A stretch of 64,000 nt of DNA from an uncultured Chloroflexia bacterium (GTDB taxonomy: Bacteria > Chloroflexota > Limnocylindria > Limnocylindrales > CSP1-4). Positions 1 through 64,000 of the stretch are shown here, in pieces (within the stretch, counting starts at the first letter, position 1; every line of letters starts with the position of its first letter). A program made the translations under genes and the position numbers. The stretch covers positions 320,001-384,000 of the forward strand of contig CAVVYR010000006.1 in assembly GCA_963752475.1 (NCBI GenBank). The letters run 5' to 3'. The notes beneath the pieces were generated by a model that saw only the letters and a program-made list of their open reading frames with translations, made no database searches and was not told where the DNA came from.

Positions 1-121
1 GATGGCGTCTGTCGGGTTGGGCTGGGGGTTGGAGTGCGTCCCCATGATACTGGCCATATCCCGAGCGCAGACGGAGCCGACCGACCTACCTGCATGCCGA
101 TCTTGAGGCCCTCGCTGCGGC

Positions 122-292
122 TACCCAGCTGGAGGGTCACCGGGCGAAGCGCTCGGCCCGACCGACCCTCCGGGAGGGTGAGAGAGCGACCCGTTGCTCG
201 TCCCACCCACGGCACGGGTGGTTCAGCGAACGAACGGCGGTCGGACTGGCGGTTCCGGGGCCTGCGTGGCCCGGTGACCCCCGGGGTGGGTA
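122..292 (+). ncRNA. Candidate structured ncRNA, possibly 6S RNA (SsrS)
   Basis: Closing stem GGGTCACCGGGC (134-145) pairs with GCCCGGTGACCC (269-280), plus TACCCA/TGGGTA; inner helix CCGACCG (158-164)/CGGTCGG (238-244). Order of GACCGA..GGGAG..CCCACC..GGTTCA..AACGGC resembles Firmicute-type 6S RNA. About 170 nt. Confidence 0.4.
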
Positions 293-510
293 CCCCGCCT
301 GTCGATGTGGACATCCGTCGCTCCAGTCGACGCAAGTCCTACTCGTAGTCAGCGGATCCCGTCGGAGTCGAACCAGGGGCAGCTGCGCTGAGCGTGGCGG
401 GGCATACCGGCGACCGCCGAGCATCGCGGATGGCGCCCTGCTCGACCGATTCGTGGGGCTAGCGTCGGCCCGGGCGACGGGTGGCCATCGAAACCCGCCG
501 AGCGCCGCCA

Positions 511-631
511 TAGCGTCGATGGGGGCGACGAGTGGCTACAAGCACGGGCTAGCGTCGGTGGGGGCGACGAGTGGCTACAAGCACGGGCTAGCGTCGATGG
601 GGGCGACGAGTGGCTACAAGCACGGGCTAGC
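511..631. repeat. 39-bp tandem repeat x3, plus a degenerate copy near 456-490
   Basis: Unit TAGCGTCG(A/G)TGGGGGCGACGAGTGGCTACAAGCACGGGC, each with a CGTCG..CGACG hairpin. Confidence 0.9.
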
Positions 632-735
632 CTCGCCAGCTGCGACGAAGCAGCTCCCGGCGCGGGCGAGCAGCTCCCGGCGCGGCGGCGGCAGGAGTCG
701 ACCAGCTGCGTGAGTCCGCCGCATGACCCCTGCAG

Positions 736-1224
736 CTACGGCCCGGGCAGCGGGCCTCGGTCACCCGGAGGGGTTCGGCTCCAGTCGCCCGGCGCAGGAT
801 GACCCTGGACGGTCTCGCGGAATGACTCCAGGAACTCGCGTACCTGACGTCGGTACCACGGCCACGACAGCCGGAGCGCCAGACCGTGGATCCCAGCGGG
901 ATGGAGCGTGGCATGGAAGCGCATCTCCGTGCCACCACCACGCTCCTCGAAGATGGCGTCCCAGCCACCCGAGAGGGGGTCGGACCAGATGGCCGCGATG
1001 CGCTCGGGCCGATCGAAGACGGTCACCTCGACGGTATAGCCCACGTCCATCCCGGGCCAGCGGTCGACGGCCCGAAAGCGCGTGCCCTTGCCGATCGGGC
1101 CTTCGGTCAGCTTCGTTCGCTCGACCACGGCTGGGCTATGGCGAGTCGCACGGTCGATGCGGGCCCAGGCATCGAACACATCATCCGGCGGGCGCTCGAC
1201 CCGGACCGTCTCGTTCAGCTCCAT
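736..1224 (-). CDS. SRPBCC/polyketide cyclase-family protein
   Basis: MELNETVRVERPPDDVF...GPIGKGTRF...EVTVFDRPERIA...GGTEMRF pattern is typical of SRPBCC; start trimmed from the track ORF. Confidence 0.75.
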   Translation of the reverse strand: MELNETVRVERPPDDVFDAWARIDRATRHSPAVVERTKLTEGPIGKGTRFRAVDRWPGMDVGYTVEVTVFDRPERIAAIWSDPLSGGWDAIFEERGGGTEMRFHATLHPAGIHGLALRLSWPWYRRQVREFLESFRETVQGHPAPGDWSRTPPGDRGPLPGP

Positions 1225-1288
1225 ATGCGATCCCCATGATCCATGGGTTCGAATCCTGCCACGACCCGAGCGCGTATCCTGCATCCCC

Positions 1289-2233
1289 GTGAGTCCTGTG
1301 AAGACACCCCGCCTCGTCGCGCTCGGCGACCTGCTCCTCGATGTCGTCATCACGCCCGAGCGACCCATCGAGCGAGGCACCGACGTGCCCGGCAGGCTGG
1401 CCTTCCGTCGAGGCGGCTCGGCCGCCAACACGGCTGCAGGCTTCGCACGTCTCGGCGGCGAGGCTGCCCTCATCACCAGCCTCGGTGATGACGTCTGGGC
1501 CAGCCGCCTGCTGGCCTCGCTGCGCGCTGACGGGGTGCGGGTCCACGCGGCTCGCCACCAGGGCCCAAGCGGTCGAACCGCGGCATTCATCGACCAACGA
1601 GGCGAGCGCTCCTTCGTGACCGAGCGTGGCACCGCCGACGCCCTCGAGCCGGCCGACCTGCGGGCAAGCTGGTTGCGTGGCGCCGACGTCCTGCACGTGC
1701 CGGCCTATTCGCTCCTCACCGAGCCGCTCGGCAACGCCGCGCTCGCGGCCGCGCGGTCGGCTCGTGGGGCTGATGCGCTCATCAGCGCCGACCTCTCGTC
1801 GGAGGGGCCGCTGCTGGCCTACGGCGTGCGTCGCTCCCGTAGCCGCATCGGTGAACTGGCTCCGGACATCCTGTTCGCGAACCGGGCCGAGGCTGCGGCT
1901 CTCTTGCGCGAGACGGGCCGGCGGTCGTGGGCCCGTCTGCTGGGCCATGCGTCGCTGGTGGTCGTGAAGGACGGAGTCTGGGGCTGCCGCGTGCTGTGGG
2001 CAGAAGAGGGCGATGTGCGTCAGGTCGATGTCGCCGCGACCCGTGTCGGCCGAAAGGTCGATACCACCGGCGCCGGAGATGCCTTCGCCGCCGGCTTCCT
2101 GTACTCGTTGCTCGGCTCGGATGGGCGAGAGGCCATGACACGCGACAAGGCCCTGCGCCGGGCGGCCATGGCTGGGCACCGCCACGCCGGCGCCACCCTG
2201 CGCCGCGATCGCCCCGAGATCGTCCTCCGCTAG
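1289..2233 (+). CDS. PfkB-family kinase, probable pseudouridine kinase
   Basis: GGSAANTA and DTTGAGDAFAAG PfkB signatures; directly upstream of psuG. Confidence 0.8.
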   Translation: MSPVKTPRLVALGDLLLDVVITPERPIERGTDVPGRLAFRRGGSAANTAAGFARLGGEAALITSLGDDVWASRLLASLRADGVRVHAARHQGPSGRTAAFIDQRGERSFVTERGTADALEPADLRASWLRGADVLHVPAYSLLTEPLGNAALAAARSARGADALISADLSSEGPLLAYGVRRSRSRIGELAPDILFANRAEAAALLRETGRRSWARLLGHASLVVVKDGVWGCRVLWAEEGDVRQVDVAATRVGRKVDTTGAGDAFAAGFLYSLLGSDGREAMTRDKALRRAAMAGHRHAGATLRRDRPEIVLR

Positions 2234-2243
2234 GCTCATCGTC

Positions 2244-3170
2244 GTGAACGCCATCGATCTGCTCACCATCCATCCCGAGGTCCAGGCCGCGCTCGCCGAC
2301 GGCAGCGCCGTGGTGGCCCTCGAGTCGACCATCACGACCCATGGCCTGCCGCGGCCGGACAACCTCGAAGCGGCGCGCATGTCGGAAGCCGCGATCCGCG
2401 AGTCGGGCGCCGTGCCGGCCACGGTCGCGGTCCACGACGGGCACCTGCTCGTGGGGCTCTCCGACGACGAGCTCGTGGAGTTGGCCGATGCCCGGGACAT
2501 CCCCAAGGTCTCGCGGCAGAACCTCGCCGGCGTGCTGGCACAGCCGGGTTGGGGCGGGACGACGGTCTCGGCCACGATGATCGCCGCCCACCTCGCGGGC
2601 ATACGCGTCTTCGCCACCGGCGGCATCGGCGGCGTCCACCGGGGAGGGGAGTCCTCCATGGACATCAGTGCCGACCTCGGAGAGCTGGGGCGCACGCCCG
2701 TGACCGTCGTCTGCGCCGGACCCAAGTCGATCCTCGATGTCGGCCGCACGCTGGAGGCGCTGGAGACGCGCGGCGTGCCGGTGGTGGGCTATGGCAGTGA
2801 CGAGGTCGCTGGCTTCTACAGCCGCACGAGCGGCCATCGAGCGCCCTTGCGCGTGGACACGCCAGAGGAGGCGGCCGTGCTCATCGACAACCAGCGATCG
2901 CTGGGGCTCGAGAGCGGTGTGCTCATCACCCAGCCGCTACCGCCCGAGGTCGCCCTGCCGGCCGACGAGGTGGCTGCCGCCGTCGAGCGGGCCGAGGACG
3001 AGGCGCACGCACGAGGGGTCCACGGCCCGGCCAGCACGCCCTTCGTGCTCGCTCGAGTGGCCGAGCTGACCGAGGGCCGTAGCGTGGTCGCCAACCTCGA
3101 GATCATCCGCCGTGACGCGGCCCTCGCCGGCCGGATCGCGGTGGCCCTGGCCGAACGCACCTCGGTCTGA
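2244..3170 (+). CDS. psuG: Pseudouridine-5'-phosphate glycosidase
   Basis: VVALESTITTHG, KVSR, TTVSATM, FATGGIGGVHRG, DISADL and KSILD motifs. Confidence 0.95.
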   Translation: MNAIDLLTIHPEVQAALADGSAVVALESTITTHGLPRPDNLEAARMSEAAIRESGAVPATVAVHDGHLLVGLSDDELVELADARDIPKVSRQNLAGVLAQPGWGGTTVSATMIAAHLAGIRVFATGGIGGVHRGGESSMDISADLGELGRTPVTVVCAGPKSILDVGRTLEALETRGVPVVGYGSDEVAGFYSRTSGHRAPLRVDTPEEAAVLIDNQRSLGLESGVLITQPLPPEVALPADEVAAAVERAEDEAHARGVHGPASTPFVLARVAELTEGRSVVANLEIIRRDAALAGRIAVALAERTSV

Positions 3171-3430
3171 CCCAGGGCTACTCAGCGGTCCTGGCCGCGC
3201 GAGGACGGCAGTGGTGGCGATAGGCGTGAAGTCATCGGTAGATGGCCGGGCCGACCGGGCTCCCTGTCGGACGCTCACACCGGGACCTCCGTACCGGTCG
3301 GAACACGCCGTCCGTTCATTGCCACGGACCCCACCGGCGGTCTACTCTCCGCACATCGAACGTCGGGTGCCGTGCGCCTGCGCTCCTGACGTGACATCAA
3401 CGACCACAGGGAGATCCACGGAGGCTCTCG

Positions 3431-3967
3431 ATGCGAATCTACGAAGGTAGTCCGCGGCAGGACTATGAGGAAGTCCTGCGGTCCATCGGTGCCTTCGTCG
3501 ACCAGCGCGGACTGCACGAGATCCTGCTGGCGGAAGCGCCCGATGGCTTCATCGTCCAGGGCATCGTGGGCCAGACGCATGACTCGTCCAACTGGTCCGA
3601 CCCGACGATGACCATCAGCAAGGAGACCTACACCTTCCTTGACGAGGACATCGCTCGCTTCCTCGAGGACTCCCAGGCTCGGCGGCGCACCGGTCCCCAG
3701 AACGATGGCTCACCGATGGCCGGCCCCTACGAGCGGGTGATGCGCGTCATCGGCCGCTATATCGACGACCAGAAGCCCAAGGACGTGTTCTTCTTCGAGC
3801 AGGAAGGGGCCTACGTCCTGCGCCTGCTGATGAACACTCGTCTGGGCAGCAAGCACCAGCTGGCCGAGTTCACCGCCGCCGACCTCGAGTCGATGGTGCG
3901 CCAGGGTCCTGGGCTGCGCGGTGAGGAGCTTCCCAAGCCTCCCGCTGAAGCGCCGGCAGAGGCGTAG
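3431..3967 (+). CDS. Hypothetical protein with an internally duplicated domain
   Basis: RBS GGAGG, coding-like codon usage; YEEVLRSIGAFVDQ and YERVMRVIGRYIDD halves. Confidence 0.75.
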   Translation: MRIYEGSPRQDYEEVLRSIGAFVDQRGLHEILLAEAPDGFIVQGIVGQTHDSSNWSDPTMTISKETYTFLDEDIARFLEDSQARRRTGPQNDGSPMAGPYERVMRVIGRYIDDQKPKDVFFFEQEGAYVLRLLMNTRLGSKHQLAEFTAADLESMVRQGPGLRGEELPKPPAEAPAEA

Positions 3968-4113
3968 CCCTCCCGCCAAACTCGGCGCGGCCACCCAGGG
4001 GCCAACCGACCGGCACTTGCAACATGCGGTCGCCCGTGCCATCGTCAGAGGCACACGCAAGCAATGACGCGGATGGGTGGTCGAGGAGGACGTGCCCCCG
4101 CAGGAGGTCTGAC

Positions 4114-4275
4114 ATGGGCAGCATCATCAAGTTCATCGGGGCAGCGCTGGGTGTGCTCATCGCGGCCGCCGTCATCGTCCCGCTGGTCATCCTGGCCGGC
4201 CTGTTCATCTGGCTCAAGCTGACCGAGGAAGCGGACGAAGAGGCGCTCGAGCTCGAGCAGGAGGCGGGGGTCTAG
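4114..4275 (+). CDS. Small single-pass membrane protein (53 aa)
   Basis: AGGAGG RBS; hydrophobic segment followed by an acidic tail. Confidence 0.7.
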   Translation: MGSIIKFIGAALGVLIAAAVIVPLVILAGLFIWLKLTEEADEEALELEQEAGV

Positions 4276-4341
4276 CCCCACCGACTCCACCAGCAGCAGC
4301 CGGGCCAGCACGGCCCGGCTTCGTCATGTCTGGAGATCTCG

Positions 4342-5172
4342 ATGCCCGACGCCACCGCCCAGCCGACCTTCGATCCCGACGGCGCGCCCGTCAGCGTGCT
4401 GCTCGACTTCGACGGCACCATCAGCCTCGAGGACACGGGTGATGCGTTGCTCGCGCGTCTCTTCGATGACCAAGAGCTGACGCGCCACATGGACGAGCTC
4501 TACATGAGCGGCGAGAAGGGCTCGCGCGAGCTCATCGCCTGGGATATGGAGATGCTGCCACGCGACGCGGACGTGCTCTGGGCTGAGGTCGACTCGCTGC
4601 CCGTCGATGAGACGCTCGCCGATCTGCTGGCGACGGTGCGCGAGGCGGGTGCCGCAGCCGAGGTCGTCTCCGATGGTGTCGGCTTCCACATCGAGCACAT
4701 GCTCGCCCGTATCGGTGTGACCGACCTGCCCGTGGCCACCAACCGCACCGTCGTGGGGGAGGGAGGCGCCGGCGTGAGCTTCCCCTTCGGGCACGCGTCC
4801 TGCTTCGTCTGTGGTACCTGCAAGCGCGAGCGCATCCGGCTGCACCGTGATGCCGGCCGGGCCGTCGTCTTCGTCGGCGACGGGCCCTCGGATCGCTACG
4901 CGGCCCACCACGCCGACGTCATCTTTGCCAAGGGCTCGCTGGCGGTCTGGTGCGAGGTCGAGAACATCCCCTATGAGCCGTGGGAACGATTGGCCGACGT
5001 GGCCGAGTGGCTGGAGATGGCGCTGCTCGACGGCCGACTACCGGCGGCGTCGGAAGGGTACGAGAGCTGGGCCGCCGAGGCCCGCCCGGAGGTCGAGACG
5101 TTCATCTGTGGCCCGGAGGTCTGGGAGTCAGGCCGCACCGTGGCCGGCCGGGCACCGGGCAGCAGGGACTGA
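4342..5172 (+). CDS. HAD-IB phosphatase, MtnX-like
   Basis: DFDGT motif I, VSDG motif II, CxxCGxCK, VGDGPSD motif IV. Confidence 0.85.
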   Translation: MPDATAQPTFDPDGAPVSVLLDFDGTISLEDTGDALLARLFDDQELTRHMDELYMSGEKGSRELIAWDMEMLPRDADVLWAEVDSLPVDETLADLLATVREAGAAAEVVSDGVGFHIEHMLARIGVTDLPVATNRTVVGEGGAGVSFPFGHASCFVCGTCKRERIRLHRDAGRAVVFVGDGPSDRYAAHHADVIFAKGSLAVWCEVENIPYEPWERLADVAEWLEMALLDGRLPAASEGYESWAAEARPEVETFICGPEVWESGRTVAGRAPGSRD

Positions 5173-5244
5173 CGGCTCGCCGACTCATCGTCGCTGCCGT
5201 ATCCTTCGCCGCACCAGAGCGACCGCAAGCCGAGGTGCAACCAC

Positions 5245-5863
5245 GTGTCTCCCCGACGACGACTCACCGGCATCGCCGCGATGTCCGCGATCACCCTCGC
5301 CACAGCCGGTATCGCTGGCGCACCAGCCACGGCGCAGGAGGACGACGCTGCTGCCGAGTTGCGCGCGATCCTCGAGGCCTTCGGCGGCGGTGACGTGCCG
5401 GATGAGGTGCTGACGCAGATCCTGAACCAGTACGAGGCCATGGGCATCGACCCGATGATGATCTTCGGGGGTATGGACCCCGACATGCTCGAGGCCATGG
5501 CTGAGATGGGTGGCGCGGACATGGACGAGTCGGCCTTCATCAAGATGTTCATGGGCGGCGCGGACGACGAGGCTTTCTTGAAGATGGGTGACGCTGCCTT
5601 CCCCAAGGTGGAGATCCAAGGTAGATGACGCCGAGGCGTTCCCGAAGGTGGAGATCGAGGACGAGGCGTTCCTGAAGTGGGATGCCGAGGACGAGGCGTT
5701 CCTGAAGTGGGATGCCGAGGGCCAGGCGTTCCTGAAATGGGACCCGATCGAGGGTGGTGGGGCCTTGGCCGCCGTGGAGTCCGCGCTGGGTGAGGCGGCC
5801 GCCCAGGGCGACATCGACCCGGTCACCCTGGCGACCATCCTCGAACTGCTGCAGGAGCGATAG
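5245..5863 (+). CDS. Secreted acidic protein with seven A-F-x-K-hydrophobic repeats (split by a +1 base near 5623)
   Basis: Signal peptide ending ATA|QEDD. ORFs 5245-5628 and 5588-5863 join into ~205 aa if one A in CAAGGT(A)GATGAC is removed; the motif continues across the junction. Confidence 0.75.
5657..5740 (+). repeat. 30-bp coding tandem repeat (EDEAFLKWDA), ~2.8 copies
   Basis: GAGGACGAGGCGTTCCTGAAGTGGGATGCC repeated. Confidence 0.9.
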
Positions 5864-5881
5864 CGGCACATCCGGGTCGAT

Positions 5882-7339
5882 ATGGATCGCGATGCCGTCG
5901 CCGCGCTCGGTGAGCGACTCCGGCTCATCGGGTACGACGCGCCGCGCATCCAGCGTCGGCTCGGCCGTATCCCGGCCCGGCTGACGCCCTCGGTCGTCGC
6001 GGTAGCCGAGCGACGGGCCGGGGACGACGTGCTCGGGCAGGCCGTCCGGCTGTGGAACCTTGGATCGACACTCTCTACCGAGGCCGCGGTCGCCACGTTC
6101 GGCGATGTCGACATCGAGGCGCTTGTCGGATGCGGGCTGGTCACCGCCACGTCTTCGGAGGTGCGAGCGGTGCTCCGGCTCTCCCCGGTCGCCGACCGAC
6201 TCCACGCGCATGACTTCGACCGTGGTGGGGGCCTGTCCCGGGACCACGTCGTTGGGATCGGCCCGGCAGCGCTCACGCTTTCGGGCATCACGCCGCGCGC
6301 CAGGGTCGGGCGAGCCCTGGACCTGGGAACCGGTTGCGGCGTGCAAGCGTTCGGCCTGGCCCGGCATGCATCCTCTGTCGTAGCCACGGATATCAGCCAG
6401 CGTGCCGCGTGGACGGCCCGGCTCGGTGCTTCCCTCAACGGCCTCGGCTCGCTCGACATCCGGGTCGGCGATCTGCTGGAACCGGTGGCGGGCGAGGACT
6501 TCGACCTTATCGTGTGCAATCCGCCGTTCGTCGTCTCGCCGGCCGAAGAGCTGGCATTCCGCGACGCTGGCGAGCGAGGCCACGCGCTATCCCGCGGGCT
6601 CGCGAGATCCCTACCGGCCAGACTCCGACCCGGCGGGGTGGCCTGTGTCCTGGTCAACTGGATCGTGCCGCCCGATGTCGACCCGGCAGCGGAGGTCAGG
6701 ACGTGGTTCAGCGACCTCGAGGCAGACGTGCTGCTGCTCCACCATGAGACGCTCGATCCCGTGGCGTACGCGCAGCGTTGGGCAGGCCTTCCCGTCGATG
6801 CCGATCTGGGCACGGCGCGCGGATTCCTCGACCGCTGGCTGACGGAGCTTCAGCGGCTCGGGGCCGCCAAGGTTGCTGCCGGTGCCCTTGTCATCAGACG
6901 GACCGACGCCCGTCCGCGCTGGCGCCTCGTCCGCATGCAGAATCGGCCCTCTGCCGGCGGCCCCCAGGTACAACGGATCTTCGATGCGCTCGGCCGCTTC
7001 TCGGGCCCGGCGGACCCGGCCCTGGAGTCGGCGGTCTTCAGTCTGGTCGCCGGTCACCGGGTCGAGCAGCGACTGCACTACGGCTCGGCCGGCCATGTCG
7101 CGGGACCGGCCACGCTCCGCCTCGATCGTTCTGCGGGCGTGCTCGCGACGGTCCCGGCCGAGCTGCTCGAAGCGGTCTTCCTGATCGACGGTCAGCGCGA
7201 TCTCTTGGCGATCGCAGAGGATCTAGGCGACTCGCGCGAGGTCTCTGCCGCCGCGGTCATGCACGATCTGGCTCCGCACGTGCTGGAGCTGTTCGAGCTC
7301 GGCTACCTGGAGCTCCGGGATGCCCACGGTCCCACCTAG
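5882..7339 (+). CDS. Class I SAM methyltransferase (NPPF type) with C-terminal PqqD/RRE-like domain
   Basis: LDLGTGCGVQA motif I, DLIVCNPPF motif IV; C-terminal LIDGQRDLLAIAEDL...VLELFELGYLE resembles a winged-helix RRE. Confidence 0.85.
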   Translation: MDRDAVAALGERLRLIGYDAPRIQRRLGRIPARLTPSVVAVAERRAGDDVLGQAVRLWNLGSTLSTEAAVATFGDVDIEALVGCGLVTATSSEVRAVLRLSPVADRLHAHDFDRGGGLSRDHVVGIGPAALTLSGITPRARVGRALDLGTGCGVQAFGLARHASSVVATDISQRAAWTARLGASLNGLGSLDIRVGDLLEPVAGEDFDLIVCNPPFVVSPAEELAFRDAGERGHALSRGLARSLPARLRPGGVACVLVNWIVPPDVDPAAEVRTWFSDLEADVLLLHHETLDPVAYAQRWAGLPVDADLGTARGFLDRWLTELQRLGAAKVAAGALVIRRTDARPRWRLVRMQNRPSAGGPQVQRIFDALGRFSGPADPALESAVFSLVAGHRVEQRLHYGSAGHVAGPATLRLDRSAGVLATVPAELLEAVFLIDGQRDLLAIAEDLGDSREVSAAAVMHDLAPHVLELFELGYLELRDAHGPT

Positions 7340-7363
7340 ACCTAGACTGCTTTGATGGGTGTG

Positions 7364-7936
7364 ATGGACGAGGCCGAAGAGGTCCACTTCACGACCGCTG
7401 ACGAATGGCGCTCGTGGCTGACGGCGAACCACACGCGCGAGCAGGGGGTCTGGCTCTTGTCGTACAAGCCGCGCACGGGAAAGCCGGCCATCGACTACGA
7501 GGACGCGGTCTGCGAGGCCCTCTGCTTCGGTTGGATCGACGCCACCTACCGCCATGTCGATGATGAGCGAGGAGCCCTATGGTGGTCGCCGCGCCGGAAG
7601 GGCAGTGTCTGGGCGCGCACGAACAAGGCTCGCGTGGAGCGACTGGAGGCCGAAGGCCGCATGACCGAAGCTGGCCGCGCCGCCATCGAGCGCGCCAAGG
7701 CCGATGGGTCGTGGACCCTGCTGGAGCCGGTCGAGGACCTCATCGTCCCCGATGACCTTGCGGCGGCGTTCGCCTCACGCCCGGGAGCGCAGGAACACTG
7801 GGAGTCGTTCGCACCTACGGCCCAGCGTGCGTACCTGCTCTGGGTCTACACCGCGAAGCGCAAGGAGACACGAGCGAGGCGCGTAGCGGAGTCGGCTGCG
7901 CTCGTCGCCGCTGGACTACGGCTCCAGGATCGCTAG
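7364..7936 (+). CDS. YdeI/OmpD-associated (bacteriocin-protection) family protein
   Basis: WRSWL..NH, EALCFGWID, SPRRKGSVWARTNK, PDDLAAA and AKRKETRARR motifs. Confidence 0.9.
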   Translation: MDEAEEVHFTTADEWRSWLTANHTREQGVWLLSYKPRTGKPAIDYEDAVCEALCFGWIDATYRHVDDERGALWWSPRRKGSVWARTNKARVERLEAEGRMTEAGRAAIERAKADGSWTLLEPVEDLIVPDDLAAAFASRPGAQEHWESFAPTAQRAYLLWVYTAKRKETRARRVAESAALVAAGLRLQDR

Positions 7937-8123
7937 GATCCGCCCAGTTCGTTCGATCGGATCGCAAGTGGTGACAGCAGTCAACGATCGGTGCGGTTCT
8001 GGGCGCTCTGCGTGGAGAATATGTACCATCATGGCGTCACATCTCCGGACCATGACTGGTTCGGGTGGGTCGCCTGCCAATCGTCTTCTTCGCATTCTTC
8101 CGCGGTCCCACCAGGAGATCCAT

Positions 8124-8987
8124 GTGAATACGTCTCAAGACCGATCACACGCAGCAGCGGCGGAGAGGGAGGCCGACGCTTCGAGCGGTCTGTCGCGATC
8201 ATCTCGCGGTCAGGCCCTGGTCGAGTTCGCCCTGATCCTGCCGGTCCTGCTGCTCATCCTGCTGCTCACCGTTGACTTCGGGCGCCTTTTCTTCAGCTAC
8301 GTCGCGGTCAACAACGCGGCTCGCGAAGCGACCAACTACGCTGCCATGCACGCCGGCGATCCTGACTACGACGCCGCTGCCTTCGACGCCGCCGTGGGCC
8401 AGGTGGCTGCCGCGGAAGCCAACGTCCAGGCTCAGGGCGGCGAGAACGAGATCTCCATCACCGGCCCCGTGTGCTTCGCACCTGGCACCGAGGTGGCCAT
8501 GGACTGCAACAGCGCCGCCCAATATGCCGGTGGTATCGGCAACCATGTCAGGGTCACGGCGAGCCAGCCCTTCGACTTCATGACGCCGATCATCGGTGAC
8601 GTGGTCGGCAGTCAGCTGGTGCTGAGCGCCTCTGCCACAGGAGCCGTCCTCAACCCCATCAACCCCGCTGTACTCGACGGCGGCGACGGTGACGATGGTG
8701 ACGACGGCGGCGGCGACGGTGACGATGGTGACGACGGCGGCGACGGTGACGATGGTGAGACGGGCGACGGTGACGATGGTGACGACGGCGGCGATACGTG
8801 CACCGTTCCGCTGCTCACGGGTAGGCTCTTCAACAACCCCAGCGCCCTCAACACTTGGCATAACGAAGCCAACTTCACGGGCACACTGACCAACGACGTC
8901 CCCAGGGACAACCAGAAGATCAAGTACCAGAGCCTTGCCGCGTACTCCGAGCAGCCATGCGACTCGAACATGCGGGTCTGGCGGTGA
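8124..8987 (+). CDS. TadE-like minor pilin with Gly/Asp linker and PASTA-like C-terminal domain
   Basis: G|[11 protein letters not shown] prepilin motif, NNAAREA; GDGDDG repeats; CTVP...QSL..C; AGGAG RBS before GTG. Confidence 0.85.
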   Translation: MNTSQDRSHAAAAEREADASSGLSRSSRGQALVEFALILPVLLLILLLTVDFGRLFFSYVAVNNAAREATNYAAMHAGDPDYDAAAFDAAVGQVAAAEANVQAQGGENEISITGPVCFAPGTEVAMDCNSAAQYAGGIGNHVRVTASQPFDFMTPIIGDVVGSQLVLSASATGAVLNPINPAVLDGGDGDDGDDGGGDGDDGDDGGDGDDGETGDGDDGDDGGDTCTVPLLTGRLFNNPSALNTWHNEANFTGTLTNDVPRDNQKIKYQSLAAYSEQPCDSNMRVWR

Positions 8988-9571
8988 GACCGCGCCATGG
9001 CGGGAGGTCGGCGACTACGGACCAACAGGGTCAGACCCTGGTCGAGTTCGCGATCGTGCTGCCGGTCTTCCTGCTTGTGCTCTTCGGTCTCATCGATGTC
9101 GGTCGGCTCGTGTACACCAACGCAGCCGTTTCACAGGCCGCTCGTGAAGGCGCCAGATTGGCCGCAGCCGAGACCGCTTGGACCGGGGTCACGGATAACC
9201 CGGCTTGCGTCGCCGACGCCAGCCTCATCACCGCGGCAAACCCGGGAGCCTTCGTCTGCCCACTGGATGTGTCCGCGCTCAAGTCACATGTGACGGACGC
9301 GGCACAGCGCATGACGGTGGCGATGGGACCTGTGGCCAGTGTCCATCTCAGCTGCAACACCGGGGCAGACGACGACCAGGCCCCTTCCGGCGAGTGGACC
9401 GAGTCATCGGGGGGAAACGGGTGTGCTGACGGTGGCGGCGATCCGTTTAGTGCCCCGGGCGACCTCGTCTCGGTCCGCGTCCTGTACGACTACCAGTTCT
9501 TCACTCCCATCATCAGCACCTTCCTCGGTCCCACGACCCTGAGCGGCTCTGCGACCATGACAATCAACTAG
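8984..9571 (+). CDS. TadE-like minor pilin
   Basis: G|QTLVEFAIVLP, QAAREGAR; GTGA overlap with the previous gene. Confidence 0.85.
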   Translation: MRPRHGGRSATTDQQGQTLVEFAIVLPVFLLVLFGLIDVGRLVYTNAAVSQAAREGARLAAAETAWTGVTDNPACVADASLITAANPGAFVCPLDVSALKSHVTDAAQRMTVAMGPVASVHLSCNTGADDDQAPSGEWTESSGGNGCADGGGDPFSAPGDLVSVRVLYDYQFFTPIISTFLGPTTLSGSATMTIN

Positions 9572-9580
9572 GAGGCCAGC

Positions 9581-10711
9581 GTGCATCGTCGAAGTCGCAA
9601 GCCACAGCAGGGACAGGCCATCGCCCTCTTCACCCTCGCTCTCTCGGCCCTCATCCTGGCGAGCGCCGTGGTCGTGGATGGCGGGTTCGCTTTCGCCGAG
9701 CGCCGCCAGGCACAGAACGCGGCCGACTTCGCAGCCATCGCCGGAACCCGTATCGTCGGCATCGCCAAGACCGGTCAGCCTGCTGGAGCAGGAACGGCGG
9801 CAAACGTCCGCAACGCGGTCACCTCGACGCTCTCAGCCAACGACGCTTCGCTGGTCAGCGCCCGCTATGTCGACCAGGCCGGCCAGGACCTCGGTGATGT
9901 GACCTCGGCAACGGCTATCCCGCAGGACGCATTCGGCGTCGTCGTCGAGGCCCGGACCGACTGGTCGCCGTTCCTCCTCGGCATCATCGGGGCCGCAGAC
10001 TGGAGTGCGTCCGCGCCGGCCACTGCCTACACGTCCGGCACAAGTGGCGACGGTGGGGTCATGCCCGTGGCTGTGTCTGACACCGCCTACGAGAGCTTGA
10101 CCCAGTGCCTGGTCACGGAGCTCAGCGACTGCATCGGCGACCTTACGCCCGGCACCAACATCAACGCCGGCAGCTTCGGCTGGCTCACGTTCGGACGCAA
10201 GACCAGCAACAAGCATCAGTGCCCGTGGGAGAACAGCCTCAGGATGGACGACAATCCCGACGATTGCGAGCAGAACAACGGCTTCCTGAACCGCCAGATC
10301 GGACCGCCGTCGGTGACCCACGGCTGCTGCGGCCCCGTCGGGGAGGATGATAGTGCGGACCGGATCGGAGCCTACACCGGCAACACACACGGCGACTTCA
10401 GCTACTACATCGAGAACGAACTGGTCGTCTGGGTCCCGATCTATGACGATACCGTCGGCCCACAGGGCTCCGGTTCTGGCGCCTACTACGACATCATCGG
10501 CTTCGGGCCGATAGTGCTGACCGAACAGGACGGCAACTCCAACTCGAGTGCCCACGTGAAGTGGCTGAAGGGCAAGGCCGTCCTCACCGACTGCACGGGC
10601 ACCGATGGTGAGTCGGCCGTGGATTGGTCCATCGAAGGCGCCAGCTACTGCAAGGGCCCGGCCGGCAACTTCACCTTCGGAGCGACTGGGGACGTGCAAC
10701 TCCGTCGCTGA
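9581..10711 (+). CDS. TadG-like pilus-associated protein
   Basis: G|QAIALF, VVDGG...RRQAQNAADFAAIAG Tad N-terminal domain; Cys-rich C-terminus. Confidence 0.85.
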   Translation: MHRRSRKPQQGQAIALFTLALSALILASAVVVDGGFAFAERRQAQNAADFAAIAGTRIVGIAKTGQPAGAGTAANVRNAVTSTLSANDASLVSARYVDQAGQDLGDVTSATAIPQDAFGVVVEARTDWSPFLLGIIGAADWSASAPATAYTSGTSGDGGVMPVAVSDTAYESLTQCLVTELSDCIGDLTPGTNINAGSFGWLTFGRKTSNKHQCPWENSLRMDDNPDDCEQNNGFLNRQIGPPSVTHGCCGPVGEDDSADRIGAYTGNTHGDFSYYIENELVVWVPIYDDTVGPQGSGSGAYYDIIGFGPIVLTEQDGNSNSSAHVKWLKGKAVLTDCTGTDGESAVDWSIEGASYCKGPAGNFTFGATGDVQLRR

Positions 10712-11122
10712 GCGAGCCAGATCGGCGTCGAGGAACAGTAGCGAGCATCGCGGGCTCTGAGCGCGGCAGACTCCGAGACGTTCTACGGGGAGCTACCTTC
10801 GACCTCTGACTGGCCACGCCGCCGTGAGCGCTCCTGGCCTGCGCTTGCAACTGCCAAACCGCTCGGTGGCGTGCCGCCGGCAGGCGCCGAAGCCAGTCGT
10901 GGGCCACGTGGCTCCGTCGATCATCTGCTCGATCAGGGCGGTCGGCAGTGGCAGGGGGCGGTCCGGGAGTCCCTTGGTAGGGGGAACGGGGGCCCTTCGT
11001 ACAGGCGCGACGTACAGGGTTCGTGGGACACGATGCGCACCTAGCGATACGGGGCGCCCACGCCGCTGTGAACCAGGGTGCCCCGGCCAAGTGTCGACCG
11101 AAGAGGACGGACCGCCGGAGCC

Positions 11123-12092
11123 ATGAAGCCCCGCAACCGGGTCACAGACGATCGAGCTGGCTATGGCCAGGCATTGGTCGAGTTCGCCCTCGTGACGCCG
11201 GTCATGCTGCTCATCATGCTGCTGGCCGTCGACTTCGGACGCCTGTTCTTCACCTACGTCTCGGTCAACAACGCGGCGCGCGAAGGAGCGTTACTACGCG
11301 GCCACCCACGCTGCCGACTCCGACTACGTACAGTCGACCTACGAGTCACGCGTGGCCCAGGCGGCGGTCAACGAGGCCAACGCCCAGAGCCAGGGCAGCG
11401 AAGGCGCGCTGACGGTGGCTGTGCCCACGTGCTACGAAGCGTCCACCGGGACCGCGTTGTCCTGCGACACGGCCTCTGACTTCGCGGGCGGTATCGGCAA
11501 TCGCGTGACGGTGTCAGCAAGCCGGACGTTCACCTTCCTGACGCCCATCATCACCGACGTCCTCGGCGGCGAGCTGACGCTATCGGCGTCTGCCACAGCG
11601 CCGGTCATGAACCCGGCGGTGACGCAGATCGTGGCCGTGGCCACGCCGACGCCGGCCACGACGCCGACGCCGACAGCTGGCGCGACTGCGACCCCGACCG
11701 CGACGCCTACCGCCACCCCAACGCCGACACCGACCCCGACACCTACTCCCACCCCCACACCGACACCGAGCCCGACGGTGCCCGGGTTCGTCGTACCCAC
11801 ACCGACGCCCACCCCCACACCGACGCCCACCCCCACACCGACGCCCACCCCCACACCGACGCCCACCCCCACGCCCACGCCGGTGCCGACGCCGTCGATC
11901 TGCATCGTGCCGGACTACTGGCACACGCACTGGAACGACGTCGGTGGCGTACATGCACTCGAGGTGTGGGAAGGAGCCGGCTTCAGCGGGACACTCATCA
12001 ACCTCGCCGGCAGCAAGAAGATCCAGAACCAGTCGTTGGCCGCCGGAGTAGAGGTGGCATGTACATCGAACATGTCGGTCGACAACAACTGA
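11123..12092 (+). CDS. TadE-like minor pilin with Thr-Pro linker and PASTA-like domain (frameshift near 11291)
   Basis: G|[11 protein letters not shown]; paralog of 8124-8987; an extra T in GGAGCG(T)TACTAC splits it into track ORFs 11078 and 11352. Confidence 0.8.
11642..11895 (+). repeat. Thr-Pro coding repeat including 18-bp tandem units
   Basis: ACACCGACGCCCACCCCC repeated; (TP)n translation. Confidence 0.9.
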
Positions 12093-12676
12093 TGCGCCGC
12101 ATTCGATCACGCGACCAGGGCAGGGATGGGGAGCGTGGGCAGGGCCTGGTCGAACTCGCCGTGGTGCTACCGGTGTTCCTGCTCATCGTGTTCGGCCTGG
12201 TCGACGTCGGACGTCTCGTCTACACGAACTCGACGATCTCCCAGGCCGCCCGAGAGGGTGCTCGTCTGGCGGCGACCGAGGCTCGGTGGATCGGCTCCAC
12301 CCATGACGCCTGCGTGGCCGACGAGAGCGGCATCACTTCGGCTCGCCCGGGCGCGCATGTCTGCCCCGCCGACGTGACCGCGCTCAAATCGCACATCGCC
12401 GACGCCGTCGAGCGCATGACGGTCGCGGTAGGACCCATCACCAGCATCCATATCAGTTGCAATGACGGCAGTGGCCTCGATCCGGCGCCGAGCGGCGACT
12501 GGACCGAGGGCTCCGGGGGCAACGGCTGCACCGATGCCGATGGCGATCCCATCTCCGCGAGCGGCGACCTCGTGAGTGTCCGCATCGAGTACACCCACGA
12601 CTTGTTCACTCCCCTCGTCAATTCGTTCGTCCCATCGACCTCGCTGAGCGGGTCGGCGACGATGGCCATCAACTAG
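12092..12676 (+). CDS. TadE-like minor pilin
   Basis: G|QGLVELAVVLP, QAAREGAR; paralog of 8984-9571; TGATG overlap. Confidence 0.85.
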   Translation: MRRIRSRDQGRDGERGQGLVELAVVLPVFLLIVFGLVDVGRLVYTNSTISQAAREGARLAATEARWIGSTHDACVADESGITSARPGAHVCPADVTALKSHIADAVERMTVAVGPITSIHISCNDGSGLDPAPSGDWTEGSGGNGCTDADGDPISASGDLVSVRIEYTHDLFTPLVNSFVPSTSLSGSATMAIN

Positions 12677-12677
12677 G

Positions 12678-13781
12678 GTGACAGCGGTGCGTATGTCCTC
12701 TCGGGAGCATCAGCGCGGCCAGGCACTGGCCCTCTTCGCGATCATGCTCACGGCCCTCGTGCTTGCCTCAGCTGTCGTCGTCGACGGCGGCTACGCCTTT
12801 GCCCAGCGGCGTCAATCCCAGAACGCGGCTGACTTCGCTGCCATGGCCGGCGCTCGCATCATCGGCGCGTCGCTGACGTCCCGGCCGCCTGGTGTCGGCA
12901 CCGCCGCCAACGTGCTTGCGGCTATCGAGACGACGCTGGCAGATAACGAGAGTGGCCTCGTCTCGGCCCGCTACGTCGATCACTCCGGAGGAGATCTCGG
13001 AGACGTCACTACCGCGTCCGCCATCCCCGGCGATGCCTTCGGAGTCGTCGTCGAGGCACGCGCCACATGGCAGCCGTTCCTGCTGGGCACACTCGGCGTC
13101 ACCCAGTGGATCGCCGGTGCCACGGCCACAGCCATGACCATCGGCGAGAGCGAAGGCGGCGCCATCCTGCCGGTAGGCATCGATGAGGACACCTACAACG
13201 GCATGTCCGATTGCGATGCGCATGTGTTGGGCAGCTGTTTCCAGGCCCTTACCCCAGGCGACCTCATCGGTCCAGGATCCTTCGGCTGGCTGAAGTTCGG
13301 ACTGAACGGCAACGGAGGCAAGTGCGACTGGAGCTGGAGTCTGGGCATGGAAGCCGACGGTGGCTGCCAGAACAACCAGCCCTTCCTGCAGTCGCAGATC
13401 TGGCCGGAACCCGACCCGCATGGCTGCTGTGGACCCGTGGACGCGCCTGGGCCAAACGGCGAGGTCAACGAGAACAAGATCGGCGCTCTGACCGGCAACG
13501 AGTGGGGCGACCTCAGCCACTACGTCGACGACCAGGTCCCGGTGTGGGTGCCGATCTACAGCAGCCTCTCCGGCAACGGCTCCAACGCGTACTACAACAT
13601 CGTCGGCTATGGGGCCATCGTCTTCACCGGCTCTGGCACACAGCACGCCAAGTGGCTGCAGGGCTACCGGGTCGACGAGCTGGCCTGCCAGGACCCCTCG
13701 GACCCCAGCATCAAGTACTGCAGCGCCCCCGGCGGTGCCTTCAAATTCGATGTGACCGGCGAGGTCGAACTGCGCTACTGA
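12678..13781 (+). CDS. TadG-like pilus-associated protein
   Basis: G|QALALF, RRQSQNAADFAAMAG; paralog of 9581-10711. Confidence 0.85.
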   Translation: MTAVRMSSREHQRGQALALFAIMLTALVLASAVVVDGGYAFAQRRQSQNAADFAAMAGARIIGASLTSRPPGVGTAANVLAAIETTLADNESGLVSARYVDHSGGDLGDVTTASAIPGDAFGVVVEARATWQPFLLGTLGVTQWIAGATATAMTIGESEGGAILPVGIDEDTYNGMSDCDAHVLGSCFQALTPGDLIGPGSFGWLKFGLNGNGGKCDWSWSLGMEADGGCQNNQPFLQSQIWPEPDPHGCCGPVDAPGPNGEVNENKIGALTGNEWGDLSHYVDDQVPVWVPIYSSLSGNGSNAYYNIVGYGAIVFTGSGTQHAKWLQGYRVDELACQDPSDPSIKYCSAPGGAFKFDVTGEVELRY

Positions 13782-14246
13782 GCCCGGGTGCGTCGCGCCC
13801 CAGTCGAGCGCGCGCACACTCCTGGAGACACCCACGGCACCTCGATCACCGTGGGTGTCTTCGTGTGCGTCCGAGGGCAGCACGAGGCATCACGGCCGCG
13901 ATGGTGACCCTCGCAAGACGGATAGGACCATAGGCTGACGAGCCCGTGACGATGTATCCCCCACCAGTCAAAACGGAAGGTACTCGCCCGTAGGTCCGCC
14001 CAGGGCATGGGACCTGCGGGCTGCTCCATGGCCGGTCCGCTTGGGCAATGGGCGGTCGGGGGTGGTCATGCCTACAGGCCGGCCGCGGTGACGGCGGTGC
14101 GGTGCTCCTTCGAGGCACCGACCATGGTCCTGCTGACGGATGGAAGCGCGCGCCCGAGGATCGGTCTCAGACAACGAAACGGCCTCGACGTACAAGGGCC
14201 ACCAGCGATCACAGCAAGAGAACGGGCAGGGCAAGGAGCAAGCAAG

Positions 14247-14687
14247 ATGCGCAAGATCATCAGCCTCTCGATCGGAGTAGCTCTCGCGGCCACGGTGTTC
14301 GCGGCACTTCCCGCCGCTGCCGGGTCCGCCACCGTCACGCGCGGCGGTGACTGCGGTCTGCCCGGCCTCGATGTCGACGGCGGCCTCATCCGGCCAGGGC
14401 GCATGGGCACCGTCAAGAGGTTCGTCGTGAACGACAACCACGCGAAGCTGACCTGCAAGGGCACCGAGATCGAGAACGACTACGGGCGAACGCATGTGGT
14501 CGCCGGGTTCAGTGTGTGCGGTCTTCCTGCCCGGCGAGGAAGAACCCCCATCGTTGGCATCACCGAGGACTCCTTCGCCAAGATCAGCAAGGACGGCAAC
14601 GCCATCGTGCAGTGCACCCTTCCGATGGAGCAGCTAGAGCGACCGAGCGGAGGCGTAGCCTGCTTCGACAGGCGCCTTGGAGCCTGA
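14247..14687 (+). CDS. Small secreted hypothetical protein with 5 Cys
   Basis: AAGGAG RBS; signal peptide MRKIISLSIGVALAATVFAALPAAA. Confidence 0.7.
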   Translation: MRKIISLSIGVALAATVFAALPAAAGSATVTRGGDCGLPGLDVDGGLIRPGRMGTVKRFVVNDNHAKLTCKGTEIENDYGRTHVVAGFSVCGLPARRGRTPIVGITEDSFAKISKDGNAIVQCTLPMEQLERPSGGVACFDRRLGA

Positions 14688-14746
14688 CTCCGACCCCCGG
14701 GCGGCCCAGCTGATGCAGCTGGGCCGTTCTTCGTGCCCGGGCGCGG

Positions 14747-16198
14747 CTACGTCTGGTCTTCCTCCTGCCCGTCGGATGTGGCCGCGTCAGCGGCGTCTTC
14801 CACCACGTCAGCATCGGCGTCGGTGGAGACGTTGATGTCCACCTCGGCGATGGTGTCGGGCTCGGTGCGAGCCCGGATGGCGCGCTCCTCCGCCGACCCG
14901 GTGAGGTTGGCGTTGTCGAGCGCGTTGTTGAAGACGCTGGCCATGTTGATCCCGGTCAGGTTCTCGATGGCAGCACTGGTCTGGGTCAGGTTGCTGGTGG
15001 TCGTGCGCACGATCTCCGAAGCCCCGTCGGTCGAGAGCACGGTCAGGTTGTCGATCTGGCCGATGGGCTCGGCCGCGGCACGAACGGTGTTGGGCAGGTC
15101 ACGCAGGATCGTGGCCAGGACGGCCGCATCGTTGAAGTGCCGGTACGCCTCCGCTCGCATCTCGAGCGCGGCGGCCTCGGCCTCTCCCTGCTTGTGGATG
15201 ACGGTCGCTTCGGCCTCGCCCTGGAGGCGGACCTTTTCAGCCTCAGCTTGGGCCGCGGCGATGGCGGCGAGACGATCGCCATCGGCGCGCTTGACCACGG
15301 CCTCGGCCTCGGCCTCGGCGGGACGCACGGTGCTCGCCAGCAGCTCCTTGGCCTTGCGCTCGGCTGCCAGCTCGGCGAGCCTTGTCTGTTCCTGCATGAC
15401 CTCCTGGGTCGCCTTGGCTTCGGCCAGAGGACCGGCCTGACCGGCCTGGGCGCGTGCCCTGTCGGTCTCCTGCTTCACGTCGGCTTCACGCAGCTGGACG
15501 CCGCGCTCGGCGTTGAGCTTGATCTGCTCGGCCTCCGCTTCGCGCACCCGGGCTTCCTGGTCCGCGTCAGCCTGGGCCATGCGGGCGTCGCGCTCGCGGC
15601 GGGCCAGCTCCTGGCGTCCCACGAGCTCCATGTACTCGAGCGCCTCGCCGCCGATGGCCTGGATGGTGAAGCTGTCGATGACCAGGCCGGAGGTGGCGAG
15701 GTCGCCGATGGCGGCCGACTGCACGGCCTGCTGGAACTTCTGGCGGTCGAGGTTCAACTCCTCGACGGTGAGCGTGCCGACGATCGAGCGCAATGAGCCC
15801 TCGAGCACGTTCTTGACGATGTCGTCGACCTCGCGGATGTCCGTGCGCAGGAAGCGCTCTGCGGCATTGCGGATGGACGTTTCGTCGGCGCCGACCTTGA
15901 ACGTGGCCACGCCCTCCAGGGCGACCTTGATGCCCTGGCTCGTCACCGCATCGGTGAGCTGGACGTTGATCTGACGGGCCGTCAGCGACAGCCGGCCGAG
16001 CTCGTGCAGCAGGGGCAGCACGATGATGCCGCCGGCACGCACGACCTTGAGCTCCTGGTCGCCGCCTCGACGACCGCTGCGGATGAGGGCCTCATTGGCG
16101 CTGGCGACCTTGTAGCGAGACGCGGCGTAGGCCACGACCAGCGCCAGGATCACCACCAGGAAGAAGACGATCAGGGCTTCTGCACCCAGGCTTGGCAT
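14747..16198 (-). CDS. Flotillin/SPFH-domain protein
   Basis: N-terminal TM, AAERFL, LEGSLRSIVGTLTVEE, Ala/Glu coiled coil, AAAEPIGQIDNLTVL. Confidence 0.92.
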   Translation of the reverse strand: MPSLGAEALIVFFLVVILALVVAYAASRYKVASANEALIRSGRRGGDQELKVVRAGGIIVLPLLHELGRLSLTARQINVQLTDAVTSQGIKVALEGVATFKVGADETSIRNAAERFLRTDIREVDDIVKNVLEGSLRSIVGTLTVEELNLDRQKFQQAVQSAAIGDLATSGLVIDSFTIQAIGGEALEYMELVGRQELARRERDARMAQADADQEARVREAEAEQIKLNAERGVQLREADVKQETDRARAQAGQAGPLAEAKATQEVMQEQTRLAELAAERKAKELLASTVRPAEAEAEAVVKRADGDRLAAIAAAQAEAEKVRLQGEAEATVIHKQGEAEAAALEMRAEAYRHFNDAAVLATILRDLPNTVRAAAEPIGQIDNLTVLSTDGASEIVRTTTSNLTQTSAAIENLTGINMASVFNNALDNANLTGSAEERAIRARTEPDTIAEVDINVSTDADADVVEDAADAATSDGQEEDQT

Positions 16199-16281
16199 GG
16201 TTCGTTCCTCGAGTCGTGAGAGCCTGTGGACGATGCGGGAGGCTCTCGGCTCCCGCGTGGGGTCAGGGGGTCAGTCAGGGG

Positions 16282-16848
16282 TCAGTGGGTCTCGCTGGGG
16301 TCGATGGCAGGCGCCGGTTCGGGGTGGGCCGCGGGTAGCTCCACGATGAGCCCGTTACCGGCCACACCCGTGATGCGCACCATCACGCCCCGCGCGATGT
16401 CGTCCGAGGCCGTGGCGCGGTACTGCTGCGTGGTCCCCTCGACCTCCAGCGAGATCGTGCCCCACGCGGTCCTGGGAATCGACACGAGCACGTACGCTTC
16501 GCGGCCGATGAGGTCCTCCTGGGAGAACGGCGACTCCGTCTCCGAGGTGTAGAGGAAGCGGAACATGGCCCAGGAGAGCGCGCCGCCGGCTGCGCCGAAG
16601 GCCACGCCCACGACAGAGGCCTGCGCGCCGTTCAGCCCCAGCACCTGTGTGCCCAGGAGGCCGCCGATGCCGAACATGGCCACGAACGACAGCAGGATGG
16701 GCATGAGCGAGGTGCCACCCAGGTCGAAATCGAGGAAGTCGAGCAGCCCTCCCAGGATGTCGTCGAGCAGGACGGTGATGAGGAGCAGGGCACCGCCCAC
16801 GATGGCGCAGACCAGGAAGATGAGGTCTGCGGCGCCGCTGTCGAACAC
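16282..16848 (-). CDS. NfeD-like membrane protein (flotillin partner)
   Basis: Three TM segments plus OB-fold C-terminus (LIGREAYV...G.I); GGAGG RBS; upstream of flotillin. Confidence 0.85.
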   Translation of the reverse strand: MFDSGAADLIFLVCAIVGGALLLITVLLDDILGGLLDFLDFDLGGTSLMPILLSFVAMFGIGGLLGTQVLGLNGAQASVVGVAFGAAGGALSWAMFRFLYTSETESPFSQEDLIGREAYVLVSIPRTAWGTISLEVEGTTQQYRATASDDIARGVMVRITGVAGNGLIVELPAAHPEPAPAIDPSETH

Positions 16849-17018
16849 GGACGAGCCTCCAGTCTGCCGGGACGCCGGCACTACGATCGTTGTCGTCTAT
16901 TGTCCGGCAGGAGGGCAATGAGCGTGTGACGGCGGTGCTTCGTCGGCCCGCCTGACGGTCCGCGGGAGTCGGGGTAGCATCCGCCCCGGAGGGACCACCA
17001 CCTGCCCCTGGAGGAACG

Positions 17019-18383
17019 ATGCGCCCCGACAAGTCTCGAACGCTGACCACCGCGCTAGTCGCGCTGCCTGCCGCCCTGGTCCTCTCGCTCGCGCCGGTCG
17101 CGGCACAGGACGCGAGCCCCTCGGTGACCGAGGCCTCGGCCGCTGCCGAGTGTGTGGAACCGGAGGCGTCGCAGGCGCCCGTCACCGACGAAGCGCTGTC
17201 GATGCCGGAAGACTTCCGCATCGCCCTCTTCGACGGCGTCTGGCAGGGTATCCGCGACTACTACATCGACCCGGACACCAACGGCCTCGACTGGGACGCC
17301 ATCGGCGACGAGTACGCCCCGCTGATCATCGCCACCGACAACGCGCACGAGGTCTATGCGCTCCTGGCCGAGATGGTCGAGACCCTCGAAGACCCCTACA
17401 CCGGCTTCTTCCAGCCCGAGGACCTGGGCGATCCCGCCGCCTTCGATCCCAGCTACGGCGGCATCGGCGCACTGCTCGACACCAGTGCCGCGGGCGAGGA
17501 TACGCCCGGCCTGCGCATCCTCTACGTCTTCGAGGGTGGCGCGGCCAAGGATGCCGGCATCGAGGCACGCGACAGCATCATCGGTGTCGAAGGTGACTCC
17601 TGCGCCCGTATCGCCGAGATCCGCGGCCCGGAAGGCACCGACGTCACGCTTACGGTCGTCTCGCCCGGTGAGGAGCCTCGAGATGTCACGCTCGATCGCC
17701 GCCGCATCGACCCGGTCATCGCGCCGGAGGTGCGCCGGCTCGAAGCCGACCCCGCGATCGGCTACCTGCAGGTGCTGGCGCTCTCCGGCCAGGAGGCCGT
17801 CGATGGCATCAAGCAGGGGCTGACCGAGCTGCTGCGCGGCGACGAGCCCCTCGAGGGCCTGGTGCTGGACCTGCGCTCCTCCAACCAGGGCGCACCCGGC
17901 GTGGTGCTCGAGGCGCTGGGCAGCTTCGTGGAGGGCGAGGTCGGCGAGTACCACTCGCGAGTGGGCAACGAGCCCATCGAGGTCAAGCCCAACGAGATCC
18001 ACCCGGACTACGCGGATCGGCCGCTGGCGGTGCTCGTGGATGAGGAGACCGAGGCCGACGCCGAGCAGCTCGCGGCCATCCTGCAGGACCAGGATCGAGC
18101 CACCATCGTGGGTACGCAGACCTCGGGCCAGACGCACGGCGCGACCATGGTCGATCTGCTCGATGGTTCGCTGCTCCAGATCGTCTCGTGGGGCTTCCAG
18201 CTGCCGGACGGGCAGACGCTCGAGGGCGTGGGCGTGACCCCGGATGTCGTCGTCGAGGACGACTGGCTGAGCTATCCGGAGGCAGACGACCCCTTCATCC
18301 TGGCCGCGCTCGAGGTGCTGTCGGCCGCGTCGGACGATGGTGACGTCGCCGAGGAGACCCCCGAGGCCGAAGCCGCGGGATAG
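17019..18383 (+). CDS. S41/CtpA-like protease homolog with PDZ domain, catalytic residues apparently lost
   Basis: LEDPYT, YGGIG, PDZ, LVLDLR, GVGVTPDV; the ASASE motif reads EADAE and the GKG motif reads GQT. Confidence 0.85.
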   Translation: MRPDKSRTLTTALVALPAALVLSLAPVAAQDASPSVTEASAAAECVEPEASQAPVTDEALSMPEDFRIALFDGVWQGIRDYYIDPDTNGLDWDAIGDEYAPLIIATDNAHEVYALLAEMVETLEDPYTGFFQPEDLGDPAAFDPSYGGIGALLDTSAAGEDTPGLRILYVFEGGAAKDAGIEARDSIIGVEGDSCARIAEIRGPEGTDVTLTVVSPGEEPRDVTLDRRRIDPVIAPEVRRLEADPAIGYLQVLALSGQEAVDGIKQGLTELLRGDEPLEGLVLDLRSSNQGAPGVVLEALGSFVEGEVGEYHSRVGNEPIEVKPNEIHPDYADRPLAVLVDEETEADAEQLAAILQDQDRATIVGTQTSGQTHGATMVDLLDGSLLQIVSWGFQLPDGQTLEGVGVTPDVVVEDDWLSYPEADDPFILAALEVLSAASDDGDVAEETPEAEAAG

Positions 18384-19361
18384 AGGTGGCAGGCCACCTC
18401 GTGGCCACCATCGAGCTCGACCAGCGGCGGGATCTCGCGCTCACACGTGCCCGCGATGGCGGCCGGACAGCGGGGCGCGAAGGCGCAGCCGATGGGCAGG
18501 TCACCGGCATCGGGTGGCTCGCCGCCGACCACCGGACGCTGGCGTAGCCGGTTCTGTGGATCGGCCTCGGGCACCGCGGCCAGTAGCGCCTGCGTGTAGG
18601 GGTGCCGAGCGTCCTCGATGAGGGCCTCGGCCGGCGCCAGCTCCACGATGCGCCCCGCGTACATGACCGCGATGCGGTCGGCGAAGTGACGGGCGCTCGC
18701 GAGGTCATGGGTGATGTAGAGGAAGGTCAGGTCGCGCTGCGCCTGCAGCTCCTTGAGCAGGTACAGGATCTCCGCTCGGCTTGAGGCGTCGATCATCGAC
18801 ACCGGTTCGTCGGCCACGAGGTAGTCGGGCTCGAGCACCATCGCGCGCGCGATCGAGACGCGTTGCCGCTGGCCGCCCGAGAGCGTGTGCGGGTACTTGT
18901 CGGCGAACTCGGTGGCCGGCCTGAGCTTGACCTGCTCGAGGGCCTCGATGACCGCGGCATCCTGCTCCGAGCGGTCCGAAGGGCCGTGGATGACGAGCGG
19001 CTCAGCCACCAGGTCACCGACGCGCATGTACGGGCTGAGGCTGGAGAACGGGTCCTGGAAGATGGCCTGCGCTCGCCGGCGGAACGAGAGCATGGCCGCT
19101 CCCTCGAGCCCGGCGATGTCCTCGCCCTCGAAGACGACCTGGCCGTCACTGGCATCGACGAGGCGGAGGGTGGCGCGCCCCAACGTCGTCTTGCCGCTGC
19201 CGGACTCGCCCACGACGGCCACCGTCTCGCCCATGGCCAGGTCGAGCGAGACGTCGGTGACAGCGGCGATGGGCCGCTCGCTGAAGAACGACTTGCGCAC
19301 GTAGAAGCGCACCGACAGTCCTTCGATGCGCAGCACCGGCCCGTCCTCGGCCGTCCACTCG
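18272..19361 (-). CDS. Oligopeptide ABC ATP-binding protein (OppF/DppF-like), native start removed at the IS junction
   Basis: GESGSGKT, LSGGQRQR, DEP, HPYT, C-terminal Cys cluster. Confidence 0.9.
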
Positions 19362-20418
19362 GGCGACGGCCCGGTGGTCGAGGCCCTGCTCGACGCCGGG
19401 CTGACCGTCGTCGTCATCAGCCCCAACCAGCTCAAGGGCCTCCGTTCGCGCTACGGCTCGGCCGGCAACAAGGACGACCGCTTCGACGCCTTCGTGCTCG
19501 CCGACACCCTGCGCACCGACCGGGCCCGGCTTCGCCCGCTGACCCAGGACACCGAGGCCACGCGGACCCTGCGCGCCACCGTGCGGGCCCGTCGCGACCT
19601 GGTCAGGCACCGCGTCGCGGTGTGCAACCAGCTTCGCGCCCACCTGCAGGCCACCTTCCCCGGCGTGGTCGGCCTGTTCGCAGAGCTGGACTCGCCGATC
19701 AGCCTGGCCTTCCTGGCCCGCTTCGACTCCCAGGCACGTGCCGACTGGCTCTCCCCCGGGCGGCTGGCGGCCTGGCTGGCCAGCGTCGGCTACAGCGGCC
19801 GCAAGGACCCCGCCGACCTCCATGCCCGACTGCAGGCCGCACCCCGGGGCCCGGTCGGACCCGACGGTGCCGCCCGGGCCCATGTCACCCGCGCCCTGCT
19901 CAGCGTGCTCGACGGCCTGGTCGAGCAGATCGGGACCCTCGAGGCGCAGATCACCGAGCAGCTCGCCCTTCACGCCGACGCCCACATCTTCCGGTCCCTG
20001 CCCCGCAGCGGCACCGTCCGCGCCGCCCGGCTGCTCGCCGAGATCGGCGACGTCCGCGCCCGCTTCCCCGACGCCGCCTCCCTGGCCTGCCTGGCCGGCG
20101 TCGCGCCCTCGACCAGACAGTCCGGCAAGCACCGAGCCGTCACGTTCCGATGGGCGGTCGACAAGGAGCTCCGCGACGCGGTCTGCGACTTCGCCGGCGA
20201 CTCCCGACGCGCCAACCCCTGGGCCGCGAAGATCTACGACGACGCCATCGCCCGGGGCAAGGACCACCCCCACGCGACCCGCATCCTGGCCCGTGCCTGG
20301 CTCGGCGCGATCTGGCGCTGCTGGCAGGATGACGCCGCCTACGAACCCGCCCGACACCACGCCCTCCAGGCCATGCAGGACACCGCCATGGCGGCCCAGG
20401 GTTGACAAGGGCTACTCA
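19362..20418 (+). mobile_element. 5'-truncated IS110 copy (lacks left end, bridge RNA and the start of the RuvC domain)
   Basis: Near-identical to 33564-34621 (I counted 4 substitutions and a 1-bp deletion by eye); ends in the CTCA core at the oppD stop. Confidence 0.95.
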
Positions 20419-21390
20419 TGCCGGCTCCTCTGGGTCGCGCCGGCGGTCGAGCCGCCAGCAGCGCGCGTGGTGGCCGGTCCCGACCTCGATGTAGGGCGGC
20501 GGTTCGCCACATCGTTCGTAGACCAGCGGACAGCGGGCGGCGAAGCGACAGCCACTGATGGGATCGCGCAGGTCCGGCGGCGCGCCGGGCAGGAAGTCGG
20601 GTGGCTCGGGGTCGTGCAGGCTGGGGATGCTCGCGAGCAGGCGCTGCGTGTAGGGGTCGGCTGGCGCCTCCAGCACGCGCTCGGCGGAGCCCAGCTCGCG
20701 CACCTGCCCGGCGTAGACCACGGCGATCGCGTCGCACAGGTCCGACGCCAGCGCCAGGTCGTGGGTGATGAAGAGCATCGAGATACGCCGCTCGGACTTG
20801 AGCTCCTTGAGCAGGTTCATGATCTGCGCCTGGATGCTCACATCGAGCGCGCTGGTGGGTTCGTCCAGGATGAGCAGCGGCGGATCGTGCGTCAGCGCCG
20901 AGGCGATCATCACGCGCTGCTTCATGCCGCCCGAGAGCTCGTGGGGGTAGCGATCGGCCACGGACACCGGTAGGCCCACGCGCGCGATCAATCCTTCGAC
21001 GCGGGTCCGCACGTCGGCCTTGCCCATGCCGTCCGAGCGCAGCCGCTCACCGACCTGGTCCCCCACGCGGATGACCGGGTTGAGCGAGTGCATCGCGCCC
21101 TGGAAGACCATAGCCATGCGGCTCCAGCGGATGTGCTTGCGGAAGGCCTCGTCATCGAGCTCGGTCAGCTCTTCGCCATCGAGCCGCACCGAGCCGCCGA
21201 CGAGCGTGCCGTTGCGCGGCAGCAGGCGCATGAGCGCGGTGGCCATGCTGGTCTTGCCCGAGCCCGATTCGCCGATGATGCCCAGGGCCTCGCCCTCGGC
21301 CAGGTCGAAGGAGATACCGTCCACCGCGCGCAGGGGGCCTCGCTCGGTGGAGTACTCGAGCGCCAGGTCGCGGGCTTCGAGGAGGGCCAC
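20416..21390 (-). CDS. Oligopeptide ABC ATP-binding protein (OppD/DppD-like)
   Basis: GESGSGKT, LSGGMKQR, DEPTSALD; TAGTG overlap with the permease. Confidence 0.92.
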   Translation of the reverse strand: MALLEARDLALEYSTERGPLRAVDGISFDLAEGEALGIIGESGSGKTSMATALMRLLPRNGTLVGGSVRLDGEELTELDDEAFRKHIRWSRMAMVFQGAMHSLNPVIRVGDQVGERLRSDGMGKADVRTRVEGLIARVGLPVSVADRYPHELSGGMKQRVMIASALTHDPPLLILDEPTSALDVSIQAQIMNLLKELKSERRISMLFITHDLALASDLCDAIAVVYAGQVRELGSAERVLEAPADPYTQRLLASIPSLHDPEPPDFLPGAPPDLRDPISGCRFAARCPLVYERCGEPPPYIEVGTGHHARCWRLDRRRDPEEPA

Positions 21391-22811
21391 TAGGAGCGCC
21401 TCAGCTTGGGGTTGACGATGGGCTCCATGGCCAGCGCGAGGAGCATGAAGGTCATGGCCGTGAGCACGATGAGCAAGCCAGGGGAGACGACCCACCACCA
21501 GTAGCCCAGGAAGACGGCGCCGGTGCGGAAGCCATCCTCGAGGATCTGGCCCCAGGTCGGCAGCGACGGATCGCCCAGGCCCAGGAACGAGAGGCCGGCC
21601 TCGGCCAGGATGACCGCGGGCACGAAGAAGATGAGCTGGGTGAAGACGTAGGGTGCCGTGTGCGGGAAGATGTGCTTCACGAGGATGTGCCGCGACGAGG
21701 CGCCCAGCGCCCGTGCCGCCTCCACCTCCTGGCTGCCCGACAGGCCCAGCACCATCGAGCGCACGAGGATCGTCAGCCCCGGCCACGAGAAGGCCACGAG
21801 CAGCACCAGGATGAGCCACAACTGGGCCCCGAAGACGAAGACGAAGAAGATCAGCAGCGGCAACAAGGGCACGTTGTTGACGACGTCCGCGGCGCGTTGG
21901 ATGACGAGGTCGATGCGACCGCCCTTGTAGCCGCTGAGCATGCCGAGCCCCGTGCCGATGACCGTCGAGACCGTGGCCGCGGCGATGCCGATGAGCAGCG
22001 CCACCGGCAGCCCGAAGGCGAGCCCCTGGGCCAGGTCACGCCCGGATCCGTCCGTGCCCAGGAGGCCGAAGACCGTACCGCCCACGACCGTCCGCATCCA
22101 GGCGATGTCATCGTCGGGGGCGGCCAGCGCGACGCGCACCTGGGTCACGTACTCGCCGTTGAGCGGCTCGGGCTCCCCCTCCGGGCCTGGCACCCCGAAG
22201 AGCCAGGCCGCGGTGTCGTTCTGGATCATCGAGGCCGGTACGGTCTCGCCGTACGTCTCGGCCAGCATCTCGGAGATGGCCTGGGCCGTCTCTGGCTCAG
22301 CGGTCAGCAGCACCCGCAGCGGCGTCTCGTCGTGGCGCACGAAGGGCGGCTCTTCGCCGGCCCTGGGGCCGCGGATGGTCGTGCGCAACAGCGACACGGA
22401 CGACCCATCGGGCCGCAGCAGCGTCACGCTCAGCGACGGCGGCCGCTCCTCGAAGGCGACGTCGCCCAGGCTGAAGGAGAGGAAGCTCGGCGCTTCGGAC
22501 GCGGTGTGCTCGTAGACCAGGTCGTGGATCTCGACCCGTGCATCGCCACGCTCGGTGGTCTCTGTGGCCTGGCCCGACTCGAGGATCGTGTGCTCGACCG
22601 CGTCACCGCTCAGCGTCGCGGTCCAGGCCGGTGGCACGGCCTTGGGATGGTCGGCCCACACCGCGGGGTTGGACCATCGCGTGGGCCCGAAGTCGAGCGG
22701 GAACGTGGCCAACACGAAGAGCGAGCTCAGGCCCAGGAGCAGGGCCAGGGCGACGCCGATCTTGCCGGCCGTGCTGTCGAGGACCTGCCGCAACAGGCTG
22801 CGCCGCCTCAC
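21390..22811 (-). CDS. Peptide ABC permease (OppC/DppC-like) with large extracytoplasmic insert
   Basis: LGTDGSGRD, EAARALGAS, EAGLSFLGLG. Confidence 0.9.
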   Translation of the reverse strand: MRRRSLLRQVLDSTAGKIGVALALLLGLSSLFVLATFPLDFGPTRWSNPAVWADHPKAVPPAWTATLSGDAVEHTILESGQATETTERGDARVEIHDLVYEHTASEAPSFLSFSLGDVAFEERPPSLSVTLLRPDGSSVSLLRTTIRGPRAGEEPPFVRHDETPLRVLLTAEPETAQAISEMLAETYGETVPASMIQNDTAAWLFGVPGPEGEPEPLNGEYVTQVRVALAAPDDDIAWMRTVVGGTVFGLLGTDGSGRDLAQGLAFGLPVALLIGIAAATVSTVIGTGLGMLSGYKGGRIDLVIQRAADVVNNVPLLPLLIFFVFVFGAQLWLILVLLVAFSWPGLTILVRSMVLGLSGSQEVEAARALGASSRHILVKHIFPHTAPYVFTQLIFFVPAVILAEAGLSFLGLGDPSLPTWGQILEDGFRTGAVFLGYWWWVVSPGLLIVLTAMTFMLLALAMEPIVNPKLRRS

Positions 22812-23866
22812 TGGTAGCGCACCCGGGGGTCGAGGAAGACGTAGAGGATCTCGAGCAGCAGCCGCGCGCCCACGTAGATGAGCGTGAACATGAAGGTCAG
22901 GCCGATGATGATCGACTCATCGGGCTGACCCGAGAACGTCTTGAAGTAGAGCTGGCCCATGCCCTCCCAGGCGAAGACGGTCTCGATGAGGATGGAGCCG
23001 CCGAGCGTGGCCGCCAGGCCCAGGATGAGCCCGGTGACGATGGGCGGCGCGGCCACGCGCAGGATGTGCCGGCGTCGGATGAGGCCCTCGGGCAGGCCCT
23101 TGGCGCGCGCGACCGTGACGTGGTCCTGTAGCGCGACGTTGAGCGTCATGGTGCGGATGACGTAGATCGAGGGCCCGATGCTCACCAGCACCAGCGTCAG
23201 GATGGGCAGCAGCGCGTGCCAGGCGAGGTCCAGGAAGGACGCCACCGCGCCCTCTGGCGGCGGTGTGGAGTACATCCCGCCCGAGGGCAGGATGCGTAAC
23301 CAGAAGCTGAAGATGAGGATGAGCAGGATGCCTGCCCACCAAGCCGGCAGGCCGTTGGTGATGGCCGCCACGTAGCTCACGATGCGATCGGCGCGTGAGC
23401 CTGGCCGGGTCGAGAGCCAGACCCCCACGGTCAGGCCGATGACCGCGTTGATGGCCAGCGCCGTCGTGAGCAGCATGATCGTCCGCGGCAGCCGCTCGAG
23501 GATGATGTCGGCCACGCCGTTGCTGCCATCCGCGGCCCTGATCGAGCGCGCCTCCCCGAGGTCGAATACGAGCACCTGCGCCACCACCGCCGGCAGTCGC
23601 TGGAACCACGGCTGGTCCAGCCCGTACGACTGCTCCAGCTCCGTGCGGCGGGTGGCGATGATCTCTTCCACCGCGTCCGGGTCCGTGACCGTCTCCGACA
23701 GGCCCGTGCGCATGATGCGCAGCTCCTCGCCGACCTGGGCCTCGAGGATGCGGTCGCTGTAGCCGGTGGCGCCGAGCGTCAGCACCAGCAGCACGAGCAC
23801 GATGATCAGCACCGCGCCGAGGCTGGCAGCGCGGACGAGGATGGGGCGCAGCGGCGATGGGCTCAC
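22808..23866 (-). CDS. Peptide ABC permease (OppB/DppB-like)
   Basis: YGLDQP, ARAKGL, ETVFAWEGMG. Confidence 0.9.
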   Translation of the reverse strand: MSPSPLRPILVRAASLGAVLIIVLVLLVLTLGATGYSDRILEAQVGEELRIMRTGLSETVTDPDAVEEIIATRRTELEQSYGLDQPWFQRLPAVVAQVLVFDLGEARSIRAADGSNGVADIILERLPRTIMLLTTALAINAVIGLTVGVWLSTRPGSRADRIVSYVAAITNGLPAWWAGILLILIFSFWLRILPSGGMYSTPPPEGAVASFLDLAWHALLPILTLVLVSIGPSIYVIRTMTLNVALQDHVTVARAKGLPEGLIRRRHILRVAAPPIVTGLILGLAATLGGSILIETVFAWEGMGQLYFKTFSGQPDESIIIGLTFMFTLIYVGARLLLEILYVFLDPRVRYQ

Positions 23867-23914
23867 AGGCGGAGTCAGCCCTCCTCGCGTACGGCTACGT
23901 GGACGCTCCCAAGG

Positions 23915-26326
23915 TTAGGGGAGCACCTCGAGGTCGACGCGGCGTTCGGTGATGCGGGCCAGCGAATCGCTGTCGGCCGCGATGAAGAGCTCGTAGAAGC
24001 CGGGGAAGAGCATGCCCGTCACGTCGGCCGGGACCGTCACGGTGAAGTTGCCGTCACCGTCGTCGACGGCGCGTCCGGAGACGACGACCTCCGTCGTAGC
24101 AGGGTCCAGCAGCAGGTACTGCAGGCCCAGCGTGCCGGGGCCGCTGACGGTCGCGCTGATGACCGCGTCCTCGCCGGGCACGATGAGATCGGTCCCGATG
24201 TCCTCGATCTCGAGCAGCGGCGGGTCGCCACGGTAGTGGTCGCCGGGGCTGAAGGGGTAGGACTCGTCACGGAAGGCGATGAGCTCGGCGAACTGCGCCG
24301 GCGGGTCGAACTGGGCCAGGTAGAACGGGCCCTGGCTGATGACCAGGTGATCGGTCTCGTCGTACCAGTCCTGGGCCGCCTCGTAGCGCGCCACTGCCTC
24401 CTCCGGCGTGACCAGCACCTGGCCGCCGAAGTCGAAGACGCCCTCGGGGACGAACTCGTCGCGCTCGAGGCTGCGCAGCGTCCGATCCACGAGCCCGGCA
24501 TCACGCTCGAGCACGAGCGAGAGCCAGGGCACGCTGAAGCGGCTGGCCGCGGTGTCGCTGTAGGCGCCACGTCGCTGCTCGAAGACGAGATCGTCCATGG
24601 CCGCCTTGAGCTCCCAGGGCATATCGAAGCTCGTGGGGCTGGCGTAGGCGCCGATGTGGTCGTCATCGAAGTGCCAGTAGTCGACGTAGACCTCGAGCTC
24701 GCCGTCATCGGTCAGGCGATAGCCCTTGAAGGTCTCGAGGATCGGTCGCGAGGTGACCGCGATGGCTGTCTCGATGCGCACCTTCTCAGGGTCGTAGGCC
24801 AGTTCGTTGCCCTGCGCGATGGAGTAGACCGCATCGGCGATGGTGATGCGCTGGCCGTGGTGCCAGTTCGCGTCGGTGTAGCCGGAGTAGTCGAAGGTGA
24901 CCTTGCTCACGGCCGTCGTGCCCGCTGGCACGGGTGTCCAGGTCTTGGACTCCACGTCCCACAAGAGTGCGTCGGCAGGCACCTCGAGCGTGCCGTCTGG
25001 ACCGGCTGTCTCGACGGCGTAGTCCGCGCGGAAGGGCTGAGGGATGCCGGTGAAGGCATCGTTCCAGATGGCTGGGTCGGACAGGTTGCGCCAGAGGTCG
25101 ACGGCGTAGACGTCGCCCAGGCCGCCGATGGGGTTGTAGGTCGTGCGCTCGGTCCAGACCCACTGGTGGCCCACGCGGACGTCGTCCGAACCGGGCACGT
25201 AGGCCTCGCGCAGGGCCCACGGGTTGCGCGGGCCGGCCACGAGGTCGCGGGTCATGCCGTCGAGGGCCTCGACCGCGGGGAAGCTGTTGTCGACGGTGGC
25301 GAGCCAGATGCGGATGGACTCATCGAGTCCGGCCGCAGTCATCTGGCGGTAGATCTCGTTGCGCTGCTCGAGGCTGTCGAACTCACCGCGGTAGAGCGTC
25401 TGGCCGAGTTCGTCGAGCTCGTCGTTCTGGTACTGCCAGTAGCCCTCTTCGAGCCAGCCGGGCATCTGGCCCAGCCAGGGGGCGATGTAGGCGTTGACGG
25501 AGCCCACGTCATAGCGGCGCGGCGCACTGCGGCCCCAGCCCTCGGTGTAGATGTGCCACTCGAACTGGGCCGGATCGCTGGAGTAGACCTTCTGGAGTGC
25601 GGGCGCGAACTGGTCGTAGGTGATGGCCACCACAAAGCCGGCCTGCTCCAGTTCGGAGCGGACGAGGTCCGCGATGTCCCGGCGCTCGTCTTCGACGCGG
25701 CCGATGAGCTTGATGCGCACCGGCTGCCCCTCGAAGTGCCAGATGCCGTCGACGAGCTCGGCGCCGGCCGCGGTCATCTCCTCGGCGATGACCTCACGCG
25801 CGAGCTCCGGCTCATACGTGATGCCCGAGCCGCGGTCGATGTCGTAGATGGTCAGGAAGTCGGGGTCCGAGGGGCCGACGTGCGTGAGCTGCGGCTCCCC
25901 CGCGCCCTGGTAGATGTCCTGGGCGATGGCGTCGCGGTTGACGAGGTACTGCATCGCCTGGCGGATCGCCTTGATGGAGAACGGGTTGAGTTCACCCTCT
26001 CGCGCGGGCGCAGGATTGAGGATGAGCGAGACCTGTGTGGCGGGAGCATCGATGAGCTCCACGCCCTCGGTGCCGCGCAGGTCCTGCGCCGCTTCGGTCT
26101 TGAGGCCGAAGAGGTAGAGATCCATGTTCCCGGCTTCGATGTCGAGCGGCGCCCGATCGACGAAGAACGAGTTGTAGAGCAGGCGCTCGGCGGCGGGTCC
26201 AGGTCGATCGTGCGGCGGCTCGTAGGCCTCGTCCTGGGCCAGTGTGGCGGCCGGCAGGAGCGAGCCCACCAGCGTCAGCGCGAGTGCGAACGACCCGGCC
26301 GTCCACACGCGTGTGCGTCCGGTCAT
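23915..26326 (-). CDS. Large family-5 ABC substrate-binding protein (803 aa)
   Basis: Signal peptide; NPFS..IRQAM, WHHG..IT..D and GPFYL motifs; in operon with opp permeases. Confidence 0.88.
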   Translation of the reverse strand: MTGRTRVWTAGSFALALTLVGSLLPAATLAQDEAYEPPHDRPGPAAERLLYNSFFVDRAPLDIEAGNMDLYLFGLKTEAAQDLRGTEGVELIDAPATQVSLILNPAPAREGELNPFSIKAIRQAMQYLVNRDAIAQDIYQGAGEPQLTHVGPSDPDFLTIYDIDRGSGITYEPELAREVIAEEMTAAGAELVDGIWHFEGQPVRIKLIGRVEDERRDIADLVRSELEQAGFVVAITYDQFAPALQKVYSSDPAQFEWHIYTEGWGRSAPRRYDVGSVNAYIAPWLGQMPGWLEEGYWQYQNDELDELGQTLYRGEFDSLEQRNEIYRQMTAAGLDESIRIWLATVDNSFPAVEALDGMTRDLVAGPRNPWALREAYVPGSDDVRVGHQWVWTERTTYNPIGGLGDVYAVDLWRNLSDPAIWNDAFTGIPQPFRADYAVETAGPDGTLEVPADALLWDVESKTWTPVPAGTTAVSKVTFDYSGYTDANWHHGQRITIADAVYSIAQGNELAYDPEKVRIETAIAVTSRPILETFKGYRLTDDGELEVYVDYWHFDDDHIGAYASPTSFDMPWELKAAMDDLVFEQRRGAYSDTAASRFSVPWLSLVLERDAGLVDRTLRSLERDEFVPEGVFDFGGQVLVTPEEAVARYEAAQDWYDETDHLVISQGPFYLAQFDPPAQFAELIAFRDESYPFSPGDHYRGDPPLLEIEDIGTDLIVPGEDAVISATVSGPGTLGLQYLLLDPATTEVVVSGRAVDDGDGNFTVTVPADVTGMLFPGFYELFIAADSDSLARITERRVDLEVLP

Positions 26327-26329
26327 GGC

Positions 26330-28528
26330 CTACTCCTCGTCGCTCTCGTCGGCCGGGGCGTCCTCGCTACCGGGCACGGTCTCGGCGGCGATGAGCAGCT
26401 CCTGCAAGGACTCGATCTGCTCGGCGATGTTGCCGAAGCCGAACTCGGTGAAGAACGAGGTGGCCGCGAAGTTGCCCGACTCGTCGAAGACGGTGATGGA
26501 TTGGCTGCCTTCGCTCGTGATGGGCATGTAGATCGTCGCCGTGAAGCCGCCGTCCATGTTGGTGCGCAGCGTCGAGATGGTGCTGTCACCCAGCTGGACG
26601 AAGACATCCAGGTCGGGCTGGAAGTCGAAGCCCTGCAGGGTCACCTGCTGGCCGCCCGGTCCCGATGGCGGGTTGATGAAGATCTCCGGTGAGTCGACAG
26701 CCTCGGTACGAGCCACGGCGATCTTCTGGTTGATGGGGCCGAACTCACCGAGGCGGGCATCGGGCCAGGCCATGTGCACGTCGTCCTCGGTGGCGGTGAG
26801 GCTGAAGTAGTCGCCGATGAAGCGGCCGCCCGGGAAGGCGAAGTTGGCGTTGCTGCCGAAGTCGGTAACGCGTGTGTCGCCCACCGACAGCCCCAGCTCC
26901 TCGTTGGTGAAACCGAAGGTCTCGCCCTGGTCGTCCGAGCGGGTGTAGTAGATGTGATAGCGGATCTGGGCGGGGTCGTCGCGCATATCGCCCCACATCG
27001 CGTGCACCGCGCCGTCCTCGGCGACATCGATCGACGGGAACATCTGCACGTGGTCGGTGTCGTCGTCATTGAGCACCTGTGGGCGGTCCCAGGTCTGGCC
27101 GCCGTCGAGCGACTTGGTCAGGAACACGTCGCCATCGTCGTTGGGCTTGTCCGAGGGCCGGCCTACGTAGCTGATGTAGACCTCGCCGTCGGGGCCGGAG
27201 GCGATCTGCGGGAAGGACGAGGCCCAGAAGCGGAAGCTGGCGGTGCGCGGACGGAACTCGGTCTCGTTGAAGACCGAGGCCACGACCGGGTCCGTCCAGG
27301 TGTCTCCGGCGTCCGTGCTGGTGGCCACCTGGATCTCGCCGATGCCCTCCTGGGAGTCATCGTCGGTGCTGTCCATCCAGGCCACGTGCACGGTGCCGTC
27401 CGCGGTCACCTCCGGCTGGCTGCCCTGCACCACGCGCAGGGTGCCGAAGACGCTCGAGGTGCCGGTGTCGTCACCACGCTCGCCGTAGGAGCGGCGCACG
27501 ACCGGGCTCACGGCCACGGGGTCGGTCCAGGTCAGGCCACCGTCCTCGGACTTGACCAGCTCGATGCTGGTGCGCATCTCGGTCGGCAGCAGGTTGGGGA
27601 TCTCGCCGATGTAGAGGATCTCGTAGCTCAGGTCGAAGTTCGTGTAGGTCACGTAGATGACGTCGGTCTCGGGCTCATCGGGATGCGGGCCCACGGCCAT
27701 CCAGGGCTTGTCCAGGAAGCTGATGTCGACGATGCCGCGGAGGCGGCCGAAGCGGTCGGTCTCGAGGCCGTCGGTGTCGACCGTGCTGCGCGCGGACGAG
27801 ATCTGTGTGGGCCAGGTGAAGCCGTCGTCTTCCGACTTGGCTACGGCGATGCTCGAGACCTGCGCCGCGACCTCGATGGGACCCAGGTTGAACTCGTCGA
27901 TGCCGATGGAGATGTAGTTCATGTAGACGTTGCCGTCGCGATCGAAGGCGATGACCGGGTCACCACCGGCGCCGAGATCCTTGAGCAGGTAGGGCACCTG
28001 GTTGGGGCCCTCCCAGCGCTCGCCACCGTCGAAGCTGACATACGCCGACATCGAAGGGAAGGCGTAGTCGATGACGCCGAGCACGAGGTGCTCGGGATCT
28101 TCGGGGTTGGCCTCGATGTGCGGCTCGGTCTGGAATGGGGCCTGACCGAAGTCGCGGGTCACGAGGATGTTGCGGGAGAAGGCGGGGCCGGGATCGCGGA
28201 ACGGCACCGGCGCACCAGCACCGGCGGCCTGCGTCCGGTCGGAGGAGGCATCGACGCCGAGGCCCGGGCCCAACAGCTGTTCGGTGTCGGCCACCGCCGC
28301 TGCGCTGGGATCACCGCCGCCCGCGGCCATCAGCCAGGCCTGGCCCGAGAGCACGCCGCTGGCCGGACCGAGCAGGTCCATGGGCTCGGCGCCGATGAGC
28401 GGGATGACGTTGGACGGATCATGGCCCAGCGGGTTCTCCTCCTCGGCCGCGGCCGGTACCGAGATGCTGAGGGACAGGGCCAGTGAGGCGCCGAGCGCGA
28501 GGCGCCACGACGTGCGACGAGCGGTCAT
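26330..28528 (-). CDS. Secreted Asp-box (BNR) beta-propeller, sialidase-like fold
   Basis: Six S-x-D-x-G-x-x-W/F boxes; FIGDYF motif; signal peptide. Confidence 0.85.
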   Translation of the reverse strand: MTARRTSWRLALGASLALSLSISVPAAAEEENPLGHDPSNVIPLIGAEPMDLLGPASGVLSGQAWLMAAGGGDPSAAAVADTEQLLGPGLGVDASSDRTQAAGAGAPVPFRDPGPAFSRNILVTRDFGQAPFQTEPHIEANPEDPEHLVLGVIDYAFPSMSAYVSFDGGERWEGPNQVPYLLKDLGAGGDPVIAFDRDGNVYMNYISIGIDEFNLGPIEVAAQVSSIAVAKSEDDGFTWPTQISSARSTVDTDGLETDRFGRLRGIVDISFLDKPWMAVGPHPDEPETDVIYVTYTNFDLSYEILYIGEIPNLLPTEMRTSIELVKSEDGGLTWTDPVAVSPVVRRSYGERGDDTGTSSVFGTLRVVQGSQPEVTADGTVHVAWMDSTDDDSQEGIGEIQVATSTDAGDTWTDPVVASVFNETEFRPRTASFRFWASSFPQIASGPDGEVYISYVGRPSDKPNDDGDVFLTKSLDGGQTWDRPQVLNDDDTDHVQMFPSIDVAEDGAVHAMWGDMRDDPAQIRYHIYYTRSDDQGETFGFTNEELGLSVGDTRVTDFGSNANFAFPGGRFIGDYFSLTATEDDVHMAWPDARLGEFGPINQKIAVARTEAVDSPEIFINPPSGPGGQQVTLQGFDFQPDLDVFVQLGDSTISTLRTNMDGGFTATIYMPITSEGSQSITVFDESGNFAATSFFTEFGFGNIAEQIESLQELLIAAETVPGSEDAPADESDEE

Positions 28529-28564
28529 CGTTCTCCTTGTCGAGTCGGGGATCGGTGGTCCGGC

Positions 28565-29215
28565 CTAGCGGACGCGGTCGAGGATGGTGAGCAGGCTGTC
28601 GAGGCGGTTGGCCACGGTCATGAGGGCTTCCGATCGGAGCTCCTCGAACGAGGAGTCGAAGGCGTTGGCGCCGGATTCGACGTAGGCCGCAGTGAAGTCG
28701 GCGCTCGAGTCGAACTCGCCGAAGCGCCAGTCGAGGAAGGCTGGCGCCGCCTCGTCCACGCGGTCCACCAGCTGGCCCAGACGCTGCGGGTCCGATGAGA
28801 GGGCCAGGGTGCGGATGCGCGCGAGCTGGCCCTCGGCCTCCGAGCGTGTCTCGGGCATCTGCTTGCGCAGCTCGAAGAGCAGCTGGCGATCGGACTCGAT
28901 GGGGTCGTAGAGGTCGCCGAAGCGTTCGATGGAAGAGACCAGTCGGTCACGGTCGGCCGAGAGCGCATCGATCGAGGCCTGAAGGTCGGCATTGCTCGCG
29001 CTCAGCTGGTCGTTGGCCAGGCTGAGATCCTCGACGAGCGTGCGCAGTTCGTCGACGCTCGTGGTCGCGGCGACGTCGGTCATCGCATCGGAGTCGACCT
29101 CTGCGATCCCGGTGTCCATGGCCGTCACGCCAGCGGGGACCAGCATGAGGCCGCTCAGTAGCGTGGCGGCGACGAGTCCGCGTAGGCGGCGGTGGGGGAG
29201 CTGCTGCATCAGCAT
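28565..29215 (-). CDS. Secreted coiled-coil hypothetical protein
   Basis: Signal peptide, heptad-like acidic region; first gene of the ABC operon. Confidence 0.7.
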   Translation of the reverse strand: MLMQQLPHRRLRGLVAATLLSGLMLVPAGVTAMDTGIAEVDSDAMTDVAATTSVDELRTLVEDLSLANDQLSASNADLQASIDALSADRDRLVSSIERFGDLYDPIESDRQLLFELRKQMPETRSEAEGQLARIRTLALSSDPQRLGQLVDRVDEAAPAFLDWRFGEFDSSADFTAAYVESGANAFDSSFEELRSEALMTVANRLDSLLTILDRVR

Positions 29216-29393
29216 CGGTCGAGGCACCTCTCCGGAATGCGGGTCCGGGGCTGGGCATTCCCGGTCTAGGGGGCCATCACATAGCGCAACGGTCCGATTT
29301 CGGGCGAGCCTACACCCATGGGGCGGAAAGCGCTGTCAGCTTGGTCGCGGTCGGATGACGATCACGCCTCATGCGGTCCGTTGGGGTGGAAGG

Positions 29394-29783
29394 TCAATCG
29401 TGGAAGCCCGGTCGCAGCACCAGGACGAGGAAGCCGAAGGCGGCCGAGATGATGGCCGAGTCGAAGGCGGCAGGGTCGTCGAGGCCGAGCGTGAGCGCAT
29501 CCGAGTAGGTCAACGCGGCCAGGATGAAGATGGCCAGCGTGAGGGCGGCCCACAGCGTGATGGCGATGTCGAAGCGTCGACGCAGGAGCATCAGTGCGCC
29601 GCTCGTGAGCAGCACCGCGGGGAAGATCCAGCCGGTCGGGAAGAGCGCGGCATCGATGCCGATGAAGAGCCAGGCAACACCCACGAGCAGGCCGAGCGCG
29701 AGGTAGACGACCCCGGCGCCACGCACGACCGCGGCCCACGACGAGGACGGCGGGCGAGGGGGTGGAGCGCTCAGTTCGGACAT
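29394..29783 (-). CDS. Small four-TM membrane protein
   Basis: Four hydrophobic segments, coding-like codon usage. Confidence 0.65.
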   Translation of the reverse strand: MSELSAPPPRPPSSSWAAVVRGAGVVYLALGLLVGVAWLFIGIDAALFPTGWIFPAVLLTSGALMLLRRRFDIAITLWAALTLAIFILAALTYSDALTLGLDDPAAFDSAIISAAFGFLVLVLRPGFHD

Positions 29784-29831
29784 CGGGCCTATCCTATCGG
29801 CCCTCACGTCGTCGCTTCCGAGGTCTGATCA

Positions 29832-31127
29832 TTGCGCTTCGTCCTGAACCGCCTTGCCCGTGTCATCGCTGCCGTCAGTCTGGCCATGGTACTGGCGGTT
29901 CCGGGGGTGGTCGCACAGGAGGACGAGGTCTCGTTCATGGTCTTCGGCGACCCTGCCGAGCTCGCGGCCTACCAGTCGCTCGCGGCCGCGTTCGAAGAGG
30001 CCTATCCGGACATCGAGCTCGAACTCATCCACATCCCCTCGGCCTCGGACTACCGGGCGCGGCTGGGAGTGGATTTCGCTGCCGGAGACCCCGCGGACGT
30101 GGTGCTCATCAACTACCGCCGCTACGCCCCCTTCGCGGCCATGGGTGCGCTGGAGCCGCTGGCGCCGTACCTGCGTGCGAGCGACGTCATCGGCGAGAGC
30201 GACTTCTTCGGGGTCGCCACCGATCCGTTCAAGTGGCGTGGCCAGCTGCTGTGCATCCCCCAGAACATCAGCAGCCTCGTCGTCTACTACAACCGGGCGC
30301 TCTTCGACGAGGCCGGCCTGCCATATCCGGAGGATGACTGGACGCAGGCCGAGTTCCTCGAGACGGCCAAGGCGTTGACGCGCGATACCGATGGCGACGG
30401 TGAGGTCGATCAGTACGGCCTCGGCACCGAGCCCTCGATCTTCCGTCTGGCGCCGTTCGTGTGGGGGGCCGGCGGGGAGTTGGTGGTGCTGGAGTCCGGG
30501 CTGCGGCCGATCCGCCTGGCGCTCGACTCACGGGCCGCGCGCGAGGCCGTCGAGTGGTTCGTCGAGCTGCAGACCGTGCACGGCGTCGTGCCCGACGCGG
30601 TCGCCGAGACCGCCGAATCGAGTGAGAGCCGCTTCCTCAACGGGCGCACGGCGATGTTCCTGAACTCGCGCCGAGGCACGCCCACCGCGCGGGCCGTGGA
30701 CGGGCTCGACTGGGACGTGGCGGCGCTGCCGATCGCGGTCGAACCGGCGAGCATCCTGCACTCGGACGCCTACTGCATGGCCGCGGCGACCGAGGACAAG
30801 GACGCGGCCTGGACGTTCATCGAATACGCCAACTCGCCGGAGGGACAAGCCATCGTGGCCGGATCGGGCCGGACGGTGCCCTCGCTCAAGGCCGTGGCCT
30901 CGTCGGAGGCCTTCCTCGATCCGTCCGCGTCTCCGGCCAACAGCGCGGTCTGGCTCGAGACCGTCGACACGCTCAGGACCGTGCCGGTCATGGCAGCCTG
31001 GGTCGACATCGAGGAGCTCACCGGGGACGAGCTGGAGCGGGCGTTCTACGGCCAGGCGTCGGTGGACGAGGTCATCGACGCGATGATCGCGCGCACGGCC
31101 CCGTTCTTCGCGGGCGAGGAAGGCTAG
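29832..31127 (+). CDS. Sugar ABC (CUT1) substrate-binding protein
   Basis: Signal peptide; VVYYNRALFDEAGL.YP..DWT, DAAWTFI. Confidence 0.9.
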   Translation: MRFVLNRLARVIAAVSLAMVLAVPGVVAQEDEVSFMVFGDPAELAAYQSLAAAFEEAYPDIELELIHIPSASDYRARLGVDFAAGDPADVVLINYRRYAPFAAMGALEPLAPYLRASDVIGESDFFGVATDPFKWRGQLLCIPQNISSLVVYYNRALFDEAGLPYPEDDWTQAEFLETAKALTRDTDGDGEVDQYGLGTEPSIFRLAPFVWGAGGELVVLESGLRPIRLALDSRAAREAVEWFVELQTVHGVVPDAVAETAESSESRFLNGRTAMFLNSRRGTPTARAVDGLDWDVAALPIAVEPASILHSDAYCMAAATEDKDAAWTFIEYANSPEGQAIVAGSGRTVPSLKAVASSEAFLDPSASPANSAVWLETVDTLRTVPVMAAWVDIEELTGDELERAFYGQASVDEVIDAMIARTAPFFAGEEG

Positions 31128-31142
31128 GGCACACTGCCCTCG

Positions 31143-32015
31143 ATGAACTCCTGGCGAGCCGGCCTGTGGGCCATGCTGCTGCCGTACCTGCTGGGCACGC
31201 TCGTGCTGGTGGGTCTGCCGGCGCTGATGTCCGGGGTCCTCGCGTTCACGACCTACGACGCGCTGACGCCGCCGGTCTACGTCGGCTTCGCCAACTTCCG
31301 CCTCCTCGCGGCCGACCCCATCGTGGGCCAGGCCTTGGCCAACTCGCTCTTCTTCATCCTGCTGGCGGTGCCGCTGCGCATCGTCGGTGCCTTGGGCCTG
31401 GCCCTGCTGCTCCGCCGACCGCGTCGCGGCGGCGGTGCCTATCGAGCGGCGGTGTACGTGCCCACGGTCATCCCGGAGGTGGCCTTCGCGCTCATCTGGC
31501 TGTGGATCTTCAATCCGGTCTTCGGGCCGGTCAACGTGGCGCTCGAGGCGCTGGGGTTGCCCACGCCCGGCTGGCTGGCCGACGCCGATACCGCGCGGTT
31601 CCCGTTCGTGATCATGGCCGCCTTCGTCATCGGGGAGGGCTTCGTGGTGCTGCTGGCCGCGCTACGCGGGCTCTCGCAGGAGGTCTACGACGCGGGCGCG
31701 GTCGATGGCGCCGGCCGCTGGGCGGCGTTCCGCTACCTGACGTTCCCGCTGCTGCTGCCTTGGCTGGCGCTGCTCACCGCCCGTGACGTCGTGCTCAGCT
31801 TCCAGTGGACCTTCACACCCTCGTTCGTGATGACCGGTGGCGACCCCTACTACGCCACCATGTTCCTGCCGCTGCTGACGTACGAGGAGGCCTTCGACCG
31901 CTTCCGCTTCGGCGCGGGCTCAGCGCTGATGCTGCTGACGTTCCTGCTGTCGGTGGCCATCATCGGCGGCATCTACCTGCTCTTCCGCCGCCGCGGCTAC
32001 GTGGCCGATGTCTGA
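31143..32015 (+). CDS. Sugar ABC permease
   Basis: VGFANF, EVYDAGAVDGA EAA loop. Confidence 0.9.
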   Translation: MNSWRAGLWAMLLPYLLGTLVLVGLPALMSGVLAFTTYDALTPPVYVGFANFRLLAADPIVGQALANSLFFILLAVPLRIVGALGLALLLRRPRRGGGAYRAAVYVPTVIPEVAFALIWLWIFNPVFGPVNVALEALGLPTPGWLADADTARFPFVIMAAFVIGEGFVVLLAALRGLSQEVYDAGAVDGAGRWAAFRYLTFPLLLPWLALLTARDVVLSFQWTFTPSFVMTGGDPYYATMFLPLLTYEEAFDRFRFGAGSALMLLTFLLSVAIIGGIYLLFRRRGYVADV

Positions 32016-32829
32016 GCGCCGCGGCTGGCTGGGCCGCCATCTGGCCCCGATGGTCGTGGCCGTGATCTTCCTGCTGCCGCTGCTGTGGATGGTCACGACC
32101 TCGCTGCGCGGTCCCGGGCTGGCGCCACCCTCGACGGTCGAGTGGGTGCCGCCGCAGGCCACGGTCGGCAACTACGGCTCGGTCTTCGAGCTGCTGCCCT
32201 TCGGGCGCTATCTGCTCAACTCGCTCGTGGTGGTGGCGCTGGCGGTGCCGCTCACCATCGTCACGGCCTCGATGGCCGGCTTCGCCATGGCCCTGCTGGA
32301 GCGGCGGGTGAGGGGAGCGCTGCTGGTGCTCTCGGTGGCGTTGCTGCTGGTGCCGGTGACCGCGCTGTGGCTGACGCGCTTCCTGCTCTTCAACTGGGTC
32401 GGGCTGACCGACACGTTGGCCGCGCTGGTGGTCCCGGCGCTGGCGGGATCGAGCCCGCTGTTCGTGCTCATCTACTACTGGACCTTCCGTCGCGCGTCGG
32501 CCGAGGTCTTCGAGATGGCCCACCTCGACGGGGCGGGACCGCTGGGTGTCTGGCGCCGCATCGCCATGCCCAACGCCTGGCCCTCGACGGTGGCGGTGGC
32601 GGTACTGACGTTCATCCTCTACTGGAGCGACTTCATCAGCCCGCTGCTGTACCTGCGCGATCAGGACCTCTACACGCTGCCTCTGGGTCTACGACAGCTC
32701 CAGCAGCTCGACCCCACCGGCTGGCCGCTGCTGATGGCCGGCGCGGTCATGCTCACGCTGCCGGCGGTGCTCTTCTTCCTCGTCGTGGGGCGGCTCTTCC
32801 TCGGCGAGCGAGGTCTGGGTCGGGAGTAG
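32008..32829 (+). CDS. Sugar ABC permease
   Basis: EMAHLDGA EAA loop, WSDFISPL, TLPLGL. Confidence 0.9.
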   Translation: MSERRGWLGRHLAPMVVAVIFLLPLLWMVTTSLRGPGLAPPSTVEWVPPQATVGNYGSVFELLPFGRYLLNSLVVVALAVPLTIVTASMAGFAMALLERRVRGALLVLSVALLLVPVTALWLTRFLLFNWVGLTDTLAALVVPALAGSSPLFVLIYYWTFRRASAEVFEMAHLDGAGPLGVWRRIAMPNAWPSTVAVAVLTFILYWSDFISPLLYLRDQDLYTLPLGLRQLQQLDPTGWPLLMAGAVMLTLPAVLFFLVVGRLFLGERGLGRE

Positions 32830-33069
32830 TCAGGCCGCTTCGTAGGTCGCGAGGACGGTGCCTACCACCGCGTCCGCGCCGGCCTCGACGAGGATCTCGG
32901 TCAGGCGTCCCGCGGCCGGCATCTCCAGGTCGACGTTGGCCTTCTCGGTCTCGATCTCGGCGATGACCTCACCCTCCATGACCGTGTCGCCGACAGCCTT
33001 GAGCCAGGCGCTCACGCGGGCTTCATCGGTCTCGGCACCGAGGTTGGGCATCTTGATGGGGAGGCTCAC
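32830..33069 (-). CDS. Stand-alone lipoyl-domain protein (79 aa); GTG start created by the IS end
   Basis: IKMPNLG...W....GD.V..GE...EIETEKA lipoyl-Lys motif. Confidence 0.9.
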   Translation of the reverse strand: MSLPIKMPNLGAETDEARVSAWLKAVGDTVMEGEVIAEIETEKANVDLEMPAAGRLTEILVEAGADAVVGTVLATYEAA

Positions 33070-34622
33070 TGGTGCACCCTCTTCCTGTCGGTAGTCGCAG
33101 ATCGACTGCCGATGCACCCGAGGTGCCGTCGGGTCACTGCCCCGCTCGCTCGAACCTTCGAGGTCCAGCATGAGTTCCGCAGGGCCCGGCGGTCATCCGG
33201 GACGCCGTGACCGTCGACAGGGCTGTGCGCCATGGCCATCACCGGCCGGGAGCGCCGATCAGTGAGCTGACAGGCAGATGCGTCCCGGCACCGAGATGCG
33301 GGTGCCTCCCCACTGGGATCAGCAGCGAGGAGGCTGACATGCAGTCTGCCAGTATCACCCCGAGTCGGGGCTCGTCCGACCAGCCCGTCAGCGTCGCCGT
33401 CACCGGTGGCGTGGACTGGGCCAGCGCCGATCATGCCGTGGCCGTCGTCGACGACGATGGCCGCCAGCTCGCCCGCGAGCGCGTCGAGCACACCGCCGCG
33501 GGCCTGCGGGCGATGGTGCGGTTCCTGGCCGATCATGGCGTGGCCGAGGTCGCCATCGAGCGTGGCGACGGCCCGGTGGTCGAGGCCCTGCTCGACGCCG
33601 GGCTGACCGTCGTCGTCATCAGCCCCAACCAGCTCAAGGGCCTCCGTTCGCGCTACGGCTCGGCCGGCAACAAGGACGACCGCTTCGACGCCTTCGTGCT
33701 CGCCGACACCCTGCGCACCGACCGGGCCCGGCTTCGCCCGCTGACCCAGGACACCGAGGCCACGCGGACCCTGCGCGCCACCGTGCGGGCCCGTCGCGAC
33801 CTGGTCAGGCACCGCGTCGCGGTGTGCAACCAGCTTCGCGCCCACCTGCAGGCCACCTTCCCCGGCGTGGTCGGCCTGTTCGCAGAGCTGGACTCGCCGA
33901 TCAGCCTGGCCTTCCTGGCCCGCTTCGACTCCCAGGCACGTGCCGACTGGCTCTCCCCCGGGCGGCTGGCGGCCTGGCTGGCCAGCGTCGGCTACAGCGG
34001 CCGCAAGGACCCCGCCGACCTCCATGCCCGACTGCAGGCCGCACCCCGGGGCCCGGTCGGACCCGACGGTGCCGCCCGGGCCCATGTCACCCGCGCCCTG
34101 CTCAGCGTGCTCGACGGCCTGGTCGAGCAGATCGGGACCCTCGAGGCGCAGATCACCGAGCAGCTCGCCCTTCACGCCGACGCCCACATCTTCCGGTCCC
34201 TGCCCCGGAGCGGCACCGTCCGCGCCGCCCGGCTGCTCGCCGAGATCGGCGACGTCCGCGCCCGCTTCCCCGACGCCGCCTCCCTGGCCTGCCTGGCCGG
34301 CGTCGCGCCCTCGACCAGACAGTCCGGCAAGCACCGAGCCGTCACGTTCCGCTGGGCGGTCGACAAGGAGCTCCGCGACGCGGTCTGCGACTTCGCCGGC
34401 GACTCCCGACGCGCCAACCCCTGGGCCGCGAAGATCTATGACGACGCCATCGCCCGGGGCAAGGACCACCCCCACGCGACCCGCATCCTGGCCCGTGCCT
34501 GGCTCGGCGTGATCTGGCGCTGCTGGCAGGATGACGCCGCCTACGAACCCGCCCGACACCACGCCCTCCAGGCCATGCAGGACACCGCCATGGCGGCCCA
34601 GGGTTGACACAGGGCTACTCAT
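33066..34622 (-). CDS. Element-spanning antisense ORF (518 aa), Hed-like; putative translational-coupling relay
   Basis: Begins at the host ATG overlapping the upstream TGA and ends at a TGA overlapping the downstream GTG. Protein function unsupported. Confidence 0.45.
   Translation of the reverse strand: MSSPVSTLGRHGGVLHGLEGVVSGGFVGGVILPAAPDHAEPGTGQDAGRVGVVLAPGDGVVIDLRGPGVGASGVAGEVADRVAELLVDRPAERDGSVLAGLSGRGRDAGQAGQGGGVGEAGADVADLGEQPGGADGAAPGQGPEDVGVGVKGELLGDLRLEGPDLLDQAVEHAEQGAGDMGPGGTVGSDRAPGCGLQSGMEVGGVLAAAVADAGQPGRQPPGGEPVGTCLGVEAGQEGQADRRVQLCEQADHAGEGGLQVGAKLVAHRDAVPDQVATGPHGGAQGPRGLGVLGQRAKPGPVGAQGVGEHEGVEAVVLVAGRAVARTEALELVGADDDDGQPGVEQGLDHRAVATLDGDLGHAMIGQEPHHRPQARGGVLDALAGELAAIVVDDGHGMIGAGPVHATGDGDADGLVGRAPTRGDTGRLHVSLLAADPSGEAPASRCRDASACQLTDRRSRPVMAMAHSPVDGHGVPDDRRALRNSCWTSKVRASGAVTRRHLGCIGSRSATTDRKRVHQ
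33095..33320 (+). ncRNA. Putative IS110 bridge RNA (boundaries approximate)
   Basis: Non-coding left end with two internal loops whose strands match target (CTCGCTC, GCATGAG) and donor (ACAGGGCT, CAGTGAG) sequences. Confidence 0.7.
33339..34607 (+). CDS. IS110-family DEDD transposase/recombinase
   Basis: GVDWA, AIE, KDDRFDA (RuvC-like DEDD), AGVAPSTRQSG catalytic Ser; GAGGAGG RBS. Confidence 0.95.
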   Translation: MQSASITPSRGSSDQPVSVAVTGGVDWASADHAVAVVDDDGRQLARERVEHTAAGLRAMVRFLADHGVAEVAIERGDGPVVEALLDAGLTVVVISPNQLKGLRSRYGSAGNKDDRFDAFVLADTLRTDRARLRPLTQDTEATRTLRATVRARRDLVRHRVAVCNQLRAHLQATFPGVVGLFAELDSPISLAFLARFDSQARADWLSPGRLAAWLASVGYSGRKDPADLHARLQAAPRGPVGPDGAARAHVTRALLSVLDGLVEQIGTLEAQITEQLALHADAHIFRSLPRSGTVRAARLLAEIGDVRARFPDAASLACLAGVAPSTRQSGKHRAVTFRWAVDKELRDAVCDFAGDSRRANPWAAKIYDDAIARGKDHPHATRILARAWLGVIWRCWQDDAAYEPARHHALQAMQDTAMAAQG

Positions 34623-36784
34623 GCGTCGTCCTTTCCGGCCGCGGTCATGATGGCGGCCTCGATGTCGGCGTCCTGGATGTGCACGAAGTCCTCGAGCGGC
34701 TTGCTCACCGGCGAGTAGGCATCGAGGCCGGTCACGCGCAAGGGCGCGCTGCGCAGGAGCGCGTGCAGGTCGGGCTGCAGGTAGTCCAGGATGCGCCCGC
34801 CCATCGAGAGCGTGCGCTGGGCATCCTCGGCGATGACGAGCGCCCCCGTGCGAGCGACCGAATCCAGCACGGCCGCGCGCGGGAAGCTGGGCTCGTCGAG
34901 CCAGCGCGGGTCGAGGACCTCGGCTTCGACGCCGCGGTCGGCCAGCGTGGCGGTCACCTCTGCCACACGCGTGGCCGCGTAGCCCCAGGTCAGGACGGTC
35001 ACATCGCGCCCTGATCGCACCAGGCGTGCCTTCCCGAACTCGACCACGTGGTCGAAGCCGGCGCCCGGGAGCACACCCGTGATCTTGGCCAGGCGATGGT
35101 CGTCGATGATGAGCACCGGGTCACGACTGAGCACGGCCGCGTTCCAGCAGCCGACGTAGTCGGCCGGGGTCGTGGGTGCGGCCACGCGCCAGCCGGGATA
35201 GGACGTGAACAGGCCGGCCGGGTCGCAGGAGTGCTGCGGTCCGTAGCCGCGCCCCCGGGCGATCTGCGTGCGCGCGATGACGGGCACCTCGTGGTCGCCG
35301 CCATACATGTAGCGGCTCTTGGCGATGTGGTTGAAGAGCTGGTCGGTGGCCTCGAGTACGAAGTCGGGGTACATGAACTCGATGATCGGATGCATGCCCG
35401 CGAGCGCCGCTCCGAGGGCTGCGCCACTGAAGCCGTTCTCGCAGATGGGCGTCGAGAGGAGCTGCTGCGGGCGCGAGGCCACGGCTGACCGGGTCATGCC
35501 CACCGTGCCGCCGCCGAGGTGGCCGACCTCCTCGCCCAGGTAGATGGCCTCTGGGTCACGCTCGAGCGTGCGACCGATGACGCCCTGCGCGGCCTCGGCG
35601 TAGGTGACCGGCGCAGCCTCAGGGTCCGGCGTCGCGTCGAGGCGCTCGTAAGGGAGGTCCGGGAGGCCCGGGCCGAGCATGCCGCGATGGGCGTCCTCGA
35701 CCGGCGGGTAGAGCTCGGGCGGGATGGCTGGTCCGTCGTCGGTCTCGACCGTCAGTGCCGCCACGCAGCGGGCCACGAGCGCGTTGGCCAGGCCCTGCAC
35801 GTGCTGCACTTGCTCGGCACTGAGCAGCTCGGCTTCGATCACGCCGCGAGGCCAGGCGACCGCCGGGTCGCGATCCTTCCACTCGCGCTCCTCGTCCTTG
35901 CTGCGGTACTTGAAGGCCGAGCCGGGGAGGGGACCGTTCTGGTGGTAGTAGCGGTAGGTCACGGCTTCGACGAAGACCGGCCCGTGGGTGACCGCATGCT
36001 CGCGTGCTTGTGCCATCGCCTCGTATACCGCCACCGGGTCCATGCCGTCGACCACGAGCGCGGGCATGTCGTAGCCCGCGGCGCGCTTGGCCAGGCGCGT
36101 GAAGCCGGCCGTCTCCTGCACCGTGGTAGCGACCGAGTACTGGTTGTTCTCCAGCAGCAGGATGAGCGGCAGATCCCAGGCCCGCGCCAGTGCCGCCGCT
36201 TCGTGGAAGGCACCGATCTGGCTGGCACCGTCGCCGAACGAAGCCACGCCCACGTCACCCGTCCCGCGCAGCTTCGAGGCCAGGGCATAGCCGCCGGCGG
36301 GCGGGATGCCACCACCCACGATAGCCGTGGTCATGACACCGCCTTCGCGGTCCCACAGGTGCATCGAGCCGCCGCGGCCGTGGCAGAGCCCTTGTTCGAG
36401 GCCCATGATCTCGGCCATCGTGCGCTGCACGGGTTCGGCCATGGCCTCGGTCACCGTCTCGGCCGTGAAGGGGTCGAAGTCATCCGGGGTAGCCGAGAGC
36501 AGCAGCTTGGCCACCACGTCGTGATGGGCGCGATGGGTCGAGGTCAGCCAGTCACTCGGGCGCAAGGCCAGTGCCGCGCCCGTGGCCGTGGCCTCCTGGC
36601 CGATGCTCGAGTGCAGCGGTCCGTGCACCAGGCCCGCGTTGTCGAGCAGCCACTTCTCGAAGCGACGGATGGTCCCGATGCTGAGGATGGCCAGCCCCAG
36701 GCGGCGCTTGGGCGTGCCGGCGAGCACGTCCGTGGACAGCTCGTAGCGGGTGAGGCCGGGCGTCGTCGTCGGCTCTGCGGTCAT
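34619..36784 (-). CDS. Fused alpha/beta ThDP-dependent 2-oxoacid/acetoin dehydrogenase E1
   Basis: HSSIGQEA, GRGGSMH, GDG...ENN, STPICE, GPQHS. Confidence 0.92.
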   Translation of the reverse strand: MTAEPTTTPGLTRYELSTDVLAGTPKRRLGLAILSIGTIRRFEKWLLDNAGLVHGPLHSSIGQEATATGAALALRPSDWLTSTHRAHHDVVAKLLLSATPDDFDPFTAETVTEAMAEPVQRTMAEIMGLEQGLCHGRGGSMHLWDREGGVMTTAIVGGGIPPAGGYALASKLRGTGDVGVASFGDGASQIGAFHEAAALARAWDLPLILLLENNQYSVATTVQETAGFTRLAKRAAGYDMPALVVDGMDPVAVYEAMAQAREHAVTHGPVFVEAVTYRYYHQNGPLPGSAFKYRSKDEEREWKDRDPAVAWPRGVIEAELLSAEQVQHVQGLANALVARCVAALTVETDDGPAIPPELYPPVEDAHRGMLGPGLPDLPYERLDATPDPEAAPVTYAEAAQGVIGRTLERDPEAIYLGEEVGHLGGGTVGMTRSAVASRPQQLLSTPICENGFSGAALGAALAGMHPIIEFMYPDFVLEATDQLFNHIAKSRYMYGGDHEVPVIARTQIARGRGYGPQHSCDPAGLFTSYPGWRVAAPTTPADYVGCWNAAVLSRDPVLIIDDHRLAKITGVLPGAGFDHVVEFGKARLVRSGRDVTVLTWGYAATRVAEVTATLADRGVEAEVLDPRWLDEPSFPRAAVLDSVARTGALVIAEDAQRTLSMGGRILDYLQPDLHALLRSAPLRVTGLDAYSPVSKPLEDFVHIQDADIEAAIMTAAGKDDA

Positions 36785-36803
36785 GGTGCTCCCCCTGCTG
36801 GGC

Positions 36804-37082
36804 TCAGGCGATGGTCTCGGGGATCTCGTCGGGCATGGCCTCGCCGGGCGCGAGGATGACCGCGATCACGGTGTTGTTGGGCACGATGTCGCCCTCGCCG
36901 TGGACGATCTTCGCGAGCACGCCGGCCGCGGTCGCCTCCAGCTCCACGGTGGCCTTGTCGGTCTCGACCTCCACGACGGGCTGACCCTTGCTGACGCTGT
37001 CACCCTCGGACACGAGCCAGGAGACGATCTCGCCCTCCTCCTGGTTCATGCCCAGCTTCGGCAGTGGGAAGAACGTGGCCAT
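36804..37082 (-). CDS. Stand-alone lipoyl-domain protein (92 aa)
   Basis: LPKLG, EVETDKA; AAGGAGG RBS. Confidence 0.9.
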   Translation of the reverse strand: MATFFPLPKLGMNQEEGEIVSWLVSEGDSVSKGQPVVEVETDKATVELEATAAGVLAKIVHGEGDIVPNNTVIAVILAPGEAMPDEIPETIA

Positions 37083-37103
37083 CGGTGTTGGACCTCCTTC
37101 GCC

Positions 37104-38114
37104 TCAGCGGCCGACGGCAGCGAGGACGGTTCGTTCGATGCGGGCCTCGTCGGGGATGACGAGGGCTTCGAGTGCGCGGTTGTAGGGCATGGGCACGTCG
37201 AGCCCGGCCACGATGCGCGGCTGCTCCTTGATCAGCTCGAAGCCGCGCTCCACGACCTGGGAGACGATCTCCCCGCCGATGTTCGAGCGCCGGTTGGCCT
37301 CGTGGACCACGACCAGTCGGCCGGTCTTCTCGAGTGAGGTCAGGACCGTCTCGTAGTCGAAGGGATAGACGGTGCGCGGGTCGATGACCTCGCACTCCAC
37401 CCCTTCAGCCGCGAGCCGCTCCGCCGCGGCCATGGCCTTGTGACGCATGATGCTGATGGCCACGACGGTGACGTCATCGCCCTCGCGAACGACATCGGCC
37501 TGACCGAAGGGGATGGTGTATTCCTCGACCGGCACCTCGCCCTTGATCTCGTAGCCGCGCTTGTGCTCGAAGAAGAGCACCGGATCATCGCTGCGGATGG
37601 CCGTGCGCAGCAGGCCCTTCACGTCGCCTGGGGTCGAGGGCATGACGATCTGCAGGCCGGGCACGGCGCTGAACCAGTTCTCGAACGATTGACTGTGCTG
37701 TGCCGCCTGCCCGCCGCCGGCACCGACCGGGGCACGGATGACCAGCGGCACGCTGATGGCGCCGCCGAACATGTAGCGGATCTTGGCGATCTGGTTGACC
37801 AGCTGGTCCATGCCGATGGTGATCCAGTCGCTGAAGAGGATCTCGGCGATGGGGCGGAGGCCGGTCGCCGCGGCACCCAGGGAGGCGCCCACGATGGCGG
37901 CTTCGCTGATGGGCGTATCGAGGACACGCTGCGGCCCGAACTCGTCCCATAGCCCTTTGGTCACGCCAAAGGGGTTGCCGCGCACGCCCACGTCGCAGCC
38001 GAGGATGATCACCGACGGGTCGCGAGCCATCTCCTCGCGCAGCGTCTCGTTGATGGCGCGCTTGACGTTCATGCGCCGGGGCTTGGACGCGGTCGGTGCT
38101 GGCTGTGCGGTCAT
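37104..38114 (-). CDS. E1 beta subunit (AcoB/PdhB-like)
   Basis: DTPISE, DQLVNQIAK, AAQHSQ, FFEHK. Confidence 0.93.
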   Translation of the reverse strand: MTAQPAPTASKPRRMNVKRAINETLREEMARDPSVIILGCDVGVRGNPFGVTKGLWDEFGPQRVLDTPISEAAIVGASLGAAATGLRPIAEILFSDWITIGMDQLVNQIAKIRYMFGGAISVPLVIRAPVGAGGGQAAQHSQSFENWFSAVPGLQIVMPSTPGDVKGLLRTAIRSDDPVLFFEHKRGYEIKGEVPVEEYTIPFGQADVVREGDDVTVVAISIMRHKAMAAAERLAAEGVECEVIDPRTVYPFDYETVLTSLEKTGRLVVVHEANRRSNIGGEIVSQVVERGFELIKEQPRIVAGLDVPMPYNRALEALVIPDEARIERTVLAAVGR

Positions 38115-39190
38115 CGGCCGATCTTCTGCTGGGCCATGAACTCGTCGGAGTAGAGCCCATCGTAGAGGGTGTCGAGCTCCGGCTGCGGCGCGGCCTTGGC
38201 GAAGGCCACGGCATCCTCCACGCGGGCCGCGGCGGTCTCATCGGCTTCCTGCAACCAGCCTTCGTCCGCTGCTCCGGACTCCAGCAGGAAGGTCCCCAGG
38301 CGCGTGATGGGGTCGAAGCGTTCCCAGGCCTCGTTGCCGTCGGTGTCGCGATAGGCCTCATCGTCGGCGACGAAGTGGCCGATGTAGCGGTAGTAGCGGG
38401 CCTCGATGAGCGTGGGCCCCTTTCCGGCACGAGCGCGCTCGGCGGCCTCCGCCACGGCGTCGTGGACGGCGATGGCGTTGAAGCCGTCGACGGTCACCCC
38501 GGGGATGCCGTAGCCGACCGCCCGGTCGGCCACCGAGGGGTTGCCCACGGCTTGCTCGTAGGGCATCGAGATGGCCCACTGGTTGTTCTCGCAGAGGAAG
38601 ATGACCGGCAGCTCCCAGGCCGCGGCGAGGTTGATCGATTCGTGCCACACACCCTGGTTGGTGGCGCCATCGCCGTGGAAGCAGACCGTCACGTGGTCCT
38701 GCCCCAGGGTCTTGGCCGTGAGTGCGGCGCCGACCGCGATGGGCATGGCCGAGCCCACGATGCCCGTCGCGCCGAGCATGCCCATGTCGACCGCGGCGAT
38801 GTGCATCGAACCGCCCTTGCCCTTGTTGTACCCGGGTGAACGGCCCATGAGCTCGGCCATCATGCGGCGCGGATCGCCGCCCTTGGCGATGGTGTGGCCG
38901 TGGCCACGGTGGGTGCTGGTGATGTGGTCGCCGTCACGCAGGGCCGCGCAGGCCCCCACGGCGATGGCTTCGGCACAGACGTACGAGTGGGCCAGGCCGT
39001 AGATGAAGTCCTGCTTCCACAGCTCCTTGACCGCGCTGTCGAACTCGCGGATGAGGCGCATGCCCTCGTAGATGCGCTTGAGCTCGTGGGCCGGGAGCGC
39101 ATCCGAGCCGGTCAGCGGAGTGAGGGTGTCGCGCTCGAAGGCAGCCACCGCTGCTGCGTTCTCCTCGAGCGAGATGCGGTGCCGCGTCAT
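38111..39190 (-). CDS. E1 alpha subunit (AcoA/PdhA-like)
   Basis: STHRGHGH, GKGGSMH, GDGATNQG...ENN, YR..GH. Confidence 0.93.
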   Translation of the reverse strand: MTRHRISLEENAAAVAAFERDTLTPLTGSDALPAHELKRIYEGMRLIREFDSAVKELWKQDFIYGLAHSYVCAEAIAVGACAALRDGDHITSTHRGHGHTIAKGGDPRRMMAELMGRSPGYNKGKGGSMHIAAVDMGMLGATGIVGSAMPIAVGAALTAKTLGQDHVTVCFHGDGATNQGVWHESINLAAAWELPVIFLCENNQWAISMPYEQAVGNPSVADRAVGYGIPGVTVDGFNAIAVHDAVAEAAERARAGKGPTLIEARYYRYIGHFVADDEAYRDTDGNEAWERFDPITRLGTFLLESGAADEGWLQEADETAAARVEDAVAFAKAAPQPELDTLYDGLYSDEFMAQQKIGR

Positions 39191-39951
39191 GCCCGCAGCT
39201 CGATGACCTCACCCGGCTCGGGAGCGACCACGCTGGGCTGCCACTCACCGGCGGCCGTGTGGGTCTCCATGAGCTTGAGGAAGGCCTGCACGGCCGGGTG
39301 GCTGGGCCACTGGTAGTGGCTGGCGATGACGTGGTTGAGCCCGAGCCACTGGCTGGCCATGACCGCCTCCTGCACCGTGACCTCGCCGCCACGGTAGACC
39401 TCGAAGTGCGGCAGCGAATCCTCCGGCAGGGCCACGACCATGAGCCCGTGCGTGGGTCGGTACAGCTCCCCGAAGAGCCGGAAGTCGTAGGTCATCGCCG
39501 AGTCGCCCTGGTGGTAGAGGCGGACCCCCGGTCCGGCGTCGACCATGAAGCCCATGGCCGGGCCACTGAGCAGCTCGCCGTCCGGCGTCACCGAGAAGGA
39601 CCAGTGGTGGCTCTCGACCGGGTGTACCGGCACGCCTGCCACGGTCATGGGGATGCCCCAGATGGTGACCCGGATCTGGTCGGGATCGACGCCGTGCACG
39701 GTGGTCAGGTTGTGGGCCACGTCCTTGGCGCAGATGACCGGGCACCCGTCCCGCTTGAGGATCTCGGCGGCTTCGCCCTGGTGGTCGTAGGCCGCATGCG
39801 TCACGAGCACCAGGTCGACCTTGTCGAGGTCCTGCCAGGAGAGGGGACAGGCGGGATTCGAGTCCATGTACGGGTCCATCACGACCCGCGTGCCAGCCTC
39901 GGTCACGAGCTCGTAGCCCGCGGTGCCGAAGAACCGAAGTGTCGCCGTCAT
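39187..39951 (-). CDS. Metallo-beta-lactamase-fold hydrolase (UlaG/UPF0173-like)
   Basis: THAAYDH (variant HxHxDH), YHQGDS, SHY. Confidence 0.8.
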   Translation of the reverse strand: MTATLRFFGTAGYELVTEAGTRVVMDPYMDSNPACPLSWQDLDKVDLVLVTHAAYDHQGEAAEILKRDGCPVICAKDVAHNLTTVHGVDPDQIRVTIWGIPMTVAGVPVHPVESHHWSFSVTPDGELLSGPAMGFMVDAGPGVRLYHQGDSAMTYDFRLFGELYRPTHGLMVVALPEDSLPHFEVYRGGEVTVQEAVMASQWLGLNHVIASHYQWPSHPAVQAFLKLMETHTAAGEWQPSVVAPEPGEVIELRA

Positions 39952-40018
39952 GAGTCGCTCCTTGCTGCCCTCGGGTGCCAGCTTGTCCGCGTCCAGCGTG
40001 TCGGTCGTCGGGCTGTCC

Positions 40019-40033
40019 GATTGTAGTACAATC
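40019..40033. promoter_or_regulatory. Putative GntR/FadR operator between divergent operons
   Basis: Perfect palindrome GATTGTA-G-TACAATC containing TACAAT -10-like hexamers on both strands. Confidence 0.7.
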
Positions 40034-40073
40034 CTGCGACGCGAGTCCACCAACGAGGACCGACACCCGATCC

Positions 40074-40781
40074 ATGAGCATGGAACAGGCGACGCTCGAT
40101 CGGCCGCCCAGCCTGACCGACGCGGTCGTGGCGCACATCCGCGACGGAATCATCCGCGGGACCTACGCGCCCGGCCAGCCGCTGACCGAGGCCCAGCTGT
40201 CAGACGAGCTGGGGACCTCGCGCGGTACGGTCAGGGAGGCGCTGCGTGTGCTCGCGGGCCTGGGTCTGGTCGAACGCTCGGCGCATCGTGGCGCGGCGGT
40301 CTCGCGGCTCACGGCCAAGCGGGCCGAGGAGATCTACACGCTGCGTGCGTCCCTCGAGTCGTTGGCGGCGCAGCTGGCCGTGGAGCGCGGGCACCTCGAC
40401 GACGCCGCGCTGGTGGTGCTCACGACCCACGTGGACGCCATCGAGCATGCTGCCCGGCGCGATGACCTGCAGGGCATGGTGCACGCGGACATCGATTTCC
40501 ACCGCGCGCTCTCGGCCTACTCAGGCCACGACCTGCTGATGGAGCACCTCGACGCCATCCAGGTGCACAGCCGTCGGCTGCTCTTCTACAGCGACCTCTA
40601 CCAGCCCGAACCGGAGCTGGTCGTGCGTCGTCACCGCGAGCTGCTGCGGGTGCTGCAGTCCGGCGACGCGTACGCGGTGGCCAGCGCCATCGACGAGCAC
40701 ATCAGCGGGCCGGGCCGGGACATCGTGGAGAAGATGCTCGCGCGCGAGCAGTACGGAGAGGGGACCGATGAAGACGCGTGA
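40074..40781 (+). CDS. GntR-family regulator with FCD domain
   Basis: LTEAQLSDELGTSRGTVREAL HTH; DIDFH FCD motif. Confidence 0.92.
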   Translation: MSMEQATLDRPPSLTDAVVAHIRDGIIRGTYAPGQPLTEAQLSDELGTSRGTVREALRVLAGLGLVERSAHRGAAVSRLTAKRAEEIYTLRASLESLAAQLAVERGHLDDAALVVLTTHVDAIEHAARRDDLQGMVHADIDFHRALSAYSGHDLLMEHLDAIQVHSRRLLFYSDLYQPEPELVVRRHRELLRVLQSGDAYAVASAIDEHISGPGRDIVEKMLAREQYGEGTDEDA

Positions 40782-41553
40782 CCTGAGCGGGCTGTTCTCG
40801 CTGGCCGGCAGGGGCGCCATCGTCACCGGTGGTGGCTCGGGCCTGGGCCTGGCCATGGCCGAGGCCTTCGCCCAGTACGGCGCGGCCGTGGCGGTCGTCG
40901 ACCTCGACGAGGCCGCCGCGAGCGAGGTGGCGCGTGACATCGAGGCTGCCGGCGGACGAGCCGTCGCGATCGGCTGTGATGTGGCCGACCACGCGCAGGT
41001 GGACGCGGCCGTGGCCGCGGCAGTGGCCGCCTTGGGTGACATCCACGTGCTCGCGGCCAACGCCGGGGTCGGCGACCGCGCACCGGCCGTGGAGATGACC
41101 CTCGAGCAGTGGCAGCGGGTGCTCGACATCAACCTCTCCGGCGCCTGGTACTTCGACCAGGCTGTGGGCCGTCACATGATCGAGCGCGGCGTCGCCGGCT
41201 CCATCATCAATACCTCTTCGATCACCAGCCTCGTGGGTATCACCACCGGCAACGCCAACTACGCCGCTACCAAGGGCGGGCTCAACGCGCTCACGCGCAC
41301 GCTGGCCATCGAGTGGGCAGGCCATGGCATCCGCGTCAACGCCATCGCTCCCACGCACGTCAAGACCGCGCTCATCGAACAGAAGATGGCCGAGGATCCG
41401 GCCCTCGCGGACTTCTTCCTGGGCAACATCCCGCTCGGCCGACTGGGTGAGCCGGAGGACATCGCGGCTGCCGCCATCTACCTCGCCTCTGACGCTGGCG
41501 CGCTCGTCACCGGGCATGTGCTGGTCGTCGACGGCGGCCACACCGCGCGATGA
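40768..41553 (+). CDS. SDR-family oxidoreductase (gluconate 5-dehydrogenase-like)
   Basis: TGGGSGLG, NAG, YAATK, VDGG. Confidence 0.92.
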   Translation: MKTRDLSGLFSLAGRGAIVTGGGSGLGLAMAEAFAQYGAAVAVVDLDEAAASEVARDIEAAGGRAVAIGCDVADHAQVDAAVAAAVAALGDIHVLAANAGVGDRAPAVEMTLEQWQRVLDINLSGAWYFDQAVGRHMIERGVAGSIINTSSITSLVGITTGNANYAATKGGLNALTRTLAIEWAGHGIRVNAIAPTHVKTALIEQKMAEDPALADFFLGNIPLGRLGEPEDIAAAAIYLASDAGALVTGHVLVVDGGHTAR

Positions 41554-42589
41554 ACGGCCCCGACATGGTTCGGGCGCTGCACATCACGGGGCCGGACCGC
41601 TTCGGCATCGTCGAGAAGGTGCGACCCGAGCCTGGTCCCGGGTGCAGCCTCGCCGCGCCTGCCTATGTCGGCCTCTGTGGCACCGACCTCGACCTCTTCG
41701 ATGGCTCCATGCCCTACTTCGCCGAGGGCGTGGCCACCTATCCGATGCAGCCCGGACACGAGTGGTCGGGCAGGCTGCTCGAGGCCGAACGATGAACTGG
41801 CGGCGGGTACGCGCATCATCCTCGACGCGGTCATCGACTGCGGCCGGCCTGACTGCGAGCTGTGCACGGCCGGCCTGGTGGTGCGCTGCCAGGAGCGCTT
41901 CGAGTTCGGCGTGCGCAAGGGCCTCGACGGCGCCCTGGCCACGGTCGGTCTCGGCACCCGATCGCTACATGCTGCCGGTGCCCCAGGGCGTTCGTCTCCG
42001 CGATGCTGCCTTGGTCGAGCCGATGGTGACCACGCTCGAGGGCATCAAGCGGACGGCGCCGGTGCCGGGCGAAGAGGTGCTCATCGTGGGCTCGGCCACG
42101 CTCGGCCTGGCCGGCGCCATGATCCTCGCCGCACGCGGCATCCGCACACACGTGCTGCTGCGCAACGAGACACGCACCGAGACGGTGGAGGCGACCGGCG
42201 CGATCCCCTGGCTTATCGGCACGCGCGCCGCCGTGGCGCGGTTCGACGTCGTCCTCGAGGCGGCCGGCACACCGTCGGGGGTCCAGGCGGCCCTGTCATA
42301 CGCCGCGGCCGGGGCGCGGGTGGCGCTGCTGGGCGTGCCCACGGAACCGGTACCCATCGATATCGGCAACCTCGTCATCCACGACATCACCGCCCAGGGC
42401 GTGCTCAACGGGCCCGGCCAGTACCCCCACGGCCTGGCCGCGATCGCCTCGGGCGAGGTCAAGCCAGAGCTGCTCATCGACCGGGTCTTCCCCTTCGATG
42501 AGATCGAGGCCGCCGTCGCACGCTCGCGAGAGCCCGGCCGTGCTCGGCCCAAGGTCCTCGTACAGGTCGACCCCGAGGCGCCAGAGTAG
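41550..42589 (+). pseudogene. Zn-dependent MDR dehydrogenase, frameshifted (probably sequence errors)
   Basis: GLCGTD, GHEWSG, C-x4-C-x2-C-x7-C, LVEP and FDVVLEAAG distributed over three frames. Confidence 0.8.
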
Positions 42590-42618
42590 CCAGAGCGGAC
42601 GTCAATCCCAAGGAGGCC

Positions 42619-43681
42619 ATGCACGTGAGCGACCACTACTTCGAGCGGGTCCGCGCCGAGACCGGCGGCCGTTTCTGGGTCAACAACCCCACGAGCGAGG
42701 AGATGGACCTGGCACTGGCCTCCGGGGCCATGGGTTGCACGACCAACCCCGGCTACGGCGGCAACCTCGTGCAACGGGTACCTGAGGAGGTCCTGCCCGT
42801 GGTGCGCGCGTGCCTGGCCGAGTCGGACGACGACGAGGTCGTGGCCGAGCTCGTGCAGGAGCAGCTCATCGGGCGCATCTGCGAGCGCTTCGCGCGCCTG
42901 TACGAAACGAGCGAAGGCCGGGAGGGCTTCGTCTCCATCCAGGGTGCCCCAGAGCGAGACACCGAGGCCTCGAACATCATCGAGGCCAGCCGTCGCGCCC
43001 GCGCCATCGCGCCCAACGCCACACCCAAGATCCCGGCCACGCTACCGGGGTTCGAGGCGTTCGAGGAGAACGTGCGGGCCGGTCGGCAGTCCATCGCGAC
43101 CGAGGTCTTCAGCGTGGCCCAGGTCATCGAGACCTGCGAGCGCTACCTCGCGGTGACTGCCGAGACCGGGGTGCGCCCGCCCTTCTTCATGAGCCCCATC
43201 ACCGGCATCCTCGGCGACCACTTCAAGAAGCTCGCGGCACGTGACGGGCTGGACGTGCCCGTCGAAGCCATGGAGGCGGCCGGCGTCATCGTGGCACGGG
43301 CCTGCTACGCGGTGGTGCGCGAGCGTGAGTACCCCGTGACCCTGCTCTACGGCGGTGCGCGCACCGAGCTCGATTTCGCCGGCCTCATCGGTGGCGGCAT
43401 GGCCGCGACCATCAACTGGTCGACCGCCTCCGAGCTCATCGAGCACGACCCGCCTGCCCGTATGAGCGTCACCGATGCGCCCGATCCCGAGGTCGTGCAG
43501 GTGCTGACCGAGGCCTTCGACGAGATGCGTCAGGCGCTCGATCCCGGCGGTCTGCCGCCCGAGGACTTCGAGGAGTTCGGCCCGGTCCTGCACTTCCGCG
43601 ACGCCTTCATCGATGGCTGGAACGGCGTGCGCGCGATGATCGGTGACGTGCGTGCCGGGAGGTACGACGAAGCGAGCGTAG
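42619..43681 (+). CDS. Transaldolase-family protein (3' end uncertain; track ORF runs to 43893)
   Basis: CTTNP, GFVSIQ, PKIPAT Schiff-base Lys; AAGGAGG RBS. Confidence 0.8.
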
Positions 43682-43684
43682 AAG

Positions 43685-43720
43685 TTGACACGGAGGCTAC
43701 CGGTATGGTGGTATGCCACC
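43685..43720 (+). promoter_or_regulatory. Possible promoter/operator for the CUT2 ABC operon
   Basis: TTGACA at 43685; palindrome GGTGG-TATG-CCACC at 43707-43720; -35/-10 spacing non-canonical. Confidence 0.35.
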
Positions 43721-43985
43721 GGACCACTAGCAGATGCCGGCGTCGAGGGACCGCCGGAGGGAGTATCGGCGAGGAGGAGTCGTGGGGGAACACGTGCGCG
43801 ACCGCGGCCGCCAGGAGGGCCAGCGACGTCCGCGATTGCTTGCCCACGCGCTGCGCAGTCGAGAGGAGGGCAGTGCTACCTGACCGACCCTGAGGAGACG
43901 AGCTGAGGGAGCAGCGCGCTCCACTCGAGAGGGCCGCGATGACGGCCCACGTGACGAATCGCGCCAGGGAGGGCGCAGAAAGGAC

Positions 43986-45055
43986 GTGAAGGACTTGAGG
44001 AAGACATTCGCGATCGCGGCATCGACCGCATTGATCGTCGGCGCATTCGGCGCCGCACCCGCGGTAGCTCAGGACGAGGAGGTCGTCATCGGCTACTCGG
44101 CTCCGGGCCTCGTCGGTGCCCAGTTGCAGATCCAGCAGGGTCTCGTCAACGGCGCCGAGGCCAAGGGCTGGACGGTGCTGACCACCACGTCGGACGGCGA
44201 TGCGCAGAAGCAGCTCGAACGACATCAACGACTACATCGCGCAGGGCGTGGACGCCATCGTGGCCGTTCCCGACGATAGCGCCGGCATCTGCGTGGCAGT
44301 CCAGAACGCCAAGGACCAGGGCATCCCGTTCTACACCATCGATCGCGTCGCCATCCGGCTGCGAGATCAACATGACCGTGCTCAGCGACAACTACCTGGC
44401 CGGTCAGCAGTCGGGTGAGGCTGTGGTGGCCTACCTGACCGAGAAGTACGGCGAGCCCACGGGCACCGTGCTCGAGATCACCGGCAACATGGCCCAGAAC
44501 GTGGCCCAGCTGCGCGGTGGTGGCTTCCAGGAGGTCGTGAGCGCCAACGAGGGCATCGATCTCATCACCCAGATCGGCGACTGGGAGGCCGACAAGGGCG
44601 TGGACATCGTTCGTGACCTCGCCTCTGCCGAGGATCTCGACGCCATCTACTTCCACTCGGACTGCGTCTACACGCCGGGCACCCTCCAGGTGCTCGACGA
44701 GATCGGCAAGCTCGTGCCGCGTGGCGAGGATGGCCACATCTTCCTGGCCGGTGTCGACGCCTGCCTGCAGGCGCTGGACGCCATCCGCGCCGGCTACTCG
44801 GACCAGGCTTCCAACCAGCCGATCCCCGACTTCGGTGTCTCGCGGCCGACTTCATCGAGAAGGAGCTCGCGGGCGAGGTCATCGAGGAAGGCGAAGTCGG
44901 TGTCAGAGGGCGCCCTCTGGTCGCCAGCTCGTATCGAGATGAGCGATGTCGGTCCGCAGCTGTTCCTGTCCACCAGCTCGGTGGGCCCGGACAACGTCGA
45001 TGACGAGCGTCTGTGGGGCAACATCGAGGCCGCCATGGCGGCCGAGGGCGAGTAG
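43986..45055 (+). pseudogene. CUT2 (RbsB-like) sugar-binding protein, frameshifted
   Basis: Signal peptide AVA|QDEE; IAQGVDAIV, TIDR, SDNYLAG and R..GF pieces in different frames. Confidence 0.8.
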
Positions 45056-45099
45056 CCCGACGGCACTCACCTAGTGACCAAGTGAGATAGACGCGAGCT

Positions 45100-45128
45100 G
45101 GGGCGCCTCGCTCGAACGGGGCGCCCCA
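45100..45128 (+). terminator. Stem-loop after the SBP gene (attenuator or mRNA stabiliser)
   Basis: GGGGCGCC...GGCGCCCC inverted repeat, no U-tract. Confidence 0.5.
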
Positions 45129-45158
45129 CCGCACCACGGCTGGCGGGGTAGGCAGGCG

Positions 45159-46699
45159 ATGGCAGAGGTCAACGGCGGCAAGGTCGTCGAGATGACCAAC
45201 ATCATCAAGACGTTCCCGGGCGTGAAGGCTCTCAACGATGTCTCGTTTCGACGTACGCCAGGGTGAGATCCACGCGCTGGTGGGCAAGAACGGCGCGGGC
45301 AAGTCCACGCTCATGAGCATCCTCACGGGCCTCTATCCGCCCAATTCGGGGACCATCCGCGTGCGCGGTGAGGTCATCGACCACATGAGTACGTCGCTGA
45401 GCCAGGAGGCGGGCATCTCGATCGTGGCGCAGCACGCGCGCTTCGTGCCTGGCCTGTCGGTGGCCGAAAACCTGTTCATGGGCCAGATGCCAACGGTTCG
45501 GGGCGGCTTCGTCGACTGGCGCATGCTGCGCAAGGATGCCAGCGAGCGCCTCGAGCGCCTGGGGCTCGATATCGACGTCAAGAAGCGCATGGAGCAGATG
45601 ACCGTCGCCGAGCGCCAGCTCATCGAGATCGCACGGGCGCTCTTCGCCGACGCCAGCGTGATCATCCTCGATGAGCCCACGGCCCCGTTGCCCAAGCACG
45701 AAGTGGCCATGCTCTTCGACTTCGTGCGGCGCCAGCGTGAGGCCGGCGCTTCGTTCATCTATATCAGCCACTACCTCGAAGAGGTCTTCGAGATCGCTGA
45801 CCGCGTCACGGTCCTGCGCAACGGCGCCGAGGTCGACACCGTCGACGTCTCTGAGCTGACCCAGGCCGACCTCATCCACATGATCTCGCGGCGAGAACGT
45901 ACAGCGCTTCGTGCGGCCGCGCCGCGAGTCCGTCGGCGAGCCGGTGCTGCAGATCAAGGGCCTGACTCGGAAGCGCGCCTACGACGGACGTCGAGCTCAC
46001 GCTGCACGCGGGCGAGGTCGTGGGCCTGACCGGCCTCGAGGGCAGTGGCCCCGGCGAGCTGGCGCGCGGCCTCTACGCGCTCGAGGCGTTGGGTGAGGGT
46101 GAGGTCACGTTGGACGGCAAGGCATTCCACCCCAGCCACCCCAGCCATGCCCTTGAGGACGGGCTCGCATACCTGCCGCGTGACCGCCACGGGCTCGGCA
46201 TCGTGGCCATCCGCAGCGTCAGCAACAACATCACGATGTCGGTCATCGGGCGCCTGACTCGTCGGCTGGGCCTCATCGACGGAGGACGCGAGAGAGGGCT
46301 CGTCGGTACGTTTTCATCGACAAGCTGGGCATCAAGACGCCCAGCCCCAAGACCTTCGTCGAGAACCTCAGTGGCGGCAACCAGCAGAAGGTGGTGGTGG
46401 CCAAGCTGGCCGCGACCGAACCGAAGGTGCTACTGCTCGACGAGCCCACGCAGGGCGTCGACGTGCAAGCCAAGGTGGAGATCCTGCGCATCGTGGATCA
46501 GCTCACCGAGGACGGCGTGGCCGTGGCCATCGTCTCCGACGAGCTGCTCGAGCTGATCGACACATGCGACCGGATCGTCGTCTTCTATCGCGGGCAGATC
46601 GCCCGTGAGTTCATCAAGGGCACGGACGAGATGACGCCAGCGACCATCCTGGCGGCCATCGAGGGTGGCGCAGGGGAGGCCGCACATGCAATGGCGTAA
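45159..46699 (+). pseudogene. CUT2 (RbsA-like) ABC ATPase, frameshifted
   Basis: FPGVKAL, GKNGAGKS, DEPT, LSGGNQQK and DEPTQGVDV over several frames. Confidence 0.85.
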
Positions 46700-47766
46700 G
46701 TACGCACCCAGGATCCTGGACAACCTGATCTGGTTCATCCTGGTCGGCGTCTTCATCTTCTTCGTCCTCGGGACGGACAAGTTCCTTACGCCGTTCAACA
46801 TCGTCAACATCCTCAGCGCCGCGGCCGTGCTCGGCATCGTCGTCGTGGGCCAGACCTTCGTGCTCATCACGGGCAACTTCGACCTGAGCCAGGAGTCGAC
46901 CATGGGTCTGGGAGCCCTGGTCGGGCTGTGGATCATCGTGCCCGCGGCGGCGCCCTACTTCGGTGGCGGACTGGGGGTCCCGCCGATCCTGTCGATCGTG
47001 ATCATCCTGGCCATGGGCGTGGGCATCGGCGCATTGATCGGCTCGCTCATCACCTATGGGCGCATGAACAACTTCATCGTGACCCTGGCCATGCTGCTGA
47101 TCCTGCGTGGCCTGATGCTGTACTTCACCAAGGGCAACAGCGTCAACGCCATCAACTACGAAGGCAGCGACGTCTTCTACTGGCTGGGTCACGAGACCTT
47201 CTCGATGCCCTGGCTGGGCAACGTGCCGGTGGCTGTGCCGGCCATGCTCCTCGTCTTCCTGGTCGCGCACATCGTGCTCACGTATCGCAAGTTCGGCCGC
47301 GATATCTACGCCGTCGGCGGCAACAAGACGGCCGCCATCGCCTCGGGTATCGATGCCGACAAGCGTGTACGGCAGGTCTACATGATCAGCGGCTTCCTGG
47401 CTGCTCTCGCTGGCATCGTGCTGGCCGGACGTGTGGCCTCGGTGCAGGTCAACCTCGGCGACGGCTACATCTTCACCGTCTTCGCAGCGGCAGTCATCGG
47501 CGGTGTCAGCCTCCAGGGCGGGCGCGGCGCGATGATCGGCGTGCTCGGCGGCGTGCTGCTGCTCTCGACCATCGACCGTGGCCTCAACCTGATGCGCGTG
47601 GAGGTCTTCCTGCAGCAGGTGGTGCAGGGCCTGATCATCCTCTTCGCCATGTTCATCGATGCCCAGCGGGTGCGCTTCCGCGCGCCGGTGGCGGATGACC
47701 AGCCGAACGGCGGACGAAACCGCTCCGGCTGCGCCAGCTTCGAACGGAGGTGGCACCACGCCGTGA
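46686..47766 (+). CDS. CUT2 (RbsC-like) permease; 3' end affected by an indel
   Basis: GNFDLS, FIVTLA, GRDIYAVGGN, AAVIGGVSL.GGRG. Confidence 0.88.
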
Positions 47767-48489
47767 CCGCTGAGCGGCTGGTCTCGCAGCTGACGCGCGA
47801 AGCCACTCTGGCCCAGCGCGTCGAGCGGGAGCTGGAGCGTCTATCTCGAGAGCCGTCTGGGCGAGGGCGATCGCTTGCCATCAGAACGGGAGCTGGCGAC
47901 ACAGTTCGGGGTCAGCCGCACCGTGGTGCGCGAAGCCGTGCGGGCGCTCGCGGCCAGGCAGCTGGTCGACGTCAGCGTGGGCCGAGGGACTGTGGTGCGA
48001 GCGCCTACGCCGCAGTCGGCTGCCGAATCGATGAAGCTGCTGCTTCAGATGCAGTCGCGATACCAGCCGCGTGGAGCATGTCAGCGAGGTCCGCCATTTC
48101 ATCGAGAACGAGATCGCGGCCTGGCCGCCGAGCGCCGCACGGAGGCGGACCTCGTGGAACTCGAGGCGGTGCTGGACGAGACCCGGCGCCATCTCGACGA
48201 ACCGGACATCTACATCAAGAGCGACGTAGCGTGGCACGCGGCACTGGCGCGCGCCACGCAGAACCCGTTGTTCGTGATCATCTCGACTCGCTCGTGGAGA
48301 TCATGATCGAGGTGCGCTTGCTGGGCCTGCGCATCCCAGGCATCCCGGCTGTCGCGCTCGCACCACCACGAGCGCGTCCTGAAGGCTGTACGCGCCGGTG
48401 ATCCCGACGCGGCCCGGCGCGAGATGGACGCGCACATGGACCAGTCGGCCAACACCCTGCGGGAAGCCATCATGAACGACGAAGGGTGA
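47763..48489 (+). pseudogene. FadR/GntR-family regulator, frameshifted
   Basis: LPSERELATQFGVSRTVVREAV; D.AWH.ALA.ATQNPL. Confidence 0.8.
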
Positions 48490-49910
48490 GCGTCCTCGCC
48501 ATCGACATCGGCTCCTCGCGCATCAAGGCGGTGCTGGCCAGCTGGGACGGTCCGACTAAGTCGAAGTGCGCAGACGCGGCGACGCCCCACCAGTCGCTGG
48601 AGCCAGGCGAGCGCTCGTATCCCGCTTCCGCGCCGTCGCCGATACCGTCGAAGGCGCTCGTCGCCGGACTCGCCTCGAACCAACAGCAGGATGCGCGTCG
48701 ACACGCTCGTCTTCGCCTGCCTGGGTACGGCCATGGCCCGCTGGACCGCGCAGGGCTCGCCCCTGGGTCCGGCTCTGGCGCCGGCCGACCTGCGGCCGCA
48801 GGCGTGACCCGTGGCCTGTCGACGAGCTGGCGACATGGACGCGGCCGAGCTCGCCTGGCGTACCGGCTCCGACCCGGCGGTGGCTTCGTTCCTGCTGCAT
48901 GCCCTGTGGTGGCAGCCGCGAGCATCCCGCGGGTGGTGGAGCGCGCGCATCGCTTCCGCTCGCTGCGCGGCTACGCCCTGGCGCGATCTGCGTGACGTCG
49001 ACGCCGAGGATCGCGCCTGGGCTTCGCGCACGATGCTGGTGGATCTCGAGACCGGCACTGGGACGCAGGCATCCTGGCCGCGGCCGGCCTGCCGACGACG
49101 TGCTGCCCGCCGCTCGAGCCGCCGACCGACGACGTTCCCGCTGTCGCAGGCCGCGCCATCGAGCGACTGGGCCTGGCTCCCGGGGCGGTGGCCGTGCTCG
49201 GCGGCCATGGACAACGGCTGCTCGCTGCTCGGCGCCGACGGGCCGGAGCGCTCGGGGCTGGTCAACATCGTCGGCACCTACGAGCACATGGCCGGTGCCG
49301 CCTACCTTGCCGAGGTCCGCGGCGTCGCCGATGCGACCGGCAGCGATCGTGCATGCGTACGTGCTCCCGGGTCGAGTACATCAGCCATGACGACGCGTGC
49401 CCATCGGCGTACCTGCTTGCGTCGGGCCGCCGCCGGCGACAGGCGCGGGCTCGACGAGCTGCTCGAGCGGCATCCCGGCCGAACCGCGGGGACGCGCGCG
49501 TGGCCCTCGACGACGAGGCGGTCGACGAGGCCCTCGACGTCGGGCCGGGAGCCCACGGACGTGCTGCGAGACCTGGTCGAGGCTGCGCGTCGACGATGCT
49601 CGTGCGCGTTCGCCGACGCCTGGACGGGCCTGGGTCGTCCGGGTCGAGCCCGATCGCGGTCGTCGGTGGTGGCGCACGCCACGAGAGCAGTGCTGCGGCT
49701 GAAGGCCACCTGCCTGCGACGTCGGCTCAGCGTGCTGACATCGAGCGAGAGGGCGCGGCCGTGGGAGCCCTGCGCCTGGCGGCTATGGCCGTCCGTGGGC
49801 GCCACGCTCGACGAGGCCTGCGCGGCTCTTCGAGAACGCGATCACGCCGCGCCTTCGAGCCACGCGACCGGCCGAGCGACCTCCGACCACGGGGGTGCCG
49901 CAGCACATGA
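48486..49910 (+). pseudogene. FGGY-family carbohydrate kinase, heavily frameshifted
   Basis: LAIDIGSSRIKAV, ASRTML.DL, NIVGTYE and VVGGGA fragments. Confidence 0.7.
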
Positions 49911-50546
49911 ACGAGCGACGCTACGAGGCGGCCCGGACCCTGCTCGCACGGGTCGCCGGCCTGCTGTACGACCGTCGCTTGACCGAGCTGCGCGGTGGCA
50001 ACATGAGCCTGCGTTTCGGGGACGCCGTGGTGATGACGCCGACCAAGGCCTCGGAGAACCGCGGGTGGCGTCTGCGACGCGGAAGACATGCTGGTGCAGG
50101 ACCTCGATGGCGAGATGCTGGTCGGCGAAGCCGGCCATGCATCTCGCGGGAGATCCGCATCCACACGCGGCTGTATCGCGCCTTCCCGGATGTCGGGCTG
50201 CGTCTTCCATCTGCACCTGCCAGAGGCGCATCGCGGCCGCGGTCGGCGCGCTGGGAGCCGGGCGTGGTGGCCGACACGACCGAGCCGTACGGCGCGGCTG
50301 TGGTCGTGCTCGAGCGCGGACCTGCGAGCCCAGACCGAGCCGCATGATGCGCGCGCGGTGGAGCTGCTGGGCCAGGTCGCAGCGCGAGGACGGCGCCATC
50401 GCCATCGGCTCGATGCACGGCACCTTCGGCGTCGCGCGCGACCTGCCCACGAACATGCGCGCGGCCGATGTCTTCCGTCAGCGGCTGGAGCTCGCACGAC
50501 TGCGCGCTGCGCCTGCGCGGCGCCCGCGACCGGAGGCGTCGCATGA
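49907..50546 (+). pseudogene. Class II aldolase/adducin-family protein, frameshifted
   Basis: RGGNMS, MTPT, SREIRIH..LY, FHLH and HGTF fragments. Confidence 0.75.
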
Positions 50547-51155
50547 CCACCACGGCGCAGGCGCCGGGAGACCGCTGGCGGCCATCTTCGGCCGGCTGTT
50601 CGAGAACGAGTTCGCCACGCTCGACGGCATCGCCATCAGCTGCCGCAGCGAGCGACGGGCTCTCGACTACGCTCGACGGCACCGACTGGGCTGCGCCTGT
50701 GGCTCGGACGACGGCAGTCAGCTGCGCTGGAGGCCGGCAGAGGACACCGCTGCAGCTACGCCCTCCACGAAGCCTGCTGGCGGCGATGCCGGAGCACGAG
50801 CCGTCATAGCGGCTGGTCGCGCCACCTGCGGGCCTGCTGCTCGAGGGCTTCGCGCCACCGCCGGTCACCAGCATGCTGCGCAACCGGACGTGCGCGACAT
50901 CGCGGCACCACCTCGGTGCGACCGGACGAACTGACGGGGCCGCGCTTGAGGAGACGATCGCACAGGGCACGCTATGGCCGAGCGCACGGCATGCGGCATC
51001 CGCTGATGGTCTCGGAGGACGGGATCGACGTGGTCTCGGAAGCTCCGCCGTCCGAGGCCATGGCGCCCTGGCACGACATCGAGCTGGCCGCGGGTGTCGA
51101 GTGCATGCGGGTCGAAGAGGCCACACTAGAGACTAGGGAGGTCGAGAGATGGTGA
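50543..51155 (+). pseudogene. Hypothetical protein, frameshifted
   Basis: ATGA-coupled start with GGAGG RBS; coding-like fragments (AIFGRLFENEFATLDGIA; HPLMVSEDGIDVVSE). Confidence 0.5.
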
Positions 51156-52024
51156 CCGGATGGGAGATCGCAGTCGAAGCTGCCGACCTGATCGGCGAGG
51201 GCCCCGCTTGGGAGGCATCCCGGGCGTCGCTGCTGTGGACCGACATCGCCGGGCGGCGGATCCACCGGCTCGACCCGGCCAGCGGTGAGGTCTGGACTCG
51301 CGGACTCGACCAGATGGCAGGGGCCGTGTTGCCGCGTGCGCGCGGCGGGTTGGCCCTTTGCCTGCAGGACGGTGTCTACCTCACCGACGACGACGAGGGG
51401 GAGCCACGCCTGCTCGCGCCGATCGAGCCCGACGACGAGACCACGCGCCTGAACGACGTCAAGACCGACCGGGCGGGACGCCTGTGGGGCGGCACCATGG
51501 CCCTCGATGCCCGCGCCGGCGCGGGCGCCTTCTACCGCATCACCGCGGACGGCCAGGTCACGGTCATCGCCAGCCCTGTGACCATCTCCAACGGCCTCGA
51601 GTGGAGCCCCGACGGCTCGCTCATGTACTACATCGACACCGCCACGCAGCGCATGGACGTGTTCGACTTCGACCTCGAGGCAGGGCACGCCAGTGGCCGT
51701 CGGCCGTTCATCCACTTCGAAGCTTCCTTCGGGATCCCCGACGGCATGACCATCGACGCCGAGGGCTATCTCTGGGTGGCCTTCTACGACGGCTGGGCGG
51801 TTCGCCGCTTCAGTCCCCAGGGCGCCCTGGACCGCACCGTCGAGCTGCCGGCCGCGCGCACCACCAGCTGCTGCTTCGGGGGCGCCGACCTCGAGCAGCT
51901 CTATGTCACCAGCGCACGCGACGGGCTCAGCCGCAGCCAGCTCGCTGAGCAACCGCACGCCGGCGCCCTCTTCGTCATCGAGCCCGGTGTCGCCGGGTTG
52001 CCCATCACACCCTTCGCCGGCTGA
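51149..52024 (+). CDS. SMP-30/gluconolactonase-family sugar lactonase
   Basis: GEGPAW, RLNDVK.D..GRLWGGTM, SNGLEWSPD, PDGMTID. Confidence 0.92.
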   Translation: MVTGWEIAVEAADLIGEGPAWEASRASLLWTDIAGRRIHRLDPASGEVWTRGLDQMAGAVLPRARGGLALCLQDGVYLTDDDEGEPRLLAPIEPDDETTRLNDVKTDRAGRLWGGTMALDARAGAGAFYRITADGQVTVIASPVTISNGLEWSPDGSLMYYIDTATQRMDVFDFDLEAGHASGRRPFIHFEASFGIPDGMTIDAEGYLWVAFYDGWAVRRFSPQGALDRTVELPAARTTSCCFGGADLEQLYVTSARDGLSRSQLAEQPHAGALFVIEPGVAGLPITPFAG

Positions 52025-52050
52025 CCGGCGACCACACCAGAGAGGACAGC

Positions 52051-52437
52051 GTGAGGACCGTCAAGCACGCCGAGACACCGATCGATCCGCTGCCCGGTCG
52101 CGGCATCCGGCGCTTCGTCGGGCGCGACTCCGCGCTCGACAGCGAGGAGATGACCGTGGGCACGGCGCTCTACGCCGATGAGTTCGGACCCATGGCGCCG
52201 CACAACCACGCCGAGGAGACGATCTTCGTCCTCGAAGCGGAGCGGGCCTGGGTTCGTTGGGGCCCAACGGCCGACGATCTGCCCAACCGCATCGATCTGG
52301 AGCCGGGCGTGGTCGTCAACACGCCGGCCATGGAGTGGCACGTCTTCGAGTGGGAGCCCGGCGGACACATCGAGCTGCTCTTCGTCTACGGCCAGGTCGA
52401 CGACATCCGCCCTGAAGACATGGAGAAGGACGCATGA
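52051..52437 (+). CDS. Cupin-domain protein
   Basis: PHNHAEE and P..EWH cupin metal motifs. Confidence 0.8.
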   Translation: MRTVKHAETPIDPLPGRGIRRFVGRDSALDSEEMTVGTALYADEFGPMAPHNHAEETIFVLEAERAWVRWGPTADDLPNRIDLEPGVVVNTPAMEWHVFEWEPGGHIELLFVYGQVDDIRPEDMEKDA

Positions 52438-53348
52438 CAGACAGCAAACCGACCATCGGCTTCATCGGCCTGGGCATCATGGGCGCGCCCATGGCCCGCA
52501 ACCTCCTGGCCGCTGGCTACGAGTTGACGGTGCTCGACGTGGTCCAGGCGCCCGTGGATGGACTCGTGGCCGAAGGGGCCACCGCCGGCACCACCCCCGC
52601 GGAGGTCGCCGCCGCCACCGACGTGCTCATCACCATGCTGCCCGACTCACCGCAGGTGGAGGAGGTCTACCTTGGCGCCGACGGCGCCTATGAGGCCCTG
52701 CGGGAGGGCTGGTTGTCCATCGACATGAGCTCCATCGCCCCGGGCACCGCTCGCGCGTTGGCCGAACGTGCCGCTGCGGCCGGGACCGAGGCGCTCGATG
52801 CGCCCGTCTCGGGTGGCGACAAGGGTGCCATCGCGGGCACGCTCTCGATCATGGTCGGTGGTTCCGAAGCCGCCTTCGAACGCGCCCGGCCGATCTTCGA
52901 GGTCATGGGCGCGACCATCGTCCATTGCGGTCCCGCTGGTGCCGGGCAGGTCGTCAAGGTCTGCAACCAGGTCACCGTCGGGGTCGTCATCGAGGCCGTC
53001 AGCGAAGCACTCGTGCTGGGCGCCAAGGCCGGCGTAGACCCGGCTCGCATCGCCGACGTGCTGCAGGGTGGGCTGGCCGCCACGAAGGTGCTCGAGATGC
53101 GCCGCGACAACTTCCTCTCCGGCTCGTTCGATCCCGGCTTCCGCATCCGGCTGCACCTCAAGGACCTCAAGAACGCGCTCGAGCTGGGTCGTGACGAGGG
53201 TGTGGCCCTGCCGGCCGCGGCCACCGTCGAGCAGCTCATGCGCGCGGCTCTCGCGAACGGTCGAGGGGAGTACGACCACTCCGGCCTGGTGACGGTGCTG
53301 GAGGACCTCGCCGACAGCCGAGTCTCGGAGGCAGCCGCCGGCGACTGA
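52434..53348 (+). CDS. 2-hydroxy-3-oxopropionate reductase-like (GarR/GlxR; beta-hydroxyacid dehydrogenase family)
   Basis: GFIGLGIMG, DAPVSGG, K.CNQ, FRIRLHLKDL. Confidence 0.9.
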   Translation: MTDSKPTIGFIGLGIMGAPMARNLLAAGYELTVLDVVQAPVDGLVAEGATAGTTPAEVAAATDVLITMLPDSPQVEEVYLGADGAYEALREGWLSIDMSSIAPGTARALAERAAAAGTEALDAPVSGGDKGAIAGTLSIMVGGSEAAFERARPIFEVMGATIVHCGPAGAGQVVKVCNQVTVGVVIEAVSEALVLGAKAGVDPARIADVLQGGLAATKVLEMRRDNFLSGSFDPGFRIRLHLKDLKNALELGRDEGVALPAAATVEQLMRAALANGRGEYDHSGLVTVLEDLADSRVSEAAAGD

Positions 53349-53353
53349 CCTGA

Positions 53354-55464
<2,111 letters not shown>

Positions 55465-55474
55465 GGACAGCATG

Positions 55475-55735
55475 CTAGCGAAGCGGCTCGATGCGGTCGA
55501 GTGGCAGACGTCGCGTGGCAAGCGTCCAGTCACGCTCGAGCTCCCGACGGTGGCTTGATGCCCACTCGGCGACCAACCTGAGTGCTCGGGGCGGCAGCCG
55601 ACCTCTGAGCACCGCGCAGTCTGAGATCGCGATCCGCGCCCTGTATTCACCGTAGCGAGCATGGAAGTGCGGTGGCTCGTGGTCGTCCGGATACATCGTG
55701 ATGACGATGCCGTAGAAGCGACAGATCTCGGGCAT
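55475..55735 (-). CDS. DUF4160-like protein (putative toxin)
   Basis: MPEICRFYGIVITMY..DHEPPHFHARY...IEPL pattern. Confidence 0.85.
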   Translation of the reverse strand: MPEICRFYGIVITMYPDDHEPPHFHARYGEYRARIAISDCAVLRGRLPPRALRLVAEWASSHRRELERDWTLATRRLPLDRIEPLR

Positions 55736-55852
55736 CGACGGACGTTACGCACGCCGTCTTCACTGCCATATCATCCGGACTTCGCCGGCACTTGGGCCCG
55801 CCGTACAATGGCCGCACAGACCCGCATCACTCCCTGAGGAGCCCACGAACCC

Positions 55853-56518
55853 ATGAAGCTGTTCCTGGATACCGCTGTCATCGACGAGATCCGCACCGTC
55901 CATAGCTGGGGCGTGCTCGATGGCGTGACCACCAACCCCTCGCTCTTCGCCAAGGCCGGCGGCGGCAGCTACGAAGAGGTACTCGAGGAGATCTGTGGCA
56001 TCACCTCCGGTCCGGTCAGCGCCGAGGTCATCGCCGACGACCTCGAGGGCATGCTCAGCGAAGGGCGCAAGTTCGCCAAGATCGCGCCGAACATCGTGGT
56101 CAAGGTACCCATGACCGAGACCGGCCTGACGGCCATCTCGACCTTCGCCGAAGAGGGCATCAAGACGAACTGCACGCTCATCTTCAGCACGGCCCAGGGG
56201 CTGCTCGCGGCCAAGGCCGGCGCCACCTACCTGTCCCCCTTCGTCGGTCGCCTCGACGATATCGCCCAGGAGGGCATGGACATGGTCCGCGAGTTGGCTG
56301 CGCTGCTCATGGTCCAGGAGTTGGACGCGGAGATCATCGTGGCCTCCACGCGATCGCCGCGGCACGTCGTCGATGGTGCCCTCGCCGGTGCCACGGTCGC
56401 GACCGTGCCCTTCAAGGTCGTGGCCCAGATGGTCAAGCACCCGCTGACCGACAAGGGCATCGCCCAGTTCGAGGCCGATTGGGCCAAGGCCCAGGCCGAG
56501 CTCGCCGCCAAGGGCTAG
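55853..56518 (+). CDS. fsa: Small transaldolase / fructose-6-phosphate aldolase family
   Basis: [42 protein letters not shown]. Confidence 0.92.
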
Positions 56519-57254
56519 CCGCCGGGCGGCTCCTCCGCCATCAGCCCGCCCACCGATGCCCTGGGCGCCTACGATGCCGTCGGCGCCTACATCGACCGAG
56601 CCGAGCCCCGGGTGACGTCTGACGGACTCCGGGGCTCACGATTTCGCCGAGAGCACCTGACGCGAAGCTGCACCGTCAGGCCATGGAGCGCATGGGGGCG
56701 CTCATGATGTGGTCTTGTGGCCACGCGTCGCCCTGGTCGACGGTCGGGGTCCTCGTAGCCACCTCTGGCACGGATGAGCGCCCGCTGACCGCAGATCCCG
56801 TGTCCGCTGCGCGTCATCGCGTCAGGAGTACATCCCTCCGGCCGGGTGAAGAGTGGCTCGACCGCGAAGTCGCTGCCATGCTGAGCGGTTGGGACAGACG
56901 GACTGACCATGGCCAAGACCTCCGCCGACGATCGCCAACTCTCGCATCGAGCTGGCCACTGCGCCGCCTCTCGCGAGCGTTGGCGTGATCATCATTCCTC
57001 GGCTCTATCAGACTCCCGAGGAGCAGATGGCGCAAGAGACCCAGGTCACATCGTCACGATGCAGCAATGGTGTGGGGCCCACAGGAAGTCGCATCAATGA
57101 GGCGAAGCGTCGCGATGTTCGAGGCCCGAATCGGGCACGGCCATGCCCTCAGCGACAAGGGAGTTCTGGGTTCAAGGTGTCGCGATGTGGTCTGAGCTGC
57201 AGTCAGCCGAGGCATCCGCGACCGAGCCTGGGAACAAGCCGGAGGCGCTGGCTC

Positions 57255-57290
57255 GACAGGGGCTCTGCGCGTCATCGCAGAGCCCCCTGT
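57255..57290 (-). terminator. Terminator-like hairpin
   Basis: GACAGGGGCTCTGCG...CGCAGAGCCCCCTGTC just after the stop at 57297. Confidence 0.6.
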
Positions 57291-57296
57291 CAGCGA

Positions 57297-58928
57297 TCAG
57301 CGGGTGAACTCGTAGACGGTGTTCGTCACGTCCTCGGTCACGTAGATCGAGCCGTTGGGACCGACCGCCACCCCAGTGAGCATGCCGAACGGAAGGGCGC
57401 CCGGAGTGACTCGTGCCCCGAGATCCAGCCCTTCGATGACCGGCGTGACCGCGCCGCTGGCCAGATCGATGGCTGACACGCGATCCAAGCCCTCTTCGAC
57501 GACAAGCAGGCGATCACCATCGAGCGCCAGCCCCTCCGGGAAGGCAAGGTCGGTAGCGAGCGGGACCGCATCACCATCGGACGGGACGGCGAAGACCGTG
57601 CCCTGGGCCCAGTCGGCCACGTACAGGGTGTCCCCGTCGGAAGTCAGGCCGGTCGGCAGCACGAGTCCGCCGATCAACTCATCGCCGGTCGTCGCATTCA
57701 CGACGTTGTTGCCGTCGGGCAGGCCGCCCTGCGCGGCCACGAGTGCATCACCGTGGCGGATGGCGTTCAACGGCACCGCGAGCGTGCGGATATCTTCGGC
57801 CACGGCGCCGGTGACAGGGTCGAACACCTGTACCGCGTTCGAGAACCAGCTGGTGCTGATGAGCTCGTCCCCATCTGCCGACAAGCTGAACCCCGTCGCC
57901 GGCTCCATGCCCGGCGGGTCGTAGCGATCGTAGAACGTCGTCACCACCTCGCCGTTCGCGCCGATCCCGCGGATCGAGAACGGATCGGCCGCGACCCAGA
58001 CCGTGCCGTCGGGAGTGATCGCGACACCAGACGGGGACGGCCAGCCGGCTTCGTTCAGCGGCTCGACCTCACCACCCGGGCTCCAGCGCAGGATCTGTCC
58101 GTCGCTCGAGGCCGCGGTGAAGATGCGGCCTGCCGAGTCGAAGGCCATGTTGTCAAGCGTGCCCTCGATGTCGAGGAGCACCTCGTGGTCTCCGCCCTCC
58201 ATGTCGACCTTGAGAATCTGACCCTCGGCGAGATCGACGACGTAGAGCTGACCCGATGAGTCGAACTTCACCGCGGAGGGGATACGGAAGCCCTCAGCCA
58301 CGATCTCTGCCGTCGGCTCTTCGGCATCGACATCGACGCGGGCGATGGCCCCGCCGAAGAACAGCGGTCCATACAGGAGGCCGTCTGGGCCGAAGTCCAT
58401 GCCGTTCATGCCGACCAAGTCCTCGATGACCACCCGGGGCGGCTCCACGAGCTCCGGATCCAGCTCGTACAGTCCGTCGCCCATGAAGTCACGAGCCACG
58501 AAGAGTCGGCCATCATCCGACATCGTGATGGGATTGACGCCCGGTCCTACCTGCTGGGTCGTGAAGGTACCGTCGGGCTTGAGCATGCCGACGTTGCCGG
58601 CGAGGAGCTCGGTCCAGTAGATCGTGCCATCGTTCGTGACGAACACGTCATCGGGGCCGTGGACACCTCGCTCAGGGCCGATGCGATCGAGGATCTCGCC
58701 GGTGTCGGGGTCCTGGACCGTGATCTCGTCACCGCCCACGCTCGCGGCGTAGACCTTGCCATCCGGTCCGACGTAGGTGCCGTTCGACCCCTTGAGGATG
58801 GATGCGCGCCAGACGGGGGCGCCATCCTCGGGGCTGTAGGGCTCGGTGGCCACCTCGTCCTGTGCCGCGACGCCGGCAGATGCCAGCATCAGGGTGACGA
58901 CCGTGGCTAGCGCGATGAACTTACGCAT
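57297..58928 (-). CDS. Secreted double beta-propeller protein (SMP-30/NHL-like repeats)
   Basis: Signal peptide VAA|QDE; repeated P.G/N.....GPDG.LY blades; GGGAG RBS. Confidence 0.8.
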   Translation of the reverse strand: MRKFIALATVVTLMLASAGVAAQDEVATEPYSPEDGAPVWRASILKGSNGTYVGPDGKVYAASVGGDEITVQDPDTGEILDRIGPERGVHGPDDVFVTNDGTIYWTELLAGNVGMLKPDGTFTTQQVGPGVNPITMSDDGRLFVARDFMGDGLYELDPELVEPPRVVIEDLVGMNGMDFGPDGLLYGPLFFGGAIARVDVDAEEPTAEIVAEGFRIPSAVKFDSSGQLYVVDLAEGQILKVDMEGGDHEVLLDIEGTLDNMAFDSAGRIFTAASSDGQILRWSPGGEVEPLNEAGWPSPSGVAITPDGTVWVAADPFSIRGIGANGEVVTTFYDRYDPPGMEPATGFSLSADGDELISTSWFSNAVQVFDPVTGAVAEDIRTLAVPLNAIRHGDALVAAQGGLPDGNNVVNATTGDELIGGLVLPTGLTSDGDTLYVADWAQGTVFAVPSDGDAVPLATDLAFPEGLALDGDRLLVVEEGLDRVSAIDLASGAVTPVIEGLDLGARVTPGALPFGMLTGVAVGPNGSIYVTEDVTNTVYEFTR

Positions 58929-59159
58929 GCGTGCGCTCCCGCTTTGCATGGTCGCGCTGTCGGCGGCTCATCTGGTCACTCGGCACGGCCACCACTGCTG
59001 ATTCTCTCACTCGCGTCGAGGTCACCCTGAACTGTGACGGTGGTCCGACGCGTGGTACCGCGCCGGCACCGCTGACTATCTGGTGCTATCAGCCGATATG
59101 GTCGACACGGGCGACGCTTGACTGCAGAGGCCGGAGGAACGGGCCGATATGCCTGATGG

Positions 59160-59187
59160 TTGACCAAGTCCGCTCGCGTGCTACTAT
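59160..59187 (+). promoter_or_regulatory. Housekeeping-sigma promoter for rho
   Basis: TTGACC-16nt-TACTAT with extended -10 TG. Confidence 0.65.
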
Positions 59188-59352
59188 CCGATTCGTCCCC
59201 ACCCCACCGTCCGACGCCTGACCGGCTCACGGCTGGTCCATGCGCGACCGGGGGAGCTGAGGACACCCATCTCCACGCTCGCTACCGCATGCGCCCAGCG
59301 CTGCTGTCCGTCGAGCGGTCACCCCGATGCCGTAAGGAACGAAGCCCCGGAT

Positions 59353-60624
59353 ATGGACATCAAGGAACTCGAGAAGAAGGACGCCGGCGAGCTGGCCAAG
59401 ATCGGCGGGGACCTCGACGTCGCTGACGCCGAGGGGATGCAGCGTGAGGAGCTCGTCGAGCAGATCATGCAGCGCCAGTCAGAGCAGAAGGGTCAGAAGT
59501 ATGCGGCCGGCATCCTCGACATCGTCGAGGACGGCTACGGCTTCATGCGACGCCGCGGCCTCATGCCCAGCCCGGACGACGTCTACGTCAGCTCCAGCCA
59601 CGTGCGCCGCTTCGGCCTGCGTGCCGGAGACCGCGTGGCCGGCATCCCGCGCTCGCCCAAGAAGGGTGAGAAGTACTGGGGCCTCGTCCGCGTCGAGACC
59701 GTCAACGGCATGGACCCCAACGATGCCAGGCGTCGGCCTCACTTCGATGAGCTCACCCCCATCCACCCCTACCAGCTCATCAACCTCGAGCACGACCCCG
59801 AGAACCTGAGCCAGCGCCTGGTCAACATCGTCAACCCCATCGGCAAGGGCCAGCGCGCGCTCGTCGTCAGCCCGCCCAAGGCCGGCAAGACGATGCTGCT
59901 CAAGAACATCGCCAACGGCATCACCACCAACTACCCGGAGATCCTGCTCATGGTCGCGCTCATCGGCGAGCGCCCCGAGGAGGTCACCGACATGCGCCGC
60001 TCGGTCAAGGGCGAGGTCATCAGCTCGACCTTCGACGAGCCGACCGAGAACCACACGCACGTCGCCGAGATGGCCCTGGAGATCGCCAAGCGTCAGGTCG
60101 AGTCCGGCCGCGACGTGGTCATCCTGCTCGACTCCATCACCCGCCTCTCGCGCGCCTACAACCTGGCCCTGCCGCCGTCCGGCCGCACCCTCACCGGCGG
60201 TATCGACCCGGTCGCGCTGTATCCCCCCAAGCGCTTCTTCGGCGCCGCTCGCAAGCTCGAGGAAGGCGGCTCGCTGACGATCATCGCGACCTGTCTCGTC
60301 GACACCGGCTCGCGCATGGATGACGTCATCTACGAGGAGTTCAAGGGCACCGGCAACAGCGAGCTCATCCTCGACCGCAAGCTGGCCGAGAAGCGCATCT
60401 ATCCGTCGATCGATGTGCAGCGCTCCGGTACTCGCCGCGAGGAGCTCCTGCTCGAAGAGCCCGTGCTCAGGATGGTCTGGACCATGCGCCGCATGCTCAG
60501 CGCCGTCGGTACCAACGAGGGCATCGAGCTGCTGCTCAACCGCCTCAGCAAGACCGACACCAACGCCGAGTTCCTGGCCTCACTCACCCGCCAGGCGGCC
60601 AGCGAGGGTACCAACGGCAAGTAG
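59353..60624 (+). CDS. rho: Transcription termination factor Rho
   Basis: [47 protein letters not shown]. Confidence 0.98.
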
Positions 60625-60670
60625 GCCGGTCGGCCGCGTCGCTGGGCGCGCGGTCATACTGGCCTGACCG

Positions 60671-61975
60671 ATGTTCCTCGACCAGGTCGACCTCACCGTC
60701 ATCGCCGGCAACGGCGGCAACGGCGCCGCCACGTTCCGCCGCGAGGCCCATGTGCCCCGCGGCGGTCCCGATGGTGGTGATGGCGGCCGTGGCGGCTCCG
60801 TCTACCTCGTCGTCGACGTGGGTCAGACGATGCTCATCGACTACCGCTACAAGCACCACTTCCGTGCCCAGCACGGAACACCCGGGCAGCGCTCGCGCCG
60901 CCACGGCAAGACCGGTGGCGACCTGGAGCTGGCGGTCCCACCCGGCACCACCATCTACGACGCGGTGACGGGCGACCTCATGGCCGACCTCGTCTATCCG
61001 GCCCAGCGGGTGATGGTCGCTCGCGGTGGACGTGGCGGTCTGGGCAACACCCACTTCGCTACCTCCACGCACCAGGCCCCCAAACATGCCCAGAAGGGTG
61101 AGCCCGGCGAGGAGCGCCGCCTGCGCCTGGAGCTGCGGCTCATCGCCGACGTCGGCCTGGTGGGGCTGCCCAACGCGGGCAAGTCCACGCTACTGACCGC
61201 GCTCACCGCGGCCACGCCCAAGATCGCCAACTACCCCTTCACCACCCTCGAGCCCAACCTCGGTGTGCTCGACCTCGCCGTCGATGATCCCCTCGACGAC
61301 CGCCGCCCCACGCTGGCCGACCTACCCGGGCTCATCGAGGGCGCCAGCGCCGGTGCCGGCCTGGGCCATGCCTTCCTGCGCCACGTCGAGCGTACGCGCG
61401 TGCTGGTCCATGTCGTGGACATGTCCGAAGGCGACCCCGAGCGCGACTACCAGGTCATCCGCGACGAGCTCGAGGCGCGCGATCCGGCTTTGCTCGAGAA
61501 GACGACCCTGGTCGTGGCCAACAAGATGGACCTCGACCCCGACCCGGAGCTGGTGCGGGCGTTCACGGACGCTCGTGCAGGGGAGGGCCTGGAGGTCGTG
61601 CCCGTTTCGGCGGCGCTGTCCGAGGGGCTCGTCGAGCTGCGTGCGGCACTGGCCAAGCTGCTACCGACCGACGAGGAACTGGGCGGGCCCGGCGAAGCCA
61701 CCGGCGTCGTCGTCCACCGCTATGACCCGACCGAGGAGGGCTTCGTCGTCGAACGCGAGCCCGGCGGCGTGTGGGCCGTCGAGGGCCGGCGCGTGGAGCG
61801 GCTCGTGGCCCAGACGGACTTCGAGAACGAGGAATCTGCCGCCCGCTTCCAGCGCGAGCTGGCCAAGATGGGCCTCGTGGACAGGCTGCGCGACGCCGGC
61901 GTGGAGGCGGGTGACACCGTCCGTATCGGCGACACCGAGCTGGAGTGGGGCGCGGAGCCCGGAGCCTGGGTGTGA
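60671..61975 (+). CDS. obgE: GTPase ObgE with C-terminal OCT domain
   Basis: GGPDGGDGGRGG, GLPNAGKS, YPFTT, DLPG, NKMD. Confidence 0.98.
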   Translation: MFLDQVDLTVIAGNGGNGAATFRREAHVPRGGPDGGDGGRGGSVYLVVDVGQTMLIDYRYKHHFRAQHGTPGQRSRRHGKTGGDLELAVPPGTTIYDAVTGDLMADLVYPAQRVMVARGGRGGLGNTHFATSTHQAPKHAQKGEPGEERRLRLELRLIADVGLVGLPNAGKSTLLTALTAATPKIANYPFTTLEPNLGVLDLAVDDPLDDRRPTLADLPGLIEGASAGAGLGHAFLRHVERTRVLVHVVDMSEGDPERDYQVIRDELEARDPALLEKTTLVVANKMDLDPDPELVRAFTDARAGEGLEVVPVSAALSEGLVELRAALAKLLPTDEELGGPGEATGVVVHRYDPTEEGFVVEREPGGVWAVEGRRVERLVAQTDFENEESAARFQRELAKMGLVDRLRDAGVEAGDTVRIGDTELEWGAEPGAWV

Positions 61976-62604
61976 CCGGGGCGCCTCGCGCGTTCGGGAT
62001 CATCGGGGGCACGTTCGATCCGCTCCACCTGGGCCACCTGGCGTTGGCCGACGAGGCGCTCCATGAGCTCGAGCTGGACCATCTCCTCTTCGTGCCCAAC
62101 GCGGACCCGCCGCACAAACAGGGTCAGGCGGTGACGCCGGCTCGCCATCGAGAGGCCATGGTGGCGCTGGCCATCGAGCCCGAGCCCAGGTTCCGGCTCT
62201 CGCGCATCGAGCTCGAGCGCGAAGGTCCCAGCTTCGCCGTCGATACGGTGGCCCAGCTGGCCGAACGCTCACATGCCGAGGGCCGACCCGAGCCGTGGTT
62301 CGTGATGTCCGCGGAGACGCTCGATGGCTTCGATGCCTGGCGTGAGCCGGAGCGCATCCTGGAGCTGTGCCGGCTGGCGGTGGGACCACGCCCCGGTGCC
62401 GAGCCGCTCGATCACGGCTGGGTCGCGGAGCACCATCCCGGGCGTGAGAGCCGGTTCGTGTTCCTGCCGGGACCGGAGCTCGACATCGCCTCGACGGACA
62501 TCCGCGAGCGTGTCGCCACCGGCGCGCCCATCACCGACCTCGCGCCCGAGGTCGTCATCGACTACATCGAGGAGCACGGCCTGTACCGGGGAGGGGAGGC
62601 ATGA
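61972..62604 (+). CDS. nadD: Nicotinate-nucleotide adenylyltransferase
   Basis: GGTFDPLHLGH, PPHK, IASTDIR. Confidence 0.95.
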   Translation: MTGAPRAFGIIGGTFDPLHLGHLALADEALHELELDHLLFVPNADPPHKQGQAVTPARHREAMVALAIEPEPRFRLSRIELEREGPSFAVDTVAQLAERSHAEGRPEPWFVMSAETLDGFDAWREPERILELCRLAVGPRPGAEPLDHGWVAEHHPGRESRFVFLPGPELDIASTDIRERVATGAPITDLAPEVVIDYIEEHGLYRGGEA

Positions 62605-63314
62605 GCGAGGTCCGTACCATCGGCCTGCTCGGTGGCATGAGCTGGGAGTCCAGCATCGAGTACGAGCGCATCATCAACACCGAGGTGCGATCGGCGCTCG
62701 GCGGCGTGCATTCCGCGAGCCTCCTCGTCCGTTCGTACGATTTCGCCCAGATCGAGCGCCTGCAGGCCGAGGGGGACTGGGATGGCGCCGGTGCGGTGCT
62801 GGCCGCCGATGCGCGCCGGCTGCAGGACGCGGGTGCCGGACTCATCGTGCTCTGCACCAACACCATGCATCGCTGCGCGGAGGCCATCGAGGCTGCCGTC
62901 GACGTACCCTTCCTGCACCTTGCCGATGCCACCGCGAGGGCCGTGATCGCGGCCGGCGTGGAACGAGTCGCCTTGCTGGGCACGCGCTACACCATGGAGC
63001 AGGACTTCTATCGTGCGCGCCTCGAGCGTCGCGGGCTCTCGGTCATCGTGCCCCATGAGCCCGACCGCACCCTCGTCCACGAGGTCATCTACGACGAGCT
63101 CGTGCAGGGCGTGGTCTCGCCCGTCTCACAGGCCGGATACCTCGAGGTCATCGGACGCCTGGTCGAGCGGGGCGCACAGGGAGTCATCGCCGGCTGCACC
63201 GAGATCGAGCTGCTGGTCGGTCCCGATGACGTCGAGGTGCCGTACTTCCCGACGACGGCATTGCATGCACACGCGGCCGCGAGCTGGGCGCTGGGTGGAC
63301 GGGACGAGGCATGA
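62601..63314 (+). CDS. Asp/Glu racemase-family amino-acid racemase (YgeA/RacX-like)
   Basis: GLLGGMSWES, CTNT and GCTE catalytic Cys pair. Confidence 0.92.
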   Translation: MSEVRTIGLLGGMSWESSIEYERIINTEVRSALGGVHSASLLVRSYDFAQIERLQAEGDWDGAGAVLAADARRLQDAGAGLIVLCTNTMHRCAEAIEAAVDVPFLHLADATARAVIAAGVERVALLGTRYTMEQDFYRARLERRGLSVIVPHEPDRTLVHEVIYDELVQGVVSPVSQAGYLEVIGRLVERGAQGVIAGCTEIELLVGPDDVEVPYFPTTALHAHAAASWALGGRDEA

Positions 63315-63847
63315 TGGAAGCCGATCAGCAGACGCAGGAGGATCCGACAGCGGTGAACGACGAGCAGGCCACGACGCCGACCAAGCCCGGGGAGGCCGTC
63401 AGCAGCGCTCCCGATCCACGCGAGGCGGCGAAGCCGGGCCTGCCTGCGGGTCGGTCGAAGGACGAGGAGCGGCCTCGACCGGCCGTCGTCGATGCGGTCG
63501 ACGAGGACGTCCTGGCCATGGCCCACAGGATCGTCGACCTGGCCTCGGACAAGAAGGCCAGCGACATCGTCTTGCTCGATGTGCGCGGTCAGACCACGAT
63601 GACCGACTACTTCGTCATCTGTTCGGGTGCCTCCGATCGTCAGCTCAACGCCATCGCCGACGGCATCATCGTCGGGCTCAAGGACGACGAGCTGCCGCCG
63701 GTCTCACGCGAGGGCGATGCCAGCTCGCATTGGCTGCTGGTCGACTTCGGCGGCGTCATCGTGCACGTCATGAGCAAGCCCGAGCGCGAGTTCTACCAGC
63801 TCGAGAAGCTGTGGTCGGAGGCCTCGTTGCTGGTGCACGTCGTCTGA
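63311..63847 (+). CDS. rsfS: Ribosome silencing factor with ~60-aa low-complexity N-terminal extension
   Basis: DKKASDIVLLDV, DYFVICSG, WLLVDFGGVIVHV, FYQLEKLW. Confidence 0.93.
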   Translation: MMEADQQTQEDPTAVNDEQATTPTKPGEAVSSAPDPREAAKPGLPAGRSKDEERPRPAVVDAVDEDVLAMAHRIVDLASDKKASDIVLLDVRGQTTMTDYFVICSGASDRQLNAIADGIIVGLKDDELPPVSREGDASSHWLLVDFGGVIVHVMSKPEREFYQLEKLWSEASLLVHVV

Positions 63848-64000
63848 CGCAGCCCGGGTGTTGACGCCGCGCACCAACCCGTACCGTACTCATCTACCCC
63901 CTCGATGTGACCTCTCGTGGTACCACCGGGGCATGGGGGCAGCCCGAGCGCATCCGTAGCATCGGTGCTCGAGTCGATCGGAATGAACCGATCGTCGAGC

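Follow-up and report, generated by a model that had tools for sequence, protein, structure and literature searches.

Two adjacent genes of the window (the whole 64,000-nt stretch of DNA analyzed, from an uncultured Chloroflexia bacterium) are interpreted here, with moderate confidence, as a dedicated pair in which a cytoplasmic N-methyltransferase for proteins is matched to a motif-bearing substrate that would be modified most likely on lysine. The enzyme–substrate pairing is likely an undescribed one, because relatives of the enzyme adjoin Hcp proteins that start with the very motif repeated in the substrate. Our literature search found no description of the enzyme/repeat-protein pairing. The sequence-only reading of this region had proposed a new RiPP-like peptide-modification system. 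Every element that it described is found in the sequence (Table 1), and its interpretation is partly supported.

Table 1. Features of the repeat-protein and methyltransferase genes (positions in the window)
Feature	Positions	Strand	Basis
Repeat gene, first half (frame 0, 127 aa)	5245..5628	+	ORF list; premature stop 5626-5628
Frame-change site (+1; one extra base in the stretch)	5617..5625	+	ORF frames differ by +1; homologs are single ORFs
Repeat gene, second half (frame +1), stop 5861-5863 included	5621..5863	+	ORF list; alignment to P0141
Predicted signal peptide, residues 1-30, A-T-A / Q	5245..5334	+	Read from sequence; N-terminus conserved in family alignment A3
N-terminal helical module AELRAILEAFGGGDVPDEVLTQILNQYEAMGID	5350..5451	+	Conserved block AFGG..IPEEAL.K.E..Y..LG.D in alignment A3
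Seven A-F-x-K cores with acidic spacers	5524..5743	+	All 7 lysines inside; tandem array; genome scan
C-terminal helical module ALAAVESALGEAAAQGDIDPVTLATILELLQER	5762..5860	+	Conserved block ALAQA.A.GDID.ATLE.IL.MLPEE in alignment A3
Predicted 485-aa SAM-dependent N-methyltransferase, DUF7059-MTS-DUF7782 family	5882..7339	+	Pfam; relatives; AF2 model; fold matches
DUF7059 helical N-terminal subdomain, residues 37-96	5990..6169	+	PF23186, 28.5 bits vs cut-off 27
Rossmann methyltransferase core, residues 139-221; NPPF at 6518-6529	6296..6544	+	PF05175, 49.6 bits
C-terminal PqqD/RRE-like domain, residues ~350-481 (winged helix 426-479)	6929..7324	+	Domain model, Foldseek, profile vs PDB

The repeat protein and its interrupted gene

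The repeat protein is encoded at positions 5245-5863 by a single gene that is interrupted by a +1 frameshift. The two ORFs were recognized as halves of one gene because the same 203-aa metagenome protein (P0141, a single chain) aligns with both: its residues 1-158 match the first half (53% identity) and residues 139-202 the second half (47% identity). Together with the intact homologs encoded in genomes G006 (238 aa) and G363 (401 aa), this alignment bears out the acidic protein of ~205 aa that had been postulated after correction of one base. The extra base may be either an assembly error or a genuine mutation. Among the contigs obtained from 4 of 20 sequencing runs none bridges positions 5617-5641, so that the reads neither bear out nor remove the extra base. 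A 95%-like contig from run X3 stops at position 5616, and its 10 loose letters would stay in frame 0, which is too little to use. Since the substrate gene is frameshifted in the window, the enzyme–substrate pair may be inactive in this genome.

The N-terminus, MSPRRRLTGIAAMSAITLATAGIAGAPATA|QEDD, is a predicted signal peptide with an n-region, a 24-residue h-region and an A-x-A site; the signal peptide of the original proposal thus agrees with our reading of the sequence and with the conservation of this region within the family. The seven cores follow in the order SAFIKM, EAFLKM, AAFPKV, EAFPKV, EAFLKW, EAFLKW and QAFLKW. As had been noted, they hold all of the lysines of the protein (7/7 lie within F-x-K), and lysine is the sole invariant side-chain nitrogen of the motif. 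At the DNA level, the last four cores form a 30-bp tandem array (5632-5747, 3.9 copies). When all six frames of the complete 4.25-Mb genome were scanned, a density of at least three motif copies per 100 aa was found only in the two halves of this gene. The spacers between the cores vary in both length and sequence, and the family alignment reveals no conserved cleavage site in them. The two helical modules described as bracketing the repeats, GDVPDEVLTQIL and GDIDPVTLATIL, both correspond to conserved blocks of that alignment. We also considered a Tat signal, whose consensus (S-R-R-x-F-L-K) includes F-L-K. The idea was rejected, as none of the repeats has a twin arginine and family members differ at the N-terminus (RRR, TRR, TRK).

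A methyltransferase with a PqqD/RRE-like C-terminal domain

The second gene starts 18 nt downstream of the repeat-gene stop and codes for the NPPF-containing SAM methyltransferase that had been reported at this distance. Based on sequence, we assign the enzyme to the uncharacterized DUF7059-MTS-DUF7782 family (PF23186 + PF05175 + PF25004). The third of these domains, PF25004 (DUF7782), yields no Pfam match in the window enzyme; four of the five relatives scanned are above its cut-off, and the window enzyme aligns over its full length with such relatives and has a C-terminus that folds at pLDDT 90.9. The family is large (2706 relatives at E<=0.001 among 8000 candidates scored), and a literature search on DUF7059 and DUF7782 found nothing. 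Residues N213, P214 and P215 are invariant across 25 aligned enzyme sequences. Foldseek searches with the AF2 model of the enzyme (pLDDT 92.1) placed AerE first (E 2.4e-20, TMt 0.71-0.73, ~385 columns) and GenN next, while the enzyme profile searched against PDB gave GenN at 7.6e-32 and AerE at ~1e-23, both ahead of PrmA/HemK. The proposed assignment as a nitrogen methyltransferase is supported by the model, which points to an enzyme of the peptide/amine type with a RiPP enzyme as its best structural match. Other identities were rejected. The PrmC/HemK model TIGR03534 reaches 55.8 bits against a cut-off of 199.1, and only over the core region; scores for PrmA and rRNA methyltransferases are far under their cut-offs.

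AerE/PoyE, the proteusin side-chain N-methyltransferases (PDB 7RC2-7RC6), share a helical N-subdomain and a Rossmann core with the window enzyme at 24% identity over ~385 columns. According to passages of PMC9060474, AerE iteratively methylates five side-chain nitrogens of one peptide. In contrast to the window enzyme, AerE does not have the extra ~130-residue RRE-like C-terminal domain. Its targets are D-Asn residues generated by a radical-SAM epimerase, and the peptide that AerE modifies carries a nitrile-hydratase leader, whereas the candidate substrate here is a signal-peptide protein or Hcp. Neither the epimerase gene nor a precursor with a nitrile-hydratase-type leader was found near the window pair. 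GenN, the gentamicin 3''-N-methyltransferase (PDB 5U18 and others), is the best match by sequence profile and the second by fold. It is a small-molecule enzyme of an aminoglycoside cluster and is also devoid of an RRE-like domain, whereas the window locus is devoid of biosynthetic genes. Methylation of many lysines of one exported protein by one enzyme, prior to export, is known for Rickettsia PKMT1/PKMT2 (OmpB lysine methyltransferases) and for FliB acting on flagellin. PKMT1/2 appear at rank 13 in both of our fold searches, as weak matches (whole model, TM ~0.3; domain, E 0.04); they have no sequence relation to the window enzyme and different substrates.

The C-terminal segment had been likened to PqqD/RRE, with a comparison to PqqD suggested as a check. 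The domain model (pLDDT 90.9) matched PqqD 5sxy (TMt 0.66, E 4.4e-3), TbiB1 (0.68) and lasso B1 (0.63). RRE-bearing RiPP enzymes account for more than 10 of the 50 Foldseek matches listed, which include TbiB1 with leader peptide, LynD/TruD, MibB, TbtB, the PbtF RRE, ThcOx and TglHI, although the separate RRE fold matches are individually weak (E 4e-3 to 0.3). A profile built from 13 C-terminal domains found PqqD in PDB at E 0.0018-0.012. Pfam models of PqqD (PF05402) and DUF7782 gave no match on the C-terminus of the window enzyme; among its relatives, P0070 is above the PqqD cut-off (29.2 vs 23.4 bits) and P0052 (22.5 bits) and P0048 (13.7 bits) are under it. These data support a PqqD/RRE-like nature of the last ~130 residues by modeled fold, and weakly by sequence; the domain may bind peptides. 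The fold is fused here to a class I N-methyltransferase, with a sequence that stays under the Pfam threshold.

Gene pairing and genomic neighborhood

The repeat-protein family is small (17 cluster representatives). In all three genomes with readable context, a methyltransferase of the same clade lies directly downstream of the repeat gene and on the same strand, with gaps of 18 nt in the window, ~10 nt in G006 (an estimate from the 488-aa length of P0003, as the listed ORF starts earlier) and 66 nt in G363. The three enzymes form one clade (support 100), and the repeat proteins paired with them have strongly diverged. Of the 401 genomes searched within the bacterial family, 16 contain the enzyme and two the repeat family; both of the latter carry that enzyme clade. 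The predicted co-occurrence of enzyme and FxK-repeat protein thus stands for these close relatives, but it does not extend to 80 more distant enzyme loci, from which the repeat protein is absent. A metagenome scan with the enzyme returned 13 loci, none with a repeat protein or Hcp; all are at most 44% identical, and closer enzyme relatives seen among the 8000 candidates are not part of this set. Two further enzyme loci (L085 and L012) carry signal-peptide ORFs rich in F-x-K. As the gene caller recognized the enzyme in 47 of 82 and 73 of 110 loci, the neighbor clusters and the tree omit the remaining ones.

It might be argued that the two genes are neighbors devoid of any functional link. In that case the methyl acceptor would be a small molecule, an RNA or a protein of no relation to the pair, and inherited synteny would account for the two genes lying together in three related genomes. 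The equally close relationship to GenN, a small-molecule enzyme, and the distant loci without a repeat protein fit such a scenario. So do the origin of all three repeat-protein contexts from one genus and the upstream HAD gene, which is likewise common to the window and G006 (and to these two only). However, G363 has nothing but the pair in common with the window, its surrounding genes being all different. The patchy distribution within the bacterial family, where the repeat protein always comes with the enzyme, also speaks against mere synteny, as do the independent lineages that pair the enzyme with a motif-carrying Hcp, single-Hcp genomes included, and a motif match far over control windows (see below). 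We therefore regard the absence of a functional link as unlikely.

The locus further contains HAD phosphatase, YdeI and TadE-like genes. The YdeI/OmpD gene that had been pointed out next to the enzyme is indeed present (7352-7936; PF13376, OmdA/YdeI, 74.6 bits), but it is not a conserved partner: YdeI/OmdA and HAD-IB phosphatase are both absent from all 80 distant loci and from G363, and we rejected the two as parts of the system. Apart from the enzyme, the repeat gene has no conserved neighbor, and no gene for a protease, an exporter or additional tailoring accompanies the pair in a conserved manner.

This neighborhood bears on whether the repeat protein is a true multi-core RiPP, that is, a precursor that undergoes methylation and export and is cleaved to short FxK peptides, as originally envisaged. 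An RRE-like domain joined to an AerE-like enzyme and repeated cores with acidic spacers are what such a system might contain, and passages of PMC12710340 document RRE-linked precursors that carry Sec signal peptides. Nevertheless, the genes for processing, export and tailoring are missing from the conserved context, and the variable spacers offer no conserved cleavage site. Family members have folded-looking helical modules, the G363 protein has an extra C-terminal region of 170 aa, and Hcp, as the alternative partner, is itself a folded protein (160 aa). For a signal-peptide protein of ~200 aa with these properties the RiPP-like label is not supported, and we consider a multi-core RiPP highly improbable.

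Hcp proteins share the motif and the enzyme

The sequence-only reading missed that the repeat motif is the N-terminal strand of Hcp and that Hcp adjoins the enzyme in other lineages. A gene for Hcp, the tube protein of type VI secretion (PF05638, 125-133 bits), is located beside the enzyme, within the flank, in 14 of the 110 loci. The N-terminal strand of Hcp reads D-x-F-[IL]-K-h-D-G-I-x-G-E, and several members of the repeat family carry it as internal repeats. Scored with a matrix of 15 columns derived from the N-termini of 14 Hcp proteins, windows of repeat-family proteins reached 16.8-26.2 (P0131 four times, P0136, P0125, P0124 and P0122). Among 187,200 control windows, only one untraced window (48.9) and the L085 ORF (13.9) scored above 6.2. 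The repeats of the window represent a short form, A-F-x-K-h-(D/E), of which only the last, QAFLKWDPIEGGG, passes the Hcp matrix, at 5.1. In six-frame translations the strict motif occurs in 11 of the 110 loci (seven Hcp genes, the repeat proteins of L002 and L103, and the L012 ORF). The likeness to Hcp is at the motif level only, the repeat proteins holding just the short strand motif, in several copies, and differing from Hcp by their signal peptide: the repeat proteins tested (both window halves, P0121 and P0122) have no Pfam match to PF05638. A search of the ESM Atlas with P0131 returned no usable match, and no Hcp was found in the genome of the window itself.

In G061, G390 and G342 the Hcp adjoining the enzyme is the sole PF05638 gene of the genome, and in G207 it is the sole strong one. 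We also searched from the Hcp side, using 14 Hcp-bearing genomes drawn from an even sample of the phylum. Three of them hold a full-length enzyme, each with one copy 90-641 bp from Hcp; the enzyme is missing in 10, and in an eleventh, G556, the sole match is partial and lies on a different contig. Hcp and enzyme genes are often convergent or divergent and then not co-transcribed. The adjacent enzyme matches of G531 and G646 contain one in-frame stop each, and the enzyme copy of G342 is split over two ORFs. In three planctomycete loci, the enzyme adjoins a ClpV-type ATPase and VgrG. A large actinomycete clade of the enzyme sits by topA and an H+-pyrophosphatase gene, and PF05638 is absent from all five genomes of this clade that were tested. 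Given these genomes, and since most enzyme loci contain neither Hcp nor a repeat protein, the enzyme family must have other substrates as well. Orphan Hcp genes occur in phyla for which, to our knowledge, no type VI system has been described. Judged by titles and abstracts, the literature retrieved on Hcp with methyltransferases and type VI secretion in Actinobacteria, and on Hcp lysine methylation in T6SS, contained nothing relevant.

As the enzyme family elsewhere pairs with motif-bearing Hcp, the repeat protein is best seen as a multi-copy display of the recognition motif. In the proposed dedicated pair, the catalytic part of the enzyme, with its helical N-subdomain, Rossmann core and NPPF, is of the AerE/GenN type and is extended by the PqqD/RRE-like winged helix, and the candidate substrate is a very acidic protein, bearing a predicted signal peptide, whose sole lysines lie in seven strand-like (D/E)-A-F-x-K-h-(D/E) copies. 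The RRE-like domain might capture an exposed motif as an added beta-strand. At the NPPF site, SAM would then donate methyl groups to one of the side-chain nitrogens in the motif, most likely that of the invariant lysine, and copy after copy would be methylated ahead of export. Lysine methylation of the repeats, as originally suggested, would follow from this scheme.

Alternatively, the motif proteins may be bound yet remain unmodified, the RRE-like domain docking on the motif and the repeat protein or Hcp serving as scaffold, carrier, decoy or regulator, with the true methyl acceptor elsewhere. AerE is active without a leader peptide, as stated in passages of PMC9060474. RRE domains are binding modules, the loci in T6SS context put the enzyme beside ClpV and VgrG, and Hcp and enzyme are frequently outside one operon. 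However, the only side-chain nitrogen invariant in the motif is that of lysine, the catalytic NPPF is invariant, and the confinement of all window-protein lysines to the motif is as expected for target sites. Moreover, a 485-aa enzyme is an improbable passenger of the Hcp ring. Binding without modification thus appears distinctly improbable.

Returning to the dedicated pair, we tentatively propose, as a possibility short of an established model, that it belongs to a widespread undescribed system. In this system, which would span Actinomycetota, Chloroflexota and Dormibacterota, an RRE-bearing AerE-like methyltransferase would recognize the conserved strand at the N-terminus of Hcp and methylate it; Acidobacteriota and type VI clusters of planctomycetes contain members of the enzyme family with no Hcp beside them. 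In one actinobacterial lineage, Hcp may have given way to an exported acidic protein that presents as many as eight copies of the strand motif, either as a poly-methyl-lysine surface or as a secreted product. Passages of PMC12710340 concerning RRE-Finder and methyltransferases do not mention the enzyme family; the supplements of PMC12710340 and PMC9060474 might list relatives. The repeat proteins provide a simple testable substrate, with seven short sites and lysine nowhere else. If the proposal is true, a large uncharacterized enzyme family would gain both its first function and its first substrate motif, and an RRE-type domain would be acting on full-size proteins, away from the classical RiPP pathways. 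The proposal would also mean that Hcp, the most conserved component of type VI secretion, is subject to modification, including the products of the puzzling orphan Hcp genes.

Structure and distribution of the repeat gene

The region 5245-7339 of the window holds two genes on one strand (see the table). The two parts of the repeat gene, which meet at an apparent frameshift, are, judged from sequence, one gene, since a single 203-aa metagenome protein, P0141, spans both (residues 1-158 align to the first half with 53% identity and residues 139-202 to the second with 47%) and two other genomes of the genus carry an unbroken homologue (238 aa in G006, 401 aa in G363). The joined product would be ~205 aa long. 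It has a putative N-terminal signal peptide, placed by eye (MSPRRRLTGIAAMSAITLATAGIAGAPATA up to QEDD), a Met-rich stretch and two helical modules, both of which are conserved blocks of its family. Its seven cores (SAFIKM, EAFLKM, AAFPKV, EAFPKV, EAFLKW, EAFLKW and QAFLKW) hold all seven lysines of the protein within F-x-K, and the last four are encoded by a tandem DNA array with a 30-bp period. When the whole 4.25-Mb genome was scanned in six frames, only the two half-ORFs showed at least three motif copies per 100 residues. The scan and these features therefore confirm the FxK repeat protein described in the sequence-only reading.

Searched in full with HMMER against 1.84 billion representatives, the G006 repeat protein returned 17 proteins at E<=0.001, and four further members were picked up by word matching from the G363 protein. 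Common to the family are the signal peptide (by eye in the window), the helical modules and F-x-K cores in varying number. Several members have a longer core, namely P0131 (LFLKIEGIDGEA, four to five copies), P0136 (AFIKVDGIDGDS), P0125 (AFLKLDGVDGES) and the G363 protein (LFIKYDGIDGEA). The 286-aa metagenome protein P0123 begins as a G363-type repeat protein (~212 N-terminal residues) and continues in frame into the RRE-like end of the methyltransferase (its last ~75 residues), through either natural deletion or misassembly.

In all three genomes with readable context (the window, G006 and G363) the enzyme is immediately preceded by the repeat gene, both being on one strand. The gap is ~10 nt in G006, an estimate from the 488-aa length of protein P0003 (the listed ORF begins earlier), and 66 nt in G363, which has no neighbours in common with the window beyond the pair. 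The three enzymes form one clade (support 100). Across an even sample of 401 genomes from the bacterial family, the enzyme occurs in 16 and the repeat family in two, both with the window-type enzyme clade; the pair is absent from the remaining searched genomes of the genus. The proposed co-occurrence of enzyme homologues with FxK-repeat proteins holds in the three readable contexts but does not extend to the 80 best loci from less closely related enzymes, where we found no homologue of the repeat protein, the HAD phosphatase or YdeI, and no FxK-dense ORF. YdeI, initially listed as the next gene, is accordingly not supported as part of the system, and neither is the HAD phosphatase. Weighed on the consistent pairing and on these distant loci, the absence of any functional link between repeat gene and enzyme is unlikely.

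Coordinates of features in the window and in loci fetched with the enzyme (L-handles)
Feature	Position	Strand	Length	Observation
MtnX-like HAD-IB phosphatase	window 4342-5172	+		Upstream of the pair; syntenic in G006 (72% identity), missing at the G363 locus
Repeat gene, frame 0 part	window, GTG 5245 to stop 5626-5628	+	127 aa	
Repeat gene, frame +1 part	window, ~5621 to stop 5861-5863	+		
Methyltransferase	window 5882-7339	+	485 aa	Begins 18 nt past the repeat-gene stop
Three consecutive ORFs	window 7968-10711	+		Similar N-termini; the first with a TadE (PF07811) match and a long Asp/Gly run (GGDGDDGDDGGGDGDD...)
ORF	window 11435-11905	-		Long (Gly-Val)n run as N-terminal part
Signal-peptide ORF	L012:3518-3931	-	137 aa	Divergent from methyltransferase; QFLKLD, SFQKYY, FVQKFS
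ORF beside methyltransferase	L023:5247-5810	+	about 190-215 aa	Tat-like N-terminus (by eye); weak Dirigent-like match; its neighbour cluster occurs in 5 loci
Methyltransferase locus (Geobacter)	L072:2233-3717			Methyltransferase flanks hold a protein that combines FHA and SLT domains and a predicted Ser/Thr kinase
ORF (Acidobacteriota MAG)	L085:5441-5917	+	158 aa	Starts right at the methyltransferase stop; Tat-like signal (TRRAVLKG...); seven F-x-K; no Pfam match
ORF between enzyme and Hcp (G061)	L118:10407-11048	+	about 190-215 aa	Beside methyltransferase; no Pfam match

Family and fold of the methyltransferase

The enzyme matches DUF7059 (PF23186, 28.5 bits) and the small methyltransferase domain PF05175 (49.6 bits), with NPPF present. 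Identities as PrmC, PrmA or an rRNA methyltransferase were rejected, the model scores being far under the cut-offs. The family is large (2706 proteins at E<=0.001 among 8000 candidates examined), and the majority of these relatives are precomputed as PF23186, PF05175 and PF25004 (DUF7782). DUF7782 was above cut-off in four of five relatives scanned. Its last ~55 residues in relatives also match PqqD (PF05402), with 29.2 bits in P0070, which passes the 23.4 cut-off, and, below it, 22.5 in P0052 and 13.7 in P0048. A PDB profile search with 25 family members placed GenN (7.6e-32) and AerE (~1e-23) ahead of PrmA and HemK. The AlphaFold2 model (pLDDT 92.1, pTM 0.90) has AerE as its best fold match (E 2.4e-20, TMt 0.71-0.73) and GenN as the next. 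In the aeronamide precursor, AerE methylates five D-Asn side chains in succession (PMC9060474).

The C-terminal domain modelled alone (last 136 residues, 13 sequences, pLDDT 90.9) matches the C-terminal domain of the carbamoyltransferases GdmN and NovN, PqqD (E 4.4e-3, TMt 0.66) and RRE-bearing RiPP proteins (TbiB1 with leader, lasso B1, LynD/TruD, MibB, TbtB, ThcOx, the PbtF RRE and TglHI); its sequence profile also finds PqqD (E 0.0018-0.012). These matches, every single one modest, bear out the "RRE-like" C-terminus suggested earlier. The initial RiPP-like assignment fared less well, as the pair is not a classical RiPP cluster; nor is it a proteusin system, since both the epimerase and the nitrile-hydratase-type leader are absent here. 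Even with the RRE-protein matches in its favour, a true multi-core RiPP is very improbable.

Hcp genes beside the enzyme and the shared motif

Clustering the neighbours of distant enzyme loci brought up an Hcp-like gene, found by tblastn within the flank at 14 of 110 loci fetched with the enzyme (L010, L011, L013, L016, L022, L028, L038, L049, L053, L068, L106, L110, L111 and L112). PF05638 scored 125-133 bits in the two neighbouring Hcp proteins scanned. In G061, G390 and G342, with genomes of 3-3.8 Mb, the enzyme-adjacent Hcp is the sole PF05638 gene, and in G207 it is the only strong one. Its orientation relative to the enzyme varies; two Hcp-adjacent enzyme matches have an in-frame stop, and the G342 copy is split. 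In the reverse survey, 15 of 401 evenly sampled genomes of the phylum had PF05638 and 14 were followed (G573 was left out). Three of these have the full-length enzyme, in each case with one copy near Hcp (at 90, 583 or 641 bp); ten have Hcp but no enzyme, and one has a partial match on a different contig.

Hcp-linked enzymes spread over both main tree clades, and a large actinomycete clade adjoins topA and an H+-pyrophosphatase gene instead; none of the five genomes examined from the latter has Hcp. It follows that the enzyme family has further substrates and that Hcp can do without the enzyme.

As to other neighbours, three planctomycete loci (L014, L015 and L019) show a type VI secretion context, in which genes for a double AAA+ ATPase of ClpB/ClpV type and for VgrG (Phage_GPD) come right after the methyltransferase. 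At the Chloroflexota locus L040, as at the Geobacter one, a predicted FHA-domain protein and Ser/Thr kinase flank the methyltransferase. The L012 ORF is a fourth kind of enzyme neighbour; Hcp genes of that genome are on other contigs.

The N-termini of enzyme-adjacent Hcp read M-A-x-D-x-F-[ILM]-K-h-[DE]-G-I-x-G-E, which at the sequence level equals the repeat family's long core. On a position matrix built from 14 Hcp N-termini, repeat-family windows score 16.8-26.2. Only two of 187,200 control windows (579 neighbour proteins) exceed 6.2, one at 48.9 (source untraced) and the other, from the L085 ORF, at 13.9. The cores of the window protein are a short form, of which only the last (QAFLKWDPIEGGG) passes, at 5.1.

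Proposed action of the pair

Literature searches found no paper that deals with the enzyme family, with these repeat proteins or with a pairing of methyltransferase and Hcp. The most likely, parsimonious reading is that the enzyme would recognise a strand-like motif, (D/E)-x-F-x-K-h-(D/E), probably through its RRE-like domain, and methylate a side-chain nitrogen within it. Lysine is favoured as the acceptor because it is the only invariant nitrogen-bearing residue of the motif. The data establish how the folds are related, that the genes are paired and which motif they share; binding, acceptor atom and export are inferred. Binding of the motif without modification is quite unlikely. If methylation does take place, the enzyme would act copy after copy along the seven motifs, in the cytoplasm and ahead of export. 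The pair would then resemble AerE-AerA and, reportedly, PKMT-OmpB and FliB-flagellin, in that one enzyme serves many sites of one protein.

Follow-up and report, generated by a model that had tools for sequence, protein, structure and literature searches.

We wondered why an insertion sequence should lie antisense in an operon, exactly on the overlap between the stop of one gene and the start of the next, and why the strand read by the operon should stay open for translation across the whole insertion. The window, a stretch of 64,000 nucleotides from an uncultured Chloroflexia bacterium, carries an IS110-family insertion sequence at 33065..34621 (plus strand). Its body spans 33069-34617, the tetranucleotide CTCA stands at each junction (33065-33068 and 34618-34621), and its period is 1553 bp, that is, 2 mod 3. 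The plus-strand gene at 33339..34607 encodes a DEDD transposase/recombinase of 422 aa with PF01548 in its N-terminal part (2e-36) and PF02371 in its C-terminal part (1.2e-18); it scored 180.3 bits against the model NF033542 'IS110 family RNA-guided transposase', for which the cut-off is 140. Upstream of the gene lies a long non-coding region of 270 nt for a target- and donor-matching RNA, the RNA itself being predicted. The element ends, CTGGTGCACC.. and ..CAGGGCTA, do not form inverted repeats. They share a short common core with a sequence-specific target: CTCA is found at both junctions and as a single copy in the empty site, and the flanks are alike among copies.

The genome holds two full copies, which are 100% identical, and a partial one. 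The second intact copy is flanked by genes for an ABC ATPase and an ABC-2 permease, and here too the arrangement is ATGA ... GTGA. The partial copy (19362..20421, plus strand) sits between OppD-like and OppF-like ATPase genes. It had been described as a second copy abutting the GCA TGA stop of oppD, and it does adjoin that stop, but it is a decayed relic with about 500 bp deleted on the left and a 1-nt deletion near the right end. One sequencing run returned the element as a collapsed repeat contig of 1561 nt (33064-34624). Another run contained a joint of 33060 to 34618 with CGTG in between; it was rejected as an empty site and represents the paralogous operon of contig C16. Two RNA-library contigs span parts of the element, and as they are unstranded and hold no level information they say nothing on expression. 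No circle junction of the element was seen in the sequencing-run contigs compared. At the right end the hexamer TTGACA (34604..34609, plus strand) overlaps the transposase stop, and its context GCT TGA CAC AGG GCT is kept in nearly all homologs. Judged from sequence, it is a possible -35 box of a promoter formed by the joined ends in a circle; PMC11187229 mentions promoters at the junctions of IS110/IS1111 circles. A simple promoter scan of the linear sequence from 32700 to 35000 found no promoter-like site, and the single terminator-like site of that region (plus strand, at 32756) lies outside the element, so that the scan speaks neither for nor against read-through.

The host genes on either side are read from the minus strand. 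Upstream lies a fused 2-oxoacid dehydrogenase E1 alpha-beta gene (36784..34619, 721 aa; PF00676, PF02779 and PF02780) that scored below the cut-offs of all the NCBIfam E1 alpha and beta models. It ends in GCA TGA, and this TGA (34621-34619) overlaps an ATG at 34622-34620. Downstream lies a gene for a lipoyl-domain protein (33069..32830, 79 aa; PF00364, 5e-19), which now starts with GTG at 33069-33067 and starts with ATG in an uninterrupted ortholog. That ortholog belongs to a genome of the same genus, where the site lacks the insertion sequence and reads ..GGAAAGGACGACGCATGAGCACACCCATCAAGATGCCC.., with a native ATGA overlap and a single CTCA. The original prediction of an element placed antisense exactly on the E1/lipoyl overlap is thereby borne out. 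The same is true of the predicted reading frame: from the captured host ATG (34622-34620) a minus-strand ORF of 518 codons runs to a TGA at 33068-33066 (34622..33066), which overlaps the regenerated GTG of the lipoyl gene. The frame is the codon-aligned antisense of the transposase, and no Pfam family was matched by its product. Each start is preceded by a Shine-Dalgarno-like sequence on the minus strand. The host's own, GGAAAGGA (34636..34629), lies inside the end of the E1 gene, 6 nt upstream of the captured ATG, and precedes the ATG of the uninterrupted ortholog as well. The other is the purine-rich tract that had been noticed just upstream of the GTG; it reads GGAAGAGGG (33085..33077) and lies inside the left end of the element, at a distance of 7 nt. 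An alternative crossover that gives the target ..GGCTACTCATGC.. was ruled out, since the lipoyl ortholog and paralog both start with ATG AGC xxx CCC ATC AAG ATG CCC, that is, M-S-x-P-I-K-M-P with no additional residue. A paralogous E1/lipoyl operon exists on a different contig of the genome, and this insertion might therefore be tolerated anyway.

What directs the element to such a site? The 270-nt end had been called non-coding. Its antisense frame is indeed open, but the region itself (33069..33338, plus strand) is better read as a bridge/seek RNA gene, a reading based on guide covariation and a consensus fold. We located a putative left-target guide at about 33140-33147 (CCCCGCTC), a putative right-target guide at 33168-33174 (GCATGAG), a putative left-donor guide at 33217-33224 (ACAGGGCT) and a putative right-donor guide at 33260-33266 (CAGTGAG), all on the plus strand. 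Guide names and order are reportedly those given for IS621 by Durrant and colleagues in 2024. A 7-mer of the form NNNTGAG shows complementarity to the right junction, CTCANNN, and covaries with it in 17 variants (about 40 of 53 rows), and in the homolog comparison the donor guides covary with the element ends. The consensus fold of 28 homologs holds 62 pairs, 29 of them with compensatory changes, in two internal-loop domains; the single-sequence fold of 33100-33300 (z -1.5) is uninformative alone. With a permissive E-value, the only Rfam hit for the element was EAV_LTH at chance level (E 0.86), from a library that holds no bridge RNA family. Because the guide covaries with the target, the RNA would set both the site and the orientation of insertion. 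The target guides read ..GCTCA(T/C)(G/A)N.., which is complementary to a start codon plus AGC. Such guides would land the element in one orientation only, antisense to the host gene, on start codons, and often on 4-nt (A/G)TGA stop/start overlaps inside operons.

An open antisense frame is in itself no rarity. The codon-aligned antisense frame is often open in GC-rich genes, as the original prediction had cautioned, and over 422 codons we found it open in 173 of 764 genes of this genome. For a single element the chance is 0.16-0.23 for the transposase part and 0.20 for the 270-nt end (dinucleotide shuffles), and with an assumed phase factor of 1/3 the joint chance comes to about 0.01-0.015. 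One copy alone is thus only suggestive. Distant IS110 transposase genes of the same bacterial family have 1.1 antisense stops on average, and 3 of 14 have none, a share that matches what neutrality predicts (0.16-0.23); the genome's one further IS110 relative (33% identity) contains a single antisense stop. It is the comparison of homologs that takes the openness far beyond chance. We used the best 80 of 456 relatives (67-93% aa identity), many of whose loci come from metagenome bins; isolates are represented too, among them Jiangella anatolica (L032), Blastococcus capsensis (L055) and Actinoallomurus acaciae (L023). The aligned antisense frame is stop-free over the transposase in 63 of these 80 loci. 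The terminal motif was located in 77 of them, and in 63 of these its TCA keeps the phase of the transposase frame. The non-coding part, too, is free of stops in antisense frame 0 in 63 of the 77, while for the other two frames this holds in 4 and 1. The transposase hits of three loci (L008, L026 and L037) contain an in-frame stop.

The phase is kept as well. The length from the terminus to a conserved anchor, measured within the non-coding region only, falls into one phase class in 40 of 46 open elements despite 13 different lengths, and the other six are shifted by 1 nt and compensated further downstream. In the 18 elements that are not open the phases are distributed 6/6/6. A length periodicity contributed by the coding N-terminus of the transposase was ruled out by the distances inside the non-coding region alone.

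We then compared elements by their junctions. Among the 54 distinct sequences inserted at a start codon, the codons TTA, CTA and TCA, which would be stops on the antisense strand, occur in 0 of 21,968 transposase codons, where about 84 are expected. Coding-like ORFs in the flanks use them in 133 of 34,793 codons (Fisher 9e-29, codons treated as independent). The same transposases retain other rare codons (CTT 39, TTG 108, TCT 46 and AGT 41), and NNA codons are even commoner in them than in the flanks (6.5% vs 4.5%). Elements with other targets have antisense stops at 49 of 5,255 transposase codons, and all 13 such homologs have either antisense stops or a shifted phase. Of 65 scored rows, 47 combine a start junction with an open frame and 13 another junction with a frame that is not open; five have a start junction without an open frame, one of which (L059) was so counted through a misplaced left-end motif and is in fact open and in phase. 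The fourth combination was met in no row. Junction type changes only five times on the tree of homologs, and the four independent pairs that compare junction type with openness all agree, an underpowered test (sign test, p = 0.125). With 54 distinct sequences and a median sense dS of 0.46, the homologs are not near-clonal copies.

The exit from the element differs between the classes too. In the start class, 36 of 50 elements have one of the motifs AGGA, GGAG or GAGG at 3-20 nt before the regenerated start; the same holds for 0 of 13 with other targets and for 6 of 13 unclassified ones. The regenerated G of the GTG is present in all classes and so is not itself evidence of adaptation. Enrichment of insertions at such overlaps had been proposed as a test, and at (A/G)TGA overlaps they are enriched. 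Flank ORFs were called heuristically, by length and GC3 and not by gene prediction. Counting host ORFs with high GC3 and 100 codons or more, we found one closed by the junction TGA in 16 of 45 loci, one that begins at the regenerated start in 19 of 37, and both together in 9 of 35; across all 8,232 (A/G)TGAGC sites of the genome the figures are 2.4%, 18.7% and 1.2%. Relative to the host gene the element always lies antisense, and many flanks have SD-like sequences before the captured start. For 15 of 35 scorable insertions of the start class, no gene start or gene end is recognisable at the site, so a relay of ribosomes cannot matter at every copy.

On the strength of the homolog comparison, selection is keeping the antisense frame stop-free and in phase without conserving the peptide. 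We consider it reasonably probable that this RNA-guided IS110 element is kept translatable so that ribosomes reach the regenerated start and the insertion is non-polar. The host ribosome-binding site and ATG at the right junction would open a frame that crosses the element from end to end, antisense to both the transposase gene and the bridge RNA gene. The period of 2 mod 3 makes this frame close at the left junction, on the TGA that the second CTCA copy supplies. At this point the last base of the element would make a new GTG (GTGA) for the interrupted gene, with the purine tract just upstream. Ribosomes would travel through the element and terminate beside the regenerated start, the operon transcript would stay translated and be spared Rho-type polarity, and the downstream gene would be re-initiated by termination-reinitiation. 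An insertion of this kind would be nearly harmless to the host, and the element would persist. The relay of ribosomes, the avoidance of Rho polarity and the re-coupling of the next gene are what we infer; production of a junk protein of 518 residues at the level of the operon would carry a cost. The original prediction had arrived at the anatomy gene1-ATGA-IS ORF-GTGA-gene2, which stands, and the comparative tests of end-to-end openness and phase that it had proposed came out in its favour (0/21,968 vs 133/34,793, with phase kept in start-targeting relatives). It had missed the RNA guide that would set site and orientation.

The frame could instead serve its own product. An element might capture host translation signals to express an antisense protein for transposition or its control, and the restart of the host gene would then be a by-product. 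There is a precedent, since IS900 has been described as carrying an element-long antisense ORF for which the element itself supplies neither RBS nor start (the available text of PMC8141618, citing Doran et al. 1997), and the ORF studied here also depends on host signals and is selected to stay open. At the level of the peptide, however, we found no constraint. Antisense dN/dS over the transposase has a median of 1.29 (0.84-1.95; 149 pairs, sense-frame dN/dS 0.26), and sense dS is not depressed; overlap with the transposase confounds this test, which is therefore not decisive. For the C-terminal ~90 residues, encoded by the non-coding part, lineages differ in the frame in which the same DNA is read, and the three codon positions hardly differ in GC (0.63/0.67/0.69). 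The product has no Pfam match, and a protein function leaves unexplained why the SD-like motif at the exit is confined to the start class and why TGA and GTG overlap so exactly. We regard this explanation as unlikely.

Selection on openness would also suit a role of the transcript alone. An open frame might secure Rho-resistant, full-length antisense transcription across the transposase and bridge RNA genes that silences integrated copies by interference or antisense RNA and does not feed the downstream gene. The constant antisense orientation to the host gene fits this, as does selection that acts on openness and not on the peptide. The TTGACA hexamer also suggests that only the circle holds a complete promoter belonging to the element, and integrated copies would need transcription from outside. 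Silencing has no need, however, for a frame that ends exactly at the junction, for the 2 mod 3 phase or for an SD-like tract, and it leaves the enrichment at stop/start overlaps unexplained; we think it quite improbable. Chance combined with GC-rich codon usage and a 270-nt end open by luck, for which the open antisense frames of ordinary genes, the shuffles and the distant IS110 genes might be cited, is effectively refuted for this clade by the absence of antisense-stop codons, the phase kept over 13 lengths with compensated frameshifts, the closure of the other two frames and the loss of the ORF exactly in lineages with other targets, and deserves next to no credence.

The relay of ribosomes to a regenerated start, if true, means that a transposon can enter an operon at its most sensitive point without shutting down expression, which would explain the persistence of these elements at gene starts. 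It would be a natural example of selection for translatability and not for a protein, with openness of an ORF alone as a rare selected trait, and of a translated spacer that preserves operon expression, the counterpart at the level of translation of self-splicing IStrons. Annotation pipelines would misread the antisense ORF as a hypothetical protein or as noise. A bridge RNA gene could bear a second constraint on its opposite strand, which matters for mining and engineering IS110 recombinases and their RNAs. The hed puzzle of 1997 would become testable, the prediction being that synonymous antisense stops, and not peptide changes, cause polarity. Beyond this element, we lean, by a small measure, towards a widespread actinobacterial clade of RNA-guided IS110 elements that are 'translationally transparent': their guides would have evolved to pick start codons and ATGA overlaps, and their entire reverse strand, the part opposite the structured bridge RNA gene included, would be maintained as a peptide-indifferent ORF leading ribosomes from the captured host start codon to a regenerated, SD-preceded GTG.

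The closest known case is the hed ORF of IS900. In the 1997 work of Doran and colleagues, IS900 is said to insert in a specific orientation beside host translation initiation signals, and it reportedly enters between the RBS and the ATG. Insertion in one orientation beside a host RBS and start is also what we see, but at a point other than the one reported for IS900: members of the present clade enter the start codon or the position directly behind it (ATGAG|C), capture the ATG and regenerate a GTG that overlaps the TGA. The available text of PMC8141618 describes hed, in IS900 of Mycobacterium avium subsp. paratuberculosis, as an antisense ORF that runs from one end of the element to the other and brings neither an RBS nor a start codon with it. 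An ORF of that description is present here and is conserved in homologs. For the present ORF, in addition, the comparison of homologs demonstrates selection on the frame without constraint on the peptide, and part of the ORF lies opposite the bridge RNA gene. The clade studied here has mycobacterial members (e.g. L039). In the literature searched we found no published proposal of a translation relay to a host gene.

Relatives of IS621 and ISEc11 target mostly repeats or intergenic sites, and we know of none in which the strand opposite the RNA gene and transposase is a selected ORF. The element shares with them the DEDD recombinase, the upstream RNA region, the two internal-loop domains and guides that covary with flanks and ends. 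In these bridge RNA/seekRNA elements the upstream non-coding region encodes an RNA that matches both target strands, according to the available part of PMC11187229. Transposons of the IStron type also limit the damage to an interrupted host gene by a built-in device (available text of PMC13521648). They do so by leaving the mRNA through splicing, whereas the element described here, which has no sequence relationship to them, would remain part of the mRNA, with ribosomes translating across it. Overlaps of 4 nt of the type ATGA or GTGA are common in unidirectional gene pairs and tightly coupled, as stated in the accessible portions of PMC10666635 and PMC12548453. Both junctions of the element reproduce this -4 overlap, and the 'middle gene' between them is the reverse strand of a mobile element.

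An IS110-family insertion sequence occupies 33065-34621. CTCA stands at each end (33065-33068 and 34618-34621, from a comparison of the junctions of its copies), and the element encodes a 422-aa transposase with the domains PF01548 and PF02371 on the plus strand (33339-34607). The transposase matches the NCBIfam model NF033542, 'IS110 family RNA-guided transposase', with a score of 180 bits (cut-off 140), and the IS110 family features tested were all found in the element. Comparison of the junctions among copies gave a period of 1553 bp. A collapsed repeat contig of 1561 nt from the public sediment metagenome run X1 ends at 33064 and 34624. Loose ends at window 33063-33064 in contigs of this run connect the left end with at least two other flanks, one of them belonging to the second genomic copy; the sediment population therefore has further insertion sites.

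As originally described, the element lies antisense in an operon, at the overlap between a fused E1 alpha-beta gene (36784..34619, minus strand, ending in GCA TGA) and a minus-strand gene for a 79-aa lipoyl-domain protein. The ATG at 34622 overlaps the E1 stop and opens a minus-strand ORF of 518 codons. It uses the antisense frame aligned with the transposase codons, runs on through the 270-nt 5' region and ends at TGA 33068-33066, which overlaps the GTG (33069) of the lipoyl gene; GGAAGAGGG lies 7 nt upstream of this GTG. The antisense frame was thereby shown to extend from a captured host start to a TGA overlapping a regenerated start. The empty site, until then a reconstruction, was found uninterrupted in a same-genus genome (..GGAAAGGACGACGCATGAGCACACCCATCAAGATGCCC..), confirming the insertion point and showing the ATGA overlap to be native. 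A second full copy on the same contig is 100% identical and has the same arrangement, flanked by an ABC ATPase gene and an ABC-2 permease gene.

A paralogous E1/lipoyl operon without the element lies on another contig of the source genome (C16; L004 about 1540-1600). Identity over the E1 end is 90%. The junction there is free of overlap (TAA, GAGGAG, ATG), and this operon may buffer the insertion. The lipoyl frame continues without a stop for 34 codons inside the element, as far as a minus-strand ATG at 33169-33171 (ORF 32830..33171) complementary to the right-target guide; the second copy shows the same (L002 ATG 1614). A product extended at its N-terminus by a start at this ATG is conceivable; no SD-like motif precedes it.

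We consider it fairly probable that ribosomes are relayed through the element. They would initiate at the captured host start, or arrive from the upstream gene via the ATGA overlap, translate the whole element on the antisense frame, terminate at GTGA and then re-initiate translation of the interrupted gene. Because ribosomes would keep the operon mRNA covered, Rho-type polarity would be avoided. The copy noted earlier beside the GCA TGA stop of oppD was located at 19362-20421 (context 18272-21819), between OppD-like and OppF-like ATPase genes, and is decayed: about 500 bp are gone on the left and 1 nt is deleted near the right end. The left deletion probably also cost the OppF-like gene its first codons, and with the 1-nt deletion the captured ATG is no longer in the antisense frame. 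Any relay is broken at this copy, whose downstream gene may no longer be functional.

The 270-nt non-coding end is open in the antisense frame, as claimed; guide covariation and fold point to its being the bridge/seek RNA gene, which the original account had missed. The names of its target and donor guides follow the bridge RNA papers. The right-target guide is a 7-mer, NNNTGAG, about 100 nt from the left end, or about 140 nt in the longer versions. Its complement is the right junction CTCANNN, with which it covaries (17 variants, about 40 of 53 rows). By complementarity, the window holds GCATGAG (33168-33174) for CTCATGC; further guide/junction pairs are TCATGAG/CTCATGA, CTGTGAG/CTCACAG, GCGTGAG/CTCACGC and CTCTGAG/CTCAGAG. 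About 25 nt upstream lies the left-target guide (about 33140-33147), with a less strict same-sense match to the left flank up to ..GCTC. Of the donor guides, ACAGGGCT (33217-33224) has the sequence of the right end and changes to ATAGGGCT along with it. The other, CAGTGAG (33260-33266), is the complement of CTCA and the bases that begin the left end; the sole locus with CTCATTG has CAATGAG instead. The consensus fold of 28 diverse homologs has 62 pairs, 29 with compensatory changes, in two stem-internal-loop-hairpin domains that contain the guide segments. In most lineages the guides call for CTCA and then T or C, hence ATGAG or GTGAG on the opposite strand, a start codon and the beginning of a serine codon. 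Guides and junctions together show RNA-guided insertion on start codons in one orientation.

A perfect TTGACA at 34604-34609 in the right end overlaps the transposase stop codon and is conserved in L008-L087. If the ends were abutted in a circle, it would sit about 18 nt before CACCCT/CACCAT of the left end, as a possible junction promoter for bridge RNA and transposase. Lineages without the antisense ORF (L046, L049, L061, L068, L069, L073, L074, L077, L086, L087) share a different target in their right flanks, roughly CTC(A/G)(G/A)AGG(C/T)GGGCA, with several sites per genome, which looks like a repeated intergenic sequence; their guide is accordingly CTCTGAG or CTCCGAG.

Insertion sites of start-class homologs, which have a start-codon junction triplet, were compared with 8,232 (A/G)TGAGC sites of the source genome; genes in the flanks were recognized from the length and GC3 of their ORFs and counted at ≥100 codons and GC3 ≥0.8. 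The junction TGA was the stop of such an ORF at 16 of 45 loci (control 2.4%), and the regenerated start opened one at 19 of 37 (control 18.7%). Both applied at 9 of 35 loci (control 1.2%), bearing out the expected enrichment at NTGA overlaps, and neither at 15 of 35. GGAGG-like sequences precede the captured start by 5-9 nt in many right flanks. At the exit, an SD-like AGGA/GGAG/GAGG contributed by the end of the element was found 3-20 nt before the regenerated GTG in 36/50 start-class loci and 0/13 of the other class, which has a different target; the G of this GTG is universal and therefore not informative.

How far the open frame exceeds chance was estimated for one copy. TTA, CTA and TCA, the antisense stops, account for 0.44% of the codons that coding-like ORFs of the source genome contain, and in this genome an open aligned antisense frame over a 422-codon gene has P = 0.16 (resampling) to 0.23 (173/764 genes), in line with the earlier caveat that this frame is often open. 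The 270-nt region is open in 20% of dinucleotide shuffles. With the correct phase assumed to be a one-in-three chance, the combined value is about 0.01-0.015, and a single copy exceeds chance only mildly.

We then turned to the best 80 of 456 relatives (one genome per species scanned; many loci come from metagenome bins), nearly all Actinobacteria, with transposases 67-93% identical. The aligned antisense frame is stop-free across the transposase in 63 of these 80. A frame-blind search recovered the left-terminal motif in 77; its TCA keeps the codon phase of the transposase in 63 of them and falls into the remaining two phases in 6 and 8. In the non-coding part, frame 0 is stop-free in 63/77 versus 4/77 and 1/77 for the other frames. 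The TCA within the conserved junction ..GC TCA CTGGTGCACC.. provides the ORF stop in every case. The right end reads ..GCT TGA CAC AGG GCT (A/T)CT CA, then T or C, so that the in-frame junction triplet is the complement of ATG/GTG in most loci. Lengths were measured from the terminus to a conserved anchor within the non-coding region, which rules out periodicity from the coding N-terminus of the transposase. Among 46 end-to-end open elements, 40 share one phase class despite 13 different lengths (217 to 268), and the other 6 have a one-base shift compensated between anchor and gene; the phases of 18 non-open elements are distributed 6/6/6.

Start-class transposases (junction CAT/CAC; 54 loci, all DNA-distinct) contain no TTA, CTA or TCA in 21,968 codons, versus 133/34,793 in coding-like ORFs of their own flanks (Fisher 9e-29, codons treated as independent). 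Their absence does not reflect a wider avoidance of rare codons or of codons ending in A: CTT (39), TTG (108), TCT (46) and AGT (41) occur, and NNA codons are more frequent than they are in the flanks. The proposed check for stops in homologs thus came out in favor of an open frame in the start class, versus 49 of 5,255 codons in the other class (n=13). Distant IS110 transposase genes (<50% identity, same bacterial family) lack antisense stops in 3/14 cases and average 1.1, the neutral expectation. Where both junctions were scored (65 rows), start-codon junctions comprise 47 open and 5 non-open elements, one of the latter (L059) being a misplaced motif that is open by transposase-frame and junction inspection; other junctions comprise 0 and 13. 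Junction type changes five times on the transposase tree, and 4 independent pairs are all concordant, too few to reach significance (p 0.125). One in-frame stop lies within the transposase of L008, L026, L037 and L065, with the antisense ORF still open in L008, L026 and L065; the 'stop' of L012 is merely a shorter C-terminus.

These data show strong selection for a frame that is open, in phase and tied to target type, and not for the peptide. The main rival to a ribosome relay is the original hed idea, that the element wants the antisense protein expressed. We regard this as unlikely. Median dN/dS of 149 transposase pairs (80-98.5% identity) is 0.26 in sense and 1.29 in antisense (range 0.84-1.95), although the antisense test is confounded by overlap with the transposase; median sense dS is 0.46, not depressed. 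GC of the non-coding part is flat over antisense codon positions (0.63/0.67/0.69). In alignment, lineages read the same DNA there in different frames and regain the frame further on; these switches are compensated frameshifts. The antisense peptide matches no Pfam family, and nothing points to its constraint. That protected antisense transcription instead serves silencing seems to us quite improbable. Chance as the source of the open frame is scarcely credible: one copy alone is only mildly beyond it, but the homologs, with antisense-stop codons absent from the start class and phase kept over 13 lengths, settle the question.

Full-text searches found no paper on a ribosome relay through an IS110 element, codon-level selection on a hed-like antisense ORF, or overlap of an antisense ORF with a bridge RNA gene, an absence that is not proof. 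By its title, work of Doran et al. from 1997 reportedly concerns translation initiation signals targeted by IS900 for hed expression. IS900 is said to insert between RBS and ATG, whereas the present clade inserts inside the start codon and regenerates a start overlapped by the stop of the ORF. The hed of IS900 is an antisense ORF over the whole element without its own RBS or start codon (PMC8141618). The likeness lies in this arrangement, and by analogy our element would work like IS900/hed, with a different and better supported rationale. Re-initiation at the exit GTGA would resemble ordinary -4 overlaps, which are coupled by termination and then re-initiation (PMC10666635, PMC12548453). Finally, IS110-type elements are described as having a non-coding region upstream of the gene whose RNA matches both target strands (PMC11187229); the window element is alike in its upstream region and in its target-matching guides.

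What the first reader, a model, noticed from the sequence alone, without database searches (positions are those of the whole stretch)
33095..33320. Readable bridge RNA whose target loop spells the GCATGAG stop/start overlap
Seen, loop 1: CTGC stem, then ccgCTCGCTCga, hairpin ACCT-tcg-AGGT, ccaGCATGAGttcc, GCAG stem. GCATGAG (33168-33174) is the reverse complement of CTCATGC, present at both insertion sites. CTCGCTC matches the reconstructed left flank of site 1 (ccaCTCG-CTCA). Loop 2 carries ACAGGGCT (33217-33224), identical to the IS right end (34609-34616), and CAGTGAG (33260-33266), the reverse complement of core plus left end (CTCACTG). Known: IS110 (IS621) bridge RNAs have target- and donor-binding loops with this architecture. 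Inference: a naturally programmed recombinase aimed at a gene-architecture feature rather than a repeat; a candidate new bridge system. The left donor guide does not abut the core perfectly, and site 2's left flank matches only GCTC.
Basis: partly seen in the sequence, partly recalled or inferred. Interest (0 to 1): 0.78.

Follow-up and report, generated by a model that had tools for sequence, protein, structure and literature searches.

The report
IS110 bridge RNA aimed at start codons
This is a genuine guide ("bridge") RNA of an ordinary IS110-family jumping gene, and its target loop spells a gene start codon that overlaps the previous gene's stop, so the element slots itself between neighbouring genes of an operon.

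Summary
Window 33067-34617 is an IS110-family insertion sequence. Its recombinase (33339-34607) meets NCBIfam's "IS110 family RNA-guided transposase" model. Its 272-nt left end encodes a two-loop bridge RNA.

- **Structure:** across 66 homologous left ends, 98.8% of cells in 52 proposed base pairs are paired, and 32 pairs show compensatory changes.
- **Right target guide (GCATGAG):** it matches all three insertion sites in this genome. In homologues it tracks the right flank in 53 of 61 distinct cases, over 18 guide types.
- **Other guides:** the right donor guide, left donor guide and two one-base "handshake" positions also fit the IS621 rules.
- **Left target guide:** recognition here is weak. 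Only G, and often CG, before the CT core is shared. Eight variant guides do follow their flanks.

This is a new member of a known kind, not a new system.

An open antisense frame spans the whole element. It starts at the host ATG and ends at a junction TGA that overlaps a recreated GTG. It is kept in 43 of 49 homologues and resembles IS900's hed.

The parts
33065..33066 (+). Left copy of the CT core (target side of the left junction)
   Evidence: An empty site in a same-genus relative reads ...GGGTGTG-CT-CATGCGTCG (L089). The occupied site reads ...G-CT-CACTGG... on the left and ...GGGCTA-CT-CATGC on the right.
33067..34617 (+). IS110-family insertion sequence, 1551 bp between the two CT cores, with a 272-nt left end and a 10-nt right end
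   Evidence: Boundaries come from comparing three insertion sites and two empty sites. A second copy, 100% identical, lies at G000:C6:35715-37275.
33075..33080 (+). Possible -10 hexamer (CACCCT; CACCAT in most homologues) of a promoter formed only in the excised circle
   Evidence: Inference only. It would lie 18 nt after the right-end TTGACA once the ends are joined. IS621 reconstitutes a promoter across RE-LE (passages). No sigma-70-like promoter was found in the linear form.
33087..33113 (+). 5' stem-loop of the bridge RNA
   Evidence: Helix 1 has 10 pairs, 8 of them with changes on both sides, and 98.8% of cells paired.
33114..33119 (+). 5' strand of the long-range closing stem (GCACCC), pairing with 33300-33305
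   Evidence: Helix 2 has 6 pairs, and A-U changes to G-C in 7 sequences.
33125..33140 (+).
   Evidence: Helix 3 has 15 pairs, 9 with changes on both sides, and 99.5% of cells paired.
33142..33150 (+). Left target guide, CCGCTCG plus core CU
   Evidence: It equals the top strand of the left target plus core, as in the IS621 rule. It matches site 1 (CCACTCG) at 6 of 7 positions. The two intact copies match only 1-2 bases next to the core. Eight homologues with variant guides follow their own flanks: summed contiguous match 27, against a random mean of 12.6 and a maximum of 24.
33152..33165 (+). Hairpin capping the target-binding loop
   Evidence: Helix 4 has 4 pairs, 3 with changes on both sides.
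33168..33174 (+). Right target guide GCATGAG, the reverse complement of core CT plus CATGC
   Evidence: It matches 7 of 7 at all three sites of this genome. In homologues it matches 7 of 7 in 53 of 61 distinct guide/flank pairs, over 18 guide types.
33175..33175 (+). Handshake base of the target loop (U), complementary to the last base of the right end (A at 34617)
   Evidence: It is complementary in 59 of 61 distinct pairs (T/A 41, A/T 17, G/C 1), against a shuffled mean of 34 and a maximum of 46. The rule comes from IS621 (passages).
33197..33213 (+). 5' strand of the donor-binding-loop stem (33197-33205 and 33211-33213), pairing with 33272-33274 and 33280-33288
   Evidence: Helices 5 and 6 have 12 pairs, 9 with changes on both sides.
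33217..33224 (+). Left donor guide ACAGGGCU, identical to right-end bases 34609-34616
   Evidence: The C-to-T variant (ATAGGGCT) occurs in both guide and right end in 3 of 3 loci (L030, L057, L078). The guide ends one base before the core, so its register differs from IS621.
33227..33255 (+). Hairpin capping the donor-binding loop
   Evidence: Helix 7 has 5 pairs, and C-G changes to U-A in 4 sequences. Its length varies from 11 to 48 nt among homologues.
33260..33266 (+). Right donor guide CAGUGAG, the reverse complement of core CT plus CACTG (left-end start)
   Evidence: L031 has CAATGAG together with a left end that starts CATTGG.
33267..33267 (+). Handshake base of the donor loop (C), complementary to the G that precedes the core in the target
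   Evidence: G at left-target position -1 in 42 of 42 consensus-guide loci, and C is invariant in alignment A1. The rule comes from IS621.
33300..33305 (+). 3' strand of the closing stem (GGGUGC), the approximate 3' limit of the bridge RNA
33339..34607 (+). Recombinase gene (422 aa), with RBS GAGGAGG at 33328-33334
   Evidence: Pfam DEDD_Tnp_IS110 (2e-36) and Transposase_20 (1.2e-18). NCBIfam NF033542 'IS110 family RNA-guided transposase', 180.3 bits against a cut-off of 140. D26, E74, D114, D117 and S329 align with IS621 D11, E60, D102, D105 and S241.
34603..34608 (+). TTGACA in the right end, overlapping the recombinase stop codon; a likely -35 box of the circle-junction promoter
   Evidence: It is conserved in the right ends of the homologues. 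Its function is inferred from IS621.
34618..34624 (+). Right CT core plus right target CATGC. On the minus strand this reads GCATGAG: the stop of the E1 gene overlapping the ATG of the lipoyl-protein gene
33066..34622 (-). Antisense open frame of 518 codons spanning the whole element. It starts at the host ATG (34622-34620) and stops at TGA (33068-33066), which overlaps a recreated GTG (33069-33067) in frame with the host lipoyl-protein gene
   Evidence: It is open and in frame in 43 of 49 homologous elements. In the left end alone there are 3 stops in this frame, against 116 and 115 in the other antisense frames, over 56 distinct left ends. 17 of 21 left-end length classes are multiples of 3. 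There is no Pfam or NCBIfam match.
19362..20414 (+). 5'-truncated copy of the same element, lacking the bridge RNA and the first ~220 nt of the recombinase gene, followed by CTCATGC at 20415-20421
   Evidence: It lies between two Opp/Dpp-type ABC ATPase genes. Its left flank CCACTCG is the best left-target match in this genome.

Best explanation
Window 33067-34617 is an IS110-group insertion sequence. Its left end encodes a bridge RNA of about 220 nt (about 33086-33305).

**Layout of the RNA**
- A 5' stem-loop.
- A closing stem.
- A target-binding loop. Its 5' strand is the left target guide CCGCUCG-CU. Its 3' strand is the right target guide GCAUG-AG plus one handshake base.
- A donor-binding loop. 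Its 5' strand is the left donor guide ACAGGGCU. Its 3' strand is the right donor guide CAGUG-AG plus one handshake base.

**Proposed mechanism (inferred by homology with IS621)**
1. The DEDD/Ser recombinase excises the element as a circle.
2. The circle junction ...ACAGGGCTA-CT-CACTGG... is held by the donor loop.
3. A target ...G-CT-CATGC is held by the target loop.
4. Strands are exchanged at the CT core.

**How recognition differs here**
Recognition is dominated by the right side: 7 bases, always matched. The left side contributes little more than G, or CG, before the core.

**What the target is**
Read on the other strand, the target is GC-ATG-AGC. That is a start codon followed by a Ser codon, and the start codon overlaps a TGA. 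In operons, therefore, the element lands at stop/start overlaps, always antisense to the host genes.

**Shown here**
- The sequences and their coordinates.
- The RNA fold, by covariation.
- Guide/flank covariation.
- The empty sites.
- The catalytic residues.
- Two identical copies at different sites.

**Inferred, not shown**
- That the RNA is made.
- The circle-junction promoter.
- The chemistry of strand exchange.
For: **Protein**
- Pfam PF01548 and PF02371 match.
- NCBIfam NF033542, an equivalog model, scores above its cut-off.
- The only PDB relative is the IS621 transposase. All five catalytic residues align with it.

**Copies and sites**
- There are two 100%-identical full copies and one truncated copy, in three different operons.
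- Empty sites in relatives give ...G-CT-CATGC with no further duplication.

**RNA fold**
- 66 left ends were aligned.
- In 52 curated pairs, 98.8% of cells are paired. Controls slid by 1-3 columns give 35-41%.
- 32 pairs change on both sides. None of 500 shuffles reaches the observed values.
- RNAalifold independently finds the same outer stems.

**Guides**
- Right target guide: 7 of 7 in 53 of 61 distinct pairs, over 18 guide types. The variable bases are perfect in 54 of 61, against a shuffled mean of 9.
- Target-loop handshake base: complementary in 59 of 61.
- Donor-loop handshake base C faces a G that is invariant at left-target position -1.
- Left donor guide: the variant ATAGGG is matched in 3 of 3 loci. 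Right donor guide: the variant CAATGAG is matched in 1 of 1.
- Left target guide: eight variant guides track their flanks, and none of 5000 random draws reaches the observed match.
- The guide rules are taken from passages of PMC11208160 and PMC11208158.

**Position of the RNA**
- The left end is 272 nt and the right end 10 nt, as expected for the IS110 group.
Against: - **Expression:** there is no direct evidence that the RNA is expressed in this organism. RNA-library contigs of near relatives cover 33064-33378 and 33123-33362, but such libraries can carry DNA.
- **Promoter:** no sigma-70-like promoter is found in the integrated form. The junction promoter is an inference, and its -10 (CACCCT) is poor.
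- **Left target guide:** at the two intact copies it matches only 1-2 bases next to the core. In 42 consensus-guide homologues the contiguous match is 1-2 bases in 36. Left-side guidance is therefore weak or dispensable.
- **Left donor guide:** it does not include the core, unlike IS621.
- **Thermodynamics:** the single-sequence fold is only modestly better than shuffles (z -2.2; 4 of 200 shuffles fold as well).
- **Rfam:** release 15 gives no match in 32000-36000.
Confidence: 0.9

Rival explanations
1. The choice of stop/start overlaps is not programmed. The RNA simply specifies the 8-mer GCTCATGC. Copies survive only where insertion does little harm, that is, between genes, so the three operon-junction sites reflect survivorship.
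For: 339 unoccupied GCTCATGC sites exist in the genome, and only 69 pass a crude ORF/ORF overlap test. Most 8-mer matches therefore lie elsewhere. Among homologues with both flanks available, 17 of 37 pass the same test.
Against: - 51 of 61 distinct guide/flank pairs (12 of 18 guide types) spell ATGAG or GTGAG, although the four variable bases could be anything.
- The orientation is always antisense to the host genes.
- A conserved antisense frame uses exactly this start codon.

These three points suggest the clade is adapted to start codons.
Confidence: 0.3
2. The conserved left end is not an RNA gene. It is conserved because it encodes part of the antisense protein, or because it holds recombinase-binding sites. 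The guide matches are then side effects of terminal repeats.
For: The antisense frame is under clear constraint in the left end: 3 stops against 116 and 115. There is no Rfam hit. No expression data exist for this organism.
Against: - Compensatory changes occur in 32 of 52 pairs, with 98.8% pairing. Protein coding does not produce these.
- The right target guide tracks flanking host DNA that is not part of the element.
- The recombinase belongs to the family in which RNA guidance has been shown experimentally.
Confidence: 0.03
3. The element in this genome is a relic that no longer moves. The bridge RNA is readable but not in use.
For: One of the three copies is truncated and has lost the RNA. 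The integrated copies lack a recognisable promoter. The genome is 88.8% complete, so the copy number is uncertain.
Against: Two full copies are 100% identical over 1561 bases at unrelated sites. The recombinase frame and all five catalytic residues are intact. All helices are intact in the window copy.
Confidence: 0.12

Closest known systems
IS621 (Escherichia coli) bridge RNA and recombinase, IS110 group
   Same: - DEDD RuvC-like plus Ser 'Tnp' recombinase, with catalytic residues aligned.
- RNA encoded in a long left end.
- A 5' stem-loop followed by a target loop and a donor loop.
- Left guides equal the top strand and right guides are the reverse complement, each ending at a CT core.
- One-base handshake positions directly 3' of both right guides.
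   Different: - Only distant in sequence (E 1.9e-8, two short stretches).
- The RNA is about 220 nt rather than 177 nt and has an extra closing stem.
- The right target guide is 7 nt and always matched, while the left target guide is nearly unused. IS621 uses a 9-base left guide and a 4-base right guide.
- The left donor guide ends one base before the core instead of covering it.
- The target is a start codon / stop overlap, not a REP element.
IS900 of Mycobacterium avium subsp. paratuberculosis, with its 'hed' (host-expression-dependent) ORF
   Same: - An IS110-family element of an actinobacterium.
- An ORF on the strand opposite the transposase spans the whole element and has no RBS or start codon of its own (passage in PMC8141618).
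- The title of Doran et al. 1997, seen in that paper's reference list, says that IS900 targets translation initiation signals.
   Different: - Not compared at sequence level here.
- From recall only: IS900 is said to insert between the RBS and the ATG. This element inserts inside the ATGA, so the host ATG itself becomes the first codon, and a GTG is recreated for the displaced host gene.
- No bridge RNA reading of IS900 turned up in my searches.
IS1111 group / seekRNA-type elements
   Same: The same recombinase superfamily and the same RNA-guided logic.
   Different: Those elements carry the RNA in a long right end and have subterminal inverted repeats of 7-17 bp. Here the right end is 10 nt and the RNA lies in the left end.

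Membership tests
IS110-family bridge recombinase system (IS110 group) | Recombinase with an N-terminal DEDD RuvC-like domain and a C-terminal Tnp domain carrying the catalytic Ser | tested here: met
   PF01548 at 2e-36 and PF02371 at 1.2e-18. NF033542 at 180.3 bits against a cut-off of 140. D26, E74, D114, D117 and S329 align with IS621 D11, E60, D102, D105 and S241.
IS110-family bridge recombinase system (IS110 group) | Long non-coding left end upstream of the recombinase gene and a short right end | tested here: met
   The left end is 33067-33338 (272 nt) and the right end is 34608-34617 (10 nt).
IS110-family bridge recombinase system (IS110 group) | Structured RNA with two internal loops, supported by covariation | tested here: met
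   7 helices, 52 pairs, 98.8% paired, 32 pairs with changes on both sides, and none of 500 shuffles reaching the observed values. RNAalifold agrees.
IS110-family bridge recombinase system (IS110 group) | Right target guide is the reverse complement of core plus right target, and covaries with it | tested here: met
   53 of 61 distinct pairs match 7 of 7, over 18 guide types. 3 of 3 sites in this genome match.
IS110-family bridge recombinase system (IS110 group) | Left target guide equals the top strand of left target plus core, and covaries with it | tested here: inconclusive
   It is in register and abuts the core. Eight variant guides follow their flanks (27 against a random 12.6), and site 1 matches 6 of 7. 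But 36 of 42 consensus-guide loci match only 1-2 bases.
IS110-family bridge recombinase system (IS110 group) | Donor loop: left guide equals right end plus core; right guide is the reverse complement of core plus left end | tested here: inconclusive
   The right donor guide is met: 7 of 7 including the core, with one covarying variant. The left donor guide matches 8 of 8 in the right end, with 3 of 3 covarying variants. However, it ends one base before the core and does not cover it.
IS110-family bridge recombinase system (IS110 group) | Element flanked by a short identical core (CT) with no other target duplication | tested here: met
   Empty sites L089 and L099 compared with the occupied sites.
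IS110-family bridge recombinase system (IS110 group) | Handshake guides: the base 3' of each right guide pairs with the non-cognate DNA's position 7 | tested here: met
   Target loop: 59 of 61. Donor loop: C faces an invariant G at left-target position -1.
IS110-family bridge recombinase system (IS110 group) | RNA expressed from a promoter rebuilt across the joined ends of the circle | not testable with these tools
   Only indirect hints. TTGACA is conserved in the right end, and CACCCT would lie 18 nt downstream after joining. There is no promoter in the linear form. RNA-library contigs cover the left end but do not prove transcription.
IS110-family bridge recombinase system (IS110 group) | RNA-dependent, reprogrammable recombination | not testable with these tools
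   This needs a bench assay.
IS900-type element with a host-expression-dependent (hed) antisense ORF | ORF on the complementary strand spanning the whole element, without its own start codon or RBS, completed by the target site | tested here: met
   33066..34622 (-), 518 codons, with the ATG supplied by the host gene and the stop at the left junction. It is kept in 43 of 49 homologues, with stop depletion and frame-preserving lengths. The definition is from a passage in PMC8141618.
IS900-type element with a host-expression-dependent (hed) antisense ORF | The antisense ORF is translated | not testable with these tools
   No proteomic or ribosome-profiling data are available. There are no family matches. 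Only 27 database proteins resemble it.
IS1111 group (RNA in the right end) | Long right end carrying the RNA, and subterminal inverted repeats of 7-17 bp | tested here: not met
   The right end is 10 nt and the RNA is in the left end.

The most novel reading that the evidence does not exclude
The clade is built to enter operons as an antisense, translationally coupled cistron.

- The bridge RNA's right target guide is set to (A/G)TGAG.
- The host start codon therefore launches an open frame that runs through the whole element, including the bridge-RNA gene, which would then be read in two ways.
- That frame stops at the TGA formed by the core plus CA at the left junction.
- That stop overlaps a GTG supplied by the first bases of the left end. 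The GTG restores the displaced host gene with its N-terminus unchanged (GTG AGC ... in place of ATG AGC ...).

The frame may exist to keep ribosomes on the message, and so avoid polarity on downstream genes, rather than to make a useful protein. This would link the 1997 'hed' observation for IS900 to the bridge-RNA mechanism and extend it to a large actinobacterial clade.
Probability: 0.45. Interest if true: 0.7.

Novelty: new member of a known kind. Interest (0 to 1): 0.45.

Why it matters
**For bridge-recombinase work**
- This is a natural, high-GC orthologue whose specificity sits almost wholly in a 7-nt right target guide, with a nearly idle left guide. That is the reverse of IS621.
- It gives a ready set of about 60 homologues with 18 natural reprogrammings of that guide.

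**For mobile-element biology**
- It gives a base-pairing explanation for why some actinobacterial IS110 elements sit at translation starts in one orientation only.
- It points to a conserved antisense frame overlapping the guide-RNA gene.

**For annotation**
- Three operons here are interrupted in a way that may leave the downstream genes translatable: E1/lipoyl protein, ABC ATPase/permease, and two Opp/Dpp-type ATPases.

Tried and rejected
**Alternative core position.** I considered a model in which the core is the CT inside GGG-CT of the right end, which would make the target ...CT-ACTCATGC. The empty site L089 reads GTG-CT-CATGC, with no extra ACT. Right ends with GGGCAA also lack that CT (L029, L067, L075). 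Rejected.

**Alternative left-guide register.** Pairing the first GCUC of the loop with G-CT-C was tried. The base before it does not follow the flank. Not supported.

**Rfam.** Nothing relevant in 32000-36000; the only match is a snoRNA at E 0.36.

**Promoter and terminator scan.** The integrated element gave 0 sites.

**RNA libraries.** Of the 11 runs listed, four were laid on the stretch, from two studies. They gave contigs over parts of the element only. Such contigs cannot show transcription, ends or strand, and parts without cover mean nothing.

**Antisense ORF families.** No Pfam or NCBIfam family matches it. The database search found 27 proteins, none with an informative name.

**Truncated copy.** I looked for a recombinase-type or microhomology explanation of the deletion and found none that fits the junction. 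It remains unexplained.

**Anchor regexes.** My first regexes for measuring left-end segments failed. I replaced them with alignment-based measures.

**Literature.** Three searches were run.
- 'bridge RNA' + 'start codon' + 'IS110': 6 papers held, 5 listed. I opened one of them (10.64898/2026.03.19.712850), and it uses 'start codon' in another sense.
- 'IS900' + 'hed' + 'translation initiation': 3 papers, none on bridge RNA.
- 'IS110 family' + 'complementary strand' + 'open reading frame' + 'Streptomyces': 0 papers.

Supplementary tables of PMC11208160, which catalogue natural IS110 targets and guides, were not available. They may already list this clade.

**What I saw of each paper.**
- PMC11208160 and PMC11208158: passages only.
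- PMC8141618: passages.
- 10.64898/2026.08.31.748434: abstract and outline.
- 10.64898/2026.03.19.712850: passages.
- Doran et al. 1997: title in a reference list only. What I say about IS900's exact insertion point is recalled.


Full report
**What is there.** The window is G000:C6:320001-384000. Between 33067 and 34617 lies a 1551-bp element with three parts:
- a 272-nt non-coding left end;
- a 422-codon gene (33339-34607) preceded by GAGGAGG;
- a right end of only 10 nt.

The protein carries Pfam DEDD_Tnp_IS110 and Transposase_20. It scores 180.3 bits against the cut-off of 140 of NCBIfam NF033542, 'IS110 family RNA-guided transposase'. Its only relative among solved structures is the IS621 transposase (E 1.9e-8). 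D26, E74, D114, D117 and S329 align with the residues named as catalytic for IS621: D11, E60, D102, D105 and S241.

**Copies and insertion sites.** The genome holds three copies of the element:
- the window copy;
- a 100%-identical full copy at C6:35715-37275, outside the window;
- a 5'-truncated copy at window 19362-20414.

The junctions read ...G-CT-CACTGG on the left and ...ACAGGGCTA-CT-CATGC on the right. A same-genus genome has the first site empty, as GATGGGTGTG-CT-CATGCGTCG (L089). The target is therefore ...G-CT-CATGC, and the element is bounded by one CT core on each side, with no other duplication.

For the truncated copy, the orthologous empty site reads GTCCA-GCTG-CTCATGC (L099). 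The window has GTCCA-CTCG and then the deletion. It also shows that the deletion starts exactly at the boundary between the left target and the core.

All three copies lie antisense to the host genes, inside an ATGA stop/start overlap between two operon genes:
- E1 dehydrogenase and a lipoyl-domain protein;
- a DrrA-like ABC ATPase and an ABC-2 permease;
- two Opp/Dpp-type ATPases.

**Homologues.** A scan of one genome per species found 456 stretches that encode relatives. The best 80 were fetched, at 67-93% protein identity. The left end is recognisably conserved from its first bases in 78 of the 80.

**RNA structure.** I aligned 66 distinct left ends. RNAalifold predicts:
- a 5' stem-loop;
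- a six-pair closing stem (33114-33119 with 33300-33305);
- two long stems that each enclose an internal loop capped by a hairpin.

I curated this structure by replacing the mispredicted inner pairs of the donor loop with the GCGC/GCGC hairpin. On the curated structure:
- 52 pairs are 98.8% paired, against 35-41% when partners are slid by 1-3 columns;
- 32 pairs change on both sides (261 cells);
- none of 500 shuffles reaches any of the observed measures.

It covaries (C-G 36, U-A 19, U-G 11 at one pair).

The single-sequence fold is only modestly better than shuffles (z -2.2). Rfam 15 has no matching family.

**The guide rules.** For IS621, each left guide equals the top strand of the left half-site plus core. 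Each right guide is the reverse complement of core plus the right half-site (passages).

**Right target guide.**
- 66 loci had a readable right junction. I dropped L028 (gap in the guide) and L037 and L038 (my anchor picked a wrong end). This left 63 rows and 61 distinct guide/flank pairs.
- 53 of the 61 match 7 of 7, 7 match 6 of 7, and 1 matches fewer.
- There are 18 guide types.
- The four variable bases are perfect in 54 of 61, against a shuffled mean of 9.0 and a maximum of 17.

**Right donor guide.** CAGUGAG fits core plus CACTG. The one locus with CAATGAG has a left end that begins CATTGG.

**Left donor guide.** ACAGGGCU equals the right end. The variant ATAGGGCT occurs in both guide and right end in 3 of 3 loci. 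Other right-end variants are not mirrored (L031, L061, L029).

**Handshake bases.** IS621 has 'handshake' bases directly 3' of each right guide. They pair with position 7 of the other DNA after strand exchange (passages). The same holds here.
- The base after the right target guide complements the last base of the right end in 59 of 61 pairs, against a shuffled mean of 34.
- The invariant C after the right donor guide complements the invariant G before the target core.

**Where it departs from IS621.** The left target guide, CCGCUCG-CU in this copy, is almost invariant in the clade. The left flanks, however, are diverse.
- In 42 loci with the consensus guide, position -1 is G in 42 and position -2 is C in 22. 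Further positions show no preference.
- Eight loci with other guides do match their own flanks next to the core. The summed contiguous match is 27, against a random mean of 12.6 and a maximum of 24 in 5000 draws.
- Site 1 of this genome matches 6 of 7.

So the guide is real, but most insertions tolerate a left mismatch. A preprint reports 'half-match' insertions for IS621 (abstract), which may be related. I did not test this.

The left donor guide ends one base before the core instead of covering it. I cannot tell whether it pairs as a contiguous 8-mer or skips three DNA bases to reach the core.

**Is the target a gene-architecture feature?** On the host-gene strand the target reads GC-ATG-AGC.
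- The genome (68% G+C) has 339 unoccupied GCTCATGC sites. Of these, 69 have a long ORF ending at the TGA and another starting at the ATG, by a crude test.
- 18 unoccupied sites match the left guide better (CTCGCTCATGC) than the two intact copies do.
- The RNA alone therefore does not single out overlaps. Selection against insertions inside genes must contribute.
- Even so, 51 of 61 distinct guide/flank pairs in the clade spell ATGAG or GTGAG. And 17 of 37 homologues with both flanks pass the same overlap test.

**The antisense frame.** The minus strand holds a 518-codon open frame, 33066..34622.
- It begins with the host ATG in the right flank.
- It runs through the recombinase gene, codon-aligned, and through the whole bridge-RNA region.
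- It stops at TGA, formed by the core's T plus CA at the left junction.
- That TGA overlaps a GTG (33069-33067, from the left end's first bases CAC) in frame with the displaced host gene. ATG AGC CTC... becomes GTG AGC CTC....

Codon-aligned antisense frames are often open in high-GC genes. The left end, however, is not recombinase-coding, and three results speak for selection:
- In 56 distinct left ends this frame has 3 stops. The other two antisense frames have 116 and 115, and the sense frames have 139-162.
- The distance from the left-end start to recombinase residue 22 takes 21 different values (267-366 nt). 17 of them, covering 55 of 60 loci, are multiples of three.
- The full frame, from host start codon to junction TGA, is intact in 43 of 49 elements.

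The frame has no family match. Only 27 database proteins resemble it, and some are fused to host domains.

An ORF of this kind, 'hed', is described for IS900. It spans the element on the complementary strand without its own RBS or start codon (passage). A 1997 title cited there says IS900 targets translation initiation signals.

My searches found no paper that links this to bridge RNAs. The supplements of the 2024 paper were not available to me.

**Expression.**
- No promoter is seen in the integrated form.
- The right end carries a TTGACA that is conserved across the homologues and overlaps the recombinase stop codon. After circle formation, CACCCT (CACCAT in most homologues) would lie 18 nt downstream. 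A start about 7 nt further on would fall at the foot of the 5' stem-loop.
- This mirrors the junction promoter described for IS621 (passages), but here it is inference.
- Contigs from four environmental RNA libraries (two studies) cover the left end of close relatives, for example 33064-33378 and 33123-33362. Such libraries can hold DNA.

**Verdict.** The finding is real and correctly read. It is a new member of the known IS110 bridge-RNA kind with three features worth recording:
- target recognition dominated by the right side;
- a shifted left donor guide;
- a conserved antisense frame that explains why the guide spells a start codon.

Noticed in passing
window 33066-34622 (-): A 518-codon antisense open frame spans the whole IS, including the bridge-RNA gene. 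It starts at the host ATG and stops at the left-junction TGA, which overlaps a recreated GTG for the host gene. It is conserved in 43 of 49 homologues and has frame-preserving left-end lengths.
   Followed up: yes
window 19355-19370: The deletion that truncated the oldest-looking copy begins exactly at the boundary between the left target and the CT core, and ends inside the recombinase gene (equivalent to about 33561). No microhomology or recombinase-type junction explains it.
   Followed up: partly
L044, L047, L059, L065-L067, L071, L072, L075, L084, L085: A sub-branch has guides such as CTCTGAG, CTCCGAG or CTCTTAG. Its right flanks are near-identical (CTCAGAGGCGGGCA...) at several loci of the same genomes, and its left end extends further upstream than my alignment. 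It looks as if it targets a repeated sequence rather than start codons.
   Followed up: no
window 33170 (also 33134, 33184, 33196): RNA-library contigs from three runs of one study carry A>C at 33170, inside the right target guide. A close relative in the environment would then be set to CTCAGGC instead of CTCATGC.
   Followed up: no
L006 (CAWDAI010000014.1): The closest homologue has 93% protein identity and identical guides. It sits in a genome bin labelled Chloroflexia, while nearly all the others are Actinomycetota. This is either transfer across phyla or a binning or labelling issue.
   Followed up: no
P0003, P0004, P0006, P0008: Some database proteins join the antisense frame of related elements to host domains (methyltransferase, DUF222, TPR, enoyl-CoA hydratase). 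This suggests insertions where the frame is continuous with a host gene.
   Followed up: no
L037, right end: The right end carries a tandem duplication of the CTTGACACAGGGC motif, that is, the -35-like box plus the left donor sequence.
   Followed up: no
window 33300-33311: GGGTGCCTCCCC, directly after the donor loop, is almost invariant in 66 left ends. Its first six bases form the closing stem. The conserved CCUCCCC tail, upstream of the recombinase RBS, is unexplained.
   Followed up: no
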